From an uncultured delta proteobacterium (GTDB taxonomy: Bacteria; Myxococcota; UBA727; VGSZ01), in contig CAVZJB010000011.1 of NCBI GenBank assembly GCA_963775425.1, positions 832,001-896,000 on the forward strand: DNA of 64,000 bases, written 5' to 3'. The position numbers and the translations under genes were made by a program. The notes beneath the pieces are model-generated. The model did no database searches. It had not been told where the DNA came from and saw nothing but the letters and a program-made list of their open reading frames with translations. Below, piece by piece: positions 1-64,000 of this stretch (position 1 is the first letter of the stretch; each line of letters begins with the position of its first letter).

Positions 1-1378
1 GCTCTTCCGCCGGCGGCGCCGCTTCCTCGGCGGCCGCGGCCTCGTCCGCGGGTGCTTCATCGGCGGGCGCTTCATCGGCGGGCGCTCCTTCGGCGGGCGC
101 GTCTTCGGCGGGTGGGGCCTCTCCGGCGGCGGGCGGCGCGGCGGCGGGCACCGGGGTCTGCAACGGATACGCGGAGAAGACGCGGTTGACGGTGCGGGCG
201 ATGAACGCGCGCTTGCGGAACAGCACCAACACGGCCGACAGGCTGATGGTGAAGAGCACGCAGCCGAACACGATGTTTTCGATGCGGTGGCCCTCGGCGA
301 TGCCCTTCTGCGCGGGCAGCGACGCGAGCACGGCCGCTGCGAGGCCCTTGGGCACGAGCGCGGAGGCGACCACGGCGTCGTCGCGCGAGGTGGTCTTCGG
401 GCGCAGGCTCACGCGCACCGCGAGCGGCCGCAGCGCGAACACCACCAGCGTCACGAGGCCGCCGAACACGAAGGGCTCGTAGCCGTCGAGCTTGAGGGCG
501 GCGCCGAGGTACACGAAGAACAGCACCTTCAAGAAGAAGGCGGACTCGCCGAGGAAGATCTTCTCGCCCTCGGCGAGGCCGAGGCTTTGCGCCACCGGCC
601 GCTTGCCCGCGATGGACTCGGCGTTGCCGAGCACCACGCCGAACACGAGCACTGCGATGGCGCCGTAGGTCTGCAACAGCTCCGCGAGCGCGAACACGAG
701 GAAGACGGCGGCGCCGAGGACGAGGGTGCTCGCGCGCCGCCGCCGGATCTCGCGCAGCCCCCACGCCCACACCCAGCCCGACGCGCCGCCGACGGCGAGC
801 GCGCCGAGGAGGCCGCGCACCAGGTTGACGGCGACCTTGCCCGGGTCGGCGCCTTTGCTTCCGAGCGCGCCGATGAGCACGAGCGCGGCCACGATGCACA
901 GCACGTCGGACATGGCGCTCTCGAGCACCAGCACGATGCGCGTGCGCGCCGCCACCGGCAGGCCTTGCACCATGGGGATGACCACCGCCGACGACGTCCC
1001 GCCGATGATGGCGCCGAGCAGCATCCCCGCGGGCAGACGCATACCGAACAGCACGGTCGCGAGGAGGCCGACGACGATGATGGTGCTGCTGAACGTGACG
1101 AACGTGATGAGCAGCGACGGGCCGAGCGCGCTCTTCAGCTCGTCGAGGCGGATGCGGGTGGCGCCCTCGAAGAGGATGAGCACGAGGGCGGCGGTGGTGA
1201 ACACCTTGTCGAGGCCGTGCAGATCGGAGACGTGGAAGGCGCCCGCCACGGATGCGACGAGGCCGATGACGAGGAGGATGAGGACGTCCGGGATGCCGGT
1301 GCGCCGAAACACCTCTTCGAGCACCATGCCGAGGAGCACGAGGCCGGCAAAGACGGCGAGGATCGTCGTCGGGCTCAC
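1..1378 (-). CDS. cation:proton antiporter (CPA1/NhaP-like), 3' end runs off the window
   Basis: Not in the ORF track because there is no stop in the window. GTG at 1378 reads MSPTTILAVFAGLVLLGMVLEEVFRRTGIPDVLILLVIG..., with GAIIGGTSSAVVIP and ESAMSDVLCIV motifs typical of CPA1, many TM helices and an acidic Ala/Pro/Glu tail. Confidence 0.85.
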   Translation of the reverse strand, partial: MSPTTILAVFAGLVLLGMVLEEVFRRTGIPDVLILLVIGLVASVAGAFHVSDLHGLDKVFTTAALVLILFEGATRIRLDELKSALGPSLLITFVTFSSTIIVVGLLATVLFGMRLPAGMLLGAIIGGTSSAVVIPMVQGLPVAARTRIVLVLESAMSDVLCIVAALVLIGALGSKGADPGKVAVNLVRGLLGALAVGGASGWVWAWGLREIRRRRASTLVLGAAVFLVFALAELLQTYGAIAVLVFGVVLGNAESIAGKRPVAQSLGLAEGEKIFLGESAFFLKVLFFVYLGAALKLDGYEPFVFGGLVTLVVFALRPLAVRVSLRPKTTSRDDAVVASALVPKGLAAAVLASLPAQKGIAEGHRIENIVFGCVLFTISLSAVLVLFRKRAFIARTVNRVFSAYPLQTPVPAAAPPAAGEAPPAEDAPAEGAPADEAPADEAPADEAAAAEEAAPPAEE

Positions 1379-1421
1379 GGTATCGAAGCGTACTGCCACG
1401 CCGCCGCGCTGCGCAACGCGC

Positions 1422-2270
1422 TCAGCCCTTGAGCGCGCCCGACGTGAGCCCGCCGACGATGCGCCGCTGGAACGCGAACACGAGCAAGGCCACGGGCGCG
1501 GTGGTGACGACGGAGGCGGCGAGGATCTGGCCCCACGGCACCTGGTGCTGACCGCGCAGGAGCGCGATGGCGACGGGGAGCGTGCGGCGCGCCGGCGACA
1601 CGGTGAACGACAGGGCGAACAGAAACTCGTTCCAGCAGTAGACGAAGACGAGGATGGCGGTGGTGGCCACCGCGGGTGCGGCGAGCGGCAGGACGATCTC
1701 GACGAGGATGCGCAGGCGCGACGCGCCCTCGACGAGCGCCGCCTCCTCGAGGTCGCGGGGCAGGGCGCGCATCATGCCGGTGAGGAGCCAGACCGCGAGC
1801 GGCAGCGCGAACGTGGTGTAGGGGAGGATGAGGCCGGGGTACGTGTCGACGAGGCCGACGGCGCGCAACACGAGGAACAGGGGGCCCACCACGGTGATCT
1901 GCGGCAACACGCTGACCGCGAGGACGGCGCCGAGCACGAAGCGCGCCCCGCGCAGCGGGAGACGCGCGAGCGCGTACGCCGCCGGCGCCGCGAGGGAGAC
2001 ACACAGCGCGGTGGTGGCGCCGGCGACGAAGAGCGAGTTCCTGAGGGGGACGAAGAAAGCGCGCTCGGTGAAGAGTGCGACGTAGCTCTCCCCCGTGAGC
2101 GCGGCGCCCGCGACGGGCGCGGTGGCCGTGAACAAGCGCGCCTCCGGCACCAGCGACGCCCACAGCGTCCACAGGAACGGCAGCGCGATGAAGCACACCA
2201 GCGCCACCGCGGTGAGGACGCCGAGGATGCGGTTCATCAGCCGGCCCGATGGCGCCGTCCGGGATGGCAT
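1422..2270 (-). CDS. carbohydrate ABC transporter permease (MalG/SugB-like)
   Basis: EAA motif LPRDLEEAALVEGASRLR, then WNEFLFAL and C-terminal FQRRIVGGLTSGALKG. ATG at 2270 overlaps the upstream TGA. Confidence 0.92.
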   Translation of the reverse strand: MPSRTAPSGRLMNRILGVLTAVALVCFIALPFLWTLWASLVPEARLFTATAPVAGAALTGESYVALFTERAFFVPLRNSLFVAGATTALCVSLAAPAAYALARLPLRGARFVLGAVLAVSVLPQITVVGPLFLVLRAVGLVDTYPGLILPYTTFALPLAVWLLTGMMRALPRDLEEAALVEGASRLRILVEIVLPLAAPAVATTAILVFVYCWNEFLFALSFTVSPARRTLPVAIALLRGQHQVPWGQILAASVVTTAPVALLVFAFQRRIVGGLTSGALKG

Positions 2271-4507
2271 CACGAGCGCTCCTCGTCGCCGACGAGGCGC
2301 ACGTAGACAAGCGCGAAGCTCAGGGCGACGGCGAAGACCACGACGCTGATGGCGGCGCCGGCGCCGAAGCGCAGATCGCGCATCATCGCGTCGTAGGCGA
2401 GCAGAGAGACGGTCTCGGTGGCGGTGCCGGGGCCGCCGCCGGTGAGCACGTAGATGAGGTCGAAGACGCGAACGGCGTCGAGGGTGCGAAACACCACGGC
2501 GACGACGATGGCGGGCCGCAGGAGCGGCAGGACGACGCGGAACAGGCGCTGCGCGGCGGAGGCGCCGTCCATGCGCGCGGCCTCGAGGACGGCCGGGTCG
2601 ATCTGCGCGAGGCCGGCCAGGAGCAGGAGGGTGACGAAGGGCGTGCTCTTCCAGACGTCGGCGACGACGATGGGAACCCAGGCGAGCCACGGGCCCCCCG
2701 TCCAGGGCACCCCCGGCGCCGCCGCATGGAAGAGGAAGCGCCAGATGACCGCGGCGACCACCGCCGGGATGGACCAGGGGATGAGCACGAGGCCGCGCAC
2801 GGCGCCGCGCGCGAAGAAGGCGGCGTGCAGGGAGAGCGCGAGCGCGAGCCCGAGCCCGAGCTCGAGGGCGACGCTGACGACGGTGAAGCCCGCGGTGTGC
2901 GCGAGCGACGCGAGGAACCGCTCACTTCGAAAGATCTCGAAATATAGATGCAAGCCGACGAAGGGATCTCCTCGCCACGGCGCGCGCAGGTCGATGTCCA
3001 TGGATGATTGGATGAACGTCAAAATCAAGGGTACGCCGGCGACCACCGCGAGGAGCCAGAGGGCAGGGGTCGCGAGGCGCCAGCCGAAGCGCGCCTCCGC
3101 CTGCTCCCGCGTGCGCGCGCGAGAAAACGCGAGGGCGGCCGCGGCGAGGGCGGCGGCGCCCGCGACGACGGCGGCGAGCGGCAGGACGGGGAGCGGCCTT
3201 GGCCGCGCCGGCGGTCCCACCGAAGCACCCGGCGCTTTCTCCCCGGGGGCGGGTGGGGCGAGCGCGCGCGCCGCGAGGACGGCGCGCATCTCGCGGGCGG
3301 CGTCGCGCACGGCGTCGCCCGGCGTCGCCTGGCCGGTGAGGGCTTCGTGCAGGTGGATCTGCAAGACGCCGGACAGCTCGCTGTATACCGGGGTCACGGG
3401 GCGGGGCACGGCGCGCTCGAGGATGGCGCGCGCCTCCGCGGGCGGGATCGGGAGCGCGCCCGCGAGCGCCGCCCCGTCGTAGAGCGCCGCCTTCGGTGGG
3501 TACTGCCCGGCGATGCGCGCGCGAGCAAGCTGGGCGTCGTCGGCGACGAGGAACCGCAGCAGCTCGCGCGCGAGGGCAGGGTGCTCGCTGCGCGCGTTGA
3601 CGGCGAGCGCCTGGCCGCCGAGCGCCGCGGCGCCCGGGTGCGCGCCGTCGCCGGGCAGCGGTGAGGTGGCGAAGCGGCCGGCGACCTTGGACTTCGCCGC
3701 GTCGGCGAGGAGCGGCGCGGCGTAGGGCCAGTTGCGCATCATGAGCGCTTCGCCGTTTTGGAAGGAGAAGCGGGCCTGCTCCTCCTGCCACGACACCACC
3801 GCAGGCGGCGACGCGGTGCCGACCATGCCCGCGAGCCAGGCGAGCGCCTTGTCACCCGCGGCGCTGTCGACGACGACGGCGCCGTCGCGGTCGAGGATGG
3901 CGCCGCCCATGCCGCTCAAGACCTCGAGGTAGTCGCAGACGAGCCCCTCGTAGCGCGCGCCCTGCCATGCGTAGCCGACGGGCGTGGCGGCGGGGTGCGC
4001 GCGGGCGTCGGCGGCGAGCTCGTCGAGGGTGCGCGGCGCGTGTTCCAGGAGATCCGTGCGCCAGTACAGGAGCCCGACGTCGACGAACCACGGCGCCGCC
4101 CACAGCTTGCCGTCGTAGCGGCCGGCGGCGACGGCGCCGGGGAAGAAGCCGTCGACGACGTCCTCGTCGATGGGCGCGAGGAAGCCGGCGGCGGCGAGCT
4201 CTGCGGTCCACACGACGTCGACCTGCAGGAGGTCGGGCTCGCTCGCGCCCGCGGCGAACCACTGGACGTAGAGCTGGTGTCGCTCGTCGCCCGCGTCCGG
4301 TGTGGCGCGGATGTCGACGCGGACGTCGGGGTGCGTCGCCTCGAACGCGCGCGCGCGCGACGCGAGCGCCTGGCCCTCGGCGCCGACGGCGCTGCCGGCG
4401 ATAACGAGGTGCACGCGCCCGTCGCCGCCGGCGCACCCGCCCACCCCGGCGCCCGCGACGGCGAGCCCGAGCACCCAGGCGAGCAGGCCGCGCGCGCGAG
4501 GAGGCAC
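2270..4507 (-). CDS. fused sugar ABC substrate-binding lipoprotein + permease (trehalose/maltose LpqY-SugA-like)
   Basis: N-terminal part has a lipobox-like VGGC and DVVWTAELA, LYWRTDLL, YEGLVC, MRNWPYA, PRPVTPVY (SBP family 1). C-terminal part has ADVWKSTPF, EAARMDGAS and VFDLIYVLTGGGPG (MalF-type permease). Start codon approximate. Confidence 0.85.
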   Translation of the reverse strand: MPPRARGLLAWVLGLAVAGAGVGGCAGGDGRVHLVIAGSAVGAEGQALASRARAFEATHPDVRVDIRATPDAGDERHQLYVQWFAAGASEPDLLQVDVVWTAELAAAGFLAPIDEDVVDGFFPGAVAAGRYDGKLWAAPWFVDVGLLYWRTDLLEHAPRTLDELAADARAHPAATPVGYAWQGARYEGLVCDYLEVLSGMGGAILDRDGAVVVDSAAGDKALAWLAGMVGTASPPAVVSWQEEQARFSFQNGEALMMRNWPYAAPLLADAAKSKVAGRFATSPLPGDGAHPGAAALGGQALAVNARSEHPALARELLRFLVADDAQLARARIAGQYPPKAALYDGAALAGALPIPPAEARAILERAVPRPVTPVYSELSGVLQIHLHEALTGQATPGDAVRDAAREMRAVLAARALAPPAPGEKAPGASVGPPARPRPLPVLPLAAVVAGAAALAAAALAFSRARTREQAEARFGWRLATPALWLLAVVAGVPLILTFIQSSMDIDLRAPWRGDPFVGLHLYFEIFRSERFLASLAHTAGFTVVSVALELGLGLALALSLHAAFFARGAVRGLVLIPWSIPAVVAAVIWRFLFHAAAPGVPWTGGPWLAWVPIVVADVWKSTPFVTLLLLAGLAQIDPAVLEAARMDGASAAQRLFRVVLPLLRPAIVVAVVFRTLDAVRVFDLIYVLTGGGPGTATETVSLLAYDAMMRDLRFGAGAAISVVVFAVALSFALVYVRLVGDEERS

Positions 4508-4605
4508 GCGCGGAGTATTGCAGGAGTCGCCGCGCCGCACGTCCGCCGCGTTCCTGCCGGCACCGGGCGCCGGACGGCCGGACGCCGTCAGCCGAAGGCC
4601 GCGGC

Positions 4606-5081
4606 GTGCTCGCGCGCCCACGCCTCGAACGTGCGCGGCTTCCTTTCGGTGGCGCGCTCGACGCCGTCGCTGGTGTGGGCGAAGCGCCCGTCGCGCACGA
4701 GCGAGAACGTCTCGGCGATGCGCGCGGCCGCACCGATCTGCGCGGCCTCGGGATCGTCGTGCAGCGCGGGGCCGCCTCGCCGAGCGCGCTCGCGGAGGAG
4801 GTGGGGCTCACCCGCGCGGCGATGACCACCGCGCTCGACCGCCTCGAGCGAAAGGGCTCGCGCGCAGGCGCGAGGATCCCGCCGATCGCCGCGGCCTCCG
4901 CGTCGAGGCGACCGCCGCCGCCAAGCGCGCGGTGAACGACATCTGGCAGCCCGTGGGCGCCGAAGGGCTCGCGCTGCTCGAGCGCTACGGGGACGCCGAG
5001 CTCGACGTGCTGCCCCGCTTCTTCGAGGACCATTGCGGGCTGCAGGCGGCGCACCCCCGCCGCGTCCAGCGCAGGCGCTGA
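4606..5081 (+). pseudogene. MarR family regulator, frameshifted (or sequencing error)
   Basis: The helix-turn-helix half (TDLRGLGIV..SPSALAEEVGLTRAAMTTALDRLERKG) is in ORF 4606-4935 and the wing half (LARRREDPADRRGLRV) is in the frame ending at 5081. The switch lies at about 4851-4858 (aaagggctc). N-terminus unclear. Confidence 0.7.
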
Positions 5082-5212
5082 CGGCGGCATGACCTGGGAG
5101 TCGGTCCCCGTGTACGCTCGGTCAGCCGAGCCACATGCCCCCCAAGCACCACCACCCGCCGCCCCACCACAAGCACCGCCCCCCACACTCGCGCGCCGCG
5201 TCGCTGTCGTTC

Positions 5213-5653
5213 ATGAAGCGCGAGGACATCGACGAGATCCTGGCGCCGCTGTTGCCCGACGCGCGCGAGCGGGCGCTGGTGCTGCGCTGCGTCCTCGACG
5301 AGGGGCCGGCGCACCACCGCGGCGCCAACTGGGTGCTCATCAAGCTCCTCTCCCTCGTCGCCGGCGACCTCGCGCCCACCGGTGAGAGCGTCCCCGTGCC
5401 GATGCGTCTGCCGCCGCACGTCGCCGGCCACACGGACTCGGTCTATCCGTTGCGGCTGCCGCTCGCGCCGCTCGAGCGCCTCGGCGCCAAGGGCAGCGCG
5501 GAGGTGGAGGCGATGATCGACTGCCTCCTCGATGGTCCGCCGCAGCACGCGCTCGCCAACGTCATCATGGTCTGTCTCGTCGACGCGCTCCTGAGCAAGA
5601 GCGGCGGCGCTCCACCGCGCAAGCCCGGGAAGAAAGCGGCCGCGCAGGAGTGA
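5213..5653 (+). CDS. hypothetical protein with duplicated C..GPxH..AN motif
   Basis: Protein-like composition and GC3-rich codons; TGA overlaps the next ATG. Confidence 0.7.
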   Translation: MKREDIDEILAPLLPDARERALVLRCVLDEGPAHHRGANWVLIKLLSLVAGDLAPTGESVPVPMRLPPHVAGHTDSVYPLRLPLAPLERLGAKGSAEVEAMIDCLLDGPPQHALANVIMVCLVDALLSKSGGAPPRKPGKKAAAQE

Positions 5654-6354
5654 TGCCGGAGCCGCAGGTCAACCCGCTGCCGGCGTCGTTGCTCGACGCG
5701 TTCGCGCTCGCCGCCGGGGAGCTCGGCATGTTCTCGGCGGCGCGCCTGTTCTGCGAGCAGATGTTCGCGGAGGGCGGCGCGGCCCTCGTCGGTCACCTGC
5801 GCGAGCTCATCGGTCCCGTCTATCCGGTGCTCGACGTCGTCGCCGCGCGCGTGCAGGGAGGGGCGCCGCTGCCGTCGCCGGACCCGCGGCCGCTGCTCGA
5901 GGAGCTTCGCGGCATCGGCCGCGTCGTCACGGTCGGCACCGAGGCGTGGATCATCGATGCCCTCGTGGAGCGCTTGCCCGCGACCGTCGCGCTCGGCGTG
6001 GTCCTCGACGAGACGCTCCCGGCGAGCCCGGCGCGCATCGCCGCCAACCTGGAGGGGCGAGCGACACTCGTGGCGCTCGACGAGGTCGTTCGCTGGTCGG
6101 GCGCGCGCACCGCGCTCCTCACCGCCGTGTACGGAAGCGACGGCTACAGCGCCACGGTCTGCACCGCGTGGCTGCGGCTCATGGGCCCCGACACGCGCAC
6201 GTGCTTTGGCGCGCTGGTCGGCTGGAACCTGCTCGGGCCGGCCATGGAGGCGTACCCGCGCTGGCTGCAGCACACGCTGGTCGAAACGTTCACGGTGCTC
6301 GTCGACGATCCCGGCGGCGCGCCAATCAGGGCCGCCGCAGCGGAGCCACGGTGA
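5653..6354 (+). CDS. hypothetical alpha/beta protein
   Basis: Translationally coupled on both sides (TGATG and GTGA overlaps); alternating strand/helix pattern. Confidence 0.7.
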   Translation: MPEPQVNPLPASLLDAFALAAGELGMFSAARLFCEQMFAEGGAALVGHLRELIGPVYPVLDVVAARVQGGAPLPSPDPRPLLEELRGIGRVVTVGTEAWIIDALVERLPATVALGVVLDETLPASPARIAANLEGRATLVALDEVVRWSGARTALLTAVYGSDGYSATVCTAWLRLMGPDTRTCFGALVGWNLLGPAMEAYPRWLQHTLVETFTVLVDDPGGAPIRAAAAEPR

Positions 6355-7670
6355 CCTTCGCGCCTGCGGTGATCCTCGTCGTCGCGCTCGCGGTGCAGGC
6401 GCTCTTGCCCAAGCTGCGCGCGCCCGTGGTGGTGCTCGCCGCGGCGCTCGCGGTCATCGCGGTCACCGCGTCGGGCAAGGGGAGCGCGCGCGACATCGTC
6501 GCCGCCGTCCCGTGGGACGTGCTCGTGCTGCTCATCGCGCTTGGCGCGGTGTCGCAGATCTTCGGAGAGGCGCGCGTGTTCGAGCGGCTCGCGGTGTTCA
6601 CCGCCAAGCACGGCGGCGCCGATCCGCGACGCGTCGTCGTCGTTTTTGGCGTGGTCATGTACGCGGTGAGCGGCCTGGTGAACAACCTGACGGCGCTCCT
6701 CCTGGTGTTGCCGGTTCTCCTCGTGCTCCTGCGGCTCACGGGCACCACCGAGCGTCACGCACGGTGGATCGTGAGCGTGCTCCTGGTCGCGTGCAACCTC
6801 GGCGGCGCCGCCACCCCCATCGGCGACTTCCCCGCCATCCTGCTCCTCGGCGCGGGCGCCATGGACTTCGTGCCCTACCTCGTGCGCGCGTTGCCGATGA
6901 CCGTCGCGGCCCTGGCCATCCTCCTCGCCATCGTCGCGCTGTTCGTGCGGCCCGCGCGCGACGTCCCCACGTCGGCCGCCGCGCGCCGCCTCACGGTGGC
7001 GGTGGTGGAGGCGCTGCACCGACGGGTGCGCGTGCGGCGCCGGCTCTTCATCCCGGGCGCCGTCGCGCTCGCGGGGATGTTGGTGGTGTGGGCGGCGGTG
7101 CCCGCGCGCATCGCGCCGCCCGATCTGGTGGCGTGGGTGGGCGTGCCGCTCGCGCTCCTCGCCATGCCGCGCGAGGCCGCGCGCATCGTGAAGCGCGCCG
7201 TCGACGTCGAGGCCACGCTCTTCTTGTTCGCGCTCTTCGTCCTCGTCGGTTGCGTTCAGCAGACGGGGCTGTTTACGCGTCTCGCCGACGGCATCATGGC
7301 GCTGCCGCTGCCTCCGAACCTCCAGCTCGTCGTGTTCCTCGTGACGGCCGGGGTCCTCACCGGGTTGTTCTCCGCGGGGCCGAGCATGGCCGCGCTCCTC
7401 GTGGTGGCCCGCGCGCTCACGGCGCTCGTGCCCGCCGACGCGGTCTACGTCGGGCTCGCGCTCTCCGTCTGCGCCGGCAGCTCCCTGTTCCTCACGGCGG
7501 CGACGTCGGGTCCGCTCGCGCAGAGCCTCGTCGAGGCCGCGCGCGTCGAGGACCTCTCCGGGCGCCCCGTGCAGCTCGGCTTCGCCCAGTTCCTGCCGAC
7601 GGGGCTCTTGTCGTTCACCGTCATCCAGGCGACGGCCATCGCCTGGGCCCTCCTCCGCCTGTCGCTCTGA
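6351..7670 (+). CDS. SLC13/ArsB/NhaD (IT superfamily) permease
   Basis: SGLVNNLTALL and CNLGGAATPIGDFPAIL motifs, about 12 TM helices; GTG at 6351. Confidence 0.85.
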   Translation: MTFAPAVILVVALAVQALLPKLRAPVVVLAAALAVIAVTASGKGSARDIVAAVPWDVLVLLIALGAVSQIFGEARVFERLAVFTAKHGGADPRRVVVVFGVVMYAVSGLVNNLTALLLVLPVLLVLLRLTGTTERHARWIVSVLLVACNLGGAATPIGDFPAILLLGAGAMDFVPYLVRALPMTVAALAILLAIVALFVRPARDVPTSAAARRLTVAVVEALHRRVRVRRRLFIPGAVALAGMLVVWAAVPARIAPPDLVAWVGVPLALLAMPREAARIVKRAVDVEATLFLFALFVLVGCVQQTGLFTRLADGIMALPLPPNLQLVVFLVTAGVLTGLFSAGPSMAALLVVARALTALVPADAVYVGLALSVCAGSSLFLTAATSGPLAQSLVEAARVEDLSGRPVQLGFAQFLPTGLLSFTVIQATAIAWALLRLSL

Positions 7671-7725
7671 CGGCATCGCCCGCCGCGGATCCGCCGCCGG
7701 CTTGCGTGTCGACCCGGGGTGCGTT

Positions 7726-7753
7726 ACGTTCGGAACGTTCGGTGGTTTCCGAA
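7726..7753. promoter_or_regulatory. putative operator of the GbsR-like regulator
   Basis: Palindrome ACGTTC-G-GAACGT (7726-7738) overlaps inverted repeat TTCGG-N6-CCGAA (7738-7753), just upstream of the regulator. Confidence 0.5.
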
Positions 7754-7770
7754 TGATCCGAAGGAGCCGC

Positions 7771-8376
7771 ATGGCGCGCAAGCCGACCGCCCGCAGCAGG
7801 AGCCCCGCCGAGAAAGGGTCGCGGGGCGCGGCCGGCGCGGACGTCGGCGCGGCCGTCGGCGCGGACGTCGAGGCGATGGTCGAGCGCTTCATGGACGGCG
7901 CCGCCCGCATCTGCCGCATCTACGGAGTGAGCCCGCTCCTCGGGCGCTTGTACGCGGTGCTGTTCCTGTCGGCGGCGCCGCTCAGCCTCGACGAGCTCGC
8001 CCGCCGCGCCGGCGCCGCCAAGAGCAGCGTGAGCGTGTCGCTGCGGCAGCTCGTGCACGTCCGCGTGATCCGCCGCGTCGAGCGCCACGGCGACCGCCGC
8101 GACTACTACGAGGCCGTCGGCAATCCCTGGGCGGTCGTCGCGGAGTGGACGCGTCACTTCCTCCAGCCCGAGCTCGACCTGTGGACCGAGATCAGCGACG
8201 ACGCCGTTCGTACGCTCGAGCGCGCGGGCCCGCGCGACGAGCGGGCCTTGCTCGCGCGCCTCCACGCGTGGCGCGAGCTCCTCGACGTCGTCGGCGTCAT
8301 CCTCAACGACGTCCCGCGCCGCGCGGCCCGCGGGTCGGCGCGGGCCGTGCACATCGCGATCGAGGGTGGCTCGTGA
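7771..8376 (+). CDS. GbsR/MarR family transcriptional regulator
   Basis: YGVSPLLGRLYAVLFLSAAPLSLDELA...AKSSVSVSLRQL...GDRRDYYEA. Start codon approximate. Confidence 0.88.
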   Translation: MARKPTARSRSPAEKGSRGAAGADVGAAVGADVEAMVERFMDGAARICRIYGVSPLLGRLYAVLFLSAAPLSLDELARRAGAAKSSVSVSLRQLVHVRVIRRVERHGDRRDYYEAVGNPWAVVAEWTRHFLQPELDLWTEISDDAVRTLERAGPRDERALLARLHAWRELLDVVGVILNDVPRRAARGSARAVHIAIEGGS

Positions 8377-9644
8377 GCAAGCGTGCGAAGCCCCCCCGGC
8401 CCCGGCGGGCCACCGCGAGCGGCGCGGCCGGCGCGGTCGACGGTCGCGCGCCCGCGCCTCGTCGAGGGCGCCTGGTGCTCGTCTCCGGCAAGGGCGGCGT
8501 CGGCAAGACCACCGTCGCCGCAGCCACCGCCGCCGGCGCCGCCACGCACGGCCACCGCACGCTCGCCATCAGCCTCAATCGCGCGCACAACCTCGGCGGT
8601 GTCCTCGAGACGGCGCTCGGGCCGGAGCCCGTCGCCGTCGAGGGACAGCCCGGGCTGTTCGCGCTCGAGGCCGATCCGCAGGCGGAGCTCGAGCGCCAAT
8701 GGCGCGTGCTCAGCCGCTACTTCACGCGCTTCCTCGCCTGGGCCGGCGTCGGCGGCGCGGAGGCGGCGGAGGTCGCCGTGCTCCCCGGGCTCGAAGAGCT
8801 GTTGGTGCTCACGCGCCTGGTCGACGTCGTCGAGAGCGGCGACTACGACGTCGTCGTCGTGGACCTGGCGCCCACGGCGTCGAGCTTGCGCATGCTGAGC
8901 TTCCCCGAGCTCCTCACGGGGCCCCTGGGCCGCCTGCTGAGCCTCGAGCGCAGCGTGATGCGCTTCGCCCGCCCCGCGATGAAGCGCATGACGCAGGCGC
9001 CGCTCCCCGAGGACGAGGTCTACGACGCCATCGAGAACATCGCCGGACAACTGCAGCGCCTGCGCGAGCTGCTGGTGGATCCGGCGCGCACCGTGGTGCG
9101 CCTCGTCGCCGTCCCCGAGCGCATCGTCATCGACGAGAGCAAGTCGGCGTACGCGTTGCTCAGTCTCTTCGGCCTCTGCGTCGACTGCCTCGTGTTGAAC
9201 CGGGTCCTGCCGGACGGCGCCGCCGTCGGGTGGTTCGAGAGCTGGGGACGCGTGCAGAAGCGCGAACGCGCGCGCGCGGAGCAGGAGCTGGCCGGGCTCG
9301 AGCTGCGTGAGCTCGCGTTTCAGAAGGACGAGGTCTCGGGCGTCCGCGCCCTCGCTCGCTGCGCGCGGGAGATCTACGGCGCGCGCGATCCCGCCGCGCC
9401 GTTTTCGAGCGAGGCGCCCGCCCGCTTCTCCGACGTCGACGGCGCGCCGCAGCTCGAGCTGCACATCCCGAGCACCGAGCGCTCCGACGTCAACCTGCTC
9501 GCGCGCCCCGACGCGCTGATCATCACCGTGGGCGGTTGGCGCCGGCAGCTCCCGCTGCCGGCCTCGCTGCAGGGGCGCGCCGTCGAGCGGGCGCGCTTCG
9601 TCGACGACAAGCTCGTCGTTCATTTCACACAGGAGGAAACATGA
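8373..9644 (+). CDS. ArsA/Get3 family ATPase with C-terminal HSP20-like domain
   Basis: GKGGVGKTT P-loop, LPGLEEL, VVDLAPT and VLNRVLP; the C-terminal beta domain ends RQLPLPASL...ARFVDDKLVVHF. Confidence 0.9.
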   Translation: MSKRAKPPRPRRATASGAAGAVDGRAPAPRRGRLVLVSGKGGVGKTTVAAATAAGAATHGHRTLAISLNRAHNLGGVLETALGPEPVAVEGQPGLFALEADPQAELERQWRVLSRYFTRFLAWAGVGGAEAAEVAVLPGLEELLVLTRLVDVVESGDYDVVVVDLAPTASSLRMLSFPELLTGPLGRLLSLERSVMRFARPAMKRMTQAPLPEDEVYDAIENIAGQLQRLRELLVDPARTVVRLVAVPERIVIDESKSAYALLSLFGLCVDCLVLNRVLPDGAAVGWFESWGRVQKRERARAEQELAGLELRELAFQKDEVSGVRALARCAREIYGARDPAAPFSSEAPARFSDVDGAPQLELHIPSTERSDVNLLARPDALIITVGGWRRQLPLPASLQGRAVERARFVDDKLVVHFTQEET

Positions 9645-10342
9645 CCGCGCTCATCGAGCTTCACGGGGCGGAGAAGGTCTACGGGGACGTGGTGAAGACG
9701 CTCGCGCTCGCGCCCACCGACGTCTCCGTGAAAGCGGGCGAGCTCGTCGTCATCCTCGGCCCGAGCGGATCGGGAAAGACCACGCTGCTGAACCTCATCG
9801 GCGGCCTCGACACGCCGTCGGGAGGCGCCGTGCACGTCGCCGACCACGACCTCGCCAAGAGCGGCGGCGAGGAGCTCACGCGCTTTCGCCGTGACAACGT
9901 CGGCTTCATCTTCCAGTTCTTCAACCTCGTTCCGACGCTGACCGCGGCCGAGAACGTGGCGCTGGCGGCCGAGCTCGCCGGGAAGCGAGGCGTCGACGTG
10001 ACGCCGCTGCTCGCTGCGGTGGGGCTCGGGGAGAAGGCCGATCGCTTCCCCGAAGAGCTGTCCGGCGGCGAGCAACAGCGCGTGGCCATCGCCCGCGCGC
10101 TCGCCAAGAAGCCGAGGGTGCTCCTCGCGGACGAGCCGACGGGCGCCCTCGATCACGAGACCGGCGCGCAGATCGTCAAGCTCCTGCGCGGCATCGCCGA
10201 CGACGGCACCTGCGCCGTCATCGTCGTCACGCACGACGAGTCGCTGACGAGCGTCGCCGACCGCGTCATCCGCATCCGCGACGGTCACATCGTGTCGAAC
10301 CAGGGGCACGAGGCTGGCGCCGCCGGCGGGAGCGCGCCGTGA
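9641..10342 (+). CDS. ABC transporter ATP-binding protein (LolD/MacB type)
   Basis: [31 protein letters not shown] and [11 protein letters not shown] motifs; RBS AGGAGG. Confidence 0.95.
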
Positions 10343-12909
10343 GCGCCCGCACCCCGCGCATGATCCTGACCAAGAAGCTGCTGCGGGACCTCCGCGCACA
10401 GCTCGCGCAGGTCATCGCCATCAGCGCCGTCAGCGGCCTCGGCGCGTTGATGTTCGTGTCGTCGTACGCCGGCTACCTCGACCTCTCGGACAGCTACCAC
10501 GACGTCCGCAAGAAGCTCGACCTCGCCGACCTGCACATCGACGTCACCACCATCGCTCCCGCGGAGGTCGCGGCGCTCCGCGGGCGCCCGGAGATCGCGC
10601 GGGCGGACGCGCGGCTCGAGATCGATCTGCCGGTGCGCATCCCTGATGCGTCGACGAAGGACGCCACGAGCGGCGCGCCGGGCGAAGCGGGCGCGCCCGG
10701 CGCAGCCCACGCGGCGGACGCAGCGGCGGTGACGGTGCGCTTCTTGTCGCTCCCCGGCGGAGGGCAGCCGGCGCTCGACCGCCTCTACCTCGAGGGGGGG
10801 CGCCTGCCCACCGGCGACGACGAGATCGTCCTCGAGAAGCACCTCGCGACGTTCCACCACCTCGCACCGGGCGACACGCTGACGGTCCCGGTGCTCGGGG
10901 TCGAGCACACGCTGCGCGTCGTCGGCGTCGCTGTGAGCGCGGAGTACCTGTGGGTCTCGCGCAATCGCGAGGACGTGATGCCGACGCCGGACACGTTCGG
11001 CGTCGCGTGGATCGGGCGCGACGCAGAGCGACGGCTGGCGGCTCGCATCGCCGGCGGCATCCCGTTCGGCGCCGCCGCCGTCCCCGCGCTCGCCCTCGCC
11101 GCGTCGCCGGCCGCGGGCAACAAGCTCCTCGTGGATCCGGCTGGCAGCCGCGCCGCCGCCGTGGCCGCCGTGAAAGAGGTGCTCGGCGGTCGCGTGCTGC
11201 GCACGACGGAGCAGGAGGAGCTCGTGGGCGTGAAGCTCCTGCAGCTCGACGTCGACGGCTTCCGCGGCATGGCGGTGTTCTTCCCGCTGTTCTTCCTGGC
11301 CGTCGGCGCGTTCATCGTCGCTTCGGTGCTGAGCCGGCTCGTCGACGCGCAGACGCCGCTCATCGGCACGCTCCGCGCGCTCGGGGCCTCTCGCGCCCGC
11401 GTGCTGTTTCACTACCTCGCCTTCGCCGCGATCCTCGGCGCGGGCGGCGCCGTGGTCGGCGCGCTCCTCGGCGTCCCCGCGGGCGGCGCCATGGCCAGCT
11501 CGTACGCGGTGGAGCTCGGCATCCCCACGGTCACCACGCACCCGCACCTTGAGCTCGTCGTCATCGCCGTGGCCGTCGCGTTCGCCGTCGCCCTCGTCGC
11601 CGGCGGCATCTCCGCCTGGCGCGCCGCGGGCCTCGCGCCCGCCGTGGCCATGCGCGGCGGCGCGCGTGGCAGCTCGTTGATGCTCGTAAAGCTCGCGCGG
11701 CGCCTGCCGCCGGCGGCGCCGATGGTGGTGCGCCTGGCCCTGCGCGACATCCTGCATCGCCCGCTCCGCAGCCTCGCCACGGCGTTCGGCGTCGCGGCCG
11801 CGCTCACGCTGGTCACCACCACGAGCGCGGTGATCGACTCGACCAAGAAGACCATCGACGTGATGTTCTCGGTGGCGCAGCGCGACGATTTGCGCGTCGA
11901 CCTGCTGGCCCCGGAGAACGCCAAGCGCCTGGCCGCCGACGTCAAACGCATCCCCGGCGTCGATCGCGTGGAGGTCTTCGCGGCCGCGCCCGTGGAGCTC
12001 GAGCACGGCGGGACGCGCTCGGAGACGCTCGCGCAGGGCCTCCCCGACGACGGCGACCTCATCCAGGCCGTCGACGTCAACCGCGGCGTCGCGCACCCGG
12101 CCGCCGGCGGCGTGGTCCTCGCGAGGTCGCTCGCGAAGAAGCTCCACGCGGCCCGCGGCGACGACGTGCGGATGCGCCTCGTCGCGCTCCCGGCGGGCGC
12201 GGGCGGCGTCGACGGCGCGGGCGGCGTCGACGGCGCAGCCGCGGCGGACGACGCGGCGGGGTGGACCTCGTTTCACGTCACAGACGTCATCGACGTCCCC
12301 GTCGGCGAGACGGCCACGGTGCGCCTCGCGGATCTCCAGAGCGCGCTGCACATGAAGGATCTCGCCACGTCTGCGGCGGTGACCACCAAGGGCGGCGAGG
12401 CGGTGCGCAAGGACGTGCGCCGCGCGCTCGAGAAGCTGCCGGCGGCCGCGCGGGTGGAAGACGCGGCGTCGCTGCGCAACAACATCGACATCCTGATGGC
12501 GCTCGCCTGGGTGGTGCTCGGCATCATGCTCGTCTTGAGCGTGGTGCTCGCCGCCGCCATCCTCTTCAACACCGCCACGCTCGGCATCCTCGAGCGGCGC
12601 CGCGAGCTCGCCACCATGCGGGCGCTGGGGCAGAGCATGCGCAGCATCACGGCGGAGCTCACCCTCGAGCACGCGCTGCTCGCGCTGGTCGGCGTCATCG
12701 TCGGCGTGCCCGCGAGCATGCTCTTCGTCGAGCGCGTGATGCTGCTGTTTTCGTCGGACCTGATGACGTTCCCCGTGATCTTCACGCCGACCACGTTCAT
12801 CTCCGGCATCGCGGGCGCCGCGCTGGTGCTGCTCGTGGCCCAGTGGCCCGCGCTGCGCGCCGTGTCCCGCGCGTCGCTCGCGGCGAGCCTGCGGCTGCGT
12901 GAAGGCTAA
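10339..12909 (+). CDS. FtsX-like ABC permease (two FtsX/MacB-PCD repeats)
   Basis: IGTLRALGAS and ERRRELATMRALG motifs; two sets of periplasmic domain plus TM helices. Confidence 0.9.
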   Translation: MSARTPRMILTKKLLRDLRAQLAQVIAISAVSGLGALMFVSSYAGYLDLSDSYHDVRKKLDLADLHIDVTTIAPAEVAALRGRPEIARADARLEIDLPVRIPDASTKDATSGAPGEAGAPGAAHAADAAAVTVRFLSLPGGGQPALDRLYLEGGRLPTGDDEIVLEKHLATFHHLAPGDTLTVPVLGVEHTLRVVGVAVSAEYLWVSRNREDVMPTPDTFGVAWIGRDAERRLAARIAGGIPFGAAAVPALALAASPAAGNKLLVDPAGSRAAAVAAVKEVLGGRVLRTTEQEELVGVKLLQLDVDGFRGMAVFFPLFFLAVGAFIVASVLSRLVDAQTPLIGTLRALGASRARVLFHYLAFAAILGAGGAVVGALLGVPAGGAMASSYAVELGIPTVTTHPHLELVVIAVAVAFAVALVAGGISAWRAAGLAPAVAMRGGARGSSLMLVKLARRLPPAAPMVVRLALRDILHRPLRSLATAFGVAAALTLVTTTSAVIDSTKKTIDVMFSVAQRDDLRVDLLAPENAKRLAADVKRIPGVDRVEVFAAAPVELEHGGTRSETLAQGLPDDGDLIQAVDVNRGVAHPAAGGVVLARSLAKKLHAARGDDVRMRLVALPAGAGGVDGAGGVDGAAAADDAAGWTSFHVTDVIDVPVGETATVRLADLQSALHMKDLATSAAVTTKGGEAVRKDVRRALEKLPAAARVEDAASLRNNIDILMALAWVVLGIMLVLSVVLAAAILFNTATLGILERRRELATMRALGQSMRSITAELTLEHALLALVGVIVGVPASMLFVERVMLLFSSDLMTFPVIFTPTTFISGIAGAALVLLVAQWPALRAVSRASLAASLRLREG

Positions 12910-14069
12910 AGCGCCGCGAAGCTGCGGCGGACGATGCCCGACGCGATGGGCAGGTTGCCGAAGCGCATCGCGAGGTTCTTGAGCCGCAGCGCGAGCTTGC
13001 TCTCGGGCACGCGCCAGCGGGAGACCTCGTTGGCGGCGCGGTGCACGTCGTCGACGACGCGGCGCATGCGGGCCTCGTAGCGCGCCAGCGCGAAGCGCGG
13101 CTCGCGATCCGCCTGCAGCTCCTCGGCGAGGAGGAACGCGCCCGCCATGGCCAGCGACGCTCCCTGGCTCGCCACCAGGGAGGAGCCGCCGTGCGCGGCG
13201 TCGCCCACGAGCGCGACGCGCCCGGCGCTCCACTGCGGCACGTCGACCTCGGAGATGGCGTCGAGCCGGACGTCGTCGGCGCGCGCGAGGCCCTCGAGGA
13301 GCTGCGGGACGCGCCAGCCGATGTCACCGTACTCCTCGCGCAGCTCGGCGAGGGCGGCGCCGCGCTTGCGATCCACGCGCTGCCGATTGCTCTTGTGGAT
13401 GAACAGGCAGGCGACGCGGCTCTTGCCCGCGGGGTACGTCGTCACCAGCCGCCCGGGCGCGTTCAGCACATGCTGCGCGTCGCCGAGCTCGCGCGCCGTG
13501 TCCACGTCGTTCACGACAAAGGACGCGCGGCGGTAGCCCGCGAAGCGCAGCGAGGTCTCCTCCGGCAGCCCGAAGAGCATGCCGCGCAGGGTGGAGTGCA
13601 TGCCGTCGGCGCCGACGACGACGTCGGCGGTGTGGGTGGTGCCGTCGCTGAGGATGACGCGGGCGCCGTCGGTGTCGGAGCGGATCTCATGGGCGGCGAT
13701 GCGAAAGCGCACGTCGACGTCGCCGCGGATCTTCTCCAGCAGCGCGGCCTCCAGGGCGCCGCGCGGGAACTGGAAGTGCTCGTCGCCGAACATCTCCCGC
13801 CGGACCTGATCGTAGGGCAGCTCCGCCGGCTCGCTCCCCGAGGGGCCGTGGAACACCACGCTCGCGGCCGGGGCGTGCACCGCCTCCAGCACGTCGACGA
13901 GGTCGAGGTTGCGCGCCGCGTCGATGCCGACGCCGAAGAACTCGATCATGTGGGCAGGCCGGACCGCACGCCGCGCCTTGTCCACGACGACGATCTCATG
14001 CCCCTTGCGTCCCAACGCGTGGGCGAGCGAAAGTCCGGCGACACCCGCGCCGACGATCAGCACCCTCAT
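12906..14069 (-). CDS. FAD-dependent monooxygenase
   Basis: MRVLIVGAGVAGLSLA, VVGADGMHSTLR and RVALVGDAAH...SQGASLAM motifs. Confidence 0.92.
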   Translation of the reverse strand: MRVLIVGAGVAGLSLAHALGRKGHEIVVVDKARRAVRPAHMIEFFGVGIDAARNLDLVDVLEAVHAPAASVVFHGPSGSEPAELPYDQVRREMFGDEHFQFPRGALEAALLEKIRGDVDVRFRIAAHEIRSDTDGARVILSDGTTHTADVVVGADGMHSTLRGMLFGLPEETSLRFAGYRRASFVVNDVDTARELGDAQHVLNAPGRLVTTYPAGKSRVACLFIHKSNRQRVDRKRGAALAELREEYGDIGWRVPQLLEGLARADDVRLDAISEVDVPQWSAGRVALVGDAAHGGSSLVASQGASLAMAGAFLLAEELQADREPRFALARYEARMRRVVDDVHRAANEVSRWRVPESKLALRLKNLAMRFGNLPIASGIVRRSFAAL

Positions 14070-14084
14070 CGCGGCCGACGATAG

Positions 14085-14096
14085 TTTGGTACCAAA
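14085..14096. promoter_or_regulatory. perfect palindrome TTTGGTACCAAA, candidate repressor operator
   Basis: AT-rich 12-bp palindrome about 15 nt upstream of the monooxygenase start, in the divergent intergenic region shared with a MarR gene. Confidence 0.5.
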
Positions 14097-14256
14097 TTGA
14101 GCGCAAGGCTCGTCGAGGGGCGCAACGCCCACCTGCGCCGGCGCGCCCACCCGCTGCTCGCTCGCTGACCTCTCGCCCGCCTCTCGCTGATCTCTCGTGC
14201 GCGCAACCATTGCTTGGCGACAAACAAGTGGGCAATGTGAACGCCGGAGGTCGAGG

Positions 14257-14817
14257 ATGGGGCAGATGTCGCCCGAGCCGCATCTCGGGGGCGCGTTGGA
14301 GTTCATGCGCGCCGTGTGGGCGCTCGATCATGCGTTGAGCACCCTGTCGCGCGCGATGGAGACGCGCCTCGGCCTCACGGGTCCGCAGAGGCTCGTGGTG
14401 CGCGTCGTCGGGCGCGTGCCCGGCATCTCCGCCGGCGGCCTCGCCGCCATCCTCCACCTCGACCCGAGCACGCTCACCGGCCACCTGCATCGCCTCGCCC
14501 ACGCGGGGCTGATCGAGCGCAAGCAGTCCACCGTCGACCGGCGTCGTGTGGAGCTGCGCCTCACGCCGGCGGGCCGCCGCCTCGACGTCGCCACGCCCGG
14601 CACCGTCGAAGCCGCGCTCACGCAGGTGTTCGCGGCGTTCGGCGCCGGCGACCTCGCGCTCGCGCGCCGCGTGCTCGCGTGCCTCGCGGGCGCGTTCGAT
14701 GATCAGGCGACGGTGACGTTCGCGTCGCCGGTGGCCCGCCGCGCGCCTCTTCGCAAGCGAAAGACGCAAAAGCGCGGCCGCGCACTCCGGGCGCCGGTGA
14801 AGAGGTCCGCCCGGTGA
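14257..14817 (+). CDS. MarR family transcriptional regulator
   Basis: LGLTGPQRLV...LAAILHLDPSTLTGHLHRL...DRRRVELRLT. Confidence 0.9.
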   Translation: MGQMSPEPHLGGALEFMRAVWALDHALSTLSRAMETRLGLTGPQRLVVRVVGRVPGISAGGLAAILHLDPSTLTGHLHRLAHAGLIERKQSTVDRRRVELRLTPAGRRLDVATPGTVEAALTQVFAAFGAGDLALARRVLACLAGAFDDQATVTFASPVARRAPLRKRKTQKRGRALRAPVKRSAR

Positions 14818-17147
14818 CTGAGCCTGAGGACAAAAAAGACGCGGACGCGGCGGCCCCGAGCACGACGGGCGCCGCGAGCGAGACGGGCGCCGCGAGCGAG
14901 ACGGGCGCCGCGAGCGAAACGGACGCGTCGAAGAGCGCAGACGCGCCCACGGGTGAGACGCAGCCCGGTGAAGCGCGAGCGCCCGAGCCGGGCGCCGCGT
15001 CGCCGCCGGCGTCGACGCCGGACTTCCCGGTGCCGCCCACGTCGACGAGCACCGCCACCAGCGCCGGCCTCGCCACCACGGTGTCCGCGGCGGCGCGGGC
15101 GCCGACCACGACGTCCACCACGACGTTGTCCGCGGTGGCGACCACGAGCTCCACCACCACGCCGGCGACGTCGTCGCCGCCGCCGACGGTCACCGGCCCG
15201 GTGCCCATCCCGGCCATCAACGCGGAGCGGCCGCCGCCGTCGCGGACGACGTCGCCCACGCTCGCCGCCATCGAGGTGGACGAGGGGAACGTCGGCGCGC
15301 GCGTGAAGGCGTTCCTCGAGGCCGTGCTGCCGCGCCCGGCGCAGTTGCTCCTGCCGCTCGGCCGGACGTTCTGGCGCCAGATCAACGAGATCATCCTCGC
15401 GGCCTACGTCCGCGCGGTGCCGTCGGAGCAGAACCGCATCTTCCTCCTCACCGTCGTGGTCGGGGCCATGTGCGGCTTCGCTGCGGTGGCCTTCCACCTC
15501 GCCATTCGCGTGGTGGAGTCGCTGTTCATCGATCGCGCCTTCGCCACCGAGGGGTGGACCTGGCTGCCGATGCTCATCATCGTGCCGGTGCTCGGCGCGC
15601 TCGTCTGCGGCGTGCTGTTGCACTTCTGGTTCCCGGCCGCGCGCGGGTCGGGAATTCCGCAGGTGAAGGTGGTGTTCGCCATCAAGTCCGGCCGGCTCCG
15701 GCTGCGCGACTCCATGGCCAAGTTCGTCATCGGCGTCATCGGCATCGGCACGGGCTCCTCGCTCGGGCGCGAGGGGCCCACCGTGCACATCTGCGCGGGC
15801 CTCGCCGGAGCGCTCGGGCGCTTGTTCGCGCTGTCGCCGCAGAACGTGCGCCGCCTCATCCCCGTCGGCGCCGCCGCGGGCATCGCCGCCGCGTTCAACG
15901 CGCCCATCGCGGCGGTGACGTTCACCACCGAAGAGGTCGTCGGCGATCTCGATCAAACCGTGCTGTCCGGCGTCGTGGTCGCCGCCGCGTTCGCCGCCGT
16001 CATCGAGCGGACCGTCCTCGGCGAGAACCCGGTGTTCTCGATCGGGCAGTCCTACGAGCTGACCCACCCGTCGTCGCTCCTCGTGTACTCCGCCATCGGC
16101 GTCGCCGCCGCCGGCGTCTCGCACTTGTTCACCAAGGGCCTCCTCGACCTGCGCGTCCGCTTCCGCGAGATGAAGCGGGTGCCCGGCTGGGCGCAGCCGG
16201 CCCTCGGCGCTCTCATGACGGGCGCGCTCGCCGCGGCCGCGTTCGGCGCGCTGCACACCAAGGGCATCACCGGTGGCGGGTACGAGACGCTGTCCCTCGC
16301 GCTCAACGGCGGCCTCCCCGCTTACGTGATGATCGCGCTGTGCGGCGGCAAGCTCATCGCCACCGTGTTTTCGTATTCGAGCGGCGGCTCCGGCGGCATC
16401 TTCGCGCCGGCGCTCTTCGTCGGCGGCATGCTCGGCGGCACCTTCAGCTTCTTCGACTCGTGGCTGCTCGGCCACACCGACACCGAGGCGGGCGCGTTCG
16501 CGCTCGTCGGAATGGGCGCCGTGTTCGCCGGCGTCATCCGCGCGCCCATCACCTCGTTCCTCATCATCTTCGAGATGACCAACGGCTACGGGCTCATCCT
16601 GCCGCTGATGATCGCCAACACCACGTGCTACGTGCTCGCGCGCCGCTGGTACAAGAAGCCCGTGTACGAGGCGCTCATCGAGCAGGACGGCATCAAGCTG
16701 CCGCACAAGAGCGGCGCCGCCGCGGCGCTCTCCGCGTTGCGCGTGGAGCACGCGATGACCACGCAGAACCTCGTCACGCTGCCCGCCGATCTCTCCGTGC
16801 GGGTGGCGCTGGAGCGGCTGCCCCGCGAGCACTTCTCGGCGTATCCGGTCATCGACTCGGGCGGCAAGATGGCCGGGCTCATCGGCGAGGCCAAGCTGCG
16901 CCGCCTGCTCGCCGAGGGCGCCGGTGACAAGCCGGTGCGCGAACAGTTGCGCGCGCGCGAGTACCTCCGGCCGGACCAACCGCTGCTCGACGCCGTGGCG
17001 CGCATGAACAAGCTCGGCGTGCGGCAGATGGCCGTCGTCGACAGCGAAGATCCCGCGCGCCTCGTCGGCATGTTCGCCATGAGCGACGTCATCCGCGCGC
17101 ACGGGAGCGTGGTGGAGAGCGAAGAGGCCAAGGCCGCCGCCGAGTAA
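14814..17147 (+). CDS. ClC family Cl-/H+ antiporter with CBS pair and long disordered N-terminus
   Basis: GSGIP, GREGP, AFNAP, FTTEE and GGIFAP signatures; C-terminal tandem CBS domains. Confidence 0.92.
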   Translation: MTEPEDKKDADAAAPSTTGAASETGAASETGAASETDASKSADAPTGETQPGEARAPEPGAASPPASTPDFPVPPTSTSTATSAGLATTVSAAARAPTTTSTTTLSAVATTSSTTTPATSSPPPTVTGPVPIPAINAERPPPSRTTSPTLAAIEVDEGNVGARVKAFLEAVLPRPAQLLLPLGRTFWRQINEIILAAYVRAVPSEQNRIFLLTVVVGAMCGFAAVAFHLAIRVVESLFIDRAFATEGWTWLPMLIIVPVLGALVCGVLLHFWFPAARGSGIPQVKVVFAIKSGRLRLRDSMAKFVIGVIGIGTGSSLGREGPTVHICAGLAGALGRLFALSPQNVRRLIPVGAAAGIAAAFNAPIAAVTFTTEEVVGDLDQTVLSGVVVAAAFAAVIERTVLGENPVFSIGQSYELTHPSSLLVYSAIGVAAAGVSHLFTKGLLDLRVRFREMKRVPGWAQPALGALMTGALAAAAFGALHTKGITGGGYETLSLALNGGLPAYVMIALCGGKLIATVFSYSSGGSGGIFAPALFVGGMLGGTFSFFDSWLLGHTDTEAGAFALVGMGAVFAGVIRAPITSFLIIFEMTNGYGLILPLMIANTTCYVLARRWYKKPVYEALIEQDGIKLPHKSGAAAALSALRVEHAMTTQNLVTLPADLSVRVALERLPREHFSAYPVIDSGGKMAGLIGEAKLRRLLAEGAGDKPVREQLRAREYLRPDQPLLDAVARMNKLGVRQMAVVDSEDPARLVGMFAMSDVIRAHGSVVESEEAKAAAE
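14863..14918 (+). repeat. 18-bp coding tandem repeat, 3 copies (TGAASE)
   Basis: gacgggcgccgcgagcga repeated in the ClC N-terminal region. Confidence 0.8.
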
Positions 17148-17157
17148 CCCGCGCGTG

Positions 17158-18582
17158 TCAGGCGTGGGCTTCGACAGGCTCCGCGCGCGACAGCGGCAAG
17201 CGCACCGTGAACGTGGCGCCGTGGCCGACTTCGGAGTCGACGTCGACCGTGCCGCCGTGCGCGTCGACGATGCGGCGCACGGTGGCGAGGCCGATGCCGG
17301 CGCCGCCGGCCGTCGCTCGTTCGACGCGGTAGAACGGCTCGAACACGCGAGCGCGCGCGTCGGCGGGGATGCCCGGGCCGGAGTCCGAGACCACGATGCT
17401 GCAGAGGTCGCCGGCGGGATGCACCGCGACGCGCACGACGCGCTTGGGGCAGCCCGCGGTGTACTTCACGGCGTTGCCGGCGACGTTGGCCACCACGGCG
17501 TACAGGAGCCCCGGCGCGCAGGCGACCTGCAAGTCGTCCACGTCGGCCTCGAGGGTCACGTCGGCGTCGGTGGCGCTGCTCCGCAGATCTTCCATCACCT
17601 CGTCGACGACCGCGCGGGTCGACGAATCACCCCGGTCTGATGCCCGGCCGGCCCGCGAGAAGGCGAGCAGGGAGTCGATGAGCCGCGAGGTGCGGCGCGC
17701 GCTGCGCGTGAGCTGTTGGCCCACGCGCAGCTGCGCGTCCGCCCCGAGGGAGCCGCGCCCGAGCCGAGCGCCGATGAGCGTGAGCGGCCCGAGCGCGTTT
17801 CGCAGGTCGTGGGCGACGCGTCCGGCGAACGCGTCGAGGTCGGCGTTGGCTCGCTGCAAGGTGTCGACGTACGCGTCGATCTCCCGCTGCTTCGCCGCGA
17901 GCGAGCGCACCGAACGGCGCAGGAAGGCGGCCAGCCCGACCGAGAAGAGCAGGGCCACGGCGGCCACCGCGGACACCGCGCCGAGCATCTTCTGCGCGAA
18001 GATGCCCGCGAGGTGCTCGCCGCCCTCGAGCTTGCGCTCCTCGAGCTCGCGAAAGCGCTCGAGCGCCTGGAGCATCGCGTCGCGCAGCGGCGGGCTCTGG
18101 TCGTCGAGGATATCGAGCGCACGGTCGCGCTCGCCGCGTGTGCGCGCGTCGAGGGCCTTGGCGATGCCGTCGCCGTACTGCGTGCCGGTGCGCTCGATGT
18201 CGTCGAGCAGCTCGATGTCGTCGCCGTCCTCGGGCGTCATGCGCCCGCGCAGGCGCTCGACGATGCTGCCGAAGTGCGCGCCCGCCGCCTGCGCGCGGTC
18301 GAGCGAAGCGGGGCTCGCGAACAGCACATAGCCGCGCGCGGCCGCGGTGAGGCGCTCGGCCTGGACTTGCAGGCGGGTGGCGTCGACGAGGTCCTCCGTG
18401 TGGTTGGCGATGCGAGACATCGTCTCCTCTGCGACGATCCGCACGGCGATCACGCTCGACAGCCCCACCACCGCCACAGCGCCGACGAGCAACGCGACCA
18501 CGCCGGCCGCACGCCTGCCTTGAAAAGACCCACGGGGCTCTCGCGTTGCGACAGAGGGGTCCGCTTTCACGCCGGCATCCAT
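17158..18582 (-). CDS. membrane sensor histidine kinase (CHASE3-like periplasmic domain)
   Basis: Two TM helices flank a helical domain (ARGYVL). H-box AHDLRNAL, N-box NAVKY, DSGPGI, FEPF and GIGL. Start codon approximate. Confidence 0.9.
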   Translation of the reverse strand: MDAGVKADPSVATREPRGSFQGRRAAGVVALLVGAVAVVGLSSVIAVRIVAEETMSRIANHTEDLVDATRLQVQAERLTAAARGYVLFASPASLDRAQAAGAHFGSIVERLRGRMTPEDGDDIELLDDIERTGTQYGDGIAKALDARTRGERDRALDILDDQSPPLRDAMLQALERFRELEERKLEGGEHLAGIFAQKMLGAVSAVAAVALLFSVGLAAFLRRSVRSLAAKQREIDAYVDTLQRANADLDAFAGRVAHDLRNALGPLTLIGARLGRGSLGADAQLRVGQQLTRSARRTSRLIDSLLAFSRAGRASDRGDSSTRAVVDEVMEDLRSSATDADVTLEADVDDLQVACAPGLLYAVVANVAGNAVKYTAGCPKRVVRVAVHPAGDLCSIVVSDSGPGIPADARARVFEPFYRVERATAGGAGIGLATVRRIVDAHGGTVDVDSEVGHGATFTVRLPLSRAEPVEAHA

Positions 18583-18713
18583 GTGGTCACCGTGGGCGCG
18601 AGGTGCGCGACGACAAACCAACGACGGCCAGCGACCATTCCGGGCGTGATCGGCGAGGGCGCGCGAGACATGGATCAAATGTAGGAACGACCTCGCCGGC
18701 TCGCTTCCCGTCG

Positions 18714-19607
18714 TCAGACCAGCCGCTGGCGCGCCGTCTCGACAATCGCGCCCACGCCGGGGTGCTTGATCTTCCGCTCGGTGGTGATGGCGTAGAAGGA
18801 CTCCTCGACCCCGCGCAACACGCCGGCGCGCTCAACGAGACCAAGGTCCCCGACCTCGGCGGCGAGGGCGGCGCGCACGGGGAACAGCCCGAACCCGTGG
18901 AGCCCGAAGGTGCGCATGGCCGCGGCGTCGTCGAACTCCCCCACCACGTGGGGCCGAATGCCTTTCTCGACGAAGAAGCGCTCGAGCAAGCGGCGCAAGC
19001 CGCTCTCAGGCCCGGGGACGAGGAACGGTGCCCCGTCGAGAGACTCGGGGAAGCGGTGGCGCACACGGCGCGCGAGCGAGCGCGTGCCGTACACGATGAT
19101 CTCGGTCTTGCCGAGGAGATGGCCGTACACGCGCGCCTGCCCTTGGGGCGGCAGCGCATCCGACAAGACGAGGTGCAACCGGTTGAGCGAAAGCTCGGCG
19201 ACGAGCGCGTTCAGCGTCGCCTGGCGATAGCTCACGCGGACGACCGCCGGCGCGCGCAGCGCGGGCTCGAGCAAGCGGAAGGCGACGGTGCGCGGCACCG
19301 CGCTCACGACGCCGATGTTCAACAACGCGCGCCGGCCGGTGCCGCGGCCGCGGACGAACTCGACGAGCTCGCTGCCGGTGAGGAAGATGTCGTCCGCGAA
19401 CGCGAGCACCTCCGTGCCGAACGGCGTGAGCTGCAGACCGCGCCCGCGGCGCGTGAACAGCGGGGTGCCGCAAAACTCGGCGAGCGCGCGGATCTGCGCC
19501 GAGATTGTGGAGTGCGTGACGTGCAGCTCGGCGGCGGCCTTGGAGACGCCGCCGGCGCGGGCCACGACCCAGAACGCGTGCAGGTGATTGTAGCTCAGCC
19601 ACTCCAT
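18714..19607 (-). CDS. nhaR: LysR family transcriptional activator NhaR-like
   Basis: MEWLSYNHLHAFWVVA start, EFDDAAAMRTFG and C-terminal YAITTERKIKHP are characteristic of NhaR. Confidence 0.85.
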   Translation of the reverse strand: MEWLSYNHLHAFWVVARAGGVSKAAAELHVTHSTISAQIRALAEFCGTPLFTRRGRGLQLTPFGTEVLAFADDIFLTGSELVEFVRGRGTGRRALLNIGVVSAVPRTVAFRLLEPALRAPAVVRVSYRQATLNALVAELSLNRLHLVLSDALPPQGQARVYGHLLGKTEIIVYGTRSLARRVRHRFPESLDGAPFLVPGPESGLRRLLERFFVEKGIRPHVVGEFDDAAAMRTFGLHGFGLFPVRAALAAEVGDLGLVERAGVLRGVEESFYAITTERKIKHPGVGAIVETARQRLV

Positions 19608-19608
19608 G

Positions 19609-19643
19609 TCGGTTTTTTCGACCTTTCCTATCGATCTTTCGCA
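19609..19643. promoter_or_regulatory. two LysR T-N11-A boxes
   Basis: TCG-GTTTTTT-CGA (19609-19621) and TCG-ATCTTTC-GCA (19631-19643), 22 bp apart, in the AT-rich divergent nhaR/pal intergenic region. Confidence 0.6.
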
Positions 19644-19680
19644 ATAGACGACCGACCTGTCCATCGAAAATCATGGGTCC

Positions 19681-20190
19681 ATGCGAACGACGACGCTGAC
19701 GCTGTTGATGCTCATGCTCGCGCCGCTCGCGGCCTGCGCGGGCGGCCAGAAGAAGCCGGTCGCGCGGGCGGTGACGCCGGCGCCCGCCCCCGCACCCAAG
19801 CCGCAGGCGGCCGCGGCGCCCAAGCCGGCGCCGGCGCCGATCGCGGAGACGTTTCCGACGACGGACCCCCTGTACTTCGCCTTCGACTCCGCGCTTTTGA
19901 AGACGGAGAACGAGACGGAGCTGAAGGCGGTGGCCGCGTACCTCGTCAAGCACCCCGAGGCGCACATCCGCGTCGAGGGCAACACCGACACGCTCGGGAC
20001 CGCCGAGTACAACCTCGCGCTCGGCGAGCGGCGCGCGCGCGCCGCCGCGGAGTACCTGCTGCGCCTCGGCGTGAAGGCCGATCAGCTCAAGAGCGTCTCG
20101 TACGGTGAGGAGCACCCCGCTGTCCGCGGCGACGGCGAAGCGGTGTGGGCGCAGAACCGCCGTGACGTCCTGGTTCCGGGAGGGAGCTGA
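19681..20190 (+). CDS. OmpA family / Pal-like peptidoglycan-associated lipoprotein
   Basis: Lipobox LAAC; YFAFDS, VEGNTD..GTAEYNLALGERRA, SYGEEHP and QNRR motifs. Confidence 0.9.
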   Translation: MRTTTLTLLMLMLAPLAACAGGQKKPVARAVTPAPAPAPKPQAAAAPKPAPAPIAETFPTTDPLYFAFDSALLKTENETELKAVAAYLVKHPEAHIRVEGNTDTLGTAEYNLALGERRARAAAEYLLRLGVKADQLKSVSYGEEHPAVRGDGEAVWAQNRRDVLVPGGS

Positions 20191-20191
20191 C

Positions 20192-21172
20192 ATGAGGCCT
20201 GTCTCGCTGACCGTCGTCCCCTCCCACAACGCCGCGGGCGAGGAAGCCACCGCGCGCCCGTTCATCGCCGAGTGCGACGCCATGCGCTCCGTGCTCGCCA
20301 CGGTCGCGCGCATCGCGGGCAATGACGCCCCGGTGCTCGTCACCGGCGAGACCGGCACGGGCAAGGGCATCATCGCGCGCGCCGTACACGCCGCGAGCCC
20401 GCGCGCGTCGCGTCCCTTTGTCTCGGTCAACTGCGCGGCGCTTCCGGAGCCGCTGCTCGAGATGGAGCTGTTCGGCTCGGGCAAGCCCGCGCACCCCGGT
20501 GGGGCGCCCACGCGACGCGGCCTCTTCGTCGAGGCGCAGGGCGGGACGCTCTTCCTCGACGAGATCGGTGATCTGTCCGCGGGCATCCAGGCCAAGCTGC
20601 TGCACGTGCTCGAGCGTGCGGTGGTGCGACCGAGCGGCGAAAAAGATCCTGCGCCGGACGTGCGCCTCGTGACCGCCACGCACAAGAACCTGCACCGCGC
20701 GGCGGAGCAGGGCACGTTCCGCGAGGACCTCCTGTTCCGCCTCGACGTCATGTCCATCGAGCTCCCCGCGCTGCGCGATCGGGGCGCAGACTTCACGGCG
20801 TTGGCGGAGTTGGCGTTCAAGGCGGCCAAGGCGCGCCACCCGTCGTCGCCGGTGGTCGAGATCGGCGACGAAGCCATGGAGCGCCTGCGTGCACATCGCT
20901 GGCCCGGGAACATCCGCGAGCTCGAGGCGGTGATCGAGCGCCTGGTGGCCGTGGGCAATCGCTCCGTCGTCGGCGTCGACGATCTGCCGGTGCGCCTGGT
21001 GCGCCCGGCGCCGGCGCCGCCCTTCGGTGGCGACGTCATCCCCATCCGAACGCTACAACACCTGTATGCGCGCTGGGCCCTCGCAGAGCTTGGCGGCGTG
21101 CGCAAGCGCACCGCCGAGCGCCTCGGTGTCGACGTCAAGACGCTCGCCAAATGGCTCGCATATGACGGGTAG
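20192..21172 (+). CDS. sigma54-interaction (bEBP-like) AAA+ regulator without sensory domain
   Basis: GETGTGK, NCAAL, LFLDEIG, FREDLLFRL, WPGNIREL and a C-terminal HTH; GAFTGA loop is degenerate. Confidence 0.88.
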   Translation: MRPVSLTVVPSHNAAGEEATARPFIAECDAMRSVLATVARIAGNDAPVLVTGETGTGKGIIARAVHAASPRASRPFVSVNCAALPEPLLEMELFGSGKPAHPGGAPTRRGLFVEAQGGTLFLDEIGDLSAGIQAKLLHVLERAVVRPSGEKDPAPDVRLVTATHKNLHRAAEQGTFREDLLFRLDVMSIELPALRDRGADFTALAELAFKAAKARHPSSPVVEIGDEAMERLRAHRWPGNIRELEAVIERLVAVGNRSVVGVDDLPVRLVRPAPAPPFGGDVIPIRTLQHLYARWALAELGGVRKRTAERLGVDVKTLAKWLAYDG

Positions 21173-21959
21173 GCGGCCGCCGCGCGCGCTCCGCCTGCTC
21201 ACTGTGACCACGCGCGTCCGATCCCTCGGGTCGCTGGTCGTCCTCGCTTTGCTCGCCGCGGGCCCCGCTTCTCCCGCCCCGACGGAGTCCACCGACGGCC
21301 GCGCCCCGCGCATGCAGTTCCGCGGCCGCACCTATCGCGTGGCGTGGCCCGACGGCGACGCGCGCGGCGTCCTCATCTTCATGCATGGCCTCTCGCGCCA
21401 GCCCTTCGTCGAGGAGGGCGAGGGCATGGCGGCCATCGCGCGGATCGCCAACGCCCGCGGCATGGTGGCCGTGTTCCCGCGCGCTCGCCGCCTGTGCGGC
21501 GCGGGCAAGCGCTGCTGGTCCACGGCCGACCCCGACGGGGAGCTCGGCTACGTCGACGCGCTCGTCGACCACCTCGAGCGCCAGAGCGGCGCGCGCTTCG
21601 ACGAGCGGCAAATCGTCGGCTTTTCCAACGGCGGGTTCCTCGTGGGCGCCGGCGTCGAGCAGGGGCTCCTCGACGACTACGGGCGCGTGGGCATCATCGC
21701 CGCCGGCCCCGTCGGACACGCCCGCCACCGCAGCCTGTCCGCGGCGCCGCCGATCTTCATCGAGGTCGGCACCGAGGATCGCTACCAGCGGGGCTCCACG
21801 GAGCGCCTCTACCGCCGCTTCGACGCCATGACCCCCAAGCAGCTCCTCTTCCGCGAGGTCCCCGGCCGCCACGTCATCAACGCCGCGCGCGCCGAGTCGT
21901 TCCTCGCCTGGTTCTGGAAGGACGACACCTCGTCGCACCGCGCGCTCACCGAGCGCTGA
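21162..21959 (+). CDS. secreted alpha/beta hydrolase (esterase/PHB depolymerase-like)
   Basis: IFMHG oxyanion motif, GFSNGG nucleophile elbow, GTED and GRH completing the triad; signal-like N-terminus. Confidence 0.8.
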   Translation: MTGRRPPRALRLLTVTTRVRSLGSLVVLALLAAGPASPAPTESTDGRAPRMQFRGRTYRVAWPDGDARGVLIFMHGLSRQPFVEEGEGMAAIARIANARGMVAVFPRARRLCGAGKRCWSTADPDGELGYVDALVDHLERQSGARFDERQIVGFSNGGFLVGAGVEQGLLDDYGRVGIIAAGPVGHARHRSLSAAPPIFIEVGTEDRYQRGSTERLYRRFDAMTPKQLLFREVPGRHVINAARAESFLAWFWKDDTSSHRALTER

Positions 21960-22052
21960 GGTGTCTCGCGCGGCCGTCAAGGACGACATCGTCGCGCGCG
22001 TCGTGCTGACACACGTCGCTGCGGGCGCGTGGCCGGCGTGCAAAAAGGGGAC

Positions 22053-23516
22053 ATGGTGTTCGCGGCGGTCCAGAAGCATCCGCGATATCGCGTCTCGGTG
22101 CCCGTCGAGGTCGTCGGCGCCGCCGGCGACGCCACAGCGCTCCGGCTCGAGGACATCTCGCTGGGCGGTGCGTTCATCCGCACGCCCATGCCGCACCCGC
22201 CGGGGAGCTTCGTGCGCGTGCGCTTGCCCATCCCCGACGCGCCGGCGCTGATGGGCCGGGTGGTGCACGTGATCGACGGTGCCTCGAGCGTCGTCAAGTC
22301 GCGCGCGCCCGGGATGGGCATCCAGTTCGACGGCCTCTCGCCGGCCAACGAAGAGTCGCTTCGATGCTTCGTCGATCGTCTCATCACCGAGCAGCGGCGA
22401 TCGCGCGCCCGTCGCGGCGACGCCCGCTTCGTCGACGACGCGCATGTGCAGGTGACCAAGGACCGGGGGGCGCTCGCGCGCCTGTGGGCCAGCGGCCTCG
22501 CGGAGGGCGCCCTCGAGGTGGACGGCGAGGGCCGCGCCGGCAACCGGGTCGTCGTCGACATCGGCCCGCTGCGCTTCGGCGCGGACGTGTTGGATGCGCG
22601 GCCGGCGTCGGCGACGCTGCGCCTGGTGGACATGCAGGGCGACAAGCGCGACGCCCTCGCCCGCTTCATCGCCGGCGTCGACAACGTCATCCGCGTAACC
22701 CCGGCGCGCGCGCCGGATCCGCTTCTCGCGCGGGCGTTGGCGGAGGCGCGCCGGCTGTGCACCGGCGTCGAGGGCGGCGACGCGCTTGTCGGGCTCGGGC
22801 TGCCCCGGGGCTCGACGGGGGATGCGGTGCGCGCGCGCGCCGCGGAGCTCGCGGCGCTGTTTTCCACGGAGCTCCCGGACGCCTCGCCGCCGCAACGGGT
22901 GCGCTTGGCGTCGGCGGCGCGCGTGCTGATCGACGTGGAGAAGGCGGCACACGCCCTGATCGGCGAGCTCCTGCCGCCGCCCCCCGCCGCACCGCCGGCC
23001 GAGCAGGTCTCCGAGCGCCTCGCGGAGCTGCTCGACGAGGCGACGTTCCTCGAGTCGGTGGGCCGCTACGAGGAGGCGCAGGAGGCGTTGCACGAGGCCG
23101 TCGCCGTCGACCCGGACGACGTCGAGGTCGCGCGCCGCCTGCTGGCGTTGAACGACGCCATCGATCGGGCGCACGCGCTCGACTTGTTGAAGGACGTCGC
23201 CGGCGCCGCGCGCGAGGACGCCGTCGCGCGCGCGCGCAAGGCGATCGATCTGTCGTCGTCGCGGGACGTGCTCATGCGCGCGCTGCGCGTGTTCTCCACG
23301 GCGAGCGCGGACGCGGACGCCGTGGCCGTGGCCATCCGCTGCGTCGATCAGAATCCCACCGACGAGCTTCCGCTGTTCGCGCTGCTCCACCTGCACGAGG
23401 CCGCGGGGCGGTACCGCGAAGCGGCGCGCGCCGGCGAGGCGCTCCTGCGGCTCCGCCCGGAGGACTTCGCGCTGAAGGAGCGCGTCCGCCTCATCGTCCG
23501 CGCCGCGCGCGGCTGA
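22053..23516 (+). CDS. PilZ domain + J-like helical + TPR protein
   Basis: PRYRV...DISLGGAFI...GRVVHV...PGMGIQF (PilZ); a second degenerate PilZ; LGLPRGS (J-like); C-terminal TPRs. Confidence 0.8.
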   Translation: MVFAAVQKHPRYRVSVPVEVVGAAGDATALRLEDISLGGAFIRTPMPHPPGSFVRVRLPIPDAPALMGRVVHVIDGASSVVKSRAPGMGIQFDGLSPANEESLRCFVDRLITEQRRSRARRGDARFVDDAHVQVTKDRGALARLWASGLAEGALEVDGEGRAGNRVVVDIGPLRFGADVLDARPASATLRLVDMQGDKRDALARFIAGVDNVIRVTPARAPDPLLARALAEARRLCTGVEGGDALVGLGLPRGSTGDAVRARAAELAALFSTELPDASPPQRVRLASAARVLIDVEKAAHALIGELLPPPPAAPPAEQVSERLAELLDEATFLESVGRYEEAQEALHEAVAVDPDDVEVARRLLALNDAIDRAHALDLLKDVAGAAREDAVARARKAIDLSSSRDVLMRALRVFSTASADADAVAVAIRCVDQNPTDELPLFALLHLHEAAGRYREAARAGEALLRLRPEDFALKERVRLIVRAARG

Positions 23517-23603
23517 CGCCCTCCCGGTGGCAGCGTTCCCGAGTGAACCGCGCGCGGCACGCGGCTATCATCGGGCCGTGGACTCCGCCGCCGAGGCACG
23601 GGC

Positions 23604-24488
23604 ATGAGCAATCGTTTCGTCGTCGTGGGGTCTTGCGTCGTCATCGGTGTGCAGCTCGTGGCGCCGCTGGTGTTGGGCGTGCCTCAGATGCTGAAGAAGG
23701 ACGCGCCGCTTCGCCGGCGACGAGGGCGCGCCGGCGCGAAGGCCGCGGCGGCCGATGACGCCGCCGTCGACCGCCTCGCGCCGCTCGCGTGCCCCAACTG
23801 TCACGCGCCCGTGCCGCTCGCGGGGCGCTCCTTCCCGTGCCCCTCCTGCGGCGCCGAGGTGGTCCCGCCCGCCGACTACGCCGTCGCCCTCGTCAAGCAC
23901 GCCGAGGCCGAGCGCGTGCTCGCGCGCGCGGAGCGCGTGTGGCGCTGGTCGCGGTTCAGCTCGGCGTTCATCACCGTCTGGCTCGCCCGCCTCGCGATGG
24001 TCGCGTGGAGCCTCGCCGTCATCGCCGCGGCCGTCTTCGTCGACGACGTGGGTTGGCCGTCGCCGGTGGCCTTCCTCGCCGGCATCCTCGCTCTGGTGCA
24101 GCTCCTCGTCGGGCTCGCGCTCGTGTCGGTGTTCGCCGACATGAAAAAGACGTTGCCGCCGCTGCCCAAGCGGCGCGCCCTCGCGATCGACGCCGGCGCC
24201 GGCGCGTGCCGCGGCTGCGGCGCCCCGGTGGCGTTCGCGGCCGGCCGGCTCGCGGTGACGTGCGGCTACTGCAGCGCGGTCACCTACCGCGCGGCGCTCG
24301 CCCGCGCGGGCCGCGAGACCGCGGAGCGGGGGGACGCCGAGGCGCGCACGTCGCTGCTCGACGCGGTCGGTGCGCTCGACAAGCGCCGGAACGAGGTCAC
24401 GTTGTTCCTCGGTTTCCTGGCCATCGCCGAGATCTTCTACGCGGTGGTGCTCGCACTCGGCTCCGCCTACGACCTCGTGCTCGGCTGA
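23604..24488 (+). CDS. membrane protein with two zinc-ribbon domains
   Basis: CPNC/CPSC and CRGC/CGYC pairs separated by TM helices. Confidence 0.75.
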   Translation: MSNRFVVVGSCVVIGVQLVAPLVLGVPQMLKKDAPLRRRRGRAGAKAAAADDAAVDRLAPLACPNCHAPVPLAGRSFPCPSCGAEVVPPADYAVALVKHAEAERVLARAERVWRWSRFSSAFITVWLARLAMVAWSLAVIAAAVFVDDVGWPSPVAFLAGILALVQLLVGLALVSVFADMKKTLPPLPKRRALAIDAGAGACRGCGAPVAFAAGRLAVTCGYCSAVTYRAALARAGRETAERGDAEARTSLLDAVGALDKRRNEVTLFLGFLAIAEIFYAVVLALGSAYDLVLG

Positions 24489-24874
24489 CTCCAGAGCGCT
24501 TCGAGGATCGCGTCGGCGATCTCCGCGTCGTCGATGACGAGGGAGGCGCCGAAGTCGAGGATGGACTCGAGCTCGTCGACGTCGACGGTGCCGGAGGGGG
24601 CCGTGACGAGGACGGGGACGCCGGCGAAGCGCCCGTCGAGGGTCGGCAGCGCCTCTGCGGCGACCACGACGGCGTCGAATTCCTCCGCGTCGCCGCGGAG
24701 CTCCTCGACGAAGCTCACCGTGAAGCCGCCGCGCTCGAGGCGCCGCCGCGTCAGGCGGCGGGTGAAGACGCCTTCGTCGACGACCAACACGTGCCGGCCG
24801 AGGCCGGGGAAGTCATCGTCCGACGGGACGTTCGGTTCGAGCGCGAGGCCGGGGAGGAGCGAGAGGTGGCGCAT
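24467..24874 (-). CDS. degenerate stand-alone receiver-like domain protein
   Basis: HVLVVDEG..TRRL..RRLERGGFTV...FDAVVVA...GVPVLVT pattern of a REC fold. Confidence 0.6.
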   Translation of the reverse strand: MRHLSLLPGLALEPNVPSDDDFPGLGRHVLVVDEGVFTRRLTRRRLERGGFTVSFVEELRGDAEEFDAVVVAAEALPTLDGRFAGVPVLVTAPSGTVDVDELESILDFGASLVIDDAEIADAILEALWSQPSTRS

Positions 24875-24996
24875 GCCCTCTCCATCGGCACACGCCTGCG
24901 GATCTGAAGGCGGCGGGGCGCGGCGACGCCGCCGTCAGCAGACCGTCCTTGCGGCCCGACGGGATCACGGTCGTTAGCGTGAAGGAGGAGGCCAGC

Positions 24997-25449
24997 ATGG
25001 ACGTCATCGACAAGCTCAACGACATGATCGCCCTCGACATCGACGCCGTGCACGCCTACGAGGCCGCGATCAAGAGGCTCGAGGCCATCGAGCTTCGCCA
25101 ACAGCTCCGCCAGTTCCAGGCCGATCACGAACGCCACGTCAGCGCCTTGTCCGCCGTCGTCGTCAAGCTCGGCGGAACGCCGCGCGCCCGCGGTGACGTC
25201 ATGGGCGTGCTCCGCCAGGGCTTCACCGCCGTGACCGCGATGATGGGCGACGAATCGGCGCTGCGCGCGATGAGGGGAAACGAAGAGATGCTCGCGAGGG
25301 CATACCGGGCGGCGCTCGACGCCTTGTGGCCGGACGAGGTGAAGACGCTCCTCGAGCAGAGCTACGCGGACGAAGAGCGGCACCTCGCGTTCGTCACCGA
25401 GGCGGAGAAGATGCGCCGCGGCTACGACGAACCCCGGCGGGTGCCCTGA
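24997..25449 (+). CDS. ferritin-like four-helix bundle protein (DUF2383/PA2169-like)
   Basis: LNDMIALDIDAVHAYEAA, DHERH and DEERH motifs; strong RBS AAGGAGGAG. Confidence 0.85.
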   Translation: MDVIDKLNDMIALDIDAVHAYEAAIKRLEAIELRQQLRQFQADHERHVSALSAVVVKLGGTPRARGDVMGVLRQGFTAVTAMMGDESALRAMRGNEEMLARAYRAALDALWPDEVKTLLEQSYADEERHLAFVTEAEKMRRGYDEPRRVP

Positions 25450-25488
25450 CGCGCTCTCGGAGGGACGAGAAGATCTCCTCCGATCGTC

Positions 25489-25503
25489 CGGCACGGGGGT
25501 TGC
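25489..25503 (+). promoter_or_regulatory. putative sigma54 -24/-12 promoter
   Basis: CGGCACG-GGGG-TTGC with exact GG-N10-GC spacing, just upstream of the HEAT-repeat gene. Confidence 0.55.
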
Positions 25504-25515
25504 CGTACCGAGGAC

Positions 25516-28291
25516 ATGCGCACACCGCCGCCAGCCCGTTCGCGCCGCCCCACGGCACCTGTCACCGCCCTCGCCGCCGTCGTCGTCATGCTCGCCGCGT
25601 CCGCGCGCGCCGGCGGGGATCCCGCCGACACCGCGGCGAGCCCGTCCGACACACCGCCCGCACACGAAGAGCCCGCACACAAGACAGCGCCCACACACCC
25701 CACCGCGCCCGGGACGCCCGGCGACGCCGCCGCGCCCGCCAAGCCCCGTGACACGCGCCACGCGCCCCGCGCCCCGCGCGACGCCGCGGCCGACGCCGCG
25801 CTCCTCGCCGCCATGCTTCGCCTCGAGCACGCGCTCGGCGAGACCGATCCGCGCGCGCGCGCCACGGAGACGGGCGACGCCGTGCGCGGCCTCTCCGCGC
25901 TCGACGATCCGCGCGCGGTGCCGGCGCTGCTCAGGCTCTCTCGCGCACCGGAGGTCGCGCTTCGCTTGAGCGCGCTCGGCGCGCTCGGCGCGTTCCTCGA
26001 CGATGAAGCGGCGCGCGCCCGGCTCGAGGAGACGCTCGCGCCGGGGACGCCGGCCGAGGACGCAGCGGTGGCGCTGCCGGCCCTCCTCGAGGCGGCCCGC
26101 AGGTTCCCGGGCGCGAAGTCGGTGCCATGCCCCGCCGGCGGCACCTGCGTCGACGACGGCGTCCTGCTCGACGCGCTGCTCGCATACGCCGACGCGGGCG
26201 CCGCCGCCGCCACCGCCGCCAGCGCCGCCGCCGCCGATCGTCCGCCCGCGGAGGCACGCCTGTCGCGCGCGGACGCCGTCACCGCCGTCGGCGCGCTGCG
26301 CGACCCTCGCGCGTTGCCGTTTCTCTGGCGGCTCTCCGCGGCGCCCGACGACGCCTTGCGCGCGGCGTCGCTGCACGGGCTCGCGGCGCAGGCGGCACAG
26401 CCGATGGCCAGGAAGCGGCTGCTCGAGGTGCTCGCCGCCGCGCCGTCGCCGGGCGACCGAGGCATCGCCGCCGGGGGCCTCGCCGCGCTCGCCGGTGACG
26501 ACGTCACACAGGCGCTCCTCGCGGCGCGCACGCGAGAGCAGGACGCCGGCGTGAAGAAGGCGCTCGAGGCCGTCCTCGGCAAGCGCGCGCCCGAGAAGCT
26601 CGCGGCGCTCCTCGAGGACGAGCGCCGCCGCCTCGCCGAGGAGGAGAACGCCCCCGACACGTTCGACACGCAGATGCGCTACACGCTCGCGGGCGTCGCC
26701 GGCCTCGGCGCCGCCGTCGGCAGCGCGGCGGCGTCGTCGGTGGTGGCCGATCAGAATCGCGCCGGGCAGCGGCGCCTGCTACGGCATCTGGGGCGCGTGC
26801 GCGGGCGGGGCCAGCGCCGCGGCGATCGGCTGGTTCGGTCTCGGCGATCGACGCATCGACGCCGCGCAGGTGGAGCTCGCCGCGTCGGCGAGCGTCTGGG
26901 GCGCGTGGGCGGGCCTGCTCGTTCCGCCCACCATCGGGCCCGCGGCGACCAAGGACGTGCGCCACATGGTGTACGCCGCGGCCGCCGGACAGCTCGTCGG
27001 CCTCACCGCGGGCACGGTCGGCGCCGTCGTCGCGCACCCGACCCAGGCGGACGTCGGCGAGATGAACGTCGTCGTTGTCGGCGCCAACGCGCTCACCGCG
27101 GGGCTCATCCTGTCGCTCCCTCCCTCGCCGGACGCGCGGCCGCTGTGGGGCTCGCTCATCGGCGCCACCGTGGCCGGTGCCGCCGGCGGCGCGCTGCTCG
27201 CGCCGCGCCTGACGCTCGACGAGCACGACCTGCTCCACGTGGCCGAGACCGCGGGCGTCGGCTTCGCCGCGGGGCTCGCCGTCGGCGGCGCCGTCTTGCC
27301 GTTCGACGAAGGGCACGGCGGGCTGCTCCTCGCGGGACCGCTCCTCGGCGCGGGCGTCGGCGCGGCCACCGGCGTCACGCTCGGGCAGCTTCACCTCACG
27401 CCCACCGACGGCGGCATGATCTACGAGGCGTGGGCGGCGGCCGCGGGCGGCGCCTTCGGCCTCGGCGGCGGCCTCTTCGTCGACGCGCTCGCGAACCCCA
27501 CGGCGGTCACCGCCTCGCCGACCCTGTGGCTCGGCGGCGCCGCGGTGGGCACCGTGCTCGGCGCCGCGAGCACCGCGTGGTTTCCGTCGGGCATCCCGCA
27601 GGACAGCGGCGACCTCATGCTGCAGCCGCTCTTCGTCGGCTTCGGCCTGTATCACGGCGCGGCGCTCGCGAGCCTCGCCAACGTCGACCCGCGGCTCGTC
27701 GGCGCGACCGCGCTCCTCACGCCTGCGCTCGTGAGCGCGGGCTTGGTCTACGCGGCGCCTTACGTGCGCGCGTCCACGGGCGACGTGTTGATGGTGGCCT
27801 CGATGATGGGCTTCGGCGCGTACTTCTCGGCGATGGGTCTGTTCTCGGCGACGGGCCACGGGACGGACGTCCCGGCGTACGGCTGGGTGCTCGGGACGTC
27901 GCTGGCGATGGACGCCGGCGTCGCCGGGGGCGTCGCGCTCGATCTCCTCGACATCGATCACGTCGGGTGGCGCACCACGTACGTCGCCGCCGTCGCCGCG
28001 GGCACCACGCTCGTGCTCTCGTTGCCCGGGGCGCTCGTGGCGCAGTCGACCAACGGCGCGGTGCAGGTGCCCGACGTGCTCCTCGCGTCGAGCGTGGTGG
28101 GCGTCGCCGTCGGCCTCCTCACCATGCCGCTCATCGACTTCCGCATCGCCCCGGACTGGGGCCTGTCGCAGCGCCCCGAGGAGACGAAGACCGCGAGCGC
28201 CGTGCGCGTGACGCCGACGCTCCTCGCGGTGCAGCCGCTCGCGGACGAGAGCGAAGCACCGCTCGCGCTCGGCGTAGTCGGTCGCTTCTGA
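25516..28291 (+). CDS. exported HEAT-repeat protein with Gly/Ala-rich multi-helix C-terminal domain (one frameshift at about 26755)
   Basis: Signal peptide and PBS-lyase/HEAT repeats (DPRAVPALL, DPRALPFL). Removing one A from cagaatc joins this frame to ORF 26870-28291, which ends in GVVGRF. Confidence 0.7.
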
Positions 28292-28307
28292 CGACGCCTG
28301 CTGAGCG

Positions 28308-28955
28308 TCACGCGAGCGCGCGCGCGAGGACGGCCGTCAACCGCGCGCCCGCGTCGTCGAGATCGGCGCCGAACGCGACGACGCCGTCCTCGTGGCCGCC
28401 CATGACGAACACGCGGACCTCGCGCAGGCGCGCGCTCGTCCACAGCCGCGCGACCTCCTCCGCCATCGCCACCGTGCCGTAGCCGACCTCGGCGCGCGTG
28501 GCCGGGAGCGCGAGCGCCGCGGCCGCGCGAAAGATCGGCGGGGCGTGCACGTGGAGCACCGCGCGCGCGTGGGGGACGGCGTCGTAGACGGCGCCGTGCG
28601 TGAGGGACTCGCTCGAGGGCAGGGAGGTGCCCCGGCTGGTGACCCGGTTTCTCCGCAGGTCCCACGCCTCGACGACGCAGGCGTCGTCGAGGTCGAAGCT
28701 CCGCTTGTCGCCGAGCTGCGTGGCCGTGACGAGGAACGCGCTCTTTTGTCCGCGGGGGCCGCGAAACGGCGGCACGCGCTCGCTCAGGTTGCCGAAGCCG
28801 ACGCCGCCGTAGCGGGCGGGGTCGACGCCGACGAAGCCGAGCGCCATCAGCACGGCGCGCCACCCGCCGAGCGCGGCGGCCGCCGGCGCGAGCGCCGGGT
28901 CGAGCGGCGTTCGCGTGTGGGCGGCCTGGAAGTGGATGACGCCTTCGCGCTCCAT
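28308..28955 (-). CDS. class II aldolase/adducin family protein
   Basis: GNLS, PSSESLTHGAVY, VLHVH and GHEDG metal-binding motifs. Confidence 0.85.
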   Translation of the reverse strand: MEREGVIHFQAAHTRTPLDPALAPAAAALGGWRAVLMALGFVGVDPARYGGVGFGNLSERVPPFRGPRGQKSAFLVTATQLGDKRSFDLDDACVVEAWDLRRNRVTSRGTSLPSSESLTHGAVYDAVPHARAVLHVHAPPIFRAAAALALPATRAEVGYGTVAMAEEVARLWTSARLREVRVFVMGGHEDGVVAFGADLDDAGARLTAVLARALA

Positions 28956-29355
28956 CGGCGCGAAGCTACAGCGCGGCGGGCATCAAGGGCAGCGGTCGAC
29001 GGGCGCCGCGTCAACGACGCTGACGGTGCCGCTCGGCAGGTCGACGTCGAGCGCGTGCCAGCGCGCGCGCGTGGCCGAGAGCGAGCGGGAGACGGTGGCC
29101 ACGGGCGCGGGGTCGTCGTCGAGGATGACGTCGACGGTGGCGAAGGTGGCGCCTAGATGACTACGAGCGTCACCGTGTACGTCCGTGGGCGTGAGCGAGG
29201 AGCCGCACGTCTGCGTGGTGGTGCGTCGTTTCATTCGTTGGGTCTCAGAGGGACGATCGTCGTCGACACGAACCGTTCGCGGGCAAACGGAAGCGAGCGC
29301 TGTCCTCCCGTTGCCGGATTCGCGTCCCGGCCGGCCGCGCAACAAACCATGACCA

Positions 29356-30813
29356 ATGCGCCACTGTTTCATCCTGGCGATCGCGTGGGGCGCCGCCGCC
29401 TGCGGTCCCGTCCCCGGCCCCGTCGCCGTCGTCGTCACCGGTGAGGACGCGCCCGGCGACGACGGGGGCGACGGCGGCGCGGGTGACACGGACGGCGGCG
29501 CGGGCGACACCAACGGCGGCAGCGGCGCGGGCGACACCAACGGCGGCAGCGGCGGCGCGGGTGACATGGGCGGCGGCAGCGGCGGCGCGGGCGACACCAA
29601 CGGCGGCAGCGGCGCGGGCGACACCAACGGCGGCAGCGGCGCGGGTGACATGGGCGGCGGCAGCGGCGGCGCGGGTGACATGGGCGGCGGCAGCGGCGCC
29701 GGCGACACCAACGGCGGCAGCGGCGGTGGCGGCCCGGGCGACACCAACGGCGGCACCGCCGCGGGAGGCGGCTTCGTCGGCGCCGCCTGCGACGCCGACG
29801 GCGCCTGCGCGCTCGACGGGGCCTTCTGCATGGTCGACGAGGAGGGCTGGCCCGCGGGGACGTGCACGCTGCCGTGCACCCACCTGTGCCCCGATGACCC
29901 GTCGTCGCCGACGACGTTCTGCGTCGCGGACCCCGGCGGCGACGGCGGCGTCTGCGTCTCCCGCTGCGACCCCGCGCGCTTCGGCGGCGACGGTTGCCGC
30001 GCCGGCTACGCCTGCGTCGACACCGCCCGCTTCGACGATCCCGCAACCGTACGCGGCGTCTGCGTTCCCGCGGGCCTCGACGCCGGCGGCGCGAGCGACG
30101 GCCAGTGCGTCGCCACGGACCTCCCCACCCCGAACGCCGGCATCGAGGAGCCCCCCGGCCTCGACGGCTGCCCCCGCGGCATGGCGCTCGTCGGCGACAC
30201 CGGCGTCTGCATGGATCGCTGGGAGGCCTTCCTGGTCGTGGTCGACGACAGCGGCGCCGAGCTCCCGTTCTCGCCCTTCGAAAACCCCGCCGCCCACGAG
30301 GTGCGCGCCAAGAGCGCGCCCGGCGCCGTGCCCCAGGGCTACATCAGCGGCCTCGAGGCCGCCGGCGCCTGCGCCGCCGCCGGCAAGCGCCTGTGCAAAA
30401 ACCCCGAGTGGACCCGCGCCTGCCGCGGCGCCGGCAACACCGTCTACCCCTACGGCGACACGCGCGAGCCCGGCGTCTGCAACGACGCGCGCGCCGTCCA
30501 CCCCGCCGTCGAGTACTTCGGCACCAGCGCGGATTGGATCTGGTCGTCGCTCGGCCACCCGTGCATCAACCAGCAGCACGACACCGTCGACCTCACCGGT
30601 GAAAACGCCGGCTGCGTCGACGACAGCGGCCGCTTCTTCGACCTCATGGGCAACCTGCACGAGTGGATCGACGACCCCGCCGGCACCTTCCGCGGCGGCT
30701 ACTACGTCGACACGCACCTGAACGGCGACGGGTGTCTGTACACCACCACCGCCCACGACACGTCCCACTGGGACTACTCCACCGGCTTTCGCTGCTGCGC
30801 CGACCACCCCTGA
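29356..30813 (+). CDS. lipoprotein with Gly-rich linker, Cys-rich domain and FGE/SUMF1-like domain
   Basis: Lipobox AAAC; CPRGMALV, MDRWEA, GKRLC..EW..AC, DLMGNLHEW, RGGYY and TGFRCC motifs. Confidence 0.85.
   Translation: MRHCFILAIAWGAAACGPVPGPVAVVVTGEDAPGDDGGDGGAGDTDGGAGDTNGGSGAGDTNGGSGGAGDMGGGSGGAGDTNGGSGAGDTNGGSGAGDMGGGSGGAGDMGGGSGAGDTNGGSGGGGPGDTNGGTAAGGGFVGAACDADGACALDGAFCMVDEEGWPAGTCTLPCTHLCPDDPSSPTTFCVADPGGDGGVCVSRCDPARFGGDGCRAGYACVDTARFDDPATVRGVCVPAGLDAGGASDGQCVATDLPTPNAGIEEPPGLDGCPRGMALVGDTGVCMDRWEAFLVVVDDSGAELPFSPFENPAAHEVRAKSAPGAVPQGYISGLEAAGACAAAGKRLCKNPEWTRACRGAGNTVYPYGDTREPGVCNDARAVHPAVEYFGTSADWIWSSLGHPCINQQHDTVDLTGENAGCVDDSGRFFDLMGNLHEWIDDPAGTFRGGYYVDTHLNGDGCLYTTTAHDTSHWDYSTGFRCCADHP
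29470..29757 (+). repeat. coding tandem repeats of 27-30 bp (GAGDTNGGS / GAGDMGGGS)
   Basis: About 10 units of ggcgcgggcgacaccaacggcggcagc and the variant ggcgcgggtgacatgggcggcggcagc. Confidence 0.9.
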
Positions 30814-30832
30814 CTCGTGCTACCAACGGGGC

Positions 30833-33466
30833 ATGGGGCGGGGGGAAACGCAGCCGAAGCTGCCGCCGGTGGCGGCGCTCATCCACTGGCTCGACCTCAC
30901 GCTGCGCGTCGCCGACTTCCGCCTCAACCGTCCCGGCAAGACGGGCCTCGCGCCGTCGCTCATCGCCACCCTCGGCCTCGTGCTCTACGTCGTCGTCGCC
31001 GGCCCAGCCGCAGGCAACCCCGCGCGTAGCGCCGTCGCCGCCGGCGTCGCCGTGGTCCTCACCGGCCTCGTCTGGGCGCTCTTTCGCGCCTGGGGCCGGC
31101 CGCCGCCGCACCTCGCTGCGCTCGTCGAGTGCGCCGTCGTCGTCGTCACCGGCGTCGCCGTTCGGTGCGCCGGCGCCGAGCGCCAGGCCGACGGCATCCT
31201 CTATCGCCACCTCGCGCTCCCCGTCATCGGCACCGTAGTTGTCTCCATCGCCGCCGCCGCCGCGTGCGCGCGCTTCGTCTTCGACCGCGGCCGCACCCGC
31301 CGGCGCGCCGCGCAGGCCGCGCTCACCCTCAAGCGCTACCTGCGCACCACCGAGCTGTTTCGGCCCGAAGAGCGCGTTACGGCCGGCGTATGGGAGCTGT
31401 TGCGCGGCGCGCTCCTCGTCCCCGTGCGCGCACCGCTGCAACTCTTCCTCGTGCCCGCCGCCCTCGTCCTCGTCGCCGAGGCCGAGTGGTTGGCGCCGCT
31501 CGCCGTCGCCGGCCTCGCGTTCGCGTGGCTCGTGCTCGCGTTCGGAAACGTCCACGATCGCCTCGACATGGTCTTGCGCGTGCTCAGCCCGTTGTTCGCG
31601 CAGGGCGCCGCGGGCCTCGTCAGCGTCGGCGTCATCGTCCTCGCCCTCGTCCGCTTCGCCGGCGTCAGCTACGTCACCACGTTCCTCGACTCCGCCGACC
31701 GCACCACCATCTTCGCCGTCATCGGCTCCGCGTACGCGATCTTGTGGTGGTTCGACGCGTGGCAGGCGCGCCTCGCCTCGGATCGCGTGGTGCGCGCCCT
31801 CGGCAGCGCCGACGGCACGCGGCTCGACTTCGACCTCGACCCCGGCGCGCAGCTCACGTCGGTGCCCGCGCGGGGACGCCGCCTCATGGTCCACGGCGCC
31901 TCGCGCTTCGCCGTGGTCCACGACAGCGACGACGACCTCCCGTTCTTCCACACATGGACGGCGTCCGCGCTCGTCGAAGCCCTCGCGCGCGATCGGTTGC
32001 GGGCGTCGCCGGCGAGCAAGCGCGAGCGGCGCACCTGGTTTCGAGCGCGCTCCGCGGCGGCGGAGATGAAGAAGGCGTTCGCGAGCTACGTTCTCGCCGC
32101 CAACGCCGTGCCGCTCGGCATCCTCGTCACGCTCGGCGTCGTGATGCACGGCCTCCATCAGCACGCCGAGCTGTCGGCGCTCGAGCGCGCGCGCGGGTTG
32201 CCGCCGAAGGTGGCGCTGTCCACCCTCGTCGAGCGGCAGTGCGCTGCGGGCCGCCCCGTCATCGCGCTCGCGGCGTCGGGCGGCGGCACGCGCGCGGCGC
32301 TCTACGCCGACGCCGTGCTCTACGGCCTCGCCGAGCTCGACCACGCCGGCGACGTCGTCCTCGCCTCGGGCGTGTCCGGCGGCGGCGCGGCGCTCGCCTA
32401 CTTCGCCGCCGACCGCGCGGCGCTGGTGAAGGACGAGCGAGGAGCGTGGGACCGCGCGTTTCAACGCATGAGCCACGCGTACATCGCCGACGTCTTGAAC
32501 GGCGCGTTCGAGGAGCGCATCGGCGGCGCGTGGCGGCTGGGCTCGCTCCTCGACGAGAGCTTCGCCTCCACGTGGCGCGCGCCGCGCGCGAGCATGGCCG
32601 ACGTCGACGACATGGGCCTCATCTTGAACACGGCGCTCGCCGGCACCTGGCGCTACGACGACGGACCGGAGGCGGACATGACCACGTCGTCGTCTGCGGG
32701 CGGCCGCCTGATCTTCACCAACCTGGCGCTGCCCGAGGACTTCGTGACGCCGGCGATGGACGGCGTGGGGCTCACCGACGTCGTGCTCGGCGGTTCCTGG
32801 GTGACGCTCTCGGGCGCGGCGGCGTTGAACGCGAACTTCCCGCCGGTGTTTTCGAACGCCGCCGTCGACGCGGGGGACGCGCGTTACTGGGTGACCGACG
32901 GAGGCGCCACCGACAACCGCGGCATGGAGATGCCGCTGTACGCGTTGCTCGAGGCGCTGCGGCACGTCGACGTCGGGCCCGGCAAGGCGTGCGCGGCGCC
33001 GCCGGACATCGAGTTCATCGTCGCGGACGCGTCGGCGTTCAGCGACGGCTTCGCGCAGTCGCGCGGGCTGTCGACCATCATGGCGGCGGGGACGATGTTC
33101 AACAGCCAGCTCGTCGTGGAGCTCTTGCGCCGGCTGGGCGAGGCGGACCCGCGGCTGCACTTCCACTACCTGCCGATGCCGGAGGCGCTGCGCGACGACA
33201 ACGGCATCGGCACGCACTGGATGCTGCAGCCGCGCCTCACCATCCCCGCGCGCGGGCGCGCCTCGGAGATCACGCTCACGAGCCCCGACGAGATCATCGG
33301 GCTCGTGCGCGGCATGTTCCGCAGCGACGCCCACGCGTCGGAGGACGCCCTCGTCGAGGAGGCGCGCCACCGCGTCGCGGACAAGGCCACGCACGACGCG
33401 TGGAGCGCCATCGCCGCCGAGCTCGCCGACACGACGACGCCCTCGCCGGCGCAAGGGCAGCGCTGA
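30833..33466 (+). CDS. polytopic membrane protein with patatin/cPLA2-like phospholipase domain
   Basis: ALAASGGGTRAA oxyanion motif, SGVSGG nucleophile and TDGGATDN; N-terminal TM bundle. Confidence 0.8.
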   Translation: MGRGETQPKLPPVAALIHWLDLTLRVADFRLNRPGKTGLAPSLIATLGLVLYVVVAGPAAGNPARSAVAAGVAVVLTGLVWALFRAWGRPPPHLAALVECAVVVVTGVAVRCAGAERQADGILYRHLALPVIGTVVVSIAAAAACARFVFDRGRTRRRAAQAALTLKRYLRTTELFRPEERVTAGVWELLRGALLVPVRAPLQLFLVPAALVLVAEAEWLAPLAVAGLAFAWLVLAFGNVHDRLDMVLRVLSPLFAQGAAGLVSVGVIVLALVRFAGVSYVTTFLDSADRTTIFAVIGSAYAILWWFDAWQARLASDRVVRALGSADGTRLDFDLDPGAQLTSVPARGRRLMVHGASRFAVVHDSDDDLPFFHTWTASALVEALARDRLRASPASKRERRTWFRARSAAAEMKKAFASYVLAANAVPLGILVTLGVVMHGLHQHAELSALERARGLPPKVALSTLVERQCAAGRPVIALAASGGGTRAALYADAVLYGLAELDHAGDVVLASGVSGGGAALAYFAADRAALVKDERGAWDRAFQRMSHAYIADVLNGAFEERIGGAWRLGSLLDESFASTWRAPRASMADVDDMGLILNTALAGTWRYDDGPEADMTTSSSAGGRLIFTNLALPEDFVTPAMDGVGLTDVVLGGSWVTLSGAAALNANFPPVFSNAAVDAGDARYWVTDGGATDNRGMEMPLYALLEALRHVDVGPGKACAAPPDIEFIVADASAFSDGFAQSRGLSTIMAAGTMFNSQLVVELLRRLGEADPRLHFHYLPMPEALRDDNGIGTHWMLQPRLTIPARGRASEITLTSPDEIIGLVRGMFRSDAHASEDALVEEARHRVADKATHDAWSAIAAELADTTTPSPAQGQR

Positions 33467-33518
33467 CGACGACGATGTGCGCCGCCTCGCCCCGACCGTG
33501 GGGCGCGCCGGGTGGCCG

Positions 33519-35399
33519 TCAGGGCGGCGGGACGAGGAGGGCCGCGCAGCCTTCGCGCCAGCCGCGCTCGTCGACGCCGCGCTCGAGCGCGCGGGCGACG
33601 CGGGCGGCGGCGGCGGCGCGCGGGTCGTTGACCGCGCGCAGGAAGGTCGCGGCGCCGTCGAAGCCGCGCGCGAAGGCGAGCTCGGTGGCGTGCCCGAAGC
33701 CGGGCGCATCGAGCGGGCGCGCGTGCAGCTCGTCGACGAACGGGCACAGGCGGAGGGCGGCGTCGACGGTCTTGACGTCGACGTCTCCGCTGTCCGCGCC
33801 GTCGACGACCCACAACAGCCCGCGCAGGTGCGCGGCGGCGTCGTCGGGGTCGATCAAGGCGCGGTCGAGCGCGGCGACAAAGAGACCACGGGCCCGCGCG
33901 CGAGCAACGACGTCTCTCGCTGACGGCGGCGCGCCGGTGAACGCGAGGCGCGGCTCGAGCTTGGGCGCGACGTCGCGCCAGTACCAGGCCGTGCCGTCGT
34001 GCACGTTCAACGGGTAGCGGCGGGCGTCGCCCTCGCCGGCGCCGCCGAGCACCTCGCGGTCTGTGGCCGCGAGCCAGACGGCGTCGTCGGGCAGGACGGC
34101 CGCGAGCGCACGGCGCATGACGTCCTGCTCGTTCCGGTCGGAGAGATCGGCGCGCGCGTGGCCGACGACGAAGAGCCACACGGTCGCGAGCGCGGCGAGC
34201 GCGGCGGCGCCGGCGACGCGCGCGCGCGGCGCGCCGGCGGGACCCGCGGCGAAGTCGAGGGCGAGGCCGGCGAGGACGGCGCCGGGGACGAGCAGCGTGC
34301 CGCCGAAGCGCTCGAGGTACGGCGTCGCCGCCCCCGGCAGCGTCGCACGCGTGAGGAACAGGAGCGCGAGCGCGGCGACGGCGACGACGAGGAGCGCGGC
34401 CGGTGAGCCCTCGTCGAGGGGCTGGGCCTCGCCGCCGGCGTCGCGCGAGCGGGGCGCCCTCCTGCGGAGCGCGACGACGACGGCGCCGGCCGCCATGAGG
34501 AGCGGGGTGAGGGGGGCACGCAACGAGAAGCGGCCGAGCACCGCGAGCGCGGAGGTGCCGCTGGCGCCCGCGTCGGCGCCGAGGCGGAAGGTGCCGTAGC
34601 GCCGGCGCAGGACGTGGTCGACGACGTCTCCGGCGCTAAAGACGGGCGCGTCCGGGAAGCCGGCGCCGCCGTGCAAGAGCGGCATGGTGAAGACGAGGGC
34701 GCAGAACACCACGGCGAAGACGGCGGCGGCGACGGCGAGCGCGGCCCACGCGATCCTCGACCGCGATCCGTTCGCGCGCGTCGCCGTCGTCGCCGTCGCG
34801 CGCCTTCGCAGCACGACGGCGACGAACGAGCCGAGGAACGCCGGCGCCGTGACGATGGTCACCGGGTGCTGCGCGCCGGCGAGCGCGACGAGCGCACCGA
34901 GGAGCGCGGCCTGGCCGATGCGCCGGCGCTCGTCGAGGGCAGCGCTGCGCGGCGACCAAAGGAGCGCGCACTGCCAGAGGATCGCCGCCATCAGCATGTG
35001 GGCGAGCGCGAAGACCTCGGGCTCGAGGCCGAGCGGCCACGTCGTCGGAAAGAACGCGAAGGTGAGCGCGCCGGCGACGCGCGCAGCGGGTCTGGCGCCG
35101 AGGGCGCGCAGCGCCTCGACGAGGAACGCGGCGGCGGCGGCGTGGGCGCACAGACAGAGCAGGTCCACGCGCAGGGTGCCGTCGACGTCGCCGGAGAAGC
35201 CCGGCAGGTGCGCGAGCAGCCGCTGCAGCCACGCCTGCAGCGCGAAGCCGGGCGCGTGCAAGACGCCGCCGCGCACGACGTTGCCCGCGATCTCGAGGCC
35301 GTCGCCGGAGAGCGCTGCCGGCGCGAGCATGGGGACGGACACGGCGGCCACGACGAGCGCCACGAGGAGCGCGAGCCAGCCACGGGTGAGGCGGGACAC
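33519..35399 (-). CDS. DUF2723/TMEM260-like GT-C membrane glycosyltransferase
   Basis: GDGLEI..., LHAPGFAL, PEVFAL, QHP and VLRRRYG motifs resemble DUF2723; many TM helices. Confidence 0.7.
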   Translation of the reverse strand: MSRLTRGWLALLVALVVAAVSVPMLAPAALSGDGLEIAGNVVRGGVLHAPGFALQAWLQRLLAHLPGFSGDVDGTLRVDLLCLCAHAAAAAFLVEALRALGARPAARVAGALTFAFFPTTWPLGLEPEVFALAHMLMAAILWQCALLWSPRSAALDERRRIGQAALLGALVALAGAQHPVTIVTAPAFLGSFVAVVLRRRATATTATRANGSRSRIAWAALAVAAAVFAVVFCALVFTMPLLHGGAGFPDAPVFSAGDVVDHVLRRRYGTFRLGADAGASGTSALAVLGRFSLRAPLTPLLMAAGAVVVALRRRAPRSRDAGGEAQPLDEGSPAALLVVAVAALALLFLTRATLPGAATPYLERFGGTLLVPGAVLAGLALDFAAGPAGAPRARVAGAAALAALATVWLFVVGHARADLSDRNEQDVMRRALAAVLPDDAVWLAATDREVLGGAGEGDARRYPLNVHDGTAWYWRDVAPKLEPRLAFTGAPPSARDVVARARARGLFVAALDRALIDPDDAAAHLRGLLWVVDGADSGDVDVKTVDAALRLCPFVDELHARPLDAPGFGHATELAFARGFDGAATFLRAVNDPRAAAAARVARALERGVDERGWREGCAALLVPPP

Positions 35400-35503
35400 G
35401 CGCCGATGCTACTCGACTCGTGCGCTGCGCCGCCGTCAGCCTGCTTGCTTCGGCTCGTCGCGACCGCTTGCGCAGGGGCTCGCCGGGCGCGACGCTCCGC
35501 CCC

Positions 35504-36907
35504 ATGCGCGCTGTCGTCGCCGGCATTGCGATCTTGGCGAGCGCGTGCGCGTCCACCGCGCACGTGACGTTGCCGCCGCGGCCGGCGAAGGACGCGCCGC
35601 TCGCCGAGCGCGAGGCATACCGCGACCGCGTCGCCGGCGCGGCGAACGAGCGAGGCTTCGTCATCGGCAAGGACGTCGTCGAGGACCCGAGCGATCTCCT
35701 GCCCGCGGTGGAGCCTGGCTCGACGACGGCGAAAGCCGCGGGGGCGGCCGCCTTCGACGACGGGCTCGGGACGGCAGGGATCGTCGCCGCGGGCGTCGGG
35801 GTCGTCGGCGGCCTCGACGGCATCATCCTCGGCGTCATCGTCGTGAACGCCGACGGCCGAAACCCCGACGCGTCCACGGCCGTGGTCATCGGCGGCTCGG
35901 TGTTCATGCTCGCCGGCCTCGGCGTCTTTGCGCTCGCGTCCATTCCCGCGGGCCACGTCGACGACGAGCGGCGCGCGGCGTTCGTCGCCTACAACGACGA
36001 CGTCGCCGCGGCGGTCGGGCTCCCTCCTCCCGCGCCCGCTCCCGCTCCCGCTCCCGAGATCGCGCGCGCGCCGCCGCCGCGCGCGCCTCCGGGCGAGGAC
36101 GCCGCGGACACAAACCGCGCCGCGCGCGACGTCGATGACGCCGCGGACGGCGCGGACGGCGACGCCCTGGGCACCGGGTCCACCCGCGCCGTCGCCGCAG
36201 ACCCGCTCCCCATGCACATCATCGCGCGCGTCGGCGGCACCGTCGTCGCCGACCTCGACGCCGGCCCCGACGGCGCGCTCGCCCCGCGCTCCGTCGACGG
36301 CGCCCACCGCGAGGAGGCCGGCGTGCTGGGCGCCGTGCTCGGCACGCGCGGGAGCGCGCTGTTCGCGTGCTTCGCGCGCACCTTCCCGAACGCGGGCGCC
36401 AAGCAGCGGGCGCGCGTGAAGCTGCGCGTCGCCAAGGGGCGGGTCGCCGGCGCCAAGGGGCGCGGCGCCGGCGCGGCCTGCGCCGCCCACGCGCTCTCCC
36501 GCGGAGGAGGGCTCGGCGGCCCGAGCTTCGACGTCGACCTCGACATCGAGCACACGGCCGGGCCCTTCGTCGCCCCGCGCTGTCGGCGCGCCATCGACGC
36601 CGGCGCGCTCGGCGCAAACGCGGCCGGCGTGACCGCGTGCCTCGGCCTGTTCCTCGCGCCCGACGGCGTCGAGGTCACGCGCGCCGCCGACCCCTCCTTC
36701 GCCGGGCCCATGCTCGCCGAGGCGTTCCGCGAGGACGGCTGCGCCGCGAAGGCCGCGCGCGGCTTCGCGCTGTGCAAGCGCAAGCGCGTCGCCGGCGTCG
36801 ACGGCGCCACCCTCGCCGCCGAGCTCGCCGCCATGGAGGAGCGCTACGTGCGCACGCTCACCGACGACGACGCGATCGTCGCCGCGGCCCTCGCCGCGCT
36901 CCGCTGA
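35504..36907 (+). CDS. lipoprotein with TM hairpin and AgmX/PglI-C-like Cys-containing domain
   Basis: Lipobox LASAC; hydrophobic hairpin; Pro/Ala linker; ALFACF...RVKLRV...AACAAHAL pattern. Confidence 0.6.
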   Translation: MRAVVAGIAILASACASTAHVTLPPRPAKDAPLAEREAYRDRVAGAANERGFVIGKDVVEDPSDLLPAVEPGSTTAKAAGAAAFDDGLGTAGIVAAGVGVVGGLDGIILGVIVVNADGRNPDASTAVVIGGSVFMLAGLGVFALASIPAGHVDDERRAAFVAYNDDVAAAVGLPPPAPAPAPAPEIARAPPPRAPPGEDAADTNRAARDVDDAADGADGDALGTGSTRAVAADPLPMHIIARVGGTVVADLDAGPDGALAPRSVDGAHREEAGVLGAVLGTRGSALFACFARTFPNAGAKQRARVKLRVAKGRVAGAKGRGAGAACAAHALSRGGGLGGPSFDVDLDIEHTAGPFVAPRCRRAIDAGALGANAAGVTACLGLFLAPDGVEVTRAADPSFAGPMLAEAFREDGCAAKAARGFALCKRKRVAGVDGATLAAELAAMEERYVRTLTDDDAIVAAALAALR

Positions 36908-37018
36908 TCGAGGGCGGCGCCCCACGACGGCGAGCGGCATACGTCATCAGGAGGATGAGCGCCCGTGCTGCGCGGTGGGTGCGCGCGGGCCGGTGCTAGC
37001 GTCCGTCGCGAGGTCCCC

Positions 37019-39058
<2,040 letters not shown>

Positions 39059-39100
39059 CGACTCGCGCGATTTCCGGATTCCACAGCGCGAATCAGCGGA

Positions 39101-39130
39101 GAGTTGCGCAGAGTTGCGCGGACCTGCGCA
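39101..39130 (+). promoter_or_regulatory. 10-bp direct repeats GAGTTGCGC(A/G)
   Basis: gagttgcgca-gagttgcgcg-gacctgcgca in the intergenic region upstream of 39235; the same motif recurs at 52418-52437. Confidence 0.55.
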
Positions 39131-39234
39131 GCGGCTGTGCGCAGACGCGGAGATGCGTCTGTGGGCCGATGTGCGGGCCGTGCGGCGAGCACCCATAGTG
39201 CGTCAATCGGGTCCGAGCCGAAAGGAGGCCGCGG

Positions 39235-41046
39235 GTGCAGAAATCATCGATCACAGCGAGGACGAGGCGGGGCTCGTCGCGGAGACTTCTCGGTCGTGCA
39301 GGTGCGGCCGCGGCGGGCGTCGCTCTGCTCGCGCTCGCGTGCGTCCAGGACGTCGAAGACGGCCCTCAGCTCGACTCGAACGCGCCGCGGAACATCGAGG
39401 CGCACCTGACGGTGGCGGACAAGATGCCGCGCTACGAGGCGATTCGTGACTCCGCGCGCGCGCGGGGAATCGGAAATGCGTATCTGCTCGCGGGCATCGC
39501 CAACACCGAGAGCGGGCTCGCGCAGTGTTGGTCGGAAGCCACGTGGGCGTGCGCCGGGCCGAGCTCGCCGGATTGTGGCGGCGGGCCCGTCATCGCCGGC
39601 GCGGCCGACGGGCCATGCGGCGCCCGGCAAGGCGGGCTCGGCATGTTTCAGTTCGACGCAGGCACGTACGACGACACGCTCTCACGGTATGGACAGAGCG
39701 TCGTCACCGTCGACGGTCAGGTGGCGTCGGCCATCGACTACGTCGTCAACATGGTCAAGATCTCCGCTTACACGACGAACGCGGAGACCGACGACAAGGC
39801 GCGCGACTGGATCAACAACTTCGACGTGGACAACGCCACGCTGCGCGATCAGTGGATCAAGACGGTGGTCCGCTACTACAACGGTTGCCAACCGGGCTGG
39901 AGCTGCTGGGATCCGCGCCTGCGCACGTACAGCGACGGCATGTGGGCGGCGGTGCAGGATCCGGGCGTCGACTTCTGGGGAGCCGCGGGCGGCGGCGAGA
40001 CGCAGTGCGGATCGAGCCCGGCGGTCGTCGGAGCCATCGCGGAAAAGTATCGCGCGCTGGGAGGGTGCGACTCGTTCCTGGGTGCGCCCATCAGCGAGGA
40101 GGCCTCGACGTCGGACGGCGTCGGTCGCGTGAGCGACTTCGAGCACGGCTCCATCTACTGGACACCCGACACGGGCGCCTTCGAGGTGCACGGCGCCATC
40201 CGCGACAAGTGGCGGGCGCTGGGCGCCGAGGGGAGCGTGCTCGGGTACCCGACGACGGACGAAGGGCCCGCGCTCGATGACGGCCGCTACAATCACTTCG
40301 AAAACGGCTCCATCTACTGGACGCCCGCCGGCGGCGCGTTCGAAGTGCACGGCGCCATCCACGACGCGTGGGAACAGTCAGGTTGGGAGCAGGGGGCGCT
40401 CGGCTTTCCGGTGTCCGACGAGTACGACGTCGCGGACGGTCGACGGAGCGACTTCGAGCGCGGCTCCATCGCGTGGAACGGCAGCACCGGCGAGGTCGCC
40501 GTCGTCGCGGACGGCGAGAGCGCGCCGCGATGGAAGGTGCTCCCCGTCGACTACCAGATCCAGGAGACCAGCTATTGGTGCGGTCCCGCCGCCACGCGCG
40601 CAGCCCTCTCCGCGCGCGTGACGCCGGCGCCGACGCAAGCGGCGCTCGCCGGTGAGCTCGGCACGACGACGAACGGCACCGACTGGATCGGCCAGGTCAC
40701 CGGAGTGCTCAACGATCACCTCGGCGCGGGGCGCTACCAAACCGTGGAGATGCCGGACGATCCGCCGACACAGGCGCAGCGCGACCGCCTCTGGCAAGAC
40801 GTCACCCTGAGCATCGACAACGGCTACGCGCTGGTCGCGAACATCGTCGCGCCGCCGAACAACCACCCGCCCGGGTATCCGAGCTCGACCATCTATCACT
40901 ACTTCACCGTCGCCGGTTACAACCCGGACACGCGCGAGGTCTACATCGCCGACTCGGCAAACTTCAGCGGACAGCAGCTCTATTGGCTGTCGTTCGACCA
41001 GCTCGCCACGCTGATTCCCCCCAAGGGGTACGCGACCTATCGGTGA
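39235..41046 (+). CDS. secreted lipoprotein: lysozyme-like domain + LGFP repeats + C39-like peptidase
   Basis: RBS AAGGAGG; lipobox LALAC; IANTESG..GMFQF; three LG(A/Y/F)P...FE(H/N/R)GSI repeats; QETSYWCGPA...HYFTVAGY...IADS. Confidence 0.8.
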   Translation: MQKSSITARTRRGSSRRLLGRAGAAAAGVALLALACVQDVEDGPQLDSNAPRNIEAHLTVADKMPRYEAIRDSARARGIGNAYLLAGIANTESGLAQCWSEATWACAGPSSPDCGGGPVIAGAADGPCGARQGGLGMFQFDAGTYDDTLSRYGQSVVTVDGQVASAIDYVVNMVKISAYTTNAETDDKARDWINNFDVDNATLRDQWIKTVVRYYNGCQPGWSCWDPRLRTYSDGMWAAVQDPGVDFWGAAGGGETQCGSSPAVVGAIAEKYRALGGCDSFLGAPISEEASTSDGVGRVSDFEHGSIYWTPDTGAFEVHGAIRDKWRALGAEGSVLGYPTTDEGPALDDGRYNHFENGSIYWTPAGGAFEVHGAIHDAWEQSGWEQGALGFPVSDEYDVADGRRSDFERGSIAWNGSTGEVAVVADGESAPRWKVLPVDYQIQETSYWCGPAATRAALSARVTPAPTQAALAGELGTTTNGTDWIGQVTGVLNDHLGAGRYQTVEMPDDPPTQAQRDRLWQDVTLSIDNGYALVANIVAPPNNHPPGYPSSTIYHYFTVAGYNPDTREVYIADSANFSGQQLYWLSFDQLATLIPPKGYATYR

Positions 41047-41079
41047 CCGCGTCGCCGACGGCTGACGGCGCCGTCCAGG

Positions 41080-41928
41080 CTACGTGGGCGTGGAGCCGCG
41101 CGCGCGTTGGCGCATGGTCAACAGCGCGCGGCCGACGGCGCCGAGGACGAGCGCGATGCCGAAGGTGACGACGACGGCGGCGCCCGTCGGCAGGTCGAGC
41201 GTGAAGGAGCCCCACAGGCCCGCCGCCGACACCAGCGCGCCGAGGCTCCACGCCATCACCAGGCGCACCCCGAGGCGCTTGGTGAACAGGGCGGAGAACA
41301 CCGCGGGCACGATGAGGAACGAGAACACGAGGAGCACGCCCGCCATCTGCACGCTGCTCGTGATGATGACGCCGAACGTCGAGTAGAAGAGCAGGTCCCA
41401 GAGCATGGGCTTCCAACCGTCGTGCTCCGGCGCGTCGTGGTCGAACGACAGCGCGAGGAAGCGCTTGCGGAACGCGAAGTGCAGCACGGCGAGCGCCCCG
41501 AAGATGAGGGCGGTGACCCCCACCTCGGGCAGCGTGACCGTCAGGAGGCTGCCGATGAGGATCTCCTTGATCTCCTCGTCGCCGTGCGGGAGGAACTTGG
41601 CGACGAGGATGGCCGACGCCGCGGCCACCGCGTAGGTGATGCCGATGAAGGCCTCCTGCGGCACTCGTTTGCGAACGCCGCGGGTGAGCGCGAACAGCGC
41701 GGCGCCACCGAAGGTGAAGCCGAGCGACCAGACGTAGGACATCTTGGTGTGGGGCTCGACGCCGTTGTACGAGGCCACCGCCGTGCCGAGCGCGGCGATC
41801 TGCGCCAGGGCGATGTCGACGAAGATGACCTCGCGCGCGAGCACGTGGAGCCCGAGGTACGCGAGGAAGCCCGTCAACAGGAGACAGGCGAGGAAGCCGG
41901 GGAAGAGGATCTGGAGCTCGAGACTCAT
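41080..41928 (-). CDS. metal (Zn/Mn) ABC transporter permease, ZnuB-like
   Basis: YLGLHVLAREVIFVDIALAQIAALG and GVLLVFSFLIVPA motifs; ATG overlaps the upstream stop. Confidence 0.9.
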   Translation of the reverse strand: MSLELQILFPGFLACLLLTGFLAYLGLHVLAREVIFVDIALAQIAALGTAVASYNGVEPHTKMSYVWSLGFTFGGAALFALTRGVRKRVPQEAFIGITYAVAAASAILVAKFLPHGDEEIKEILIGSLLTVTLPEVGVTALIFGALAVLHFAFRKRFLALSFDHDAPEHDGWKPMLWDLLFYSTFGVIITSSVQMAGVLLVFSFLIVPAVFSALFTKRLGVRLVMAWSLGALVSAAGLWGSFTLDLPTGAAVVVTFGIALVLGAVGRALLTMRQRARGSTPT

Positions 41929-42830
41929 GACGCGACCTTCGCGAGATCGCCTACGATGGCGTCGAACAGATCGAAGTAGGTGTGAATCTTCTCGTTGCCG
42001 CCGACCATGCTCGGCACGTAGACCACCTTCGCGTCGGAGTGGGCGGCGATCTGGTCGGGCGAGCGGCGGTCGTAGAAGTTCTCCATGAGGATGGCCTTCA
42101 CCTTGCGCGCGCGCACGGTCTTGATGACCTCGACGGTGTGTTGCGCGGTGGGCTGCACGCCGGGCTTGGGCTCGACGAAGTCGACGACCTCGAGCTTGTA
42201 GCGCTCGGCGAAGTAGGACCACGACTTGTGGTACGTCACAATCGGCTGGCCCTGCAGCGGCGCCAACGCCTTCGCCCACGCCGCCTCTTTCTCCGTCAGC
42301 TTCTGCTCGAACGCCTTGAGGTTCGCCTCGTAGGTGGCTTTGCCGTCGGGATCGAGCTCGCTGAGGCGGGCGGCGATGCCGCGGGCCATCATGCGGCCGT
42401 TCTCGGGGTCGAGCCAGTAGTGCGGGTTTCCCTTGGGGTGCACGTCGCCTTGTGCGCGGTCCGCGATCGACACGACCTCGAGCGGGCGAATGAACTGCGA
42501 CAGGTCGAGATAGCCGGGGCTGCCGATCTGCACCTTGGGGTTGCGCGCGCCCGTCAACAGCGGCGGCAGCCAGCCGATCTCGAGGTCGAGCCCGACGGCC
42601 TCGACGAGGTCGGCGCGGTTCATCGCGAGCATGAACGACGGCTTGGCGTCGAGGAAGTGCGGGTCCTGATAGCCCTTGCACAGCGCGGTGACGTCGACGC
42701 GGTCACCGCCGATGGCGCGGGTGATGGCGCCCGGGTCCTGCGTGGTGGTGACGACCCGGAGCTTGGCAAATGCCGGCGACGCCCCGAGGACGATCGCCAG
42801 CGCGACGAGTGATTGGACGATGCGATTCAT
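41925..42830 (-). CDS. metal ABC transporter substrate-binding protein, ZnuA-like
   Basis: Signal peptide; QDPHF, GDVHPKGNPHYWLDP, YHKSWSY and EPKPG motifs. Confidence 0.92.
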   Translation of the reverse strand: MNRIVQSLVALAIVLGASPAFAKLRVVTTTQDPGAITRAIGGDRVDVTALCKGYQDPHFLDAKPSFMLAMNRADLVEAVGLDLEIGWLPPLLTGARNPKVQIGSPGYLDLSQFIRPLEVVSIADRAQGDVHPKGNPHYWLDPENGRMMARGIAARLSELDPDGKATYEANLKAFEQKLTEKEAAWAKALAPLQGQPIVTYHKSWSYFAERYKLEVVDFVEPKPGVQPTAQHTVEVIKTVRARKVKAILMENFYDRRSPDQIAAHSDAKVVYVPSMVGGNEKIHTYFDLFDAIVGDLAKVAS

Positions 42831-42852
42831 TGGACGACTCCGTGATTGAGGG

Positions 42853-42869
42853 GCGGGGCTCGGCCCCGC
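42853..42869. other. GC-rich intergenic hairpin
   Basis: gcggggc-tcg-gccccgc between the porin-like gene and znuA; no U-tract, so it may be an mRNA stability element. Confidence 0.35.
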
Positions 42870-42903
42870 GAAGGTGGATGGAGCGGGGCGGCCCGCGTCG
42901 GAA

Positions 42904-44319
42904 TCAGAATGCGTGAGCGCCGTGGGCGCCGATGGAGACCTCGAGGTTGATCATGGCGCCCCACAACAGGTCGCCCTGGCCGCGCGTCCCCGCGTTGGCT
43001 TCGACCTGGATGCGGGAGAAGTGCGTCGGCGAGAACTCGCCGACGACGGATCCGCGCTGCGAATTGGGGCCGAGGCCGCCGTTGGCGGTGGCGACGTCGC
43101 CCTCGAGCCCGTCGAAATAGTCGTAGCGAACGCCCGCGCCCCACTCGGGGTTCGGGTGCCACACGAGCTGTGCGTAGCCGCCGCCGTCGACGACGGCGCC
43201 GGTGACATAGTCGGCGTCGCTCGGGTGCCGGGTGCGCACCATCCCCTCGCCGAGAAATTCCAGGAACCAACGCGACTGCGCCGCCGCGGGCTTGTACCGG
43301 ATGAGGAGATCGGTGCCCCAGATCTCGCCGCGCGCGCCGGCGTCGATGTACGGCGTGGGCCCGAGCATGGCGTCGAGGCCCCACAGGACGCTGACGTCGT
43401 CGGAGACGGGGAAGAACTGCTCGATGACGCCGGTGTAGACGAGGTCGAGCGCGTTCTTCACCGGCACCGGGGTGTCGGCTTCGGGCGAGAAGGTGCGCGA
43501 GCAACACGCGCCGCTCGTCCCCTGGACCTCGGCGATGAGGGTGACGGGCCAGGGCAGCGGCGTCAGCCAGCTCACCTCGCCGCCGAGCCCGCGGAAGTTG
43601 TCCTCGCCCATCACGGCGCCGTAGACGAGCGGCTGCGACACGAACCACCACGCGTGCGGGTGCTGTTCGTTGAGCCGCCCGAACTTCGAGAGGAACTCTC
43701 CGGCGCGCGCCTGCAGGCTCCAGGGGAGCTGCAGCGTGGTGGCGTACGCCTCTTCGACCTCGATGCTGTCCTTGAGGACGATGTTCGAGTCGAAGCGCAG
43801 GAAGGGATCCACGCTCGCCGCGAACGACAGCTCCACCTGCCGGAGGGTGAAGCCGTTCGACGTCGGATCGTGGCCGCCGGTCATGAGCGGCACGTCGTCG
43901 GGGTACTTGCTGCCCGGCTTGGAGGCTCGCGCGACGCCGAAGGCGGCGCCGGCGACGTCGAGGATGACGGAGATGTCGGGGTTCATGCTGGCGGCGCCGG
44001 GGATGGCGGCGCCGAGGTTCACCTGCGACAGGTCCGGCACCGCGGGCGCCGCGGGCGCGTTCTTGGCGGCGGCGGTGTCCTCGGCCTGGAGCTCTTCGAG
44101 GAGCTTGTTGTCCTCCTCTTCATCGGCCTTCTTCTTGTCGTCGTCCCCGGCGCTCTTGTCGGCCCCGGCAGCGTCGTTGGTGGGAGGGGGGCCCGTCTCG
44201 GGGGGCGGCTCGGGGGCGGGCGTGGGCGAGGGCGGCGTGGGCGCCGGATCGTCGGCGAGGGCAGGGATGGACAGGAGGGCGGCGCCCCACAACAGGGCGA
44301 CGCTCGTGATTCGGAGCAT
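42904..44319 (-). CDS. zinc-regulated outer-membrane beta-barrel protein
   Basis: Signal peptide; MNPDISVILD, GGHDP..NGF, EVEEAY, FGRLNEQHPHAW; C-terminal IGAHGAHAF; upstream of znuA/znuB. Confidence 0.8.
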   Translation of the reverse strand: MLRITSVALLWGAALLSIPALADDPAPTPPSPTPAPEPPPETGPPPTNDAAGADKSAGDDDKKKADEEEDNKLLEELQAEDTAAAKNAPAAPAVPDLSQVNLGAAIPGAASMNPDISVILDVAGAAFGVARASKPGSKYPDDVPLMTGGHDPTSNGFTLRQVELSFAASVDPFLRFDSNIVLKDSIEVEEAYATTLQLPWSLQARAGEFLSKFGRLNEQHPHAWWFVSQPLVYGAVMGEDNFRGLGGEVSWLTPLPWPVTLIAEVQGTSGACCSRTFSPEADTPVPVKNALDLVYTGVIEQFFPVSDDVSVLWGLDAMLGPTPYIDAGARGEIWGTDLLIRYKPAAAQSRWFLEFLGEGMVRTRHPSDADYVTGAVVDGGGYAQLVWHPNPEWGAGVRYDYFDGLEGDVATANGGLGPNSQRGSVVGEFSPTHFSRIQVEANAGTRGQGDLLWGAMINLEVSIGAHGAHAF

Positions 44320-44401
44320 GACTTCTCTCTTCTCGACGGAGGGAGCGGGGTCGCCGGCGGCCGCGCGATCGGGCGCGGCGTCGGCGGACGCGAAGATGTT
44401 C

Positions 44402-44803
44402 TCAGGCGTCGAGGAGAGGGGGCCCGTGCTTGGGCGCGACCGCGAGGACCTCGCGCCGCGCGGCGGGGGCGTCGGGGGCTCTGGCGACGACGTCCCCGCC
44501 CGGACCGGCGGCGGGGAGCGCGGCGCCGATCGCCGGCGGGACGGTGACGTGTCGCGCGGCGGGGATGGTGAGCGGGCAGTGCTCGTGGACCTCGCGCCCC
44601 TCGGCGTCCGCGTACAGCGTGTCGGCGGCGCCACGCGCGTGGTCGACGTGCAGCGGGCTCACCTCGATGAGCTCGCCGTGCTCGCAGCGCTCGTGGCGCA
44701 CGGCGGACATGTGCACGAGGGAAACGGAGATGGCGACGCTGAACAGCGCGACGCCGAAGGCGCCCGCCGTGAGACGAGGAGCGCGTGTCGGTACCGTCCG
44801 CAC
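44402..44803 (-). CDS. small His/Cys-rich exported protein (DUF2946-like leader)
   Basis: TM segment, then HMSAVRHERCEHGELI and HEHC, and C-terminal LAVAPKHGPP. Start codon approximate (GTG 44803 or 44809). Confidence 0.65.
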   Translation of the reverse strand: MRTVPTRAPRLTAGAFGVALFSVAISVSLVHMSAVRHERCEHGELIEVSPLHVDHARGAADTLYADAEGREVHEHCPLTIPAARHVTVPPAIGAALPAAGPGGDVVARAPDAPAARREVLAVAPKHGPPLLDA

Positions 44804-45098
44804 GGTCACGACACGCTGTGTGACATCGAGAGTGCGATTGCGCAAGGCCGGCGCGGCGCGGGGCAAACGGACACGCGGCGCGCTCACGTCGGCGCGAGGG
44901 TGACGCGCGCGGGCGGTTCGGGTCACCAGACACGTCGCCGCCGCCATCGCCGTCGCCGCCGTCGTCGTCGTCGGCCTCGTGGCCGCCGTCGACGGGTGGA
45001 CGCGTGGAGGCACGGGTGGCGTGGGGCCGGATCGGCGCGCCGCGTGGGCGGCTCTCGGTGTCGTGGGAGAGCGGTCGCGGTGGGAGGGGCCGCGCGGA

Positions 45099-46437
45099 TC
45101 AGGGGTGGGCATCGCGGAGCCAACGCGCGCGGACGGCCTCGAGCAGGCGCTCGTAGCAGGCGCCGCTCTCGATGCGCTCGCGCGCGTCGCGCGGCAGCCA
45201 GGCGAGGCGATCCGCCCAGCTCTCGAGGGGAGGCAGGATCAGCGCGAGGAAGCCCGGTCTCTGCTCGATGACGCCGATCTTGTCGAGGACGATGTCGGGA
45301 TCCGCGCGCACGGTGACGACGACGTCCGCCGCGCTCCCCGAGCGCTCGAGCGCCACGCGCATCTTCCCCACGGGCGTGGCGGGCGCCGCCTGCGGCGCCG
45401 TGGACGCCACCCGGGGGCGTGAGGCGATCGAGCGGCGACGTGGCGCGCTCGCCTCTGAGGACGGCGAGCTTGGTGTACAGCGTGGTGGTCTCGAGGTGCA
45501 GGTGCCCGAGGAGACGCTGGATGAAGCGAACGTCGGTGCCGGCCTCGAGGCGGCGCGTGGCGAAGGAGTGTCGAAGCGTGTGGCACGTGGCCCGCGCGTC
45601 TCCTTCGGCGAGGCGCACGGCCCGGGCCATCGCGCGCTGGGCCGTCCGTGGCCCGATGTAGCGCCGCGGGTCCTCCGGCGACGGGAAGAGGGGGGCATCG
45701 AGCGACGATGCCGTGCGTTTGCAGTGCTCCAGGAGCGCCGCGAAGCTCTGCGGCAACATGACGAGGCGGTCCTTGCGCCCCTTGCCCTGCTCGACGCGGA
45801 TGGTCCGGCGGACGAAGTCGAGGTCGTGGACGCGCAAGCGCACGACCTCGGACACGCGCATTCCGGTCGCGTACATCAACCCCAGGAGCAGCTTGTCCCG
45901 GAGGGACGGCGCGGCCGCGAGGAGGCGCTGCACGCACTCGGCGGAGAGCACCACGGGCAGCTTGTGCGCTCGCCGCGGCGTGACGAGCCCGAGGGTGATC
46001 TCGCGAAAGCACATCTTGTCGAACACGGTTCGCAGGCAACTGAGGTTGACCGAGACCCACGACGACGAGGCGCCGCCGTCCACGAGGAGCTCGAGCCATT
46101 CGCGTACGTGCTCGCGGCACGCCTCTTTGGGTGGCCTCCCGAGCCAGCGCAAAAACGCCCCGACGACGGTGGCGTACGCCTTGCGGGTCTTCGGTTGATA
46201 GAAGCGAATCTTCAGCTCCCGATCCACGACGCGGACGAAATCCGCGGCGTCGATCTCGGTGCGATCGAGGTCGACGACGGCGTGGGTGGCGGCGGTGACG
46301 TCGACGATTGGTGCGCGGGGCGCGTACCTCCCGCGCGGTTGCGTGAAGACCTCGCCGTCGTTGTACCGGCCGAGCCGGCCGCGCGCTCTCTCTCGAAACC
46401 GCGCGGCGCGGCGCGCATGCTCAGCGGCGGCGTGCAT
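45099..46437 (-). CDS. tyrosine recombinase (SAM-like N-domain + catalytic domain) with C-terminal extension; frameshift at about 45411
   Basis: YATGMRVSE, GKGRKDR, HTLRHSFAT and IQRLLGH...TTTLYT give the R-K-H-R-H-Y set. The C-terminal part continues in the frame ending at 45099. Start codon uncertain. Confidence 0.85.
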
Positions 46438-46878
46438 GGAAGGGCTCCGCGAGGACGTTGACGCCGACGGGGCGGGCAAGGCGGCAGAGCCGGATGAGGA
46501 GCACGAGGCGTGCGAGCCCCGGGAACGACGTGGAATGCGGCCGCATAAAGCCTCCGCCGAGCTCGTTGCACCCACCCTGCCAGCCGCCTCGAGCGCCACG
46601 CGCGGCGCACGCGCCGGCAGCCGCGCGCGGCGGTCCGTCCTCACCGGTTCGGCTGCACCGCGCGTCGTTCCGCGCAGGCGCCCGTCGTTCCGATTCGACC
46701 CCGGTTTTCCCGAGCCAGACTTCGTGACATCATCGACGCCCAGAATCACGTTGCACGTGCCCGCTACGCGGGAAAAGGTCGTCGTGACGACGACGAAGTG
46801 GTCAACTCGCTCGCGTCTTTCGATCGACCGTGTTTAACGACACGCATGTGGCACGGCGCGCGCATCGCGTCGACGGCA

Positions 46879-47499
46879 ATGCCGGCAACGGTGCAGGACA
46901 TCTTCCGAAGCGGATTCTCTGCGTTCCAGGGCGATCGCGAGCTCCCTTCACGAATCACCAGGGCTGCGCACGCAATCATCGCGTGCAGGACAGCGATGCT
47001 CGGTGGTCACGTCGAGCGCTGCCCCGATGGTCACTTCGCAAAGATCCACTACAACTCGTGCCGGCACCGGTCCTGCCCCGGCTGCAGGTTCATCAGGGTG
47101 GAGCAGTGGCTCGAGGTTCAGCGAGCGCGGTTTCTGGACTGCGGTCACCACCACGTCGTGTTCACGATCCCCGAGGAGCTCAACGCGCTGTGGAGGCACA
47201 ACCGTCGCGAGATGACCGACGTCCTCTTCGCGGCCGCGAGCGAGACCCTGCTGGAGCTCCTCGGGGACCCGAAGCACCTCGGCGCGAAGCCGGGCATCAT
47301 CGCCGCGCTGCACACGTGGGGACAGGCGCTGCAGTTGCATCCGCACCTCCACTGCGTGGTGACCGCGGGTGGCCTCGACGCGAACGGGGACTGGCGCGAT
47401 GCGAAGAAACGCATCCTTCTCCCCGGGCGTGTCGCGCGTGACCTGTTTCAGGGGCGCTTTCTCGGCAAGCTCTCCCGGCTGCTCCGCGCAACGGGGTGA
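46879..47499 (+). pseudogene. IS91-family (Y2 HUH) transposase, C-terminally truncated
   Basis: Zn-binding CRT..LGGH..C..HYNSCRHRSCPGC, HVVFTIP and LHTWG..L..HPHLH. Stops at about 206 aa, before the catalytic tyrosine motif. Confidence 0.85.
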
Positions 47500-47641
47500 G
47501 CCCCAAGCGACAACTGGGGCGCGAGATCGTTGAAACGTTGGGACGCTGACGCGTGCGCTCACCGACGCGCCCGAGTCCTGGCGGTCCCGCTCTCGGCGTT
47601 CACGACGCCGATCCCGGTGCGCGCGGCCCACGTAGGCTCCG

Positions 47642-48646
47642 TCAGTGCTCGGCGCGCCGCCAGCCGTCGAGGATACGGGTGTAGTTGGCGCGCTCGTAGG
47701 CGTGGGGGTCGGGCACGCTGTCGAGCGCGAAGATCCCGCGCGCCTCCGCCACGGAGGCGTAGCCCTTCTCGTCGAGCCACGCGGCGGCCCCTGCGGCGAT
47801 GCTCGTGAGGCGCTCGACGCCGCCCTCGAGGAGCGCAGACGCGAGCTGAACGGTGTCGGCGCCGCAGGTGATCGCCTTGAGGGCGTCCGTCGCCGTGTGC
47901 ACGCCGCCGCTGCACGACAACGAGAGCGGCGCGCGCTTGGCGAGGAGCGCCAGCGCATGCAAACGCAACGGCAGCTCCGCCGACGTCGACAGCACCAGCC
48001 GGCGATCAACCTCGAGGTTCTCGAGGTCGACGTCGGGCTGGTAGAAACGGTTGAACACCACGACGCCGTCGGCACCCGCGCGCGCGAGGCGCGCGACGAA
48101 CGCGGGTACGGATGCGTAGAAGGGCGAGAGCTTCACCGAGACGGGGATGCGTACGCTCTTGACCACCGCCTCCACCACGGCGGCCTGGCGATCCTCCACC
48201 TGGGCGCCGCTCTCGTCGAAGCCGGTGGCGACGTCGTAGAGGTTGAGCTCGATGGCGGACGCGCCCGCAGCCTCCACGCGCGCGGCCGCGTCCGTCCAAC
48301 CTCCGGGGGTGACGCCGTTGAGCGAGGCGAGCACGGGAACGTCGACGGCCTTCCTCACCCTCTCGAGGTGCTCGAGGTAGCGCTCGACGCCAAGGGAGAA
48401 CACGTCGGTGTCGGGGAGGAACGAGCGCGCCTCGGCGTCCGTGTCGACGTGCGCGTCGAAGTAGCGGTGCGCCGCCACCTGCTCGAGCACGACCTGCTCT
48501 TCAAAGAGCGAGCGCAGGATCACGGCGCCCGCTCCCGCCGCCACGTAGCGCGGCAGAGCATCGACGTCGTCCGCGATGGGAGACGCTCCGACAATGAAGG
48601 GACTCTTCAAAGAGAGGCCCAACCACGACGTGTTGAGATCAACCAT
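47642..48646 (-). CDS. dihydroorotate dehydrogenase-like protein (nifJ-associated)
   Basis: LGLSLKSPFIVGASP, RSLFEEQ, IELNLY, PVSVKLSP, FNRFYQPD and SGGVH motifs. Confidence 0.9.
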   Translation of the reverse strand: MVDLNTSWLGLSLKSPFIVGASPIADDVDALPRYVAAGAGAVILRSLFEEQVVLEQVAAHRYFDAHVDTDAEARSFLPDTDVFSLGVERYLEHLERVRKAVDVPVLASLNGVTPGGWTDAAARVEAAGASAIELNLYDVATGFDESGAQVEDRQAAVVEAVVKSVRIPVSVKLSPFYASVPAFVARLARAGADGVVVFNRFYQPDVDLENLEVDRRLVLSTSAELPLRLHALALLAKRAPLSLSCSGGVHTATDALKAITCGADTVQLASALLEGGVERLTSIAAGAAAWLDEKGYASVAEARGIFALDSVPDPHAYERANYTRILDGWRRAEH

Positions 48647-51600
48647 GACGCGCTCCCATCACCTGGATCTTGGCAAGCTCGGCGTAGACGGCGTGGCGCT
48701 CCTTCACGGCGCGCGCGGCGGCGGCGACGAGGCGCTCGTAGCGCGCCGGGTCCTTGAGCTCCACCATGCGAAACCGCGCCTCCTCCTCCATGTACTTGCG
48801 GATGGGCAGCGTGCCCGGATCCGCGTCGAGCAGCAAAGGGGCGCCGCCGGCGGCCGCGCGACGCGGATCGAAGCGATACAGCGGCCACGCGCCGGACTCG
48901 ATGGCGCGCTTCTGGTGCGCGGGGCTGTCCACGAGGTCGTAGCCGTGGGCGATACAGGGGCTGTGGGCCACGATGAGCGCGGGCCCGGGAAACGACTCGG
49001 CCTCGAGGAAGGCCTGAATGGTCTGCTGGTTCTTCGCCTGCAAACCGACACTGGCGACGTAGATGTGCCCATAGCTCATCGCGAGCAGGCCGAGGTCTTT
49101 CTTGCGCGTCTCTTTGCCGGCGGAGGCGAACTTGGCGACGGCGCCGAGCGGCGTTGCCTTGCTCTGCTGCCCGCCGGTGTTCGAGTAGACCTCGGTGTCG
49201 AGGACAAGCACCTTCACATTCGCGCGCGACGCGAGGACGTGGTCGAGGCCGCCGTAGCCGATGTCGTAGGCCCAGCCGTCGCCGCCGACGAGCCACACGC
49301 AGCGCGGCACGAGGTTGTCGGCGAGGTCGAGGAGCTCCCTTGCGTTCGCTTCGGCGCGCGCGCGGAGCGCTTCCTTGAGCGCCGCCACGTGGCCGCGACG
49401 CGCGGCGATCTGGGCTTCGTCGTCGCTGCTGCACGGCGACAGGAGCGCGTCGGCCAGACCGGGCGGCAGAGTGGACGCGAGCGCGCCGAGGAGCATGCGG
49501 GCGCGTGCCGCCTGGGCGTCTGCGCCGAGGCGGATGCCGAGGCCGAACTCGGCGTTGTCCTCGAAGAGCGAGTTGGCCCACGCGGGGCCGCGCCCGTGCG
49601 CGTCGGTGCCGTAGGGCGTCGTGGGCAGGTTGCCGCCGTAGATGGAGGAGCAGCCGGTGGCGTTGGCGATGATGAGGCGGTCACCGAAGAGCTGCGTGAG
49701 GAGCCGGATGTACGGCGTCTCGCCGCAGCCGGCGCACGCGCCCGAGAATTCGAAGAGGGGCTGCAGGAGCGGCAACGTCCTGACGTCCCGCGGGATGCGG
49801 GTCTTGTCGACGTCGGGGACGCGCAGGAAGAAGTCGAACGCCTCACGCTCGCGCGCCACGTTGTCGGCGAACGGGGCCATGTTGATGGCCTTGCGCTTGG
49901 GCATCGTCCTGTCTTTCGCGGGGCAGACCTCGACGCACAGGCCGCAGCCGGTGCAGTCCTCCGGCGCCACCTGCACGATGAAGTCGAGGCCCGCGAGCTC
50001 CTTGTGAAAGTGCTCGGGCACCGCCTTGAACGACGGCGGCGCGCCCTCCTTGGCCGCGGGCTCGAAGACCTTGGTGCGCACCGCGCTGTGCGGACAAATC
50101 ACCGAGCAGCGGTTGCACTGGATGCAGATGTCGGGCTCCCAGATGGGGATGTTCGGCGCGATGGCGCGCTTCTCGTGCTTGGCCGTGCCCGTCGGCCACG
50201 TGCCGTCGACGGGGAAGGCGCTCACCGGCAACAGGTCGCCCTTCCCTTCGAGCATCAGGGCGGTGACCTTCTTGACGAAGTCGGGAGCGTCGTCTCGCAC
50301 GGTGGCGCGCATGCGCTTGCCGGGAATGACCGCGGCGGGGCGCGCGATCTCCTGCAGGTTGGCGAGCGCGTCGTCGATGGCGGCGAAGTTTCGACGCACG
50401 ATCTCGGGCCCGCGCTTGCCCCAGGTATCCACGACGCTCTGCTTGATGGCGGCGAGCGCGTCGTCGACGGGCATCACCTTTGCGAGGGCGAAGAAACACG
50501 CCTGCATGATGGTGTTGATGCGCCGTCCGAGGCCGTGCTTCTCGGCGATGCTCGCCGCGTCGATGGCGTAGAGGTGGCAGCCGCGCTCGATGAGCGTGCG
50601 CTGCGCCTCCTCGGGGAGGTCCGCGAACACCTTCTCGCGCGGCGCGCTGCTCTGGATGAGCACGACAGCGCCGGGCGCGGCGCGCTCGAGCACGTCTTGC
50701 CGGAAGAACAGGCCGGGATCGTGCACGCCGACGAAGCGCGCCTTCTCGATGAGATACGTGGAGCGGATGGGCTTGTTGCCGAAGCGCAGGTGCGAGACGG
50801 TCATGGAGCCCGACTTCTTGGAGTCGTAGACGAAGTGGCCCTGGCAGTGTTGACCTGTCTTTTCGCCGATGATCTTGATGGTCGCCTTGTTGGACGACAC
50901 CGTGCCGTCGGAGCCGAGGCCGTAGAAGACGGCGCCGACGGTCTCGTCGTCGGTGACGCTGAAGTCCGCGTCCACGGGCAGCGAGAGCCGGGTGACGTCG
51001 TCGTTGATGCCCACCGTGAAGCGTGCGCGCGGCGACGCAGCGGCGAGCTCGTCGAACACTGCGCGCAGCATGCGCGGCGTGAATTCCTTCGATGACAATC
51101 CGTAGCGACCGCCGATGAGGCGCGGCAGCGTCGCAAGGGCGCCCCGCTGCAGGCCGTCCACGAGAGCGCCCGTGACGTCGAGGAGCAGCGGCTCGCTCAC
51201 GCTGCCCGGCTCCTTGGTGCGGTCGAGCACCGCGACGCCGCGCACGCTGTTTGGCAGCACGCCGAGGAGCCGATCGACGCCGAACGGACGGTACAGGCGC
51301 ACCTGCACGCCTCCCACCTTCTCGCCCTTGGCGACGAGCGCCTCCACCGTCTCCCGGGCGCACTCGGCGCCCGACCCCATGAGCACCACGACGCGCTCGG
51401 CCTGCGGGTGGCCGAAGTATTCGAAGGGCGCGTAGCGACGACCGGTGAGCGCGGCGAAGCGCTCCATCCGCTCGGCGACGACCTCCTCGCAGCGGGTGAA
51501 GAAGCCATTTTGCGCCTCGCGCCCCTGGAAGAACGCGTCAGGGTTTTGCGCGGTGCCACGTACGACGGGGTGCTCCGGCGACAGGCCCCGGGCGTGATGC

Positions 51601-52202
51601 GCCTCGACGTCGGCGACGTCGATGAGGGCGCTCAAGTGCTCGTCGTGCAGGACGGTGATGTTCTGGATCTCGTGGCTCGTGCGGAAGCCGTCGAAGAAGT
51701 GCAGGAACGGTACGCGCGACGCGAGGCTGGCGGCGTGCGCGATGGCGGCGAGGTCCTGCGCCTCCTGCGGCGACGACGCGCACAGCATCGCCATTCCCGT
51801 GGGGCGCACCGCCATCACGTCGGAGTGGTCGCCGAAGATCGAGAGCGCGTGCGTGGCCACCGACCGCGCAGCGACGTGCACGACACACGGCGACAGCTCG
51901 CCCGTGATCTTGTAGAGGTTCGGCAGCATCAACAGCAGGCCCTGCGACGCGGTGAACGTGGTCGCGAGCGAGCCCCCCTGCAGCGCGCCGTGCACGGCGC
52001 CGGCGGCGCCGGCCTCGCTCTGCATCTCCACGATCTGGGGCGTCTGTCCGAAGAGGTTGTGCTTGCCGGCTGCGGACCACTCGTCGGCGTGCTCGCCCAT
52101 CGGGGACGCGGGCGTGATGGGGTAGATCGCGATGGTCTCGGAGAGGCGGTAGGCCACCGACGCCACGGCCTCGTTGGCGTCCATTGTCTTGCGTGCGTTC
52201 AT
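48639..52202 (-). CDS. nifJ: pyruvate:ferredoxin (flavodoxin) oxidoreductase
   Basis: YPITP, EMQSEAGAAG, YDSKKSG, two 4Fe-4S motifs (CIQCNRC, CTGCGLC), ACAGCGE and GGDGWAYDIG. Confidence 0.97.
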   Translation of the reverse strand: MNARKTMDANEAVASVAYRLSETIAIYPITPASPMGEHADEWSAAGKHNLFGQTPQIVEMQSEAGAAGAVHGALQGGSLATTFTASQGLLLMLPNLYKITGELSPCVVHVAARSVATHALSIFGDHSDVMAVRPTGMAMLCASSPQEAQDLAAIAHAASLASRVPFLHFFDGFRTSHEIQNITVLHDEHLSALIDVADVEAHHARGLSPEHPVVRGTAQNPDAFFQGREAQNGFFTRCEEVVAERMERFAALTGRRYAPFEYFGHPQAERVVVLMGSGAECARETVEALVAKGEKVGGVQVRLYRPFGVDRLLGVLPNSVRGVAVLDRTKEPGSVSEPLLLDVTGALVDGLQRGALATLPRLIGGRYGLSSKEFTPRMLRAVFDELAAASPRARFTVGINDDVTRLSLPVDADFSVTDDETVGAVFYGLGSDGTVSSNKATIKIIGEKTGQHCQGHFVYDSKKSGSMTVSHLRFGNKPIRSTYLIEKARFVGVHDPGLFFRQDVLERAAPGAVVLIQSSAPREKVFADLPEEAQRTLIERGCHLYAIDAASIAEKHGLGRRINTIMQACFFALAKVMPVDDALAAIKQSVVDTWGKRGPEIVRRNFAAIDDALANLQEIARPAAVIPGKRMRATVRDDAPDFVKKVTALMLEGKGDLLPVSAFPVDGTWPTGTAKHEKRAIAPNIPIWEPDICIQCNRCSVICPHSAVRTKVFEPAAKEGAPPSFKAVPEHFHKELAGLDFIVQVAPEDCTGCGLCVEVCPAKDRTMPKRKAINMAPFADNVAREREAFDFFLRVPDVDKTRIPRDVRTLPLLQPLFEFSGACAGCGETPYIRLLTQLFGDRLIIANATGCSSIYGGNLPTTPYGTDAHGRGPAWANSLFEDNAEFGLGIRLGADAQAARARMLLGALASTLPPGLADALLSPCSSDDEAQIAARRGHVAALKEALRARAEANARELLDLADNLVPRCVWLVGGDGWAYDIGYGGLDHVLASRANVKVLVLDTEVYSNTGGQQSKATPLGAVAKFASAGKETRKKDLGLLAMSYGHIYVASVGLQAKNQQTIQAFLEAESFPGPALIVAHSPCIAHGYDLVDSPAHQKRAIESGAWPLYRFDPRRAAAGGAPLLLDADPGTLPIRKYMEEEARFRMVELKDPARYERLVAAAARAVKERHAVYAELAKIQVMGARHG

Positions 52203-52417
52203 CGACCCTCCGTTGGTGGGGGTCGTATAGCCCGGATCCGACCGCGCGAGCGGAAGGCGGCGGCGAGGCCCATCCGCGCTGTTCGCGGGCTGCGGCCCAG
52301 GGCGTCACATGGCTCCTTCGTGGCCGACGGCCCTGCGGCAGGCCGATCGTGCCGATTTCTCCTCGATAGCGGAGACGCGGCCGGCGGCGCCGAGCTTCGT
52401 CTTCGCAGTCTTGAACA

Positions 52418-52437
52418 GAGTTGCGCGGAGTTGCGCA
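52418..52437 (+). promoter_or_regulatory. 10-bp direct repeats GAGTTGCGC(G/A)
   Basis: gagttgcgcg-gagttgcgca about 65 nt upstream of the 52502 operon; matches the motif at 39101. Confidence 0.55.
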
Positions 52438-52501
52438 TGGACGTGGATGTGAGTCCGTTGCGCCCGTGTCCGAGGACACCGGCCGGTCCGATGTTCAGAT
52501 C

Positions 52502-53908
52502 ATGATGCGAACGCTCCTCGTCACCGTCGTCGCCGCAGCAGCCACGGCCGCGCACGCGCTCCCCTCGGGGCCGCGCGTGTTCTGCGACCTCTACCCCGAC
52601 GCGCCCGACTGCCGTGGCGTCGTCGTCTCGTGCGCGCAGTGCCACGACGGAGCACCGCCGGCGCTGAACGTCTACGGCGCGGATCTCGACGCAGCGCTCT
52701 ACGAAGCGGACCCCGGCTTCGACCTCGCGCAGTTCGACGCGGAGCTCCCCGCCGCGCTCGCCGCGGTCGAGGGCGACGACAGCGACGGCGACGGCCCGAG
52801 CAACCTCGAGGAGATCATGCTCGGCACGCTCCCGGGCGACGCGAACAGCCACCCCGCGGCGCCGGCGCCGGCGCCGCCGGCGGCGACGCTGCCGAACCCG
52901 TATTACTCCGTGGGCGAGTGGGACGCCGCCGTGGCGCTCAAGCGCGTGGGCAGCGTCTTCTGTGGGACGTCGCCGACGTACGAGGACATGGCCGCGCTGC
53001 GCGACGCGCCCGACCCGCGCGAGGTCGTGCACGCCCGGCTGTCGGAGTGCCTCGACGGCGACTATTGGAGGAGCGAGGCGCTCCACCGCCTGGCCGACAA
53101 CAAGATCCGCCCGCTGAAGGTCGTCGGCGCCGACGGCGACGTCGTCCTCGCCGACTATGAGTGGGACTATCGGCTCTTCTCGTACGTGCTCACGGGCGAC
53201 CGCGACGCGCGCGATCTGCTCCTCGCCGACTATCACATCGACGAAAACGGCAACCGCGTCTCCTTCGTGGTGCGCGAGCCCTTCAGCCTCTCTTCGCCGC
53301 TGCGCATCGGCACGGGGCAGCCGGTACAGCCGGCCCGGCGGGCGGGGATGATCACCACGCAGTGGTTCCTCGTGATGAACACGATGTTCAGCCGACTGCC
53401 GCGCACCACGGCGGCGCAGGCGTACCGCGCCTACCTGGGCCAGGACATCGCGAAGAGCGAAGGCCTCCACCCCGTCGAGGGCGAGCCCCGCGACGTCGAC
53501 CACAAGGGGGTGAGCCAACCCGCGTGCGCCGCGTGTCACAGCACGCTCGATCCGCTCGCCTACTCGTTCTCCACGTACAACGGCATCGATCTGTCGAACC
53601 CCTTGTTGCTGCCGTTCACCAACCCGCTCGGCGCGTACAACCCGCTGCGCACGCCGTGGGGCGGCGACGGGGTGCTGCTCGACCAGCCGGTCTCGGACCT
53701 CGTGGCGTGGGCACAGGTCGCGGCCAACAGCGACGAGTTCAAGCGCAACCTCGCGCTCATGTTCTTCCGCGCTGCCGTGGGCCGCGACCCGGGTCCGGAC
53801 GACCAGGACCAGCTCGCCGCGCTGTGGAACGCGATGCCCGAGGACAACTACTCCGCCAACAAGCTCATTCACCGCATCGTCGACACCGATGCCTTTGGGG
53901 TGCCGTGA
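52502..53908 (+). CDS. secreted CxxCH protein (DUF1585/DUF1588-like, putative c-type cytochrome)
   Basis: Signal peptide AHA; CAQCH and CAACHSTLDPL; Ca-binding-like DSDGDG.SNLEE; RAGMITT. Confidence 0.75.
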   Translation: MMRTLLVTVVAAAATAAHALPSGPRVFCDLYPDAPDCRGVVVSCAQCHDGAPPALNVYGADLDAALYEADPGFDLAQFDAELPAALAAVEGDDSDGDGPSNLEEIMLGTLPGDANSHPAAPAPAPPAATLPNPYYSVGEWDAAVALKRVGSVFCGTSPTYEDMAALRDAPDPREVVHARLSECLDGDYWRSEALHRLADNKIRPLKVVGADGDVVLADYEWDYRLFSYVLTGDRDARDLLLADYHIDENGNRVSFVVREPFSLSSPLRIGTGQPVQPARRAGMITTQWFLVMNTMFSRLPRTTAAQAYRAYLGQDIAKSEGLHPVEGEPRDVDHKGVSQPACAACHSTLDPLAYSFSTYNGIDLSNPLLLPFTNPLGAYNPLRTPWGGDGVLLDQPVSDLVAWAQVAANSDEFKRNLALMFFRAAVGRDPGPDDQDQLAALWNAMPEDNYSANKLIHRIVDTDAFGVP

Positions 53909-54645
53909 TGAACCGCCTGCTCACCTCGTGTTTCGCGCTCGTCCTCGTGTCCGCCGCCTGCGTCGGCGACCCGCCGTCGCGGACGCCCGCGACCGCAGAC
54001 GGAGGGGGCTCGACGAGCGCCCAATCCGGCGGCGTCGTCGTCGGCGTCGGCGCCGGCGGCACGAACGACGCCGGCGACAGCGGCGACGACGGCGGCGGCG
54101 CCACGGCTCCCGCGCCGCCCGCGCCGACGATGGCCACCGCGACGCGCGACACCGTCGTATGGAAGAGGTACCGCGCCGTCGAAAACGACCTCATGCGCGC
54201 GCTGGCGCTGCCGAAGGACGAGCTGTGCCACGAGCTGGGCTCGTTTTCGTGCGTCGACGACGCGCACCTCGCGGCGCTCGGCGGCAACGAGCCTTTCGAG
54301 CTCACGCAGTACGTGCCCGTACCCGCCCCGACGGTCACGACGCCGTTCGCGCTCGAGCGCGTGGTGCTGTCGGCGTGCGCCCGGCGCGCCGAGCTCGACG
54401 CGGCCCAGCCGCCCGAGGCGCGCGCCGTGTTCACGGCGTTCGAGCTCACCCCCGGCGCCACCGTGGACGCCGCCTCGCTCGACGCGCTCGGCACCACGCT
54501 CTACCGGCGCCTGCTCGCGCGCGACCCGCTCCCCGAAGAGCTCGCTGCGCTGCAGCCGCTGCGCGACGACGATACCGCCGCGCTCGACGTCGCCAAGCTC
54601 GCGTGCTTCGCGGTCGGCACCACCGTCGAATTCAGCTTCCAGTGA
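53908..54645 (+). CDS. lipoprotein of unknown function
   Basis: Lipobox SAAC; conserved-looking CHELGSFSC, LYRRLLARDP and ACFAVGTTVEF; coupled by TGATG overlap. Confidence 0.75.
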   Translation: MNRLLTSCFALVLVSAACVGDPPSRTPATADGGGSTSAQSGGVVVGVGAGGTNDAGDSGDDGGGATAPAPPAPTMATATRDTVVWKRYRAVENDLMRALALPKDELCHELGSFSCVDDAHLAALGGNEPFELTQYVPVPAPTVTTPFALERVVLSACARRAELDAAQPPEARAVFTAFELTPGATVDAASLDALGTTLYRRLLARDPLPEELAALQPLRDDDTAALDVAKLACFAVGTTVEFSFQ

Positions 54646-54659
54646 TCAGGAGCCCAGCC

Positions 54660-56115
54660 ATGCACATGAACCGACGCAAGTTGCTCAAGTCCGCCGCCAC
54701 CGCCGCCGTGTCCCTCGGCGCGGCCTCGCTCCTGTCCCGGCGCGCGCGCGCCGACGGCGGCGCCGACGACCGCAAGTACCTCTTCGTGGTCGGGGCGTTC
54801 GGCGGCGCGAGCATCGTCGACAGCTTCCTGCCGATCTTGTCGAGCGAGTCCGCCGTCGGCTGCGCGTACGACGCGTCGCTGGTGTCGCAGCCCGCCGGGT
54901 CGAACCTCCGGTGCACCAAGCCGCTCGACGACACGATCCAGGGCGTCATCGCCCTCGGCGACGGCTACGACCTGTCGACGTTCCTCTCGAAGCACGGCGC
55001 CGACACCGCCGTCGTCACGCAGGAGGCCTCGAGCGTGAACCACCTCGTCGCTGCGCGGCGCGCGCTCACCGGCAACCACGTGAACGCCGGGCGCACGCTC
55101 CTCGAGGCGGCGGCGTTGCGCCACGGTGACGGGCTCATCCTGCCCGCCTGCACCATGGGCGGCGGCGGCTACTCGGACCCCGGCGACGACGCCACCGTCC
55201 CCGACGAGGCGCGGGCGGTGCCCGTGATGGACGCGCGCCTGTTCGCGTTCTCGACGAGCGGCACCAAGGGCGTAAACGGCGCCCCCGACGCTGCGCTCGT
55301 CGAGCGCGCCCGCGCGGTGCGCGCCGCGCTCGAGGCGCGCTCCGGCTTCGATCAGACGTTCGGCACCACGTCGGTCATCTCGCGCTTCAAGCGGAGCCGC
55401 GACGTCGTGGGGCCGCGCATGGAGGCGGCAGATTCTGATCACCAAGCTCATGATGCTCCCCCCCGACGCCGGCGCACGGAGCTTCGCCGAGGCCGGCCTC
55501 GAACAGTCGGCGGACGGCGAGCTCGTGTTGTCGAAGTTCCCGTCGCTCACGCGCGACCCTTTCGAGGCGCAAGCCGCGCTCGCCTTCCTGCTCGTCAAAA
55601 ACGGCGTGTCGTGCGCGGTGACGCTGGGGCCGCCGTCGTCGCCGCTGTTCAACGAGACCGGGACGCGCGCCTACACGGCGCCCATCGGCTTCGATTGGTC
55701 GCACACCGATCACCGCGGCGCGCAGAACGCCATGTGGGGCAGGGTGATGCATGTGGTCGACGGCCTCGTCGAGCTGTTGAAGAGCGTCGAGGCACCCGGC
55801 GGCGGCGGCGCGTCTTTGTGGAGCAAGAGCCTCGTGTACGTCGCCACGGAGTTCGGCCGCGACAAGGTTGGCGCCGGCGGCTCCGGTCACCACCTCAACA
55901 ACGGCAACGTGCTCGTGTCGCCGCTGTTGAACGGCGACCGCATCTACGGCGGCGTGGATGCCGGCACCGCGCTCACGTACGGCTTTGATCCGTCGACGGG
56001 CGCGCCGGCGCCCGGGACCGCGATGCACGAAGGCGATCTCTACAGCGCCGTGTGCCACGCGCTCGACATCGACTTCGCCGGCCGCCGCGACATGCCCTGC
56101 ATGGTCCGCGGCTGA
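54660..56115 (+). CDS. Tat-exported DUF1501-like protein (frameshift at about 55433)
   Basis: MNRRKLLK Tat signal; GGASIVDSF; second half has FDWSH, TEFGR, GSGHH and IYGG. Removing one T from gattctg joins the two frames. Confidence 0.8.
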
Positions 56116-56137
56116 CGAGCCCGCGCGGTGGCCCCGC

Positions 56138-57070
56138 CTACTCGAGGGCGCCGGCAACGGCGACCGCGCCGCCGGCGACGACGACGACGGCGGCGATGGC
56201 GGCGCCGATCCACAGCGCCTGGCCGGCCGCGGACGCATCGTTGAATTCCCGGGCCGTCACGTCGCTGCGGTGCGCGGGATCCGGCGTGACGACGAGCGCC
56301 GCCGCCGCCATCCCCACCGCGGCCAACGCAGCGAGCCCCGCCGCGCCGCCGCCGGCGAGCAGGAGCGCGGACGGCCCGCCCTCCGCCCCCGCGCCGCGGC
56401 CGCCGTCCCCCGCCGCACCGTCGGGCGCGCGGCCGCCGGGAGCAGGCGGGTGCTCGTCGGCGCCGCCGGCTCCAGGCTCCTTGAACGTGAGGGACGCGTG
56501 CCCGACGACACCCGCGGACACGACGGCCTCCTGCGTCGCCTCGCGTCCGTCGCCGCTGCGCGCGTGGAGCGTGTGCGGGCCCGGCGCGAGCGCCACGGTG
56601 AGCGGCGCTGCGCCGCGGGCGGCCCCGTCGACATCGACGGCGGCGCCGGCTTCGGCGTCGATGGCGAGGCTCCCGGTGGGCTGCTCGCCGGCGAGCGCCG
56701 CCGCCACGAGGGCGCGCACCGTAGCGGCGCGCGAAGGCGGCGACAGCGGGCTCCTGGCGCGGCGCGCCAGCGAAGAGGAAGCGTCCACGAGCATCGCCTC
56801 GGCGGCGGCGTCCGAGCCGCACACGACGAGGACGTACGGGGTCTTGGCGAAGGCGCCGACGCGGGCGAGGCACGGGGCGTCGTCGAGGCCGCAGTGGATG
56901 CCGAGCGACGCCGCCGAAGCGACGTGCTTCTTCATCTCTTCCATGGGCACCGCCGTGAAGCGCGCCGACGTCGCCAACGCGTCGAGCACCGCGGCGCGAT
57001 CCTCGTCGCGCTCGACGATGACGCCGAGCCTGGGCGAGGCGGACAACAGACACAGGGCGATGGCGAGCAC
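56138..57070 (-). CDS. PEGA domain protein
   Basis: GSLAID..GAAVDVDG..RGAAPLTVALAPGPHTL; signal peptide; C-terminal hydrophobic hairpin. Confidence 0.75.
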   Translation of the reverse strand: MLAIALCLLSASPRLGVIVERDEDRAAVLDALATSARFTAVPMEEMKKHVASAASLGIHCGLDDAPCLARVGAFAKTPYVLVVCGSDAAAEAMLVDASSSLARRARSPLSPPSRAATVRALVAAALAGEQPTGSLAIDAEAGAAVDVDGAARGAAPLTVALAPGPHTLHARSGDGREATQEAVVSAGVVGHASLTFKEPGAGGADEHPPAPGGRAPDGAAGDGGRGAGAEGGPSALLLAGGGAAGLAALAAVGMAAAALVVTPDPAHRSDVTAREFNDASAAGQALWIGAAIAAVVVVAGGAVAVAGALE

Positions 57071-57090
57071 GGCGGCAGTCTACCCTCGCG

Positions 57091-58974
57091 TCACCGCTTC
57101 GCGCAGCGACGCGCGCAGTCGTCGGCTTCGCCCACGACGCGCATGATTTCGCTGCCGGACATCGTCGCCAACCGAGCGCGCTTGGCCAAAAGCGGCGCCG
57201 CGCAGCGCACGCGCTTCGTGCAGCTCCGTTCGAGATACACGAGCGTGTCCTTGAGGTCGCCCTTGGGCGGCGGCGGCGGCGCGCGAGCGTGCTCGCGGTG
57301 CTCGGGCCGGGGCGGCCGCGCCGCGGCCGGGCGCGCGGCCACCACGGCGTCGGTCTCGTCGGCGTCGTCGTCGGCGTCGTCGAAGGTGCCGGCGTCGTCG
57401 GCGTCGTCGTCGGCGGTGGCGACGTCGAAGGTGCCCGCGTCGAAGGTGCCCGCGTCGAAGGTCGCGTGGTCGGCGGTGGCGACGTCGACGGCGCCCGCGT
57501 CGCGCGGCGCCGTGGCGACGACGCCCGCGTCCGCGCCCGCCGACGCGGCGCGCCACGCGTGCACGGCAAAGGCGCCCGCGCCGGCGACCAGGACGAGCGC
57601 GGCGGCGCCCGCGAGCAGGCGGCCGGACCGGCGCGGCTCGGCGACGACGACCGGCGTCGCCACCGACTTCGGCACGGCCGACGACGACGCCGGTGAAGGC
57701 ATGGTGGGCTCGAGCGTCGACATCGTCGGCAGCAGCGTGGGCGACGGCGCGGGCCGCACCTCGGTCTCCACGGGCTCTTCGAGCGGGATGACCCGCGCGC
57801 CGTCCGCGCGGCCGACCTTCTCCGTGAACACGGAGTCCGCCGTCGATGAGCCGGCGGCGGCGTCCTCCACCTCCGTGGCCACGTCGGCGTTGAAGGGCAC
57901 GTTCACCCGCGTCGCCGCGTCCGCGAGGGCAGGCGGGGCGGGCGCGTTTTTGACGACGGTGCGCGCGCTCGGGTCGATGGGGCCGCCGCCGCCGAGCCGG
58001 CCGCTGCCGATCGCCAGGCGCGCGCGCAGCGCCCGCTTCTCGTCATCGAGCTCGGCGTCGAGGATGGCGCACAGCGCGCGGCTCGCCCCGGGCTCGCGGC
58101 GCGCGGGCAGATCGTCGAGGGCGACGAGGAGCTCGCGGCAGGTGGCGAAGCGGCGGGCGGGATCGGCGTCGAGCGCCCGCCGCAAGAGCTCGCGCAGCGG
58201 CGAATTGATGCGGTCGAGCGCCGCCGGCCGGTGCGACCCCCACAGCACGAGCGGGATCAGGCGCTTGTCGTCCACGCCTTCGAAGAAGCGCTCGCCGATG
58301 AGGAGCTCGACGAGCATCACCGCGGTGGAAAACTGGTCGGCCCGGCCGTCGACGTGCTCCCCCTTGGCCTGCTCCGGCGCCATGTACCTGAGCTTGCCGA
58401 CGATCATGTGCTCGCCGGTGGGGTTGTCGCCGGCGTCGCGCATCGAGGAGCGCGCGAGACCGAAGTCGATGAGCTTCACCTCGCCTTCGAACGTCACCAT
58501 CAAATTGTGAGGCGACACGTCACGGTGGACGATCTGCAGCGAGCGCCCCGTGACCGGGTCGGTGAGGCGATGCGCGTAGTCGAGGGCTTCGAGCGTCTCA
58601 CACGCGAGGTAGAGGGCCACGTGCGCCGGCAGCTTCTTGCCGCGGTCCTGCAGGCGGTGAAACAAGGTGCCGACGTCGACGCCGTTGACGACGTCCATGG
58701 CGAGGTAGTGCTCGTCGCCGACGATGCCGACGTCGAACACGGTGCAGATGTTCCGGTGGTTGAGGCGCGTGGCCACGCGCGCCTCCTCGACGAACCGCGT
58801 GAGGTGCGTGCTCGAGTGTGCGTGCACGGCGCGCATGGTCTTGACGACACAGAGCCTGTCGGCGCCCGCGATGCCCTCGCGGCGCGCGAGGTACACCGAG
58901 CCCATGCCCCCCTCGCCGAGTTGCTCCACGAGCCAGTAGGCCCCGAACCGCTTCGGGGAAAACGGCGTCAGCAC
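57091..58974 (-). CDS. Ser/Thr protein kinase, membrane anchored
   Basis: GEGGMG, VVK, HRDVSPHN, DFGLA, YMAPE and DQFS motifs; TM helix; extracellular DAGTF repeats. Confidence 0.95.
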   Translation of the reverse strand: MLTPFSPKRFGAYWLVEQLGEGGMGSVYLARREGIAGADRLCVVKTMRAVHAHSSTHLTRFVEEARVATRLNHRNICTVFDVGIVGDEHYLAMDVVNGVDVGTLFHRLQDRGKKLPAHVALYLACETLEALDYAHRLTDPVTGRSLQIVHRDVSPHNLMVTFEGEVKLIDFGLARSSMRDAGDNPTGEHMIVGKLRYMAPEQAKGEHVDGRADQFSTAVMLVELLIGERFFEGVDDKRLIPLVLWGSHRPAALDRINSPLRELLRRALDADPARRFATCRELLVALDDLPARREPGASRALCAILDAELDDEKRALRARLAIGSGRLGGGGPIDPSARTVVKNAPAPPALADAATRVNVPFNADVATEVEDAAAGSSTADSVFTEKVGRADGARVIPLEEPVETEVRPAPSPTLLPTMSTLEPTMPSPASSSAVPKSVATPVVVAEPRRSGRLLAGAAALVLVAGAGAFAVHAWRAASAGADAGVVATAPRDAGAVDVATADHATFDAGTFDAGTFDVATADDDADDAGTFDDADDDADETDAVVAARPAAARPPRPEHREHARAPPPPPKGDLKDTLVYLERSCTKRVRCAAPLLAKRARLATMSGSEIMRVVGEADDCARRCAKR

Positions 58975-60335
58975 GACCCGCAGCTCACCCCGTCTTGCTG
59001 CACGACGACGGCCGAAGGCGACAGTCCGAGCGCGCAGATCGGCGGAAGAATGACGGCACAGGACGTATGGCTGTTGATCTGGACGCTGTTGTCGACGTGG
59101 GTGATCCCGTCGAGCGCGAACACGAGGCCGGGTCCGTTGGCGGCGATCTGCAGGCGCGCCGCCGAGATCAGCTGCGAGATGTCCAGCGAGCCGAGGCCGC
59201 TGTTGGCGTTGATGGTGAGGTCGCCGCCGACGACGCGGAGCGATGACAGATCCAGGACGCCGAGGGAGCCGTTGTTGGTGAAGGTCAGATCACCGCCGAC
59301 GCTCGACAGGAGCGGGGCACTGAGCTCCACGAGCCGATCGGTGGCGGAGCCCGTGACAGCGCCGCTCACGCTTCGCAGGACGGAGGCGTTCACGCTCCAG
59401 GTATCGGGGGAGTCGTTTGTCTCGTCGAGGGCGATGGAGGCCGCCTCGAGCAGCGTGTCGAGGTTGCGCTGGTGGGTGATGCTCGTCGGCGGGGGGCTTT
59501 GAATGGTGAGCGCGCCGTCGATGAATTGGACGCTGTCCTGCTCGACCTCGGCGAAGTCGGTGTCGCCGAAGAAGAAGACGAGCGGGCCGCTGCGGGCGCG
59601 GTCGCCACCGCCGTCGTTGGTACAGGTCAGCTCGACCAAGCTCAGGCCCGATCCCACGATCTCCGCCTTCTGACTCTCGCCCGGCGTCACGACGGAGACG
59701 CCGCCGGCCCCCGTGGCGACGTGGGTCACGACCGCCACGCACTCCGTGGCGCCCTCGACGCTGTAATCGATGAACGCGCCCGCGCCGATGGCACCGTCGA
59801 ACGCGGAGAACCTCGGAATGACGTTGATTACGCCGCTCTCCTCGACGCCCCCCGCGCCGTCGTCACAGAAGGCAAACGCCGTGAGCTGCTCTGTGAGCGT
59901 GACGTCGATGAAGAGGCCCACGCCGCCGTCGCCGCTGTCTTCGGCGACGGTGGCGGAGGCGTCGTCGAGCCGCAGCGAGCACGGCGTCGCGCGGTTCGTC
60001 GTGAGGCCGACGGTGACCGTCGAGGAAAACAGGAAGGAGCCTGTCCCGCTGAGCGTAATGACGACGTCACCTTCGCCCTCGCCTTCGCCTTCGCCCTCGC
60101 CCTCTCCTTCGCCTTCGCCTTCGCCCTCACCTTCGCCTTCTCCTTCTCCTTCGCCCTCACCTTCGCCTTCGCCTTCGCCCTCACCTTCGCCCTCGCCCGC
60201 GCCCGGGGCGCAGAACCCGTCGGCGCGGCATGCCTGGCCCGCCGGGCAGGGCGTATCGAGGTCGCACGCCAAGGGGAGCGGCGCGCACGACGCCGCGCAG
60301 GCGATGCCGAGGACGGCGAGGACGAGACGCACCAT
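58968..60335 (-). CDS. lipoprotein with Cys-rich motif, (EG)21 tract and receptor-L/LRR-like C-terminal repeats
   Basis: Lipobox AASC; CPAGQACRADGFC; repeats of L..VGGDLT...N. Confidence 0.8.
   Translation of the reverse strand: MVRLVLAVLGIACAASCAPLPLACDLDTPCPAGQACRADGFCAPGAGEGEGEGEGEGEGEGEGEGEGEGEGEGEGEGEGEGEGEGEGEGDVVITLSGTGSFLFSSTVTVGLTTNRATPCSLRLDDASATVAEDSGDGGVGLFIDVTLTEQLTAFAFCDDGAGGVEESGVINVIPRFSAFDGAIGAGAFIDYSVEGATECVAVVTHVATGAGGVSVVTPGESQKAEIVGSGLSLVELTCTNDGGGDRARSGPLVFFFGDTDFAEVEQDSVQFIDGALTIQSPPPTSITHQRNLDTLLEAASIALDETNDSPDTWSVNASVLRSVSGAVTGSATDRLVELSAPLLSSVGGDLTFTNNGSLGVLDLSSLRVVGGDLTINANSGLGSLDISQLISAARLQIAANGPGLVFALDGITHVDNSVQINSHTSCAVILPPICALGLSPSAVVVQQDGVSCGSC
60069..60197 (-). 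repeat. coding hexamer repeat encoding G(EG)21
   Basis: (cttcgc/cctcgc/cctcac)n with synonymous variation. Confidence 0.95.
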
Positions 60336-60368
60336 GCCGGAGCATACCTCCGCCGCGCCGACTTCGTG

Positions 60369-60447
60369 GCGACCGGAGCGCTTGATCAGCGACCGGAGGG
60401 AGCGGCCGCGCTTGATCAGCGACCGGAGGGAGCGGCCGCGCTGGTCA
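60369..60447. repeat. intergenic 30-bp tandem REP-like repeat
   Basis: gcgaccggagggagcggccgcgcttgatca twice (second copy slightly variant) plus a 20-bp internally deleted copy. Confidence 0.8.
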
Positions 60448-60777
60448 CGCGAGCTGCTCGCCACTCTTCAGCGTCGCGACCCTGCCGCGTACGAGGCCCC
60501 ACGCTTTCAAGAACGCCCAGGACATCGAGCGGTCCTTGCTCAAGGCGAACGCGAGAGCGTCGTCGCGCACGGACGCCGCCAGCGCGAAGTAGACCCCACC
60601 CGTGGACGTCGACGTCAACCGCGGCGCCGCGGGGTCGCCGTCGATGCGGTCGCGCGCCGCGCGCCATGTGGCGGTGAAGAGCGCGGAGTCCGTGATGCCG
60701 AGGCGGTCTGCGGCGGCGTGGATCTCGCGGAAGGTCTCTTCGGGCATGAACAGCATGACGTCGACAGGGTCATCCAT
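60445..60777 (-). CDS. tandem ribbon-helix-helix protein (two TIGR04563-like domains)
   Basis: LFMPEETFREI..AADRL....S.....WRAARDRI and ...DRSMSWAFLKAWGLVRGRV both match the myxobacterial pattern LYFPE..L.EI..EA.RQDRSLSW..Q.AW..AR..I. Confidence 0.65.
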   Translation of the reverse strand: MDDPVDVMLFMPEETFREIHAAADRLGITDSALFTATWRAARDRIDGDPAAPRLTSTSTGGVYFALAASVRDDALAFALSKDRSMSWAFLKAWGLVRGRVATLKSGEQLA

Positions 60778-60779
60778 GC

Positions 60780-63700
60780 TCAGTCTCCTCCCGGCGCGGT
60801 CGCCATGAGCGCGAGCGCAGGATCGAGCGAGAAGGGCTCGGCCCCCGGCGCCAGGCCCATGACCACGGACACGCGATGCGCCTTGCCGTCGTCGACGAGC
60901 CGGATGCCGGCCGACGCGTCGACCGGGACGCCGTCCACACGGACCTCTTTGACGCCTTTGGAGATGCCGTCGGGGTTCCTCACATCAACGGTGTAACAAG
61001 AAGCACCCTGCTGGTGCTTGACCTCGAAGGACGGCCAACTGCGGGGGATGCACGGGTCGATGAAGAGCTTGTCCTTGTCCTTGAACTGCATCCCGAGGAT
61101 GAGCTCGATGCCGGTGCGCAAGATCCAACCGGGCCCGCCGGAGTACCAGGTCCAACCGCCCTCGCCCTTCTTCGTGCCGCCGTAGATGTCGGCGGCGACG
61201 ACGTTAGGCTCGGCGCCGTAGCGCGGATCGGACGCGTGCTGGGTGGGCAGCATCGCGTGCAACAGCTTCATCGCCCAGTCGCCGTCGCCGAGCTTGGCCA
61301 CCGCCCGCGGCAGCCAGCTCGAGCCGTGCGTGTACTGCGCGTTGTTCTCGCGAAGCCCGTTTGGATACGCGGCCAGAGAGCCGCCCCATGACTCCTTGTC
61401 GAGCACCTTGTCGAACAGCAGGATCGTCTTGGTGTCGGGGTCGTAGAGGTCGTGCACGGCGGACGCGACCGCGCTGACGCCGTGCTCGTCGCTCGCCGCG
61501 CCCGAGAGCACCGCCCACGACTGCACGATGGCGTCGTTGAAGTCCACCTTCTCGCCGTCGTCGGCGTAGGCCCTCGCGTAGTGGCCGTCCTTGTCCCAGC
61601 CGTGCTCCTCGATGTTCTTCTTCAGCGTGACCGCCGCGGCGCGGTACTTCTTTGCGGTCTCCGGGTCCGCGTGCTTGTCCGCGACGCCGGCAAACTTGTT
61701 GAGCACGTCGAAGAGGAAGAACGCGAGCCAAACGCTCTCGCCCTTGCCGAGGTGACCGACGCGATCGAGGCCGTCGTTCCAATCGCCCTTGCCGATGAGC
61801 GGCAGCCCGTGCGCGCCGATACGCGTGAGCACGAGATCGACGGCCTTCTTGGCGTGCTCGTACATGCTGGCCGTATTGTCCGAAAACGCCATGGGCTCGC
61901 AGTAGTCGAGCTCGCCGGGGTTCAGCTTCCTGCCCACGGAGAACGCCGCCTGCTCGTCGAGGATCGACAGGTCACCGGTGACGTCGGCGTAGTGAGCGAC
62001 GGCGTAGGGGAGCCACAGCAGGTTGTCGGTGATGGTGGAGCGCTGCCCGAGGTTGTTGTGGGGATGCCACCAGTGCTGCACGTCTCCCTCGACGAACTGG
62101 TGCCGAGCGGACTCGACGATGTGATCGTGCGCGACCTTCTTGAAGAGGGGGTTGCCGGTGTCGAGGAGGTTCGTGACCGTCTGGAGTTGGTCGCGGAAGC
62201 CGTAGGCGCCGCCCGATTGGTAAAAGCCCGAGCGCGCGAGGAAGTGCGCGTCGTACGCCTGATACGGCAGCCACGTGTTGAGCATGGTGTCGAGCGACGC
62301 GTCGGGTGTCTTGACCTGAAGCCCGTCGAGCCGCGCGCTCACGGCGTCGCTCGAGACCTTGAGCTCGGCGGCAACGCTCTTCACGTTCTTGAAGTTGTCG
62401 ACGACGCGCAGCGCCTCCGCCTCGTCCGCAGCCTGGCCGAGGATGAACGCGAGCTGCTTGCTTTCGCCCTTGGCCACGCGGATGTCGAGGCCGAGCCCGG
62501 AGAAGGGGTCGTCCTTGGTGCCGAACAGGTCCTTCTGGGCGACGCTGCCGTCACCGGAGCCACCGCTGCCGACGAGCGCGTGAAAGGCGACCGAGCCTTT
62601 GACGATGGAGTCCGGATCTTCCGCGAAGACCACACCGTGCTCCGCGTCGGCGGTGATGCGGGTCCGATCTCCGAGCGCCCACTTCAAGAAGCTCGCGATC
62701 TCCAGTTGGCGGTCTTGTTTGCCACCGTTGTCGACGTCGATCTTCCACAGCTCGCACGGGTCCGTCTTGGCCACGAACTGCGTCATCGACAGCGTGAGCC
62801 CGTCTTTCGCCTTGAAGACGTACTTGATGCTCCCGGGCAACATCTCGACCTCGTACGTCCCGTCCGCCGCCGGCGCCGGGTTCGGCGCGATGGAGAACGA
62901 CTCGCCGGTGACCTTGTCCTTCACGACCACGCCACGGAGCGGGAGCTCGGTGGTGTTGTCCGGCGTGTAGGGCGTGATGCGGTTTTGTTGGCTGTTGGTG
63001 CCGAAGCTGTACGCCCAGCCCCCGGCGCTGGCGACGAAGCCGAAGCGGCCGTTGGAGGCCACCATCGACCACGGCTTCTTGGTGGCGAACGGGTCCGTGA
63101 CGACGAGCTTTCGGCCACCGTCCTCGAAGCGGTGGATGGCTTGTCCCGCGGGGACCTGCGGCGCGCGGGGCGTCGGCGGCGCGCGTTGGATGCGCAGCGC
63201 GCGCTCGGTGCGGGCCTCGAGCTCGGCCATCTTTTTGTGCGACGCGTCGGGCGGGTAGTGCGGGACGCCGTGCTCGACGGTGGGCATGGACGCGCGCTTG
63301 ATGAGGCCGGGGATGGCGGCCTTGTCGTCGGAGATGCCGAACACGAACGCGACCTCGCGCTTTTCGCCCTTCTTCACGTGGAGGGACCTGGACAAAGCCG
63401 CGGCCGGATCGAGGGTGGCGCCGAATTCACCCTCGGCGGAGAGCGTCCCTTCGACGACGGCGCGCGGCGCGGCCAGCGTGCCGAGGCGGCCGAGGATGTT
63501 GGTGCGGCTGCTGCCGACCCCCTCGGGTTTTTGATTGCCCGCGACCGCGAAGAAGCCGAAGGGTTGGCGGTCTTGATCGGGGCCCTGCATCGTGCGTCGA
63601 CGGGCGATGACCGCGCCGCTGTCCTTGTCCTGCTCCGTCTCCACGTAGAGGTTCCGGTACACCGGATGATTCAAGTACGCGTTGACGTCGTCCATGATCC

Positions 63701-64000
63701 AGTCGAGATAGCCGGTGACGGTGAGATCGAGATCGGCGCCCGACGTGTTGTCGACGCTGACGCGGGAGACCTTCACGCGCGCGTCCGCGGACACCGCGAT
63801 GTCCACGGCGACCACACCCACGCCCTTGACGTCGTATTCGAAGCGGCGGCCGCCCTCCGAGGTCATCGTGCGATCGGGCGCGTCGAGGTCGATGGGCAAG
63901 AGCTGACCGCTCTTGTTGTCCCGCAGGTAGAAGACCTCGTTGTTGGCGCACGCGTAGGTCTCCGCGGCCCACGTGGAGCCGCCGACCTTCTTGACGTTGG
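60780..64000 (-). CDS. GH94 glycoside phosphorylase / cyclic beta-1,2-glucan synthase C-terminal-like, 5' end outside window
   Basis: RSGFYQSGGAYGFRDQLQ, GDVQHWWHP, GDWNDG, GESVWL, RENNAQYTH and GWTWYSG motifs; frame stays open to the window edge. Confidence 0.93.
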   Translation of the reverse strand, partial: NVKKVGGSTWAAETYACANNEVFYLRDNKSGQLLPIDLDAPDRTMTSEGGRRFEYDVKGVGVVAVDIAVSADARVKVSRVSVDNTSGADLDLTVTGYLDWIMDDVNAYLNHPVYRNLYVETEQDKDSGAVIARRRTMQGPDQDRQPFGFFAVAGNQKPEGVGSSRTNILGRLGTLAAPRAVVEGTLSAEGEFGATLDPAAALSRSLHVKKGEKREVAFVFGISDDKAAIPGLIKRASMPTVEHGVPHYPPDASHKKMAELEARTERALRIQRAPPTPRAPQVPAGQAIHRFEDGGRKLVVTDPFATKKPWSMVASNGRFGFVASAGGWAYSFGTNSQQNRITPYTPDNTTELPLRGVVVKDKVTGESFSIAPNPAPAADGTYEVEMLPGSIKYVFKAKDGLTLSMTQFVAKTDPCELWKIDVDNGGKQDRQLEIASFLKWALGDRTRITADAEHGVVFAEDPDSIVKGSVAFHALVGSGGSGDGSVAQKDLFGTKDDPFSGLGLDIRVAKGESKQLAFILGQAADEAEALRVVDNFKNVKSVAAELKVSSDAVSARLDGLQVKTPDASLDTMLNTWLPYQAYDAHFLARSGFYQSGGAYGFRDQLQTVTNLLDTGNPLFKKVAHDHIVESARHQFVEGDVQHWWHPHNNLGQRSTITDNLLWLPYAVAHYADVTGDLSILDEQAAFSVGRKLNPGELDYCEPMAFSDNTASMYEHAKKAVDLVLTRIGAHGLPLIGKGDWNDGLDRVGHLGKGESVWLAFFLFDVLNKFAGVADKHADPETAKKYRAAAVTLKKNIEEHGWDKDGHYARAYADDGEKVDFNDAIVQSWAVLSGAASDEHGVSAVASAVHDLYDPDTKTILLFDKVLDKESWGGSLAAYPNGLRENNAQYTHGSSWLPRAVAKLGDGDWAMKLLHAMLPTQHASDPRYGAEPNVVAADIYGGTKKGEGGWTWYSGGPGWILRTGIELILGMQFKDKDKLFIDPCIPRSWPSFEVKHQQGASCYTVDVRNPDGISKGVKEVRVDGVPVDASAGIRLVDDGKAHRVSVVMGLAPGAEPFSLDPALALMATAPGGD

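Follow-up and report, generated by a model that had tools for sequence, protein, structure and literature searches.

Both the definition of an integron and the way in which integrons are looked for depend at present on an integrase with the IntI-specific insertion, and recombinases that lie near attC sites without carrying it do not count as integron integrases, at least as the relevant part of Cury et al. 2016 puts it (PMC4889954); indeed, 21 recombinases without the IntI domain are described there near attC sites, with the conclusion that they are not IntI. In IntI1, by the portion of PMC11641012 that deals with the point, the insertion includes a helix, I2, which makes contact in trans with the second extrahelical base. 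The IS91-linked recombinases, an ‘integron-like’ subgroup in the section of Smyshlyaev et al. that bears on them (bioRxiv 10.1101/542381), fall, together with the enzymes that are our subject here, into a wider group of simple recombinases near IntI, and the chromosome-dimer resolvases XerA, XerC and XerD have in turn a simple tyrosine recombinase body of two domains in common with our enzymes. The latter are those of the tailed family, and they carry, in addition, a C-terminal domain of their own, which we call the tail, and the family that they make up is both widespread and undescribed. The earlier note on this DNA had remarked that it did not know such an architecture from described systems, and this is also what our literature search returned: no paper describing the family, whether among integron integrases with a C-terminal extension or domain or under a link between SpoVG and recombinases, subscription journals and supplements lying outside the scope of that search.

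One copy of the tailed gene lies in the window, as we call the whole 64-kb stretch of DNA under analysis, and the best reading of the tailed enzyme is that of a non-canonical integron recombinase. Put more fully, and with a probability that we would set at roughly 60%, the window would hold a frameshifted (or mis-assembled) copy from a distinct clade of enzymes, each of them resident at a cassette platform of integron type as its recombinase, and the tail would replace or support the job that the insertion does in IntI.

The gene in the window has to be read across two frames of the minus strand. Frame A, which is open from 44923 to 46749, reads as recombinase up to ...HLHLETTTLYTKLAVLRGERATSPLDRLTPP and then continues, after ...TTLYTKLAVLRGERATSPLDRLTPP, through about 160 Arg-rich residues without a stop, while the +1 frame, open from 45099 to 45698, contains ...RVASTAPQAAPATPVGKMRVALERSGSAADVVVTVRADPDIVLDKIGVIEQRPGFLALILPPLESWADRLAWLPRDARERIESGACYERLLEAVRARWLRDAHP and supplies a Pro/Ala linker, then GKMRVALERSGSAADVVVTVRADPDIVLDKIGVIEQRPGFLALILPPLESWADRLAWLPRDARERIESGACYERLLEAVRARWLRDAHP, then the stop codon at 45099-45101. 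Positions 45099-46437 comprise 1339 nt; 446 codons account for all but one of these, and recombinase and tail are thus separated by one surplus base. The recombinase body itself (45427..46437, minus strand, PF13495 and PF00589) is encoded in frame A and ends ...TTLYTKLAVLRGERATSPLD; a family-specific N-terminal part (about 66 aa) is followed in it by the SAM-like core-binding domain and the catalytic domain, and its start codon agrees with M1 of two uninterrupted relatives, P0001 and P0002. Next comes the Pro/Ala-rich linker with the +1 frame break (45369..45426), and then the conserved C-terminal domain of about 90 aa with the stop codon (45099..45368), both on the minus strand; the domain is predicted to form four beta strands followed by three helices, in a SpoVG-like fold. 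Upstream of the body, positions 46438..46747 are alignable with the relatives, overlap a small conserved ORF on the minus strand (46421..46546) and contain a degenerate copy of a palindrome, GTTCC-N5-GGAAC, that in relatives stands 150-210 nt before the start codon (L095, L099, L100, L183).

The frames themselves confine the break to 45369-45426, a stretch bounded by the codons for SPLD (45427-45438) on one side and by the first conserved residue of the tail, a Gly (45366-45368), on the other. Within this stretch lies a C5G3 run of the minus strand (45410-45417), which is compatible with the ‘about 45411’ at which the earlier note had placed a one-base correction, and the ORF translations, together with the length of 1339 nt, bear out both this break and the presence of the tail in the other frame. 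The shifted base is not assignable to an exact position because the linker is not conserved; in homologues it is variable, of similar composition and read in a single frame. In the rest of its length the window copy departs from the family at 3 of 115 columns with a conservation of 90% or more, a number no different from the median of the family, and since the rest of the copy is intact we take the shift to be either recent or an assembly error at the C5G3 run. An assembly error and a very recent mutation are on an equal footing as its source. The tail occurs just once in the window’s own genome.

Within the family, recombinase and tail are normally fused. A search with the tail only among longer proteins yielded P0001 and P0002, two recombinases without interruption that are 454 and 444 aa long, and the window tail is 63% and 69% identical to their respective C-termini, so that the downstream frame, which the earlier note had taken to be coding, is coding indeed. 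When P0001 was in turn used as the query, at least five of the seven tail signature residues were found in 118 of the best 120 homologues (392-532 aa); these proteins do not end after SPLD but continue into the tail in one frame, as expected if recombinase and tail form the single architecture that had been proposed. The two exceptions are a short protein (P0013) and one in which the tail runs out of frame (P0010). A scan without profile for the tail over 1.84 billion representatives gave 95 matches at E<=0.001, of which numerous are short and possibly fragments, and every match in a protein of at least 400 aa falls within the last quarter of that protein.

This regularity also bears on the idea that the two frames are simply two genes, one for a recombinase with a long Arg-rich end and one for a separate protein of about 100 aa, or, in a variant of the same idea, that a programmed +1 frameshift joins them. 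The protein library does contain a 103-aa entry (P0121) that is identical to the tail frame, which means that the gene caller took the tail as a gene of its own, and a GTG/ATG pair does stand before the tail domain. However, separate genes would burden frame A with some 160 residues of Arg-rich, out-of-frame text, and the break falls in a homopolymer run within a linker that is not conserved. A programmed shift, for its part, would be without precedent in this family, because the 118 homologues mentioned above are fused without any shift. We regard both versions as highly improbable, and continue with the reading of one gene that has suffered a break.

The tail is found in 14 of 401 sampled genomes of the window’s phylum and, the window apart, in 8 of the 10 genomes of the window’s family, with one match in each. 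The open frames that hold the other 13 tail matches of the phylum are mostly about 440 to 850 aa long, while the matches in G120, G151, G038 and at a second place in G071 lie in frames of 138-365 aa that are cut by a contig end or a stop; the tailed loci of the phylum are nearly always at contig ends. Planctomycetota is the branch from which many of the best 120 homologues come, with a clear tail in one of 401 sampled genomes (G722), which is the genome in which the context of the gene was sampled there; it has four copies of the tailed gene, three of them damaged. A metagenome scan with the window tail alone gave no match, and one with an alignment of six tails gave two loci. A search for related loci, finally, retrieved 79 loci of distant relatives without the tail, to which we refer below as the tail-less set.

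What kind of recombinase is it? Frame A matches PF00589 (E 1.9e-37) and PF13495 (E 9.9e-10), and the catalytic residues, which are R194, K219, H285, R288, H311 and Y320 in P0001, do not vary among 113 sequences and are kept in the window copy. Among NCBIfam models the best is TIGR02249, that for the integron integrase, with a score of 184.5 bits where 265 would be needed, and the Xer models score lower still and stay far under their cut-offs (XerA 178.6 against 220, XerC 152.3 against 335.15 and XerD 148.4 against 329.6). The likeness to IntI is clear enough in the common SAM-like core-binding and catalytic domains and in the invariant R, K, H-x-x-R, H and Y of the tailed family, and an alignment to IntI4 (VchIntIA, PDB 2a3v) covers both halves of the protein up to the common C-terminal SPL(D). 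Where IntI4 has its IntI-specific segment of 51 residues, however, the query has 11. This segment is the hallmark that we tested for, namely some 35 or more residues inserted near patch III (intI_Cterm, with the I2 helix), and its place, at TIGR02249 positions of about 179-233, is unmatched in every tailed gene seen. In five genomes the tailed genes match the model at positions 2-178 and 234-315 only, and its cut-off is passed in none of the five, whereas true IntI of the same phylum score 267-463 bits. Canonical IntI is present in 11 of the 401 genomes of the phylum and in none of the 14 that bear the tail.

A tree built from the bodies of 58 recombinases, over 293 columns from which those of tail and insertion had been removed, puts the tailed enzymes (20), the IntI of the phylum (8) and the IS91-linked enzymes (14) each on one branch, with an SH-aLRT of 100 in every case, and joins tailed enzymes and IntI as sisters with an SH-aLRT of only 48. 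As judged from these alignments, the tailed recombinases are a distinct clade near the integron integrases and without the IntI insertion. What sets them apart from IntI is thus an own branch, a missing insertion and a score under the TIGR02249 cut-off on the one hand, and about 66 extra N-terminal residues and a C-terminal domain of about 90 aa on the other. A XerA-like structure (PDB 4a8e) scores like IntI4 against the query, and from Xer the family differs in its extra N- and C-terminal regions and in its position beside cassette arrays, to which we return below.

The nearest neighbour of the gene in the window is a truncated IS91-family element (46748..47490, plus strand), which retains transposase residues 1 to about 233 (PF14319, the first third of PF04986 and positions 1-200 of 356 of NF033538). 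The element begins 310 nt upstream of the recombinase start codon, with the transposase fragment 361 nt from it, and is divergent to the recombinase. That a transposase fragment should lie so close raises the idea that the tailed gene is an accessory recombinase of an IS91-family element, the more so as IS91-linked recombinases are known as relatives of IntI from the part of Smyshlyaev et al. that treats them, and as an IS91 transposase lies directly downstream in 32 of the 79 loci of the tail-less set. In those 32, however, the transposase follows on the same strand, while in the window it is divergent, and the tail occurs in 0 of the 79. Another contig of the window’s genome, moreover, has an intact solo IS91 to which the window piece is 99.3% identical along 743 nt, and no such recombinase lies beside that copy. 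By tblastn there is no IS91 transposase in 22 loci of 13 other tail-bearing genomes of the phylum, nor is there one in the four G722 loci. The IS91-linked enzymes, which also lack the IntI insertion and are 30-43% identical over the body, form the separate branch (support 100) of the tree described above. We have rejected an IS91-associated recombinase on the strength of the divergent piece, the solo copy, the separate branch and the absence of tails from the 79 relatives, and would give this idea next to no credence. By its near-identity to the solo copy, the IS91 piece in the window is a secondary insertion that stands outside the recombinase system.

The tail itself matches no Pfam or NCBIfam family at E<=1 and is, by this measure, a new domain family without a model in either collection. 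AlphaFold2 with the family alignment gave one model, a confident one, with a mean pLDDT of 86.8 and a pTM of 0.73, with predicted strands at residues 18-25, 28-35, 41-52 and 55-59 and helices at 63-70, 75-81 and 84-102; the tail is shown in this model as a four-stranded sheet packed by helices, for which SpoVG is the best structural match. The earlier note had drawn the parallel with SpoVG by eye, and it is here that its proposal divides, for the predicted fold makes it plausible and the sequence does not support it. A Foldseek search of the model against the PDB returned nothing at E<=0.001, with SpoVG (2ia9_E) at rank 12 and E 0.89, a similarity under the noise mark of the tool. The SpoVG family model, PF04026, matched 0 of 18 tails at E<=10, hhalign between the tail and the SpoVG genes of the window’s phylum gave probabilities of 1.3% and 1.0%, a sequence profile search of the PDB with the 18 tails found no SpoVG and only designed proteins and RecJ (E 0.02-0.7), and the ESM Atlas held no usable match. 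The sole local profile match to SpoVG, LPRDARERIE against PLNTETREMIE, does fall at a topologically matching place. On balance we consider a SpoVG-like fold of the tail plausible, at about even odds as far as the model goes. Of 121 genomes of the phylum, 35 have true SpoVG genes; a genome search with PF04026 found none in the window’s genome or in five genomes of its family.

In SpoVG, the Lys-rich loop after strand 4 has a role in nucleic-acid binding. The consensus of this loop is AMPAKKRKDGTFKD, and the comparison with SpoVG (PF04026; PDB 2ia9, 2i9z, 2i9x) is instructive precisely at this point, since where SpoVG has its Lys-rich loop (AMPAKKRKDG), the tail has the consensus LPPLExW with no basic run, followed by two short helices. 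SpoVG is in addition free-standing, while the tail is fused to an enzyme, and at the level of sequence nothing supports a kinship between the two. The chemistry of the tail is near neutral (median pI 6.9, median net charge 0, with 42% net positive), with five or six conserved Arg/Lys positions, among them four with a conserved Arg, which are basic in 98%, 88%, 99% and 95%; a Glu, a Trp and a Pro-Pro are also conserved, and hydrophobic side chains, Pro and Trp predominate where conservation is highest (LPPLE.W, FY..L).

These properties would also suit a different job for the tail, namely that of a protein–protein module, which would serve oligomerisation, synapse control or docking to a partner of the host or the element rather than reading nucleic acid, and which would still allow the recombinase to serve arrays. 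The domain is near neutral and without SpoVG’s Lys-rich loop, its conserved hydrophobic or Pro/Trp residues are what one expects of a packing or docking surface, and there is a parallel in IntI1, whose C-terminal helix lies buried within the adjacent subunit and makes the synapse stronger (PMC11641012, in the portion that describes it). On the other hand, the five or six conserved Arg/Lys suit DNA contacts too, the best structural match of the tail is a nucleic-acid-binding fold, and no conserved partner turns up in the neighbourhoods of tailed genes. We hold such a module to be unlikely, if the most serious competitor for the tail’s function, and think that the probable role of the tail is to assist in reading or holding attC DNA in its folded form. 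For the RNA cofactor that had also been suggested for this tail, nothing in our results speaks.

What lies beside the relatives brings integrons into the discussion. Sites of attC type occur within 3 kb of the tailed gene at 7 of 16 places (G084, G069, G026, G137, G071, G030 and the metagenome contig L183), as called with a crude scanner of our own and by repeat homology rather than with IntegronFinder’s model; this scanner finds 7 of the 11 known sites of G084 and none in shuffles, where an earlier, stricter version found 3 of the 11. Of the remaining nine places, the window has no site, seven are on contigs that are too short to judge or show no site, and the repeats of G722 are not classable; we make no claim for the latter because they fold weakly and have no support from covariation.

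The best-assembled array is that of G084, an assembly of 20 contigs in which the end of C11 and the start of C20 are the same 92 nt. C20 by itself holds two cassettes; joined to C11, it gives a stretch of about 14 kb with at least 11 attC-like sites, all on one strand, that ends about 1.2 kb before the recombinase gene. The repeat, which has 16 matching places in the genome, opens with ..CCAAC or ..CGAAC as its outer box; after a spacer come an inner box such as GAGCATGTGCG, a centre that varies, the complement of the inner box and TGTT(G/C)GC. R boxes of the form ..AAC/GTT.. and complementary L boxes are present at each site. Folding z values are -6.1 and -5.4 for the B type (on the two strands) and -4.1 and -3.5 for the A type. 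The DNA between the sites consists of single-gene cassettes and is unique, with 52-66% GC against about 71% for the locus, and encodes HicA/HicB, an HD-CE/NACHT protein of 1195 aa, proteins that match T2SSG and collagen repeats, and unknowns; all Pfam-matched cassette ORFs point away from the recombinase, with a site at each 3' end. Both the position of tailed relatives at the edge of arrays of ..AAC/GTT.. hairpin sites and this orientation of the cassette genes in the best-assembled array are likenesses to IntI.

In three species of the genus to which G084 belongs, the recombinase, the 210-250 nt upstream of it and the downstream genes are held in common, and between the last site and the conserved upstream region lie 1150, 1460 and about 120 nt of unrelated DNA. 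This is the pattern that cassette turnover at a fixed site would give. The palindrome GTTCC-N5-GGAAC stands at the start of the conserved upstream region in the three species and in L183, and the junction between cassette DNA and that region is placed only approximately, not to the base. On L183, the DNA upstream of the tailed gene also contains an MqsA-like HTH gene and another two attC-like sites, and G137 has a site 1 kb upstream, at the contig end, that is repeated on other contig ends. Another host family (G071 and G030) differs from IntI in that its repeats have the core ..GGCCAAT/ATTGGCC.., with ..AAT/ATT.. in place of ..AAC/GTT.., and stand 3' of the gene, in more than 20 copies about 1 kb apart. 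In 13 aligned copies of these repeats, 3 of 11 closing-stem pairs are compensatory and 1 of 143 cells is broken. The side of the gene on which the array stands, 5' or 3', thus depends on the host family, and the design of the platform is to that extent not uniform. The earlier note had called for conserved flanking sites and covariation, and both were forthcoming from the relatives, with sites at the seven places and compensatory pairs in G071/G030, but not from the window. There the scanner gives a single hit over the 64 kb, no more than the mean of 1.0 in shuffles, and there is no array; a lone attC-like remnant lies elsewhere in the window’s genome.

Might the tailed recombinase nevertheless be a bystander, a separate mobile or Xer-like gene that lands in or beside arrays, as some attC-targeting insertion elements do? 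The scattered non-IntI recombinases near attC sites that Cury et al. 2016 judged unrelated, in the part of the paper already cited (PMC4889954), provide a precedent, the four copies in G722 with three of them damaged look as those of a mobile gene would, and the side of the array varies between host families. Set against this, the gene sits at the array boundary, in a syntenic chromosomal place in three species in which the adjacent cassette differs; there is one match per genome in 8 of the 10 genomes of the window’s family; canonical IntI is in none of the 14 tail-bearing genomes; and no terminal repeats or transposase accompany the tailed gene. We therefore consider a bystander role quite improbable and return to the tailed enzyme as the resident recombinase of an integron-type cassette platform.

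As such, the tailed enzyme would excise and insert cassettes as IntI does, while the tail, on its flexible Pro/Ala linker, would recognise features of the folded single-stranded attC hairpin or, alternatively, would hold the synapse together in trans. Since relatives adjoin hairpin sites of attC type, the notion that a recombinase of this kind acts on folded single-stranded DNA, which had been raised on the model of integron-like integrases, gains indirect support. In the window, the array side is gone: an IS91 copy has inserted at a distance of 310 nt before the start codon, and what once lay beyond this point has been lost; ordinary chromosomal genes lie beyond the IS91 copy, as they do around the other loci, and no synteny was found between the window’s neighbours and the loci of relatives. 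The window copy is probably inactive, because of its frame break and the loss of the array side through the IS91 insertion. Its own importance is modest, as that of one broken copy without an array.

It is the family that makes the finding worth pursuing. If the main reading is true, a clade that lacks the insertion and has another accessory domain stands at the head of arrays, and the definition of an integron would have to be widened to include it. A part of the ‘integrase-less’ arrays (CALINs) could then be explained as well. Taken furthest, the window’s phylum and some Planctomycetota would possess a second integron lineage, with an integrase that has lost the IntI insertion or never possessed it and a folded attC hairpin that is read by a tethered, SpoVG-like domain for single-strand binding, and many CALINs in such genomes would be complete integrons that escape standard tools; we put this forward as a tentative proposal that is more apt to fail than to hold. 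Kinship with SpoVG, if true, would make this the first fusion of the SpoVG fold to an enzyme within the literature that we searched. The family would also represent a natural experiment, in which another structural solution has been found for the recognition of folded single-stranded DNA by a tyrosine recombinase.

The family-specific C-terminal domain, or tail, is not the only part shared by these tyrosine recombinases. A conserved stretch of about 66 amino acids, occupying residues 1-66 of the window copy (46240-46437, minus strand), lies ahead of the SAM-like domain and is common to the tailed family (..GRYNDGE.F..PRGRYAPR..IVDV....HAVVDL..); it is absent from both IntI and Xer, and has no match in Pfam. 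Upstream of the recombinase there is, in addition, a small conserved ORF of roughly 35-40 amino acids (46421-46546, minus strand; ..ILTRELAVLL..LRLRRRARPV.VDVLRP), which likewise finds no match in Pfam, and which has counterparts in relatives at about 2950-3070 of locus L095 and at equivalent places in L099 and L100. In three relatives its stop codon overlaps the recombinase start (ATGA), and in the window an 8-nt difference has altered its end. We think that this ORF may encode a leader peptide or a small regulator, or may simply be conserved regulatory DNA.

The genes on either side of the window recombinase (41925-44634 and 47642-52202, both minus strand) are ordinary chromosomal ones. One flank encodes a ZnuA-like binding protein as well as a protein of 576 aa whose N-terminal stretch is hydrophobic and which finds no match in Pfam; the other has a dihydroorotate-dehydrogenase-like gene together with an ORF of 1187 aa, by eye a putative pyruvate:ferredoxin oxidoreductase. 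Elsewhere in the same genome, contig C13 of G000 holds an intact IS91-family transposase (L160, 288083-289183; HMM positions 1-355), from which the truncated IS91 copy beside the window recombinase likely derives. The same contig also holds, at about 152.6 kb (L159, about 10560-10760), a lone and apparently truncated attC-like sequence with 78% identity to the repeat of G084, a relative with a cassette array; it sits within a patch of 62-66% GC, far from the recombinase. Another genome, G120, has a tail-bearing gene, which is cut short where contig C6 ends, as well as a typical IS91 unit, in which a tail-less recombinase stands immediately 5' of the transposase (L187, C79:451-2458).

Damaged and multiple copies are found in the family. 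The planctomycetotal genome G722 has four (L155-L158), one intact, one with an interruption of about 175 nt, and two in which only the tail and the final 70-180 residues of the body remain, with shared repeats of 130-550 nt after all four. A metagenome homologue, P0010, is a second family copy with a frame break, here inside the tail, which begins correctly (..GTMRVAVTRAAG) and then runs into Arg-rich out-of-frame text.

In the G084 array, one cassette encodes a 1195-aa HD-CE/NACHT/ClpX-zinc-finger protein (L145 12312-15899, minus strand), a defence-like NLR whose gene is far above the usual cassette gene size, and HicA/HicB lie two cassettes away. In G071, which represents another host family, the 64 nt right after the recombinase stop (L102 3977-4040) reappear within arrays on other contigs (C14:812-1087, C18:3565-3625 and C2:2551-2605). 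This sequence contains a CCCAATG box resembling the array core and, on C14, adjoins a second piece of tail, one that contains a stop; together, these observations suggest that, in this host family, the primary site of recombination is on the 3' side of the gene.
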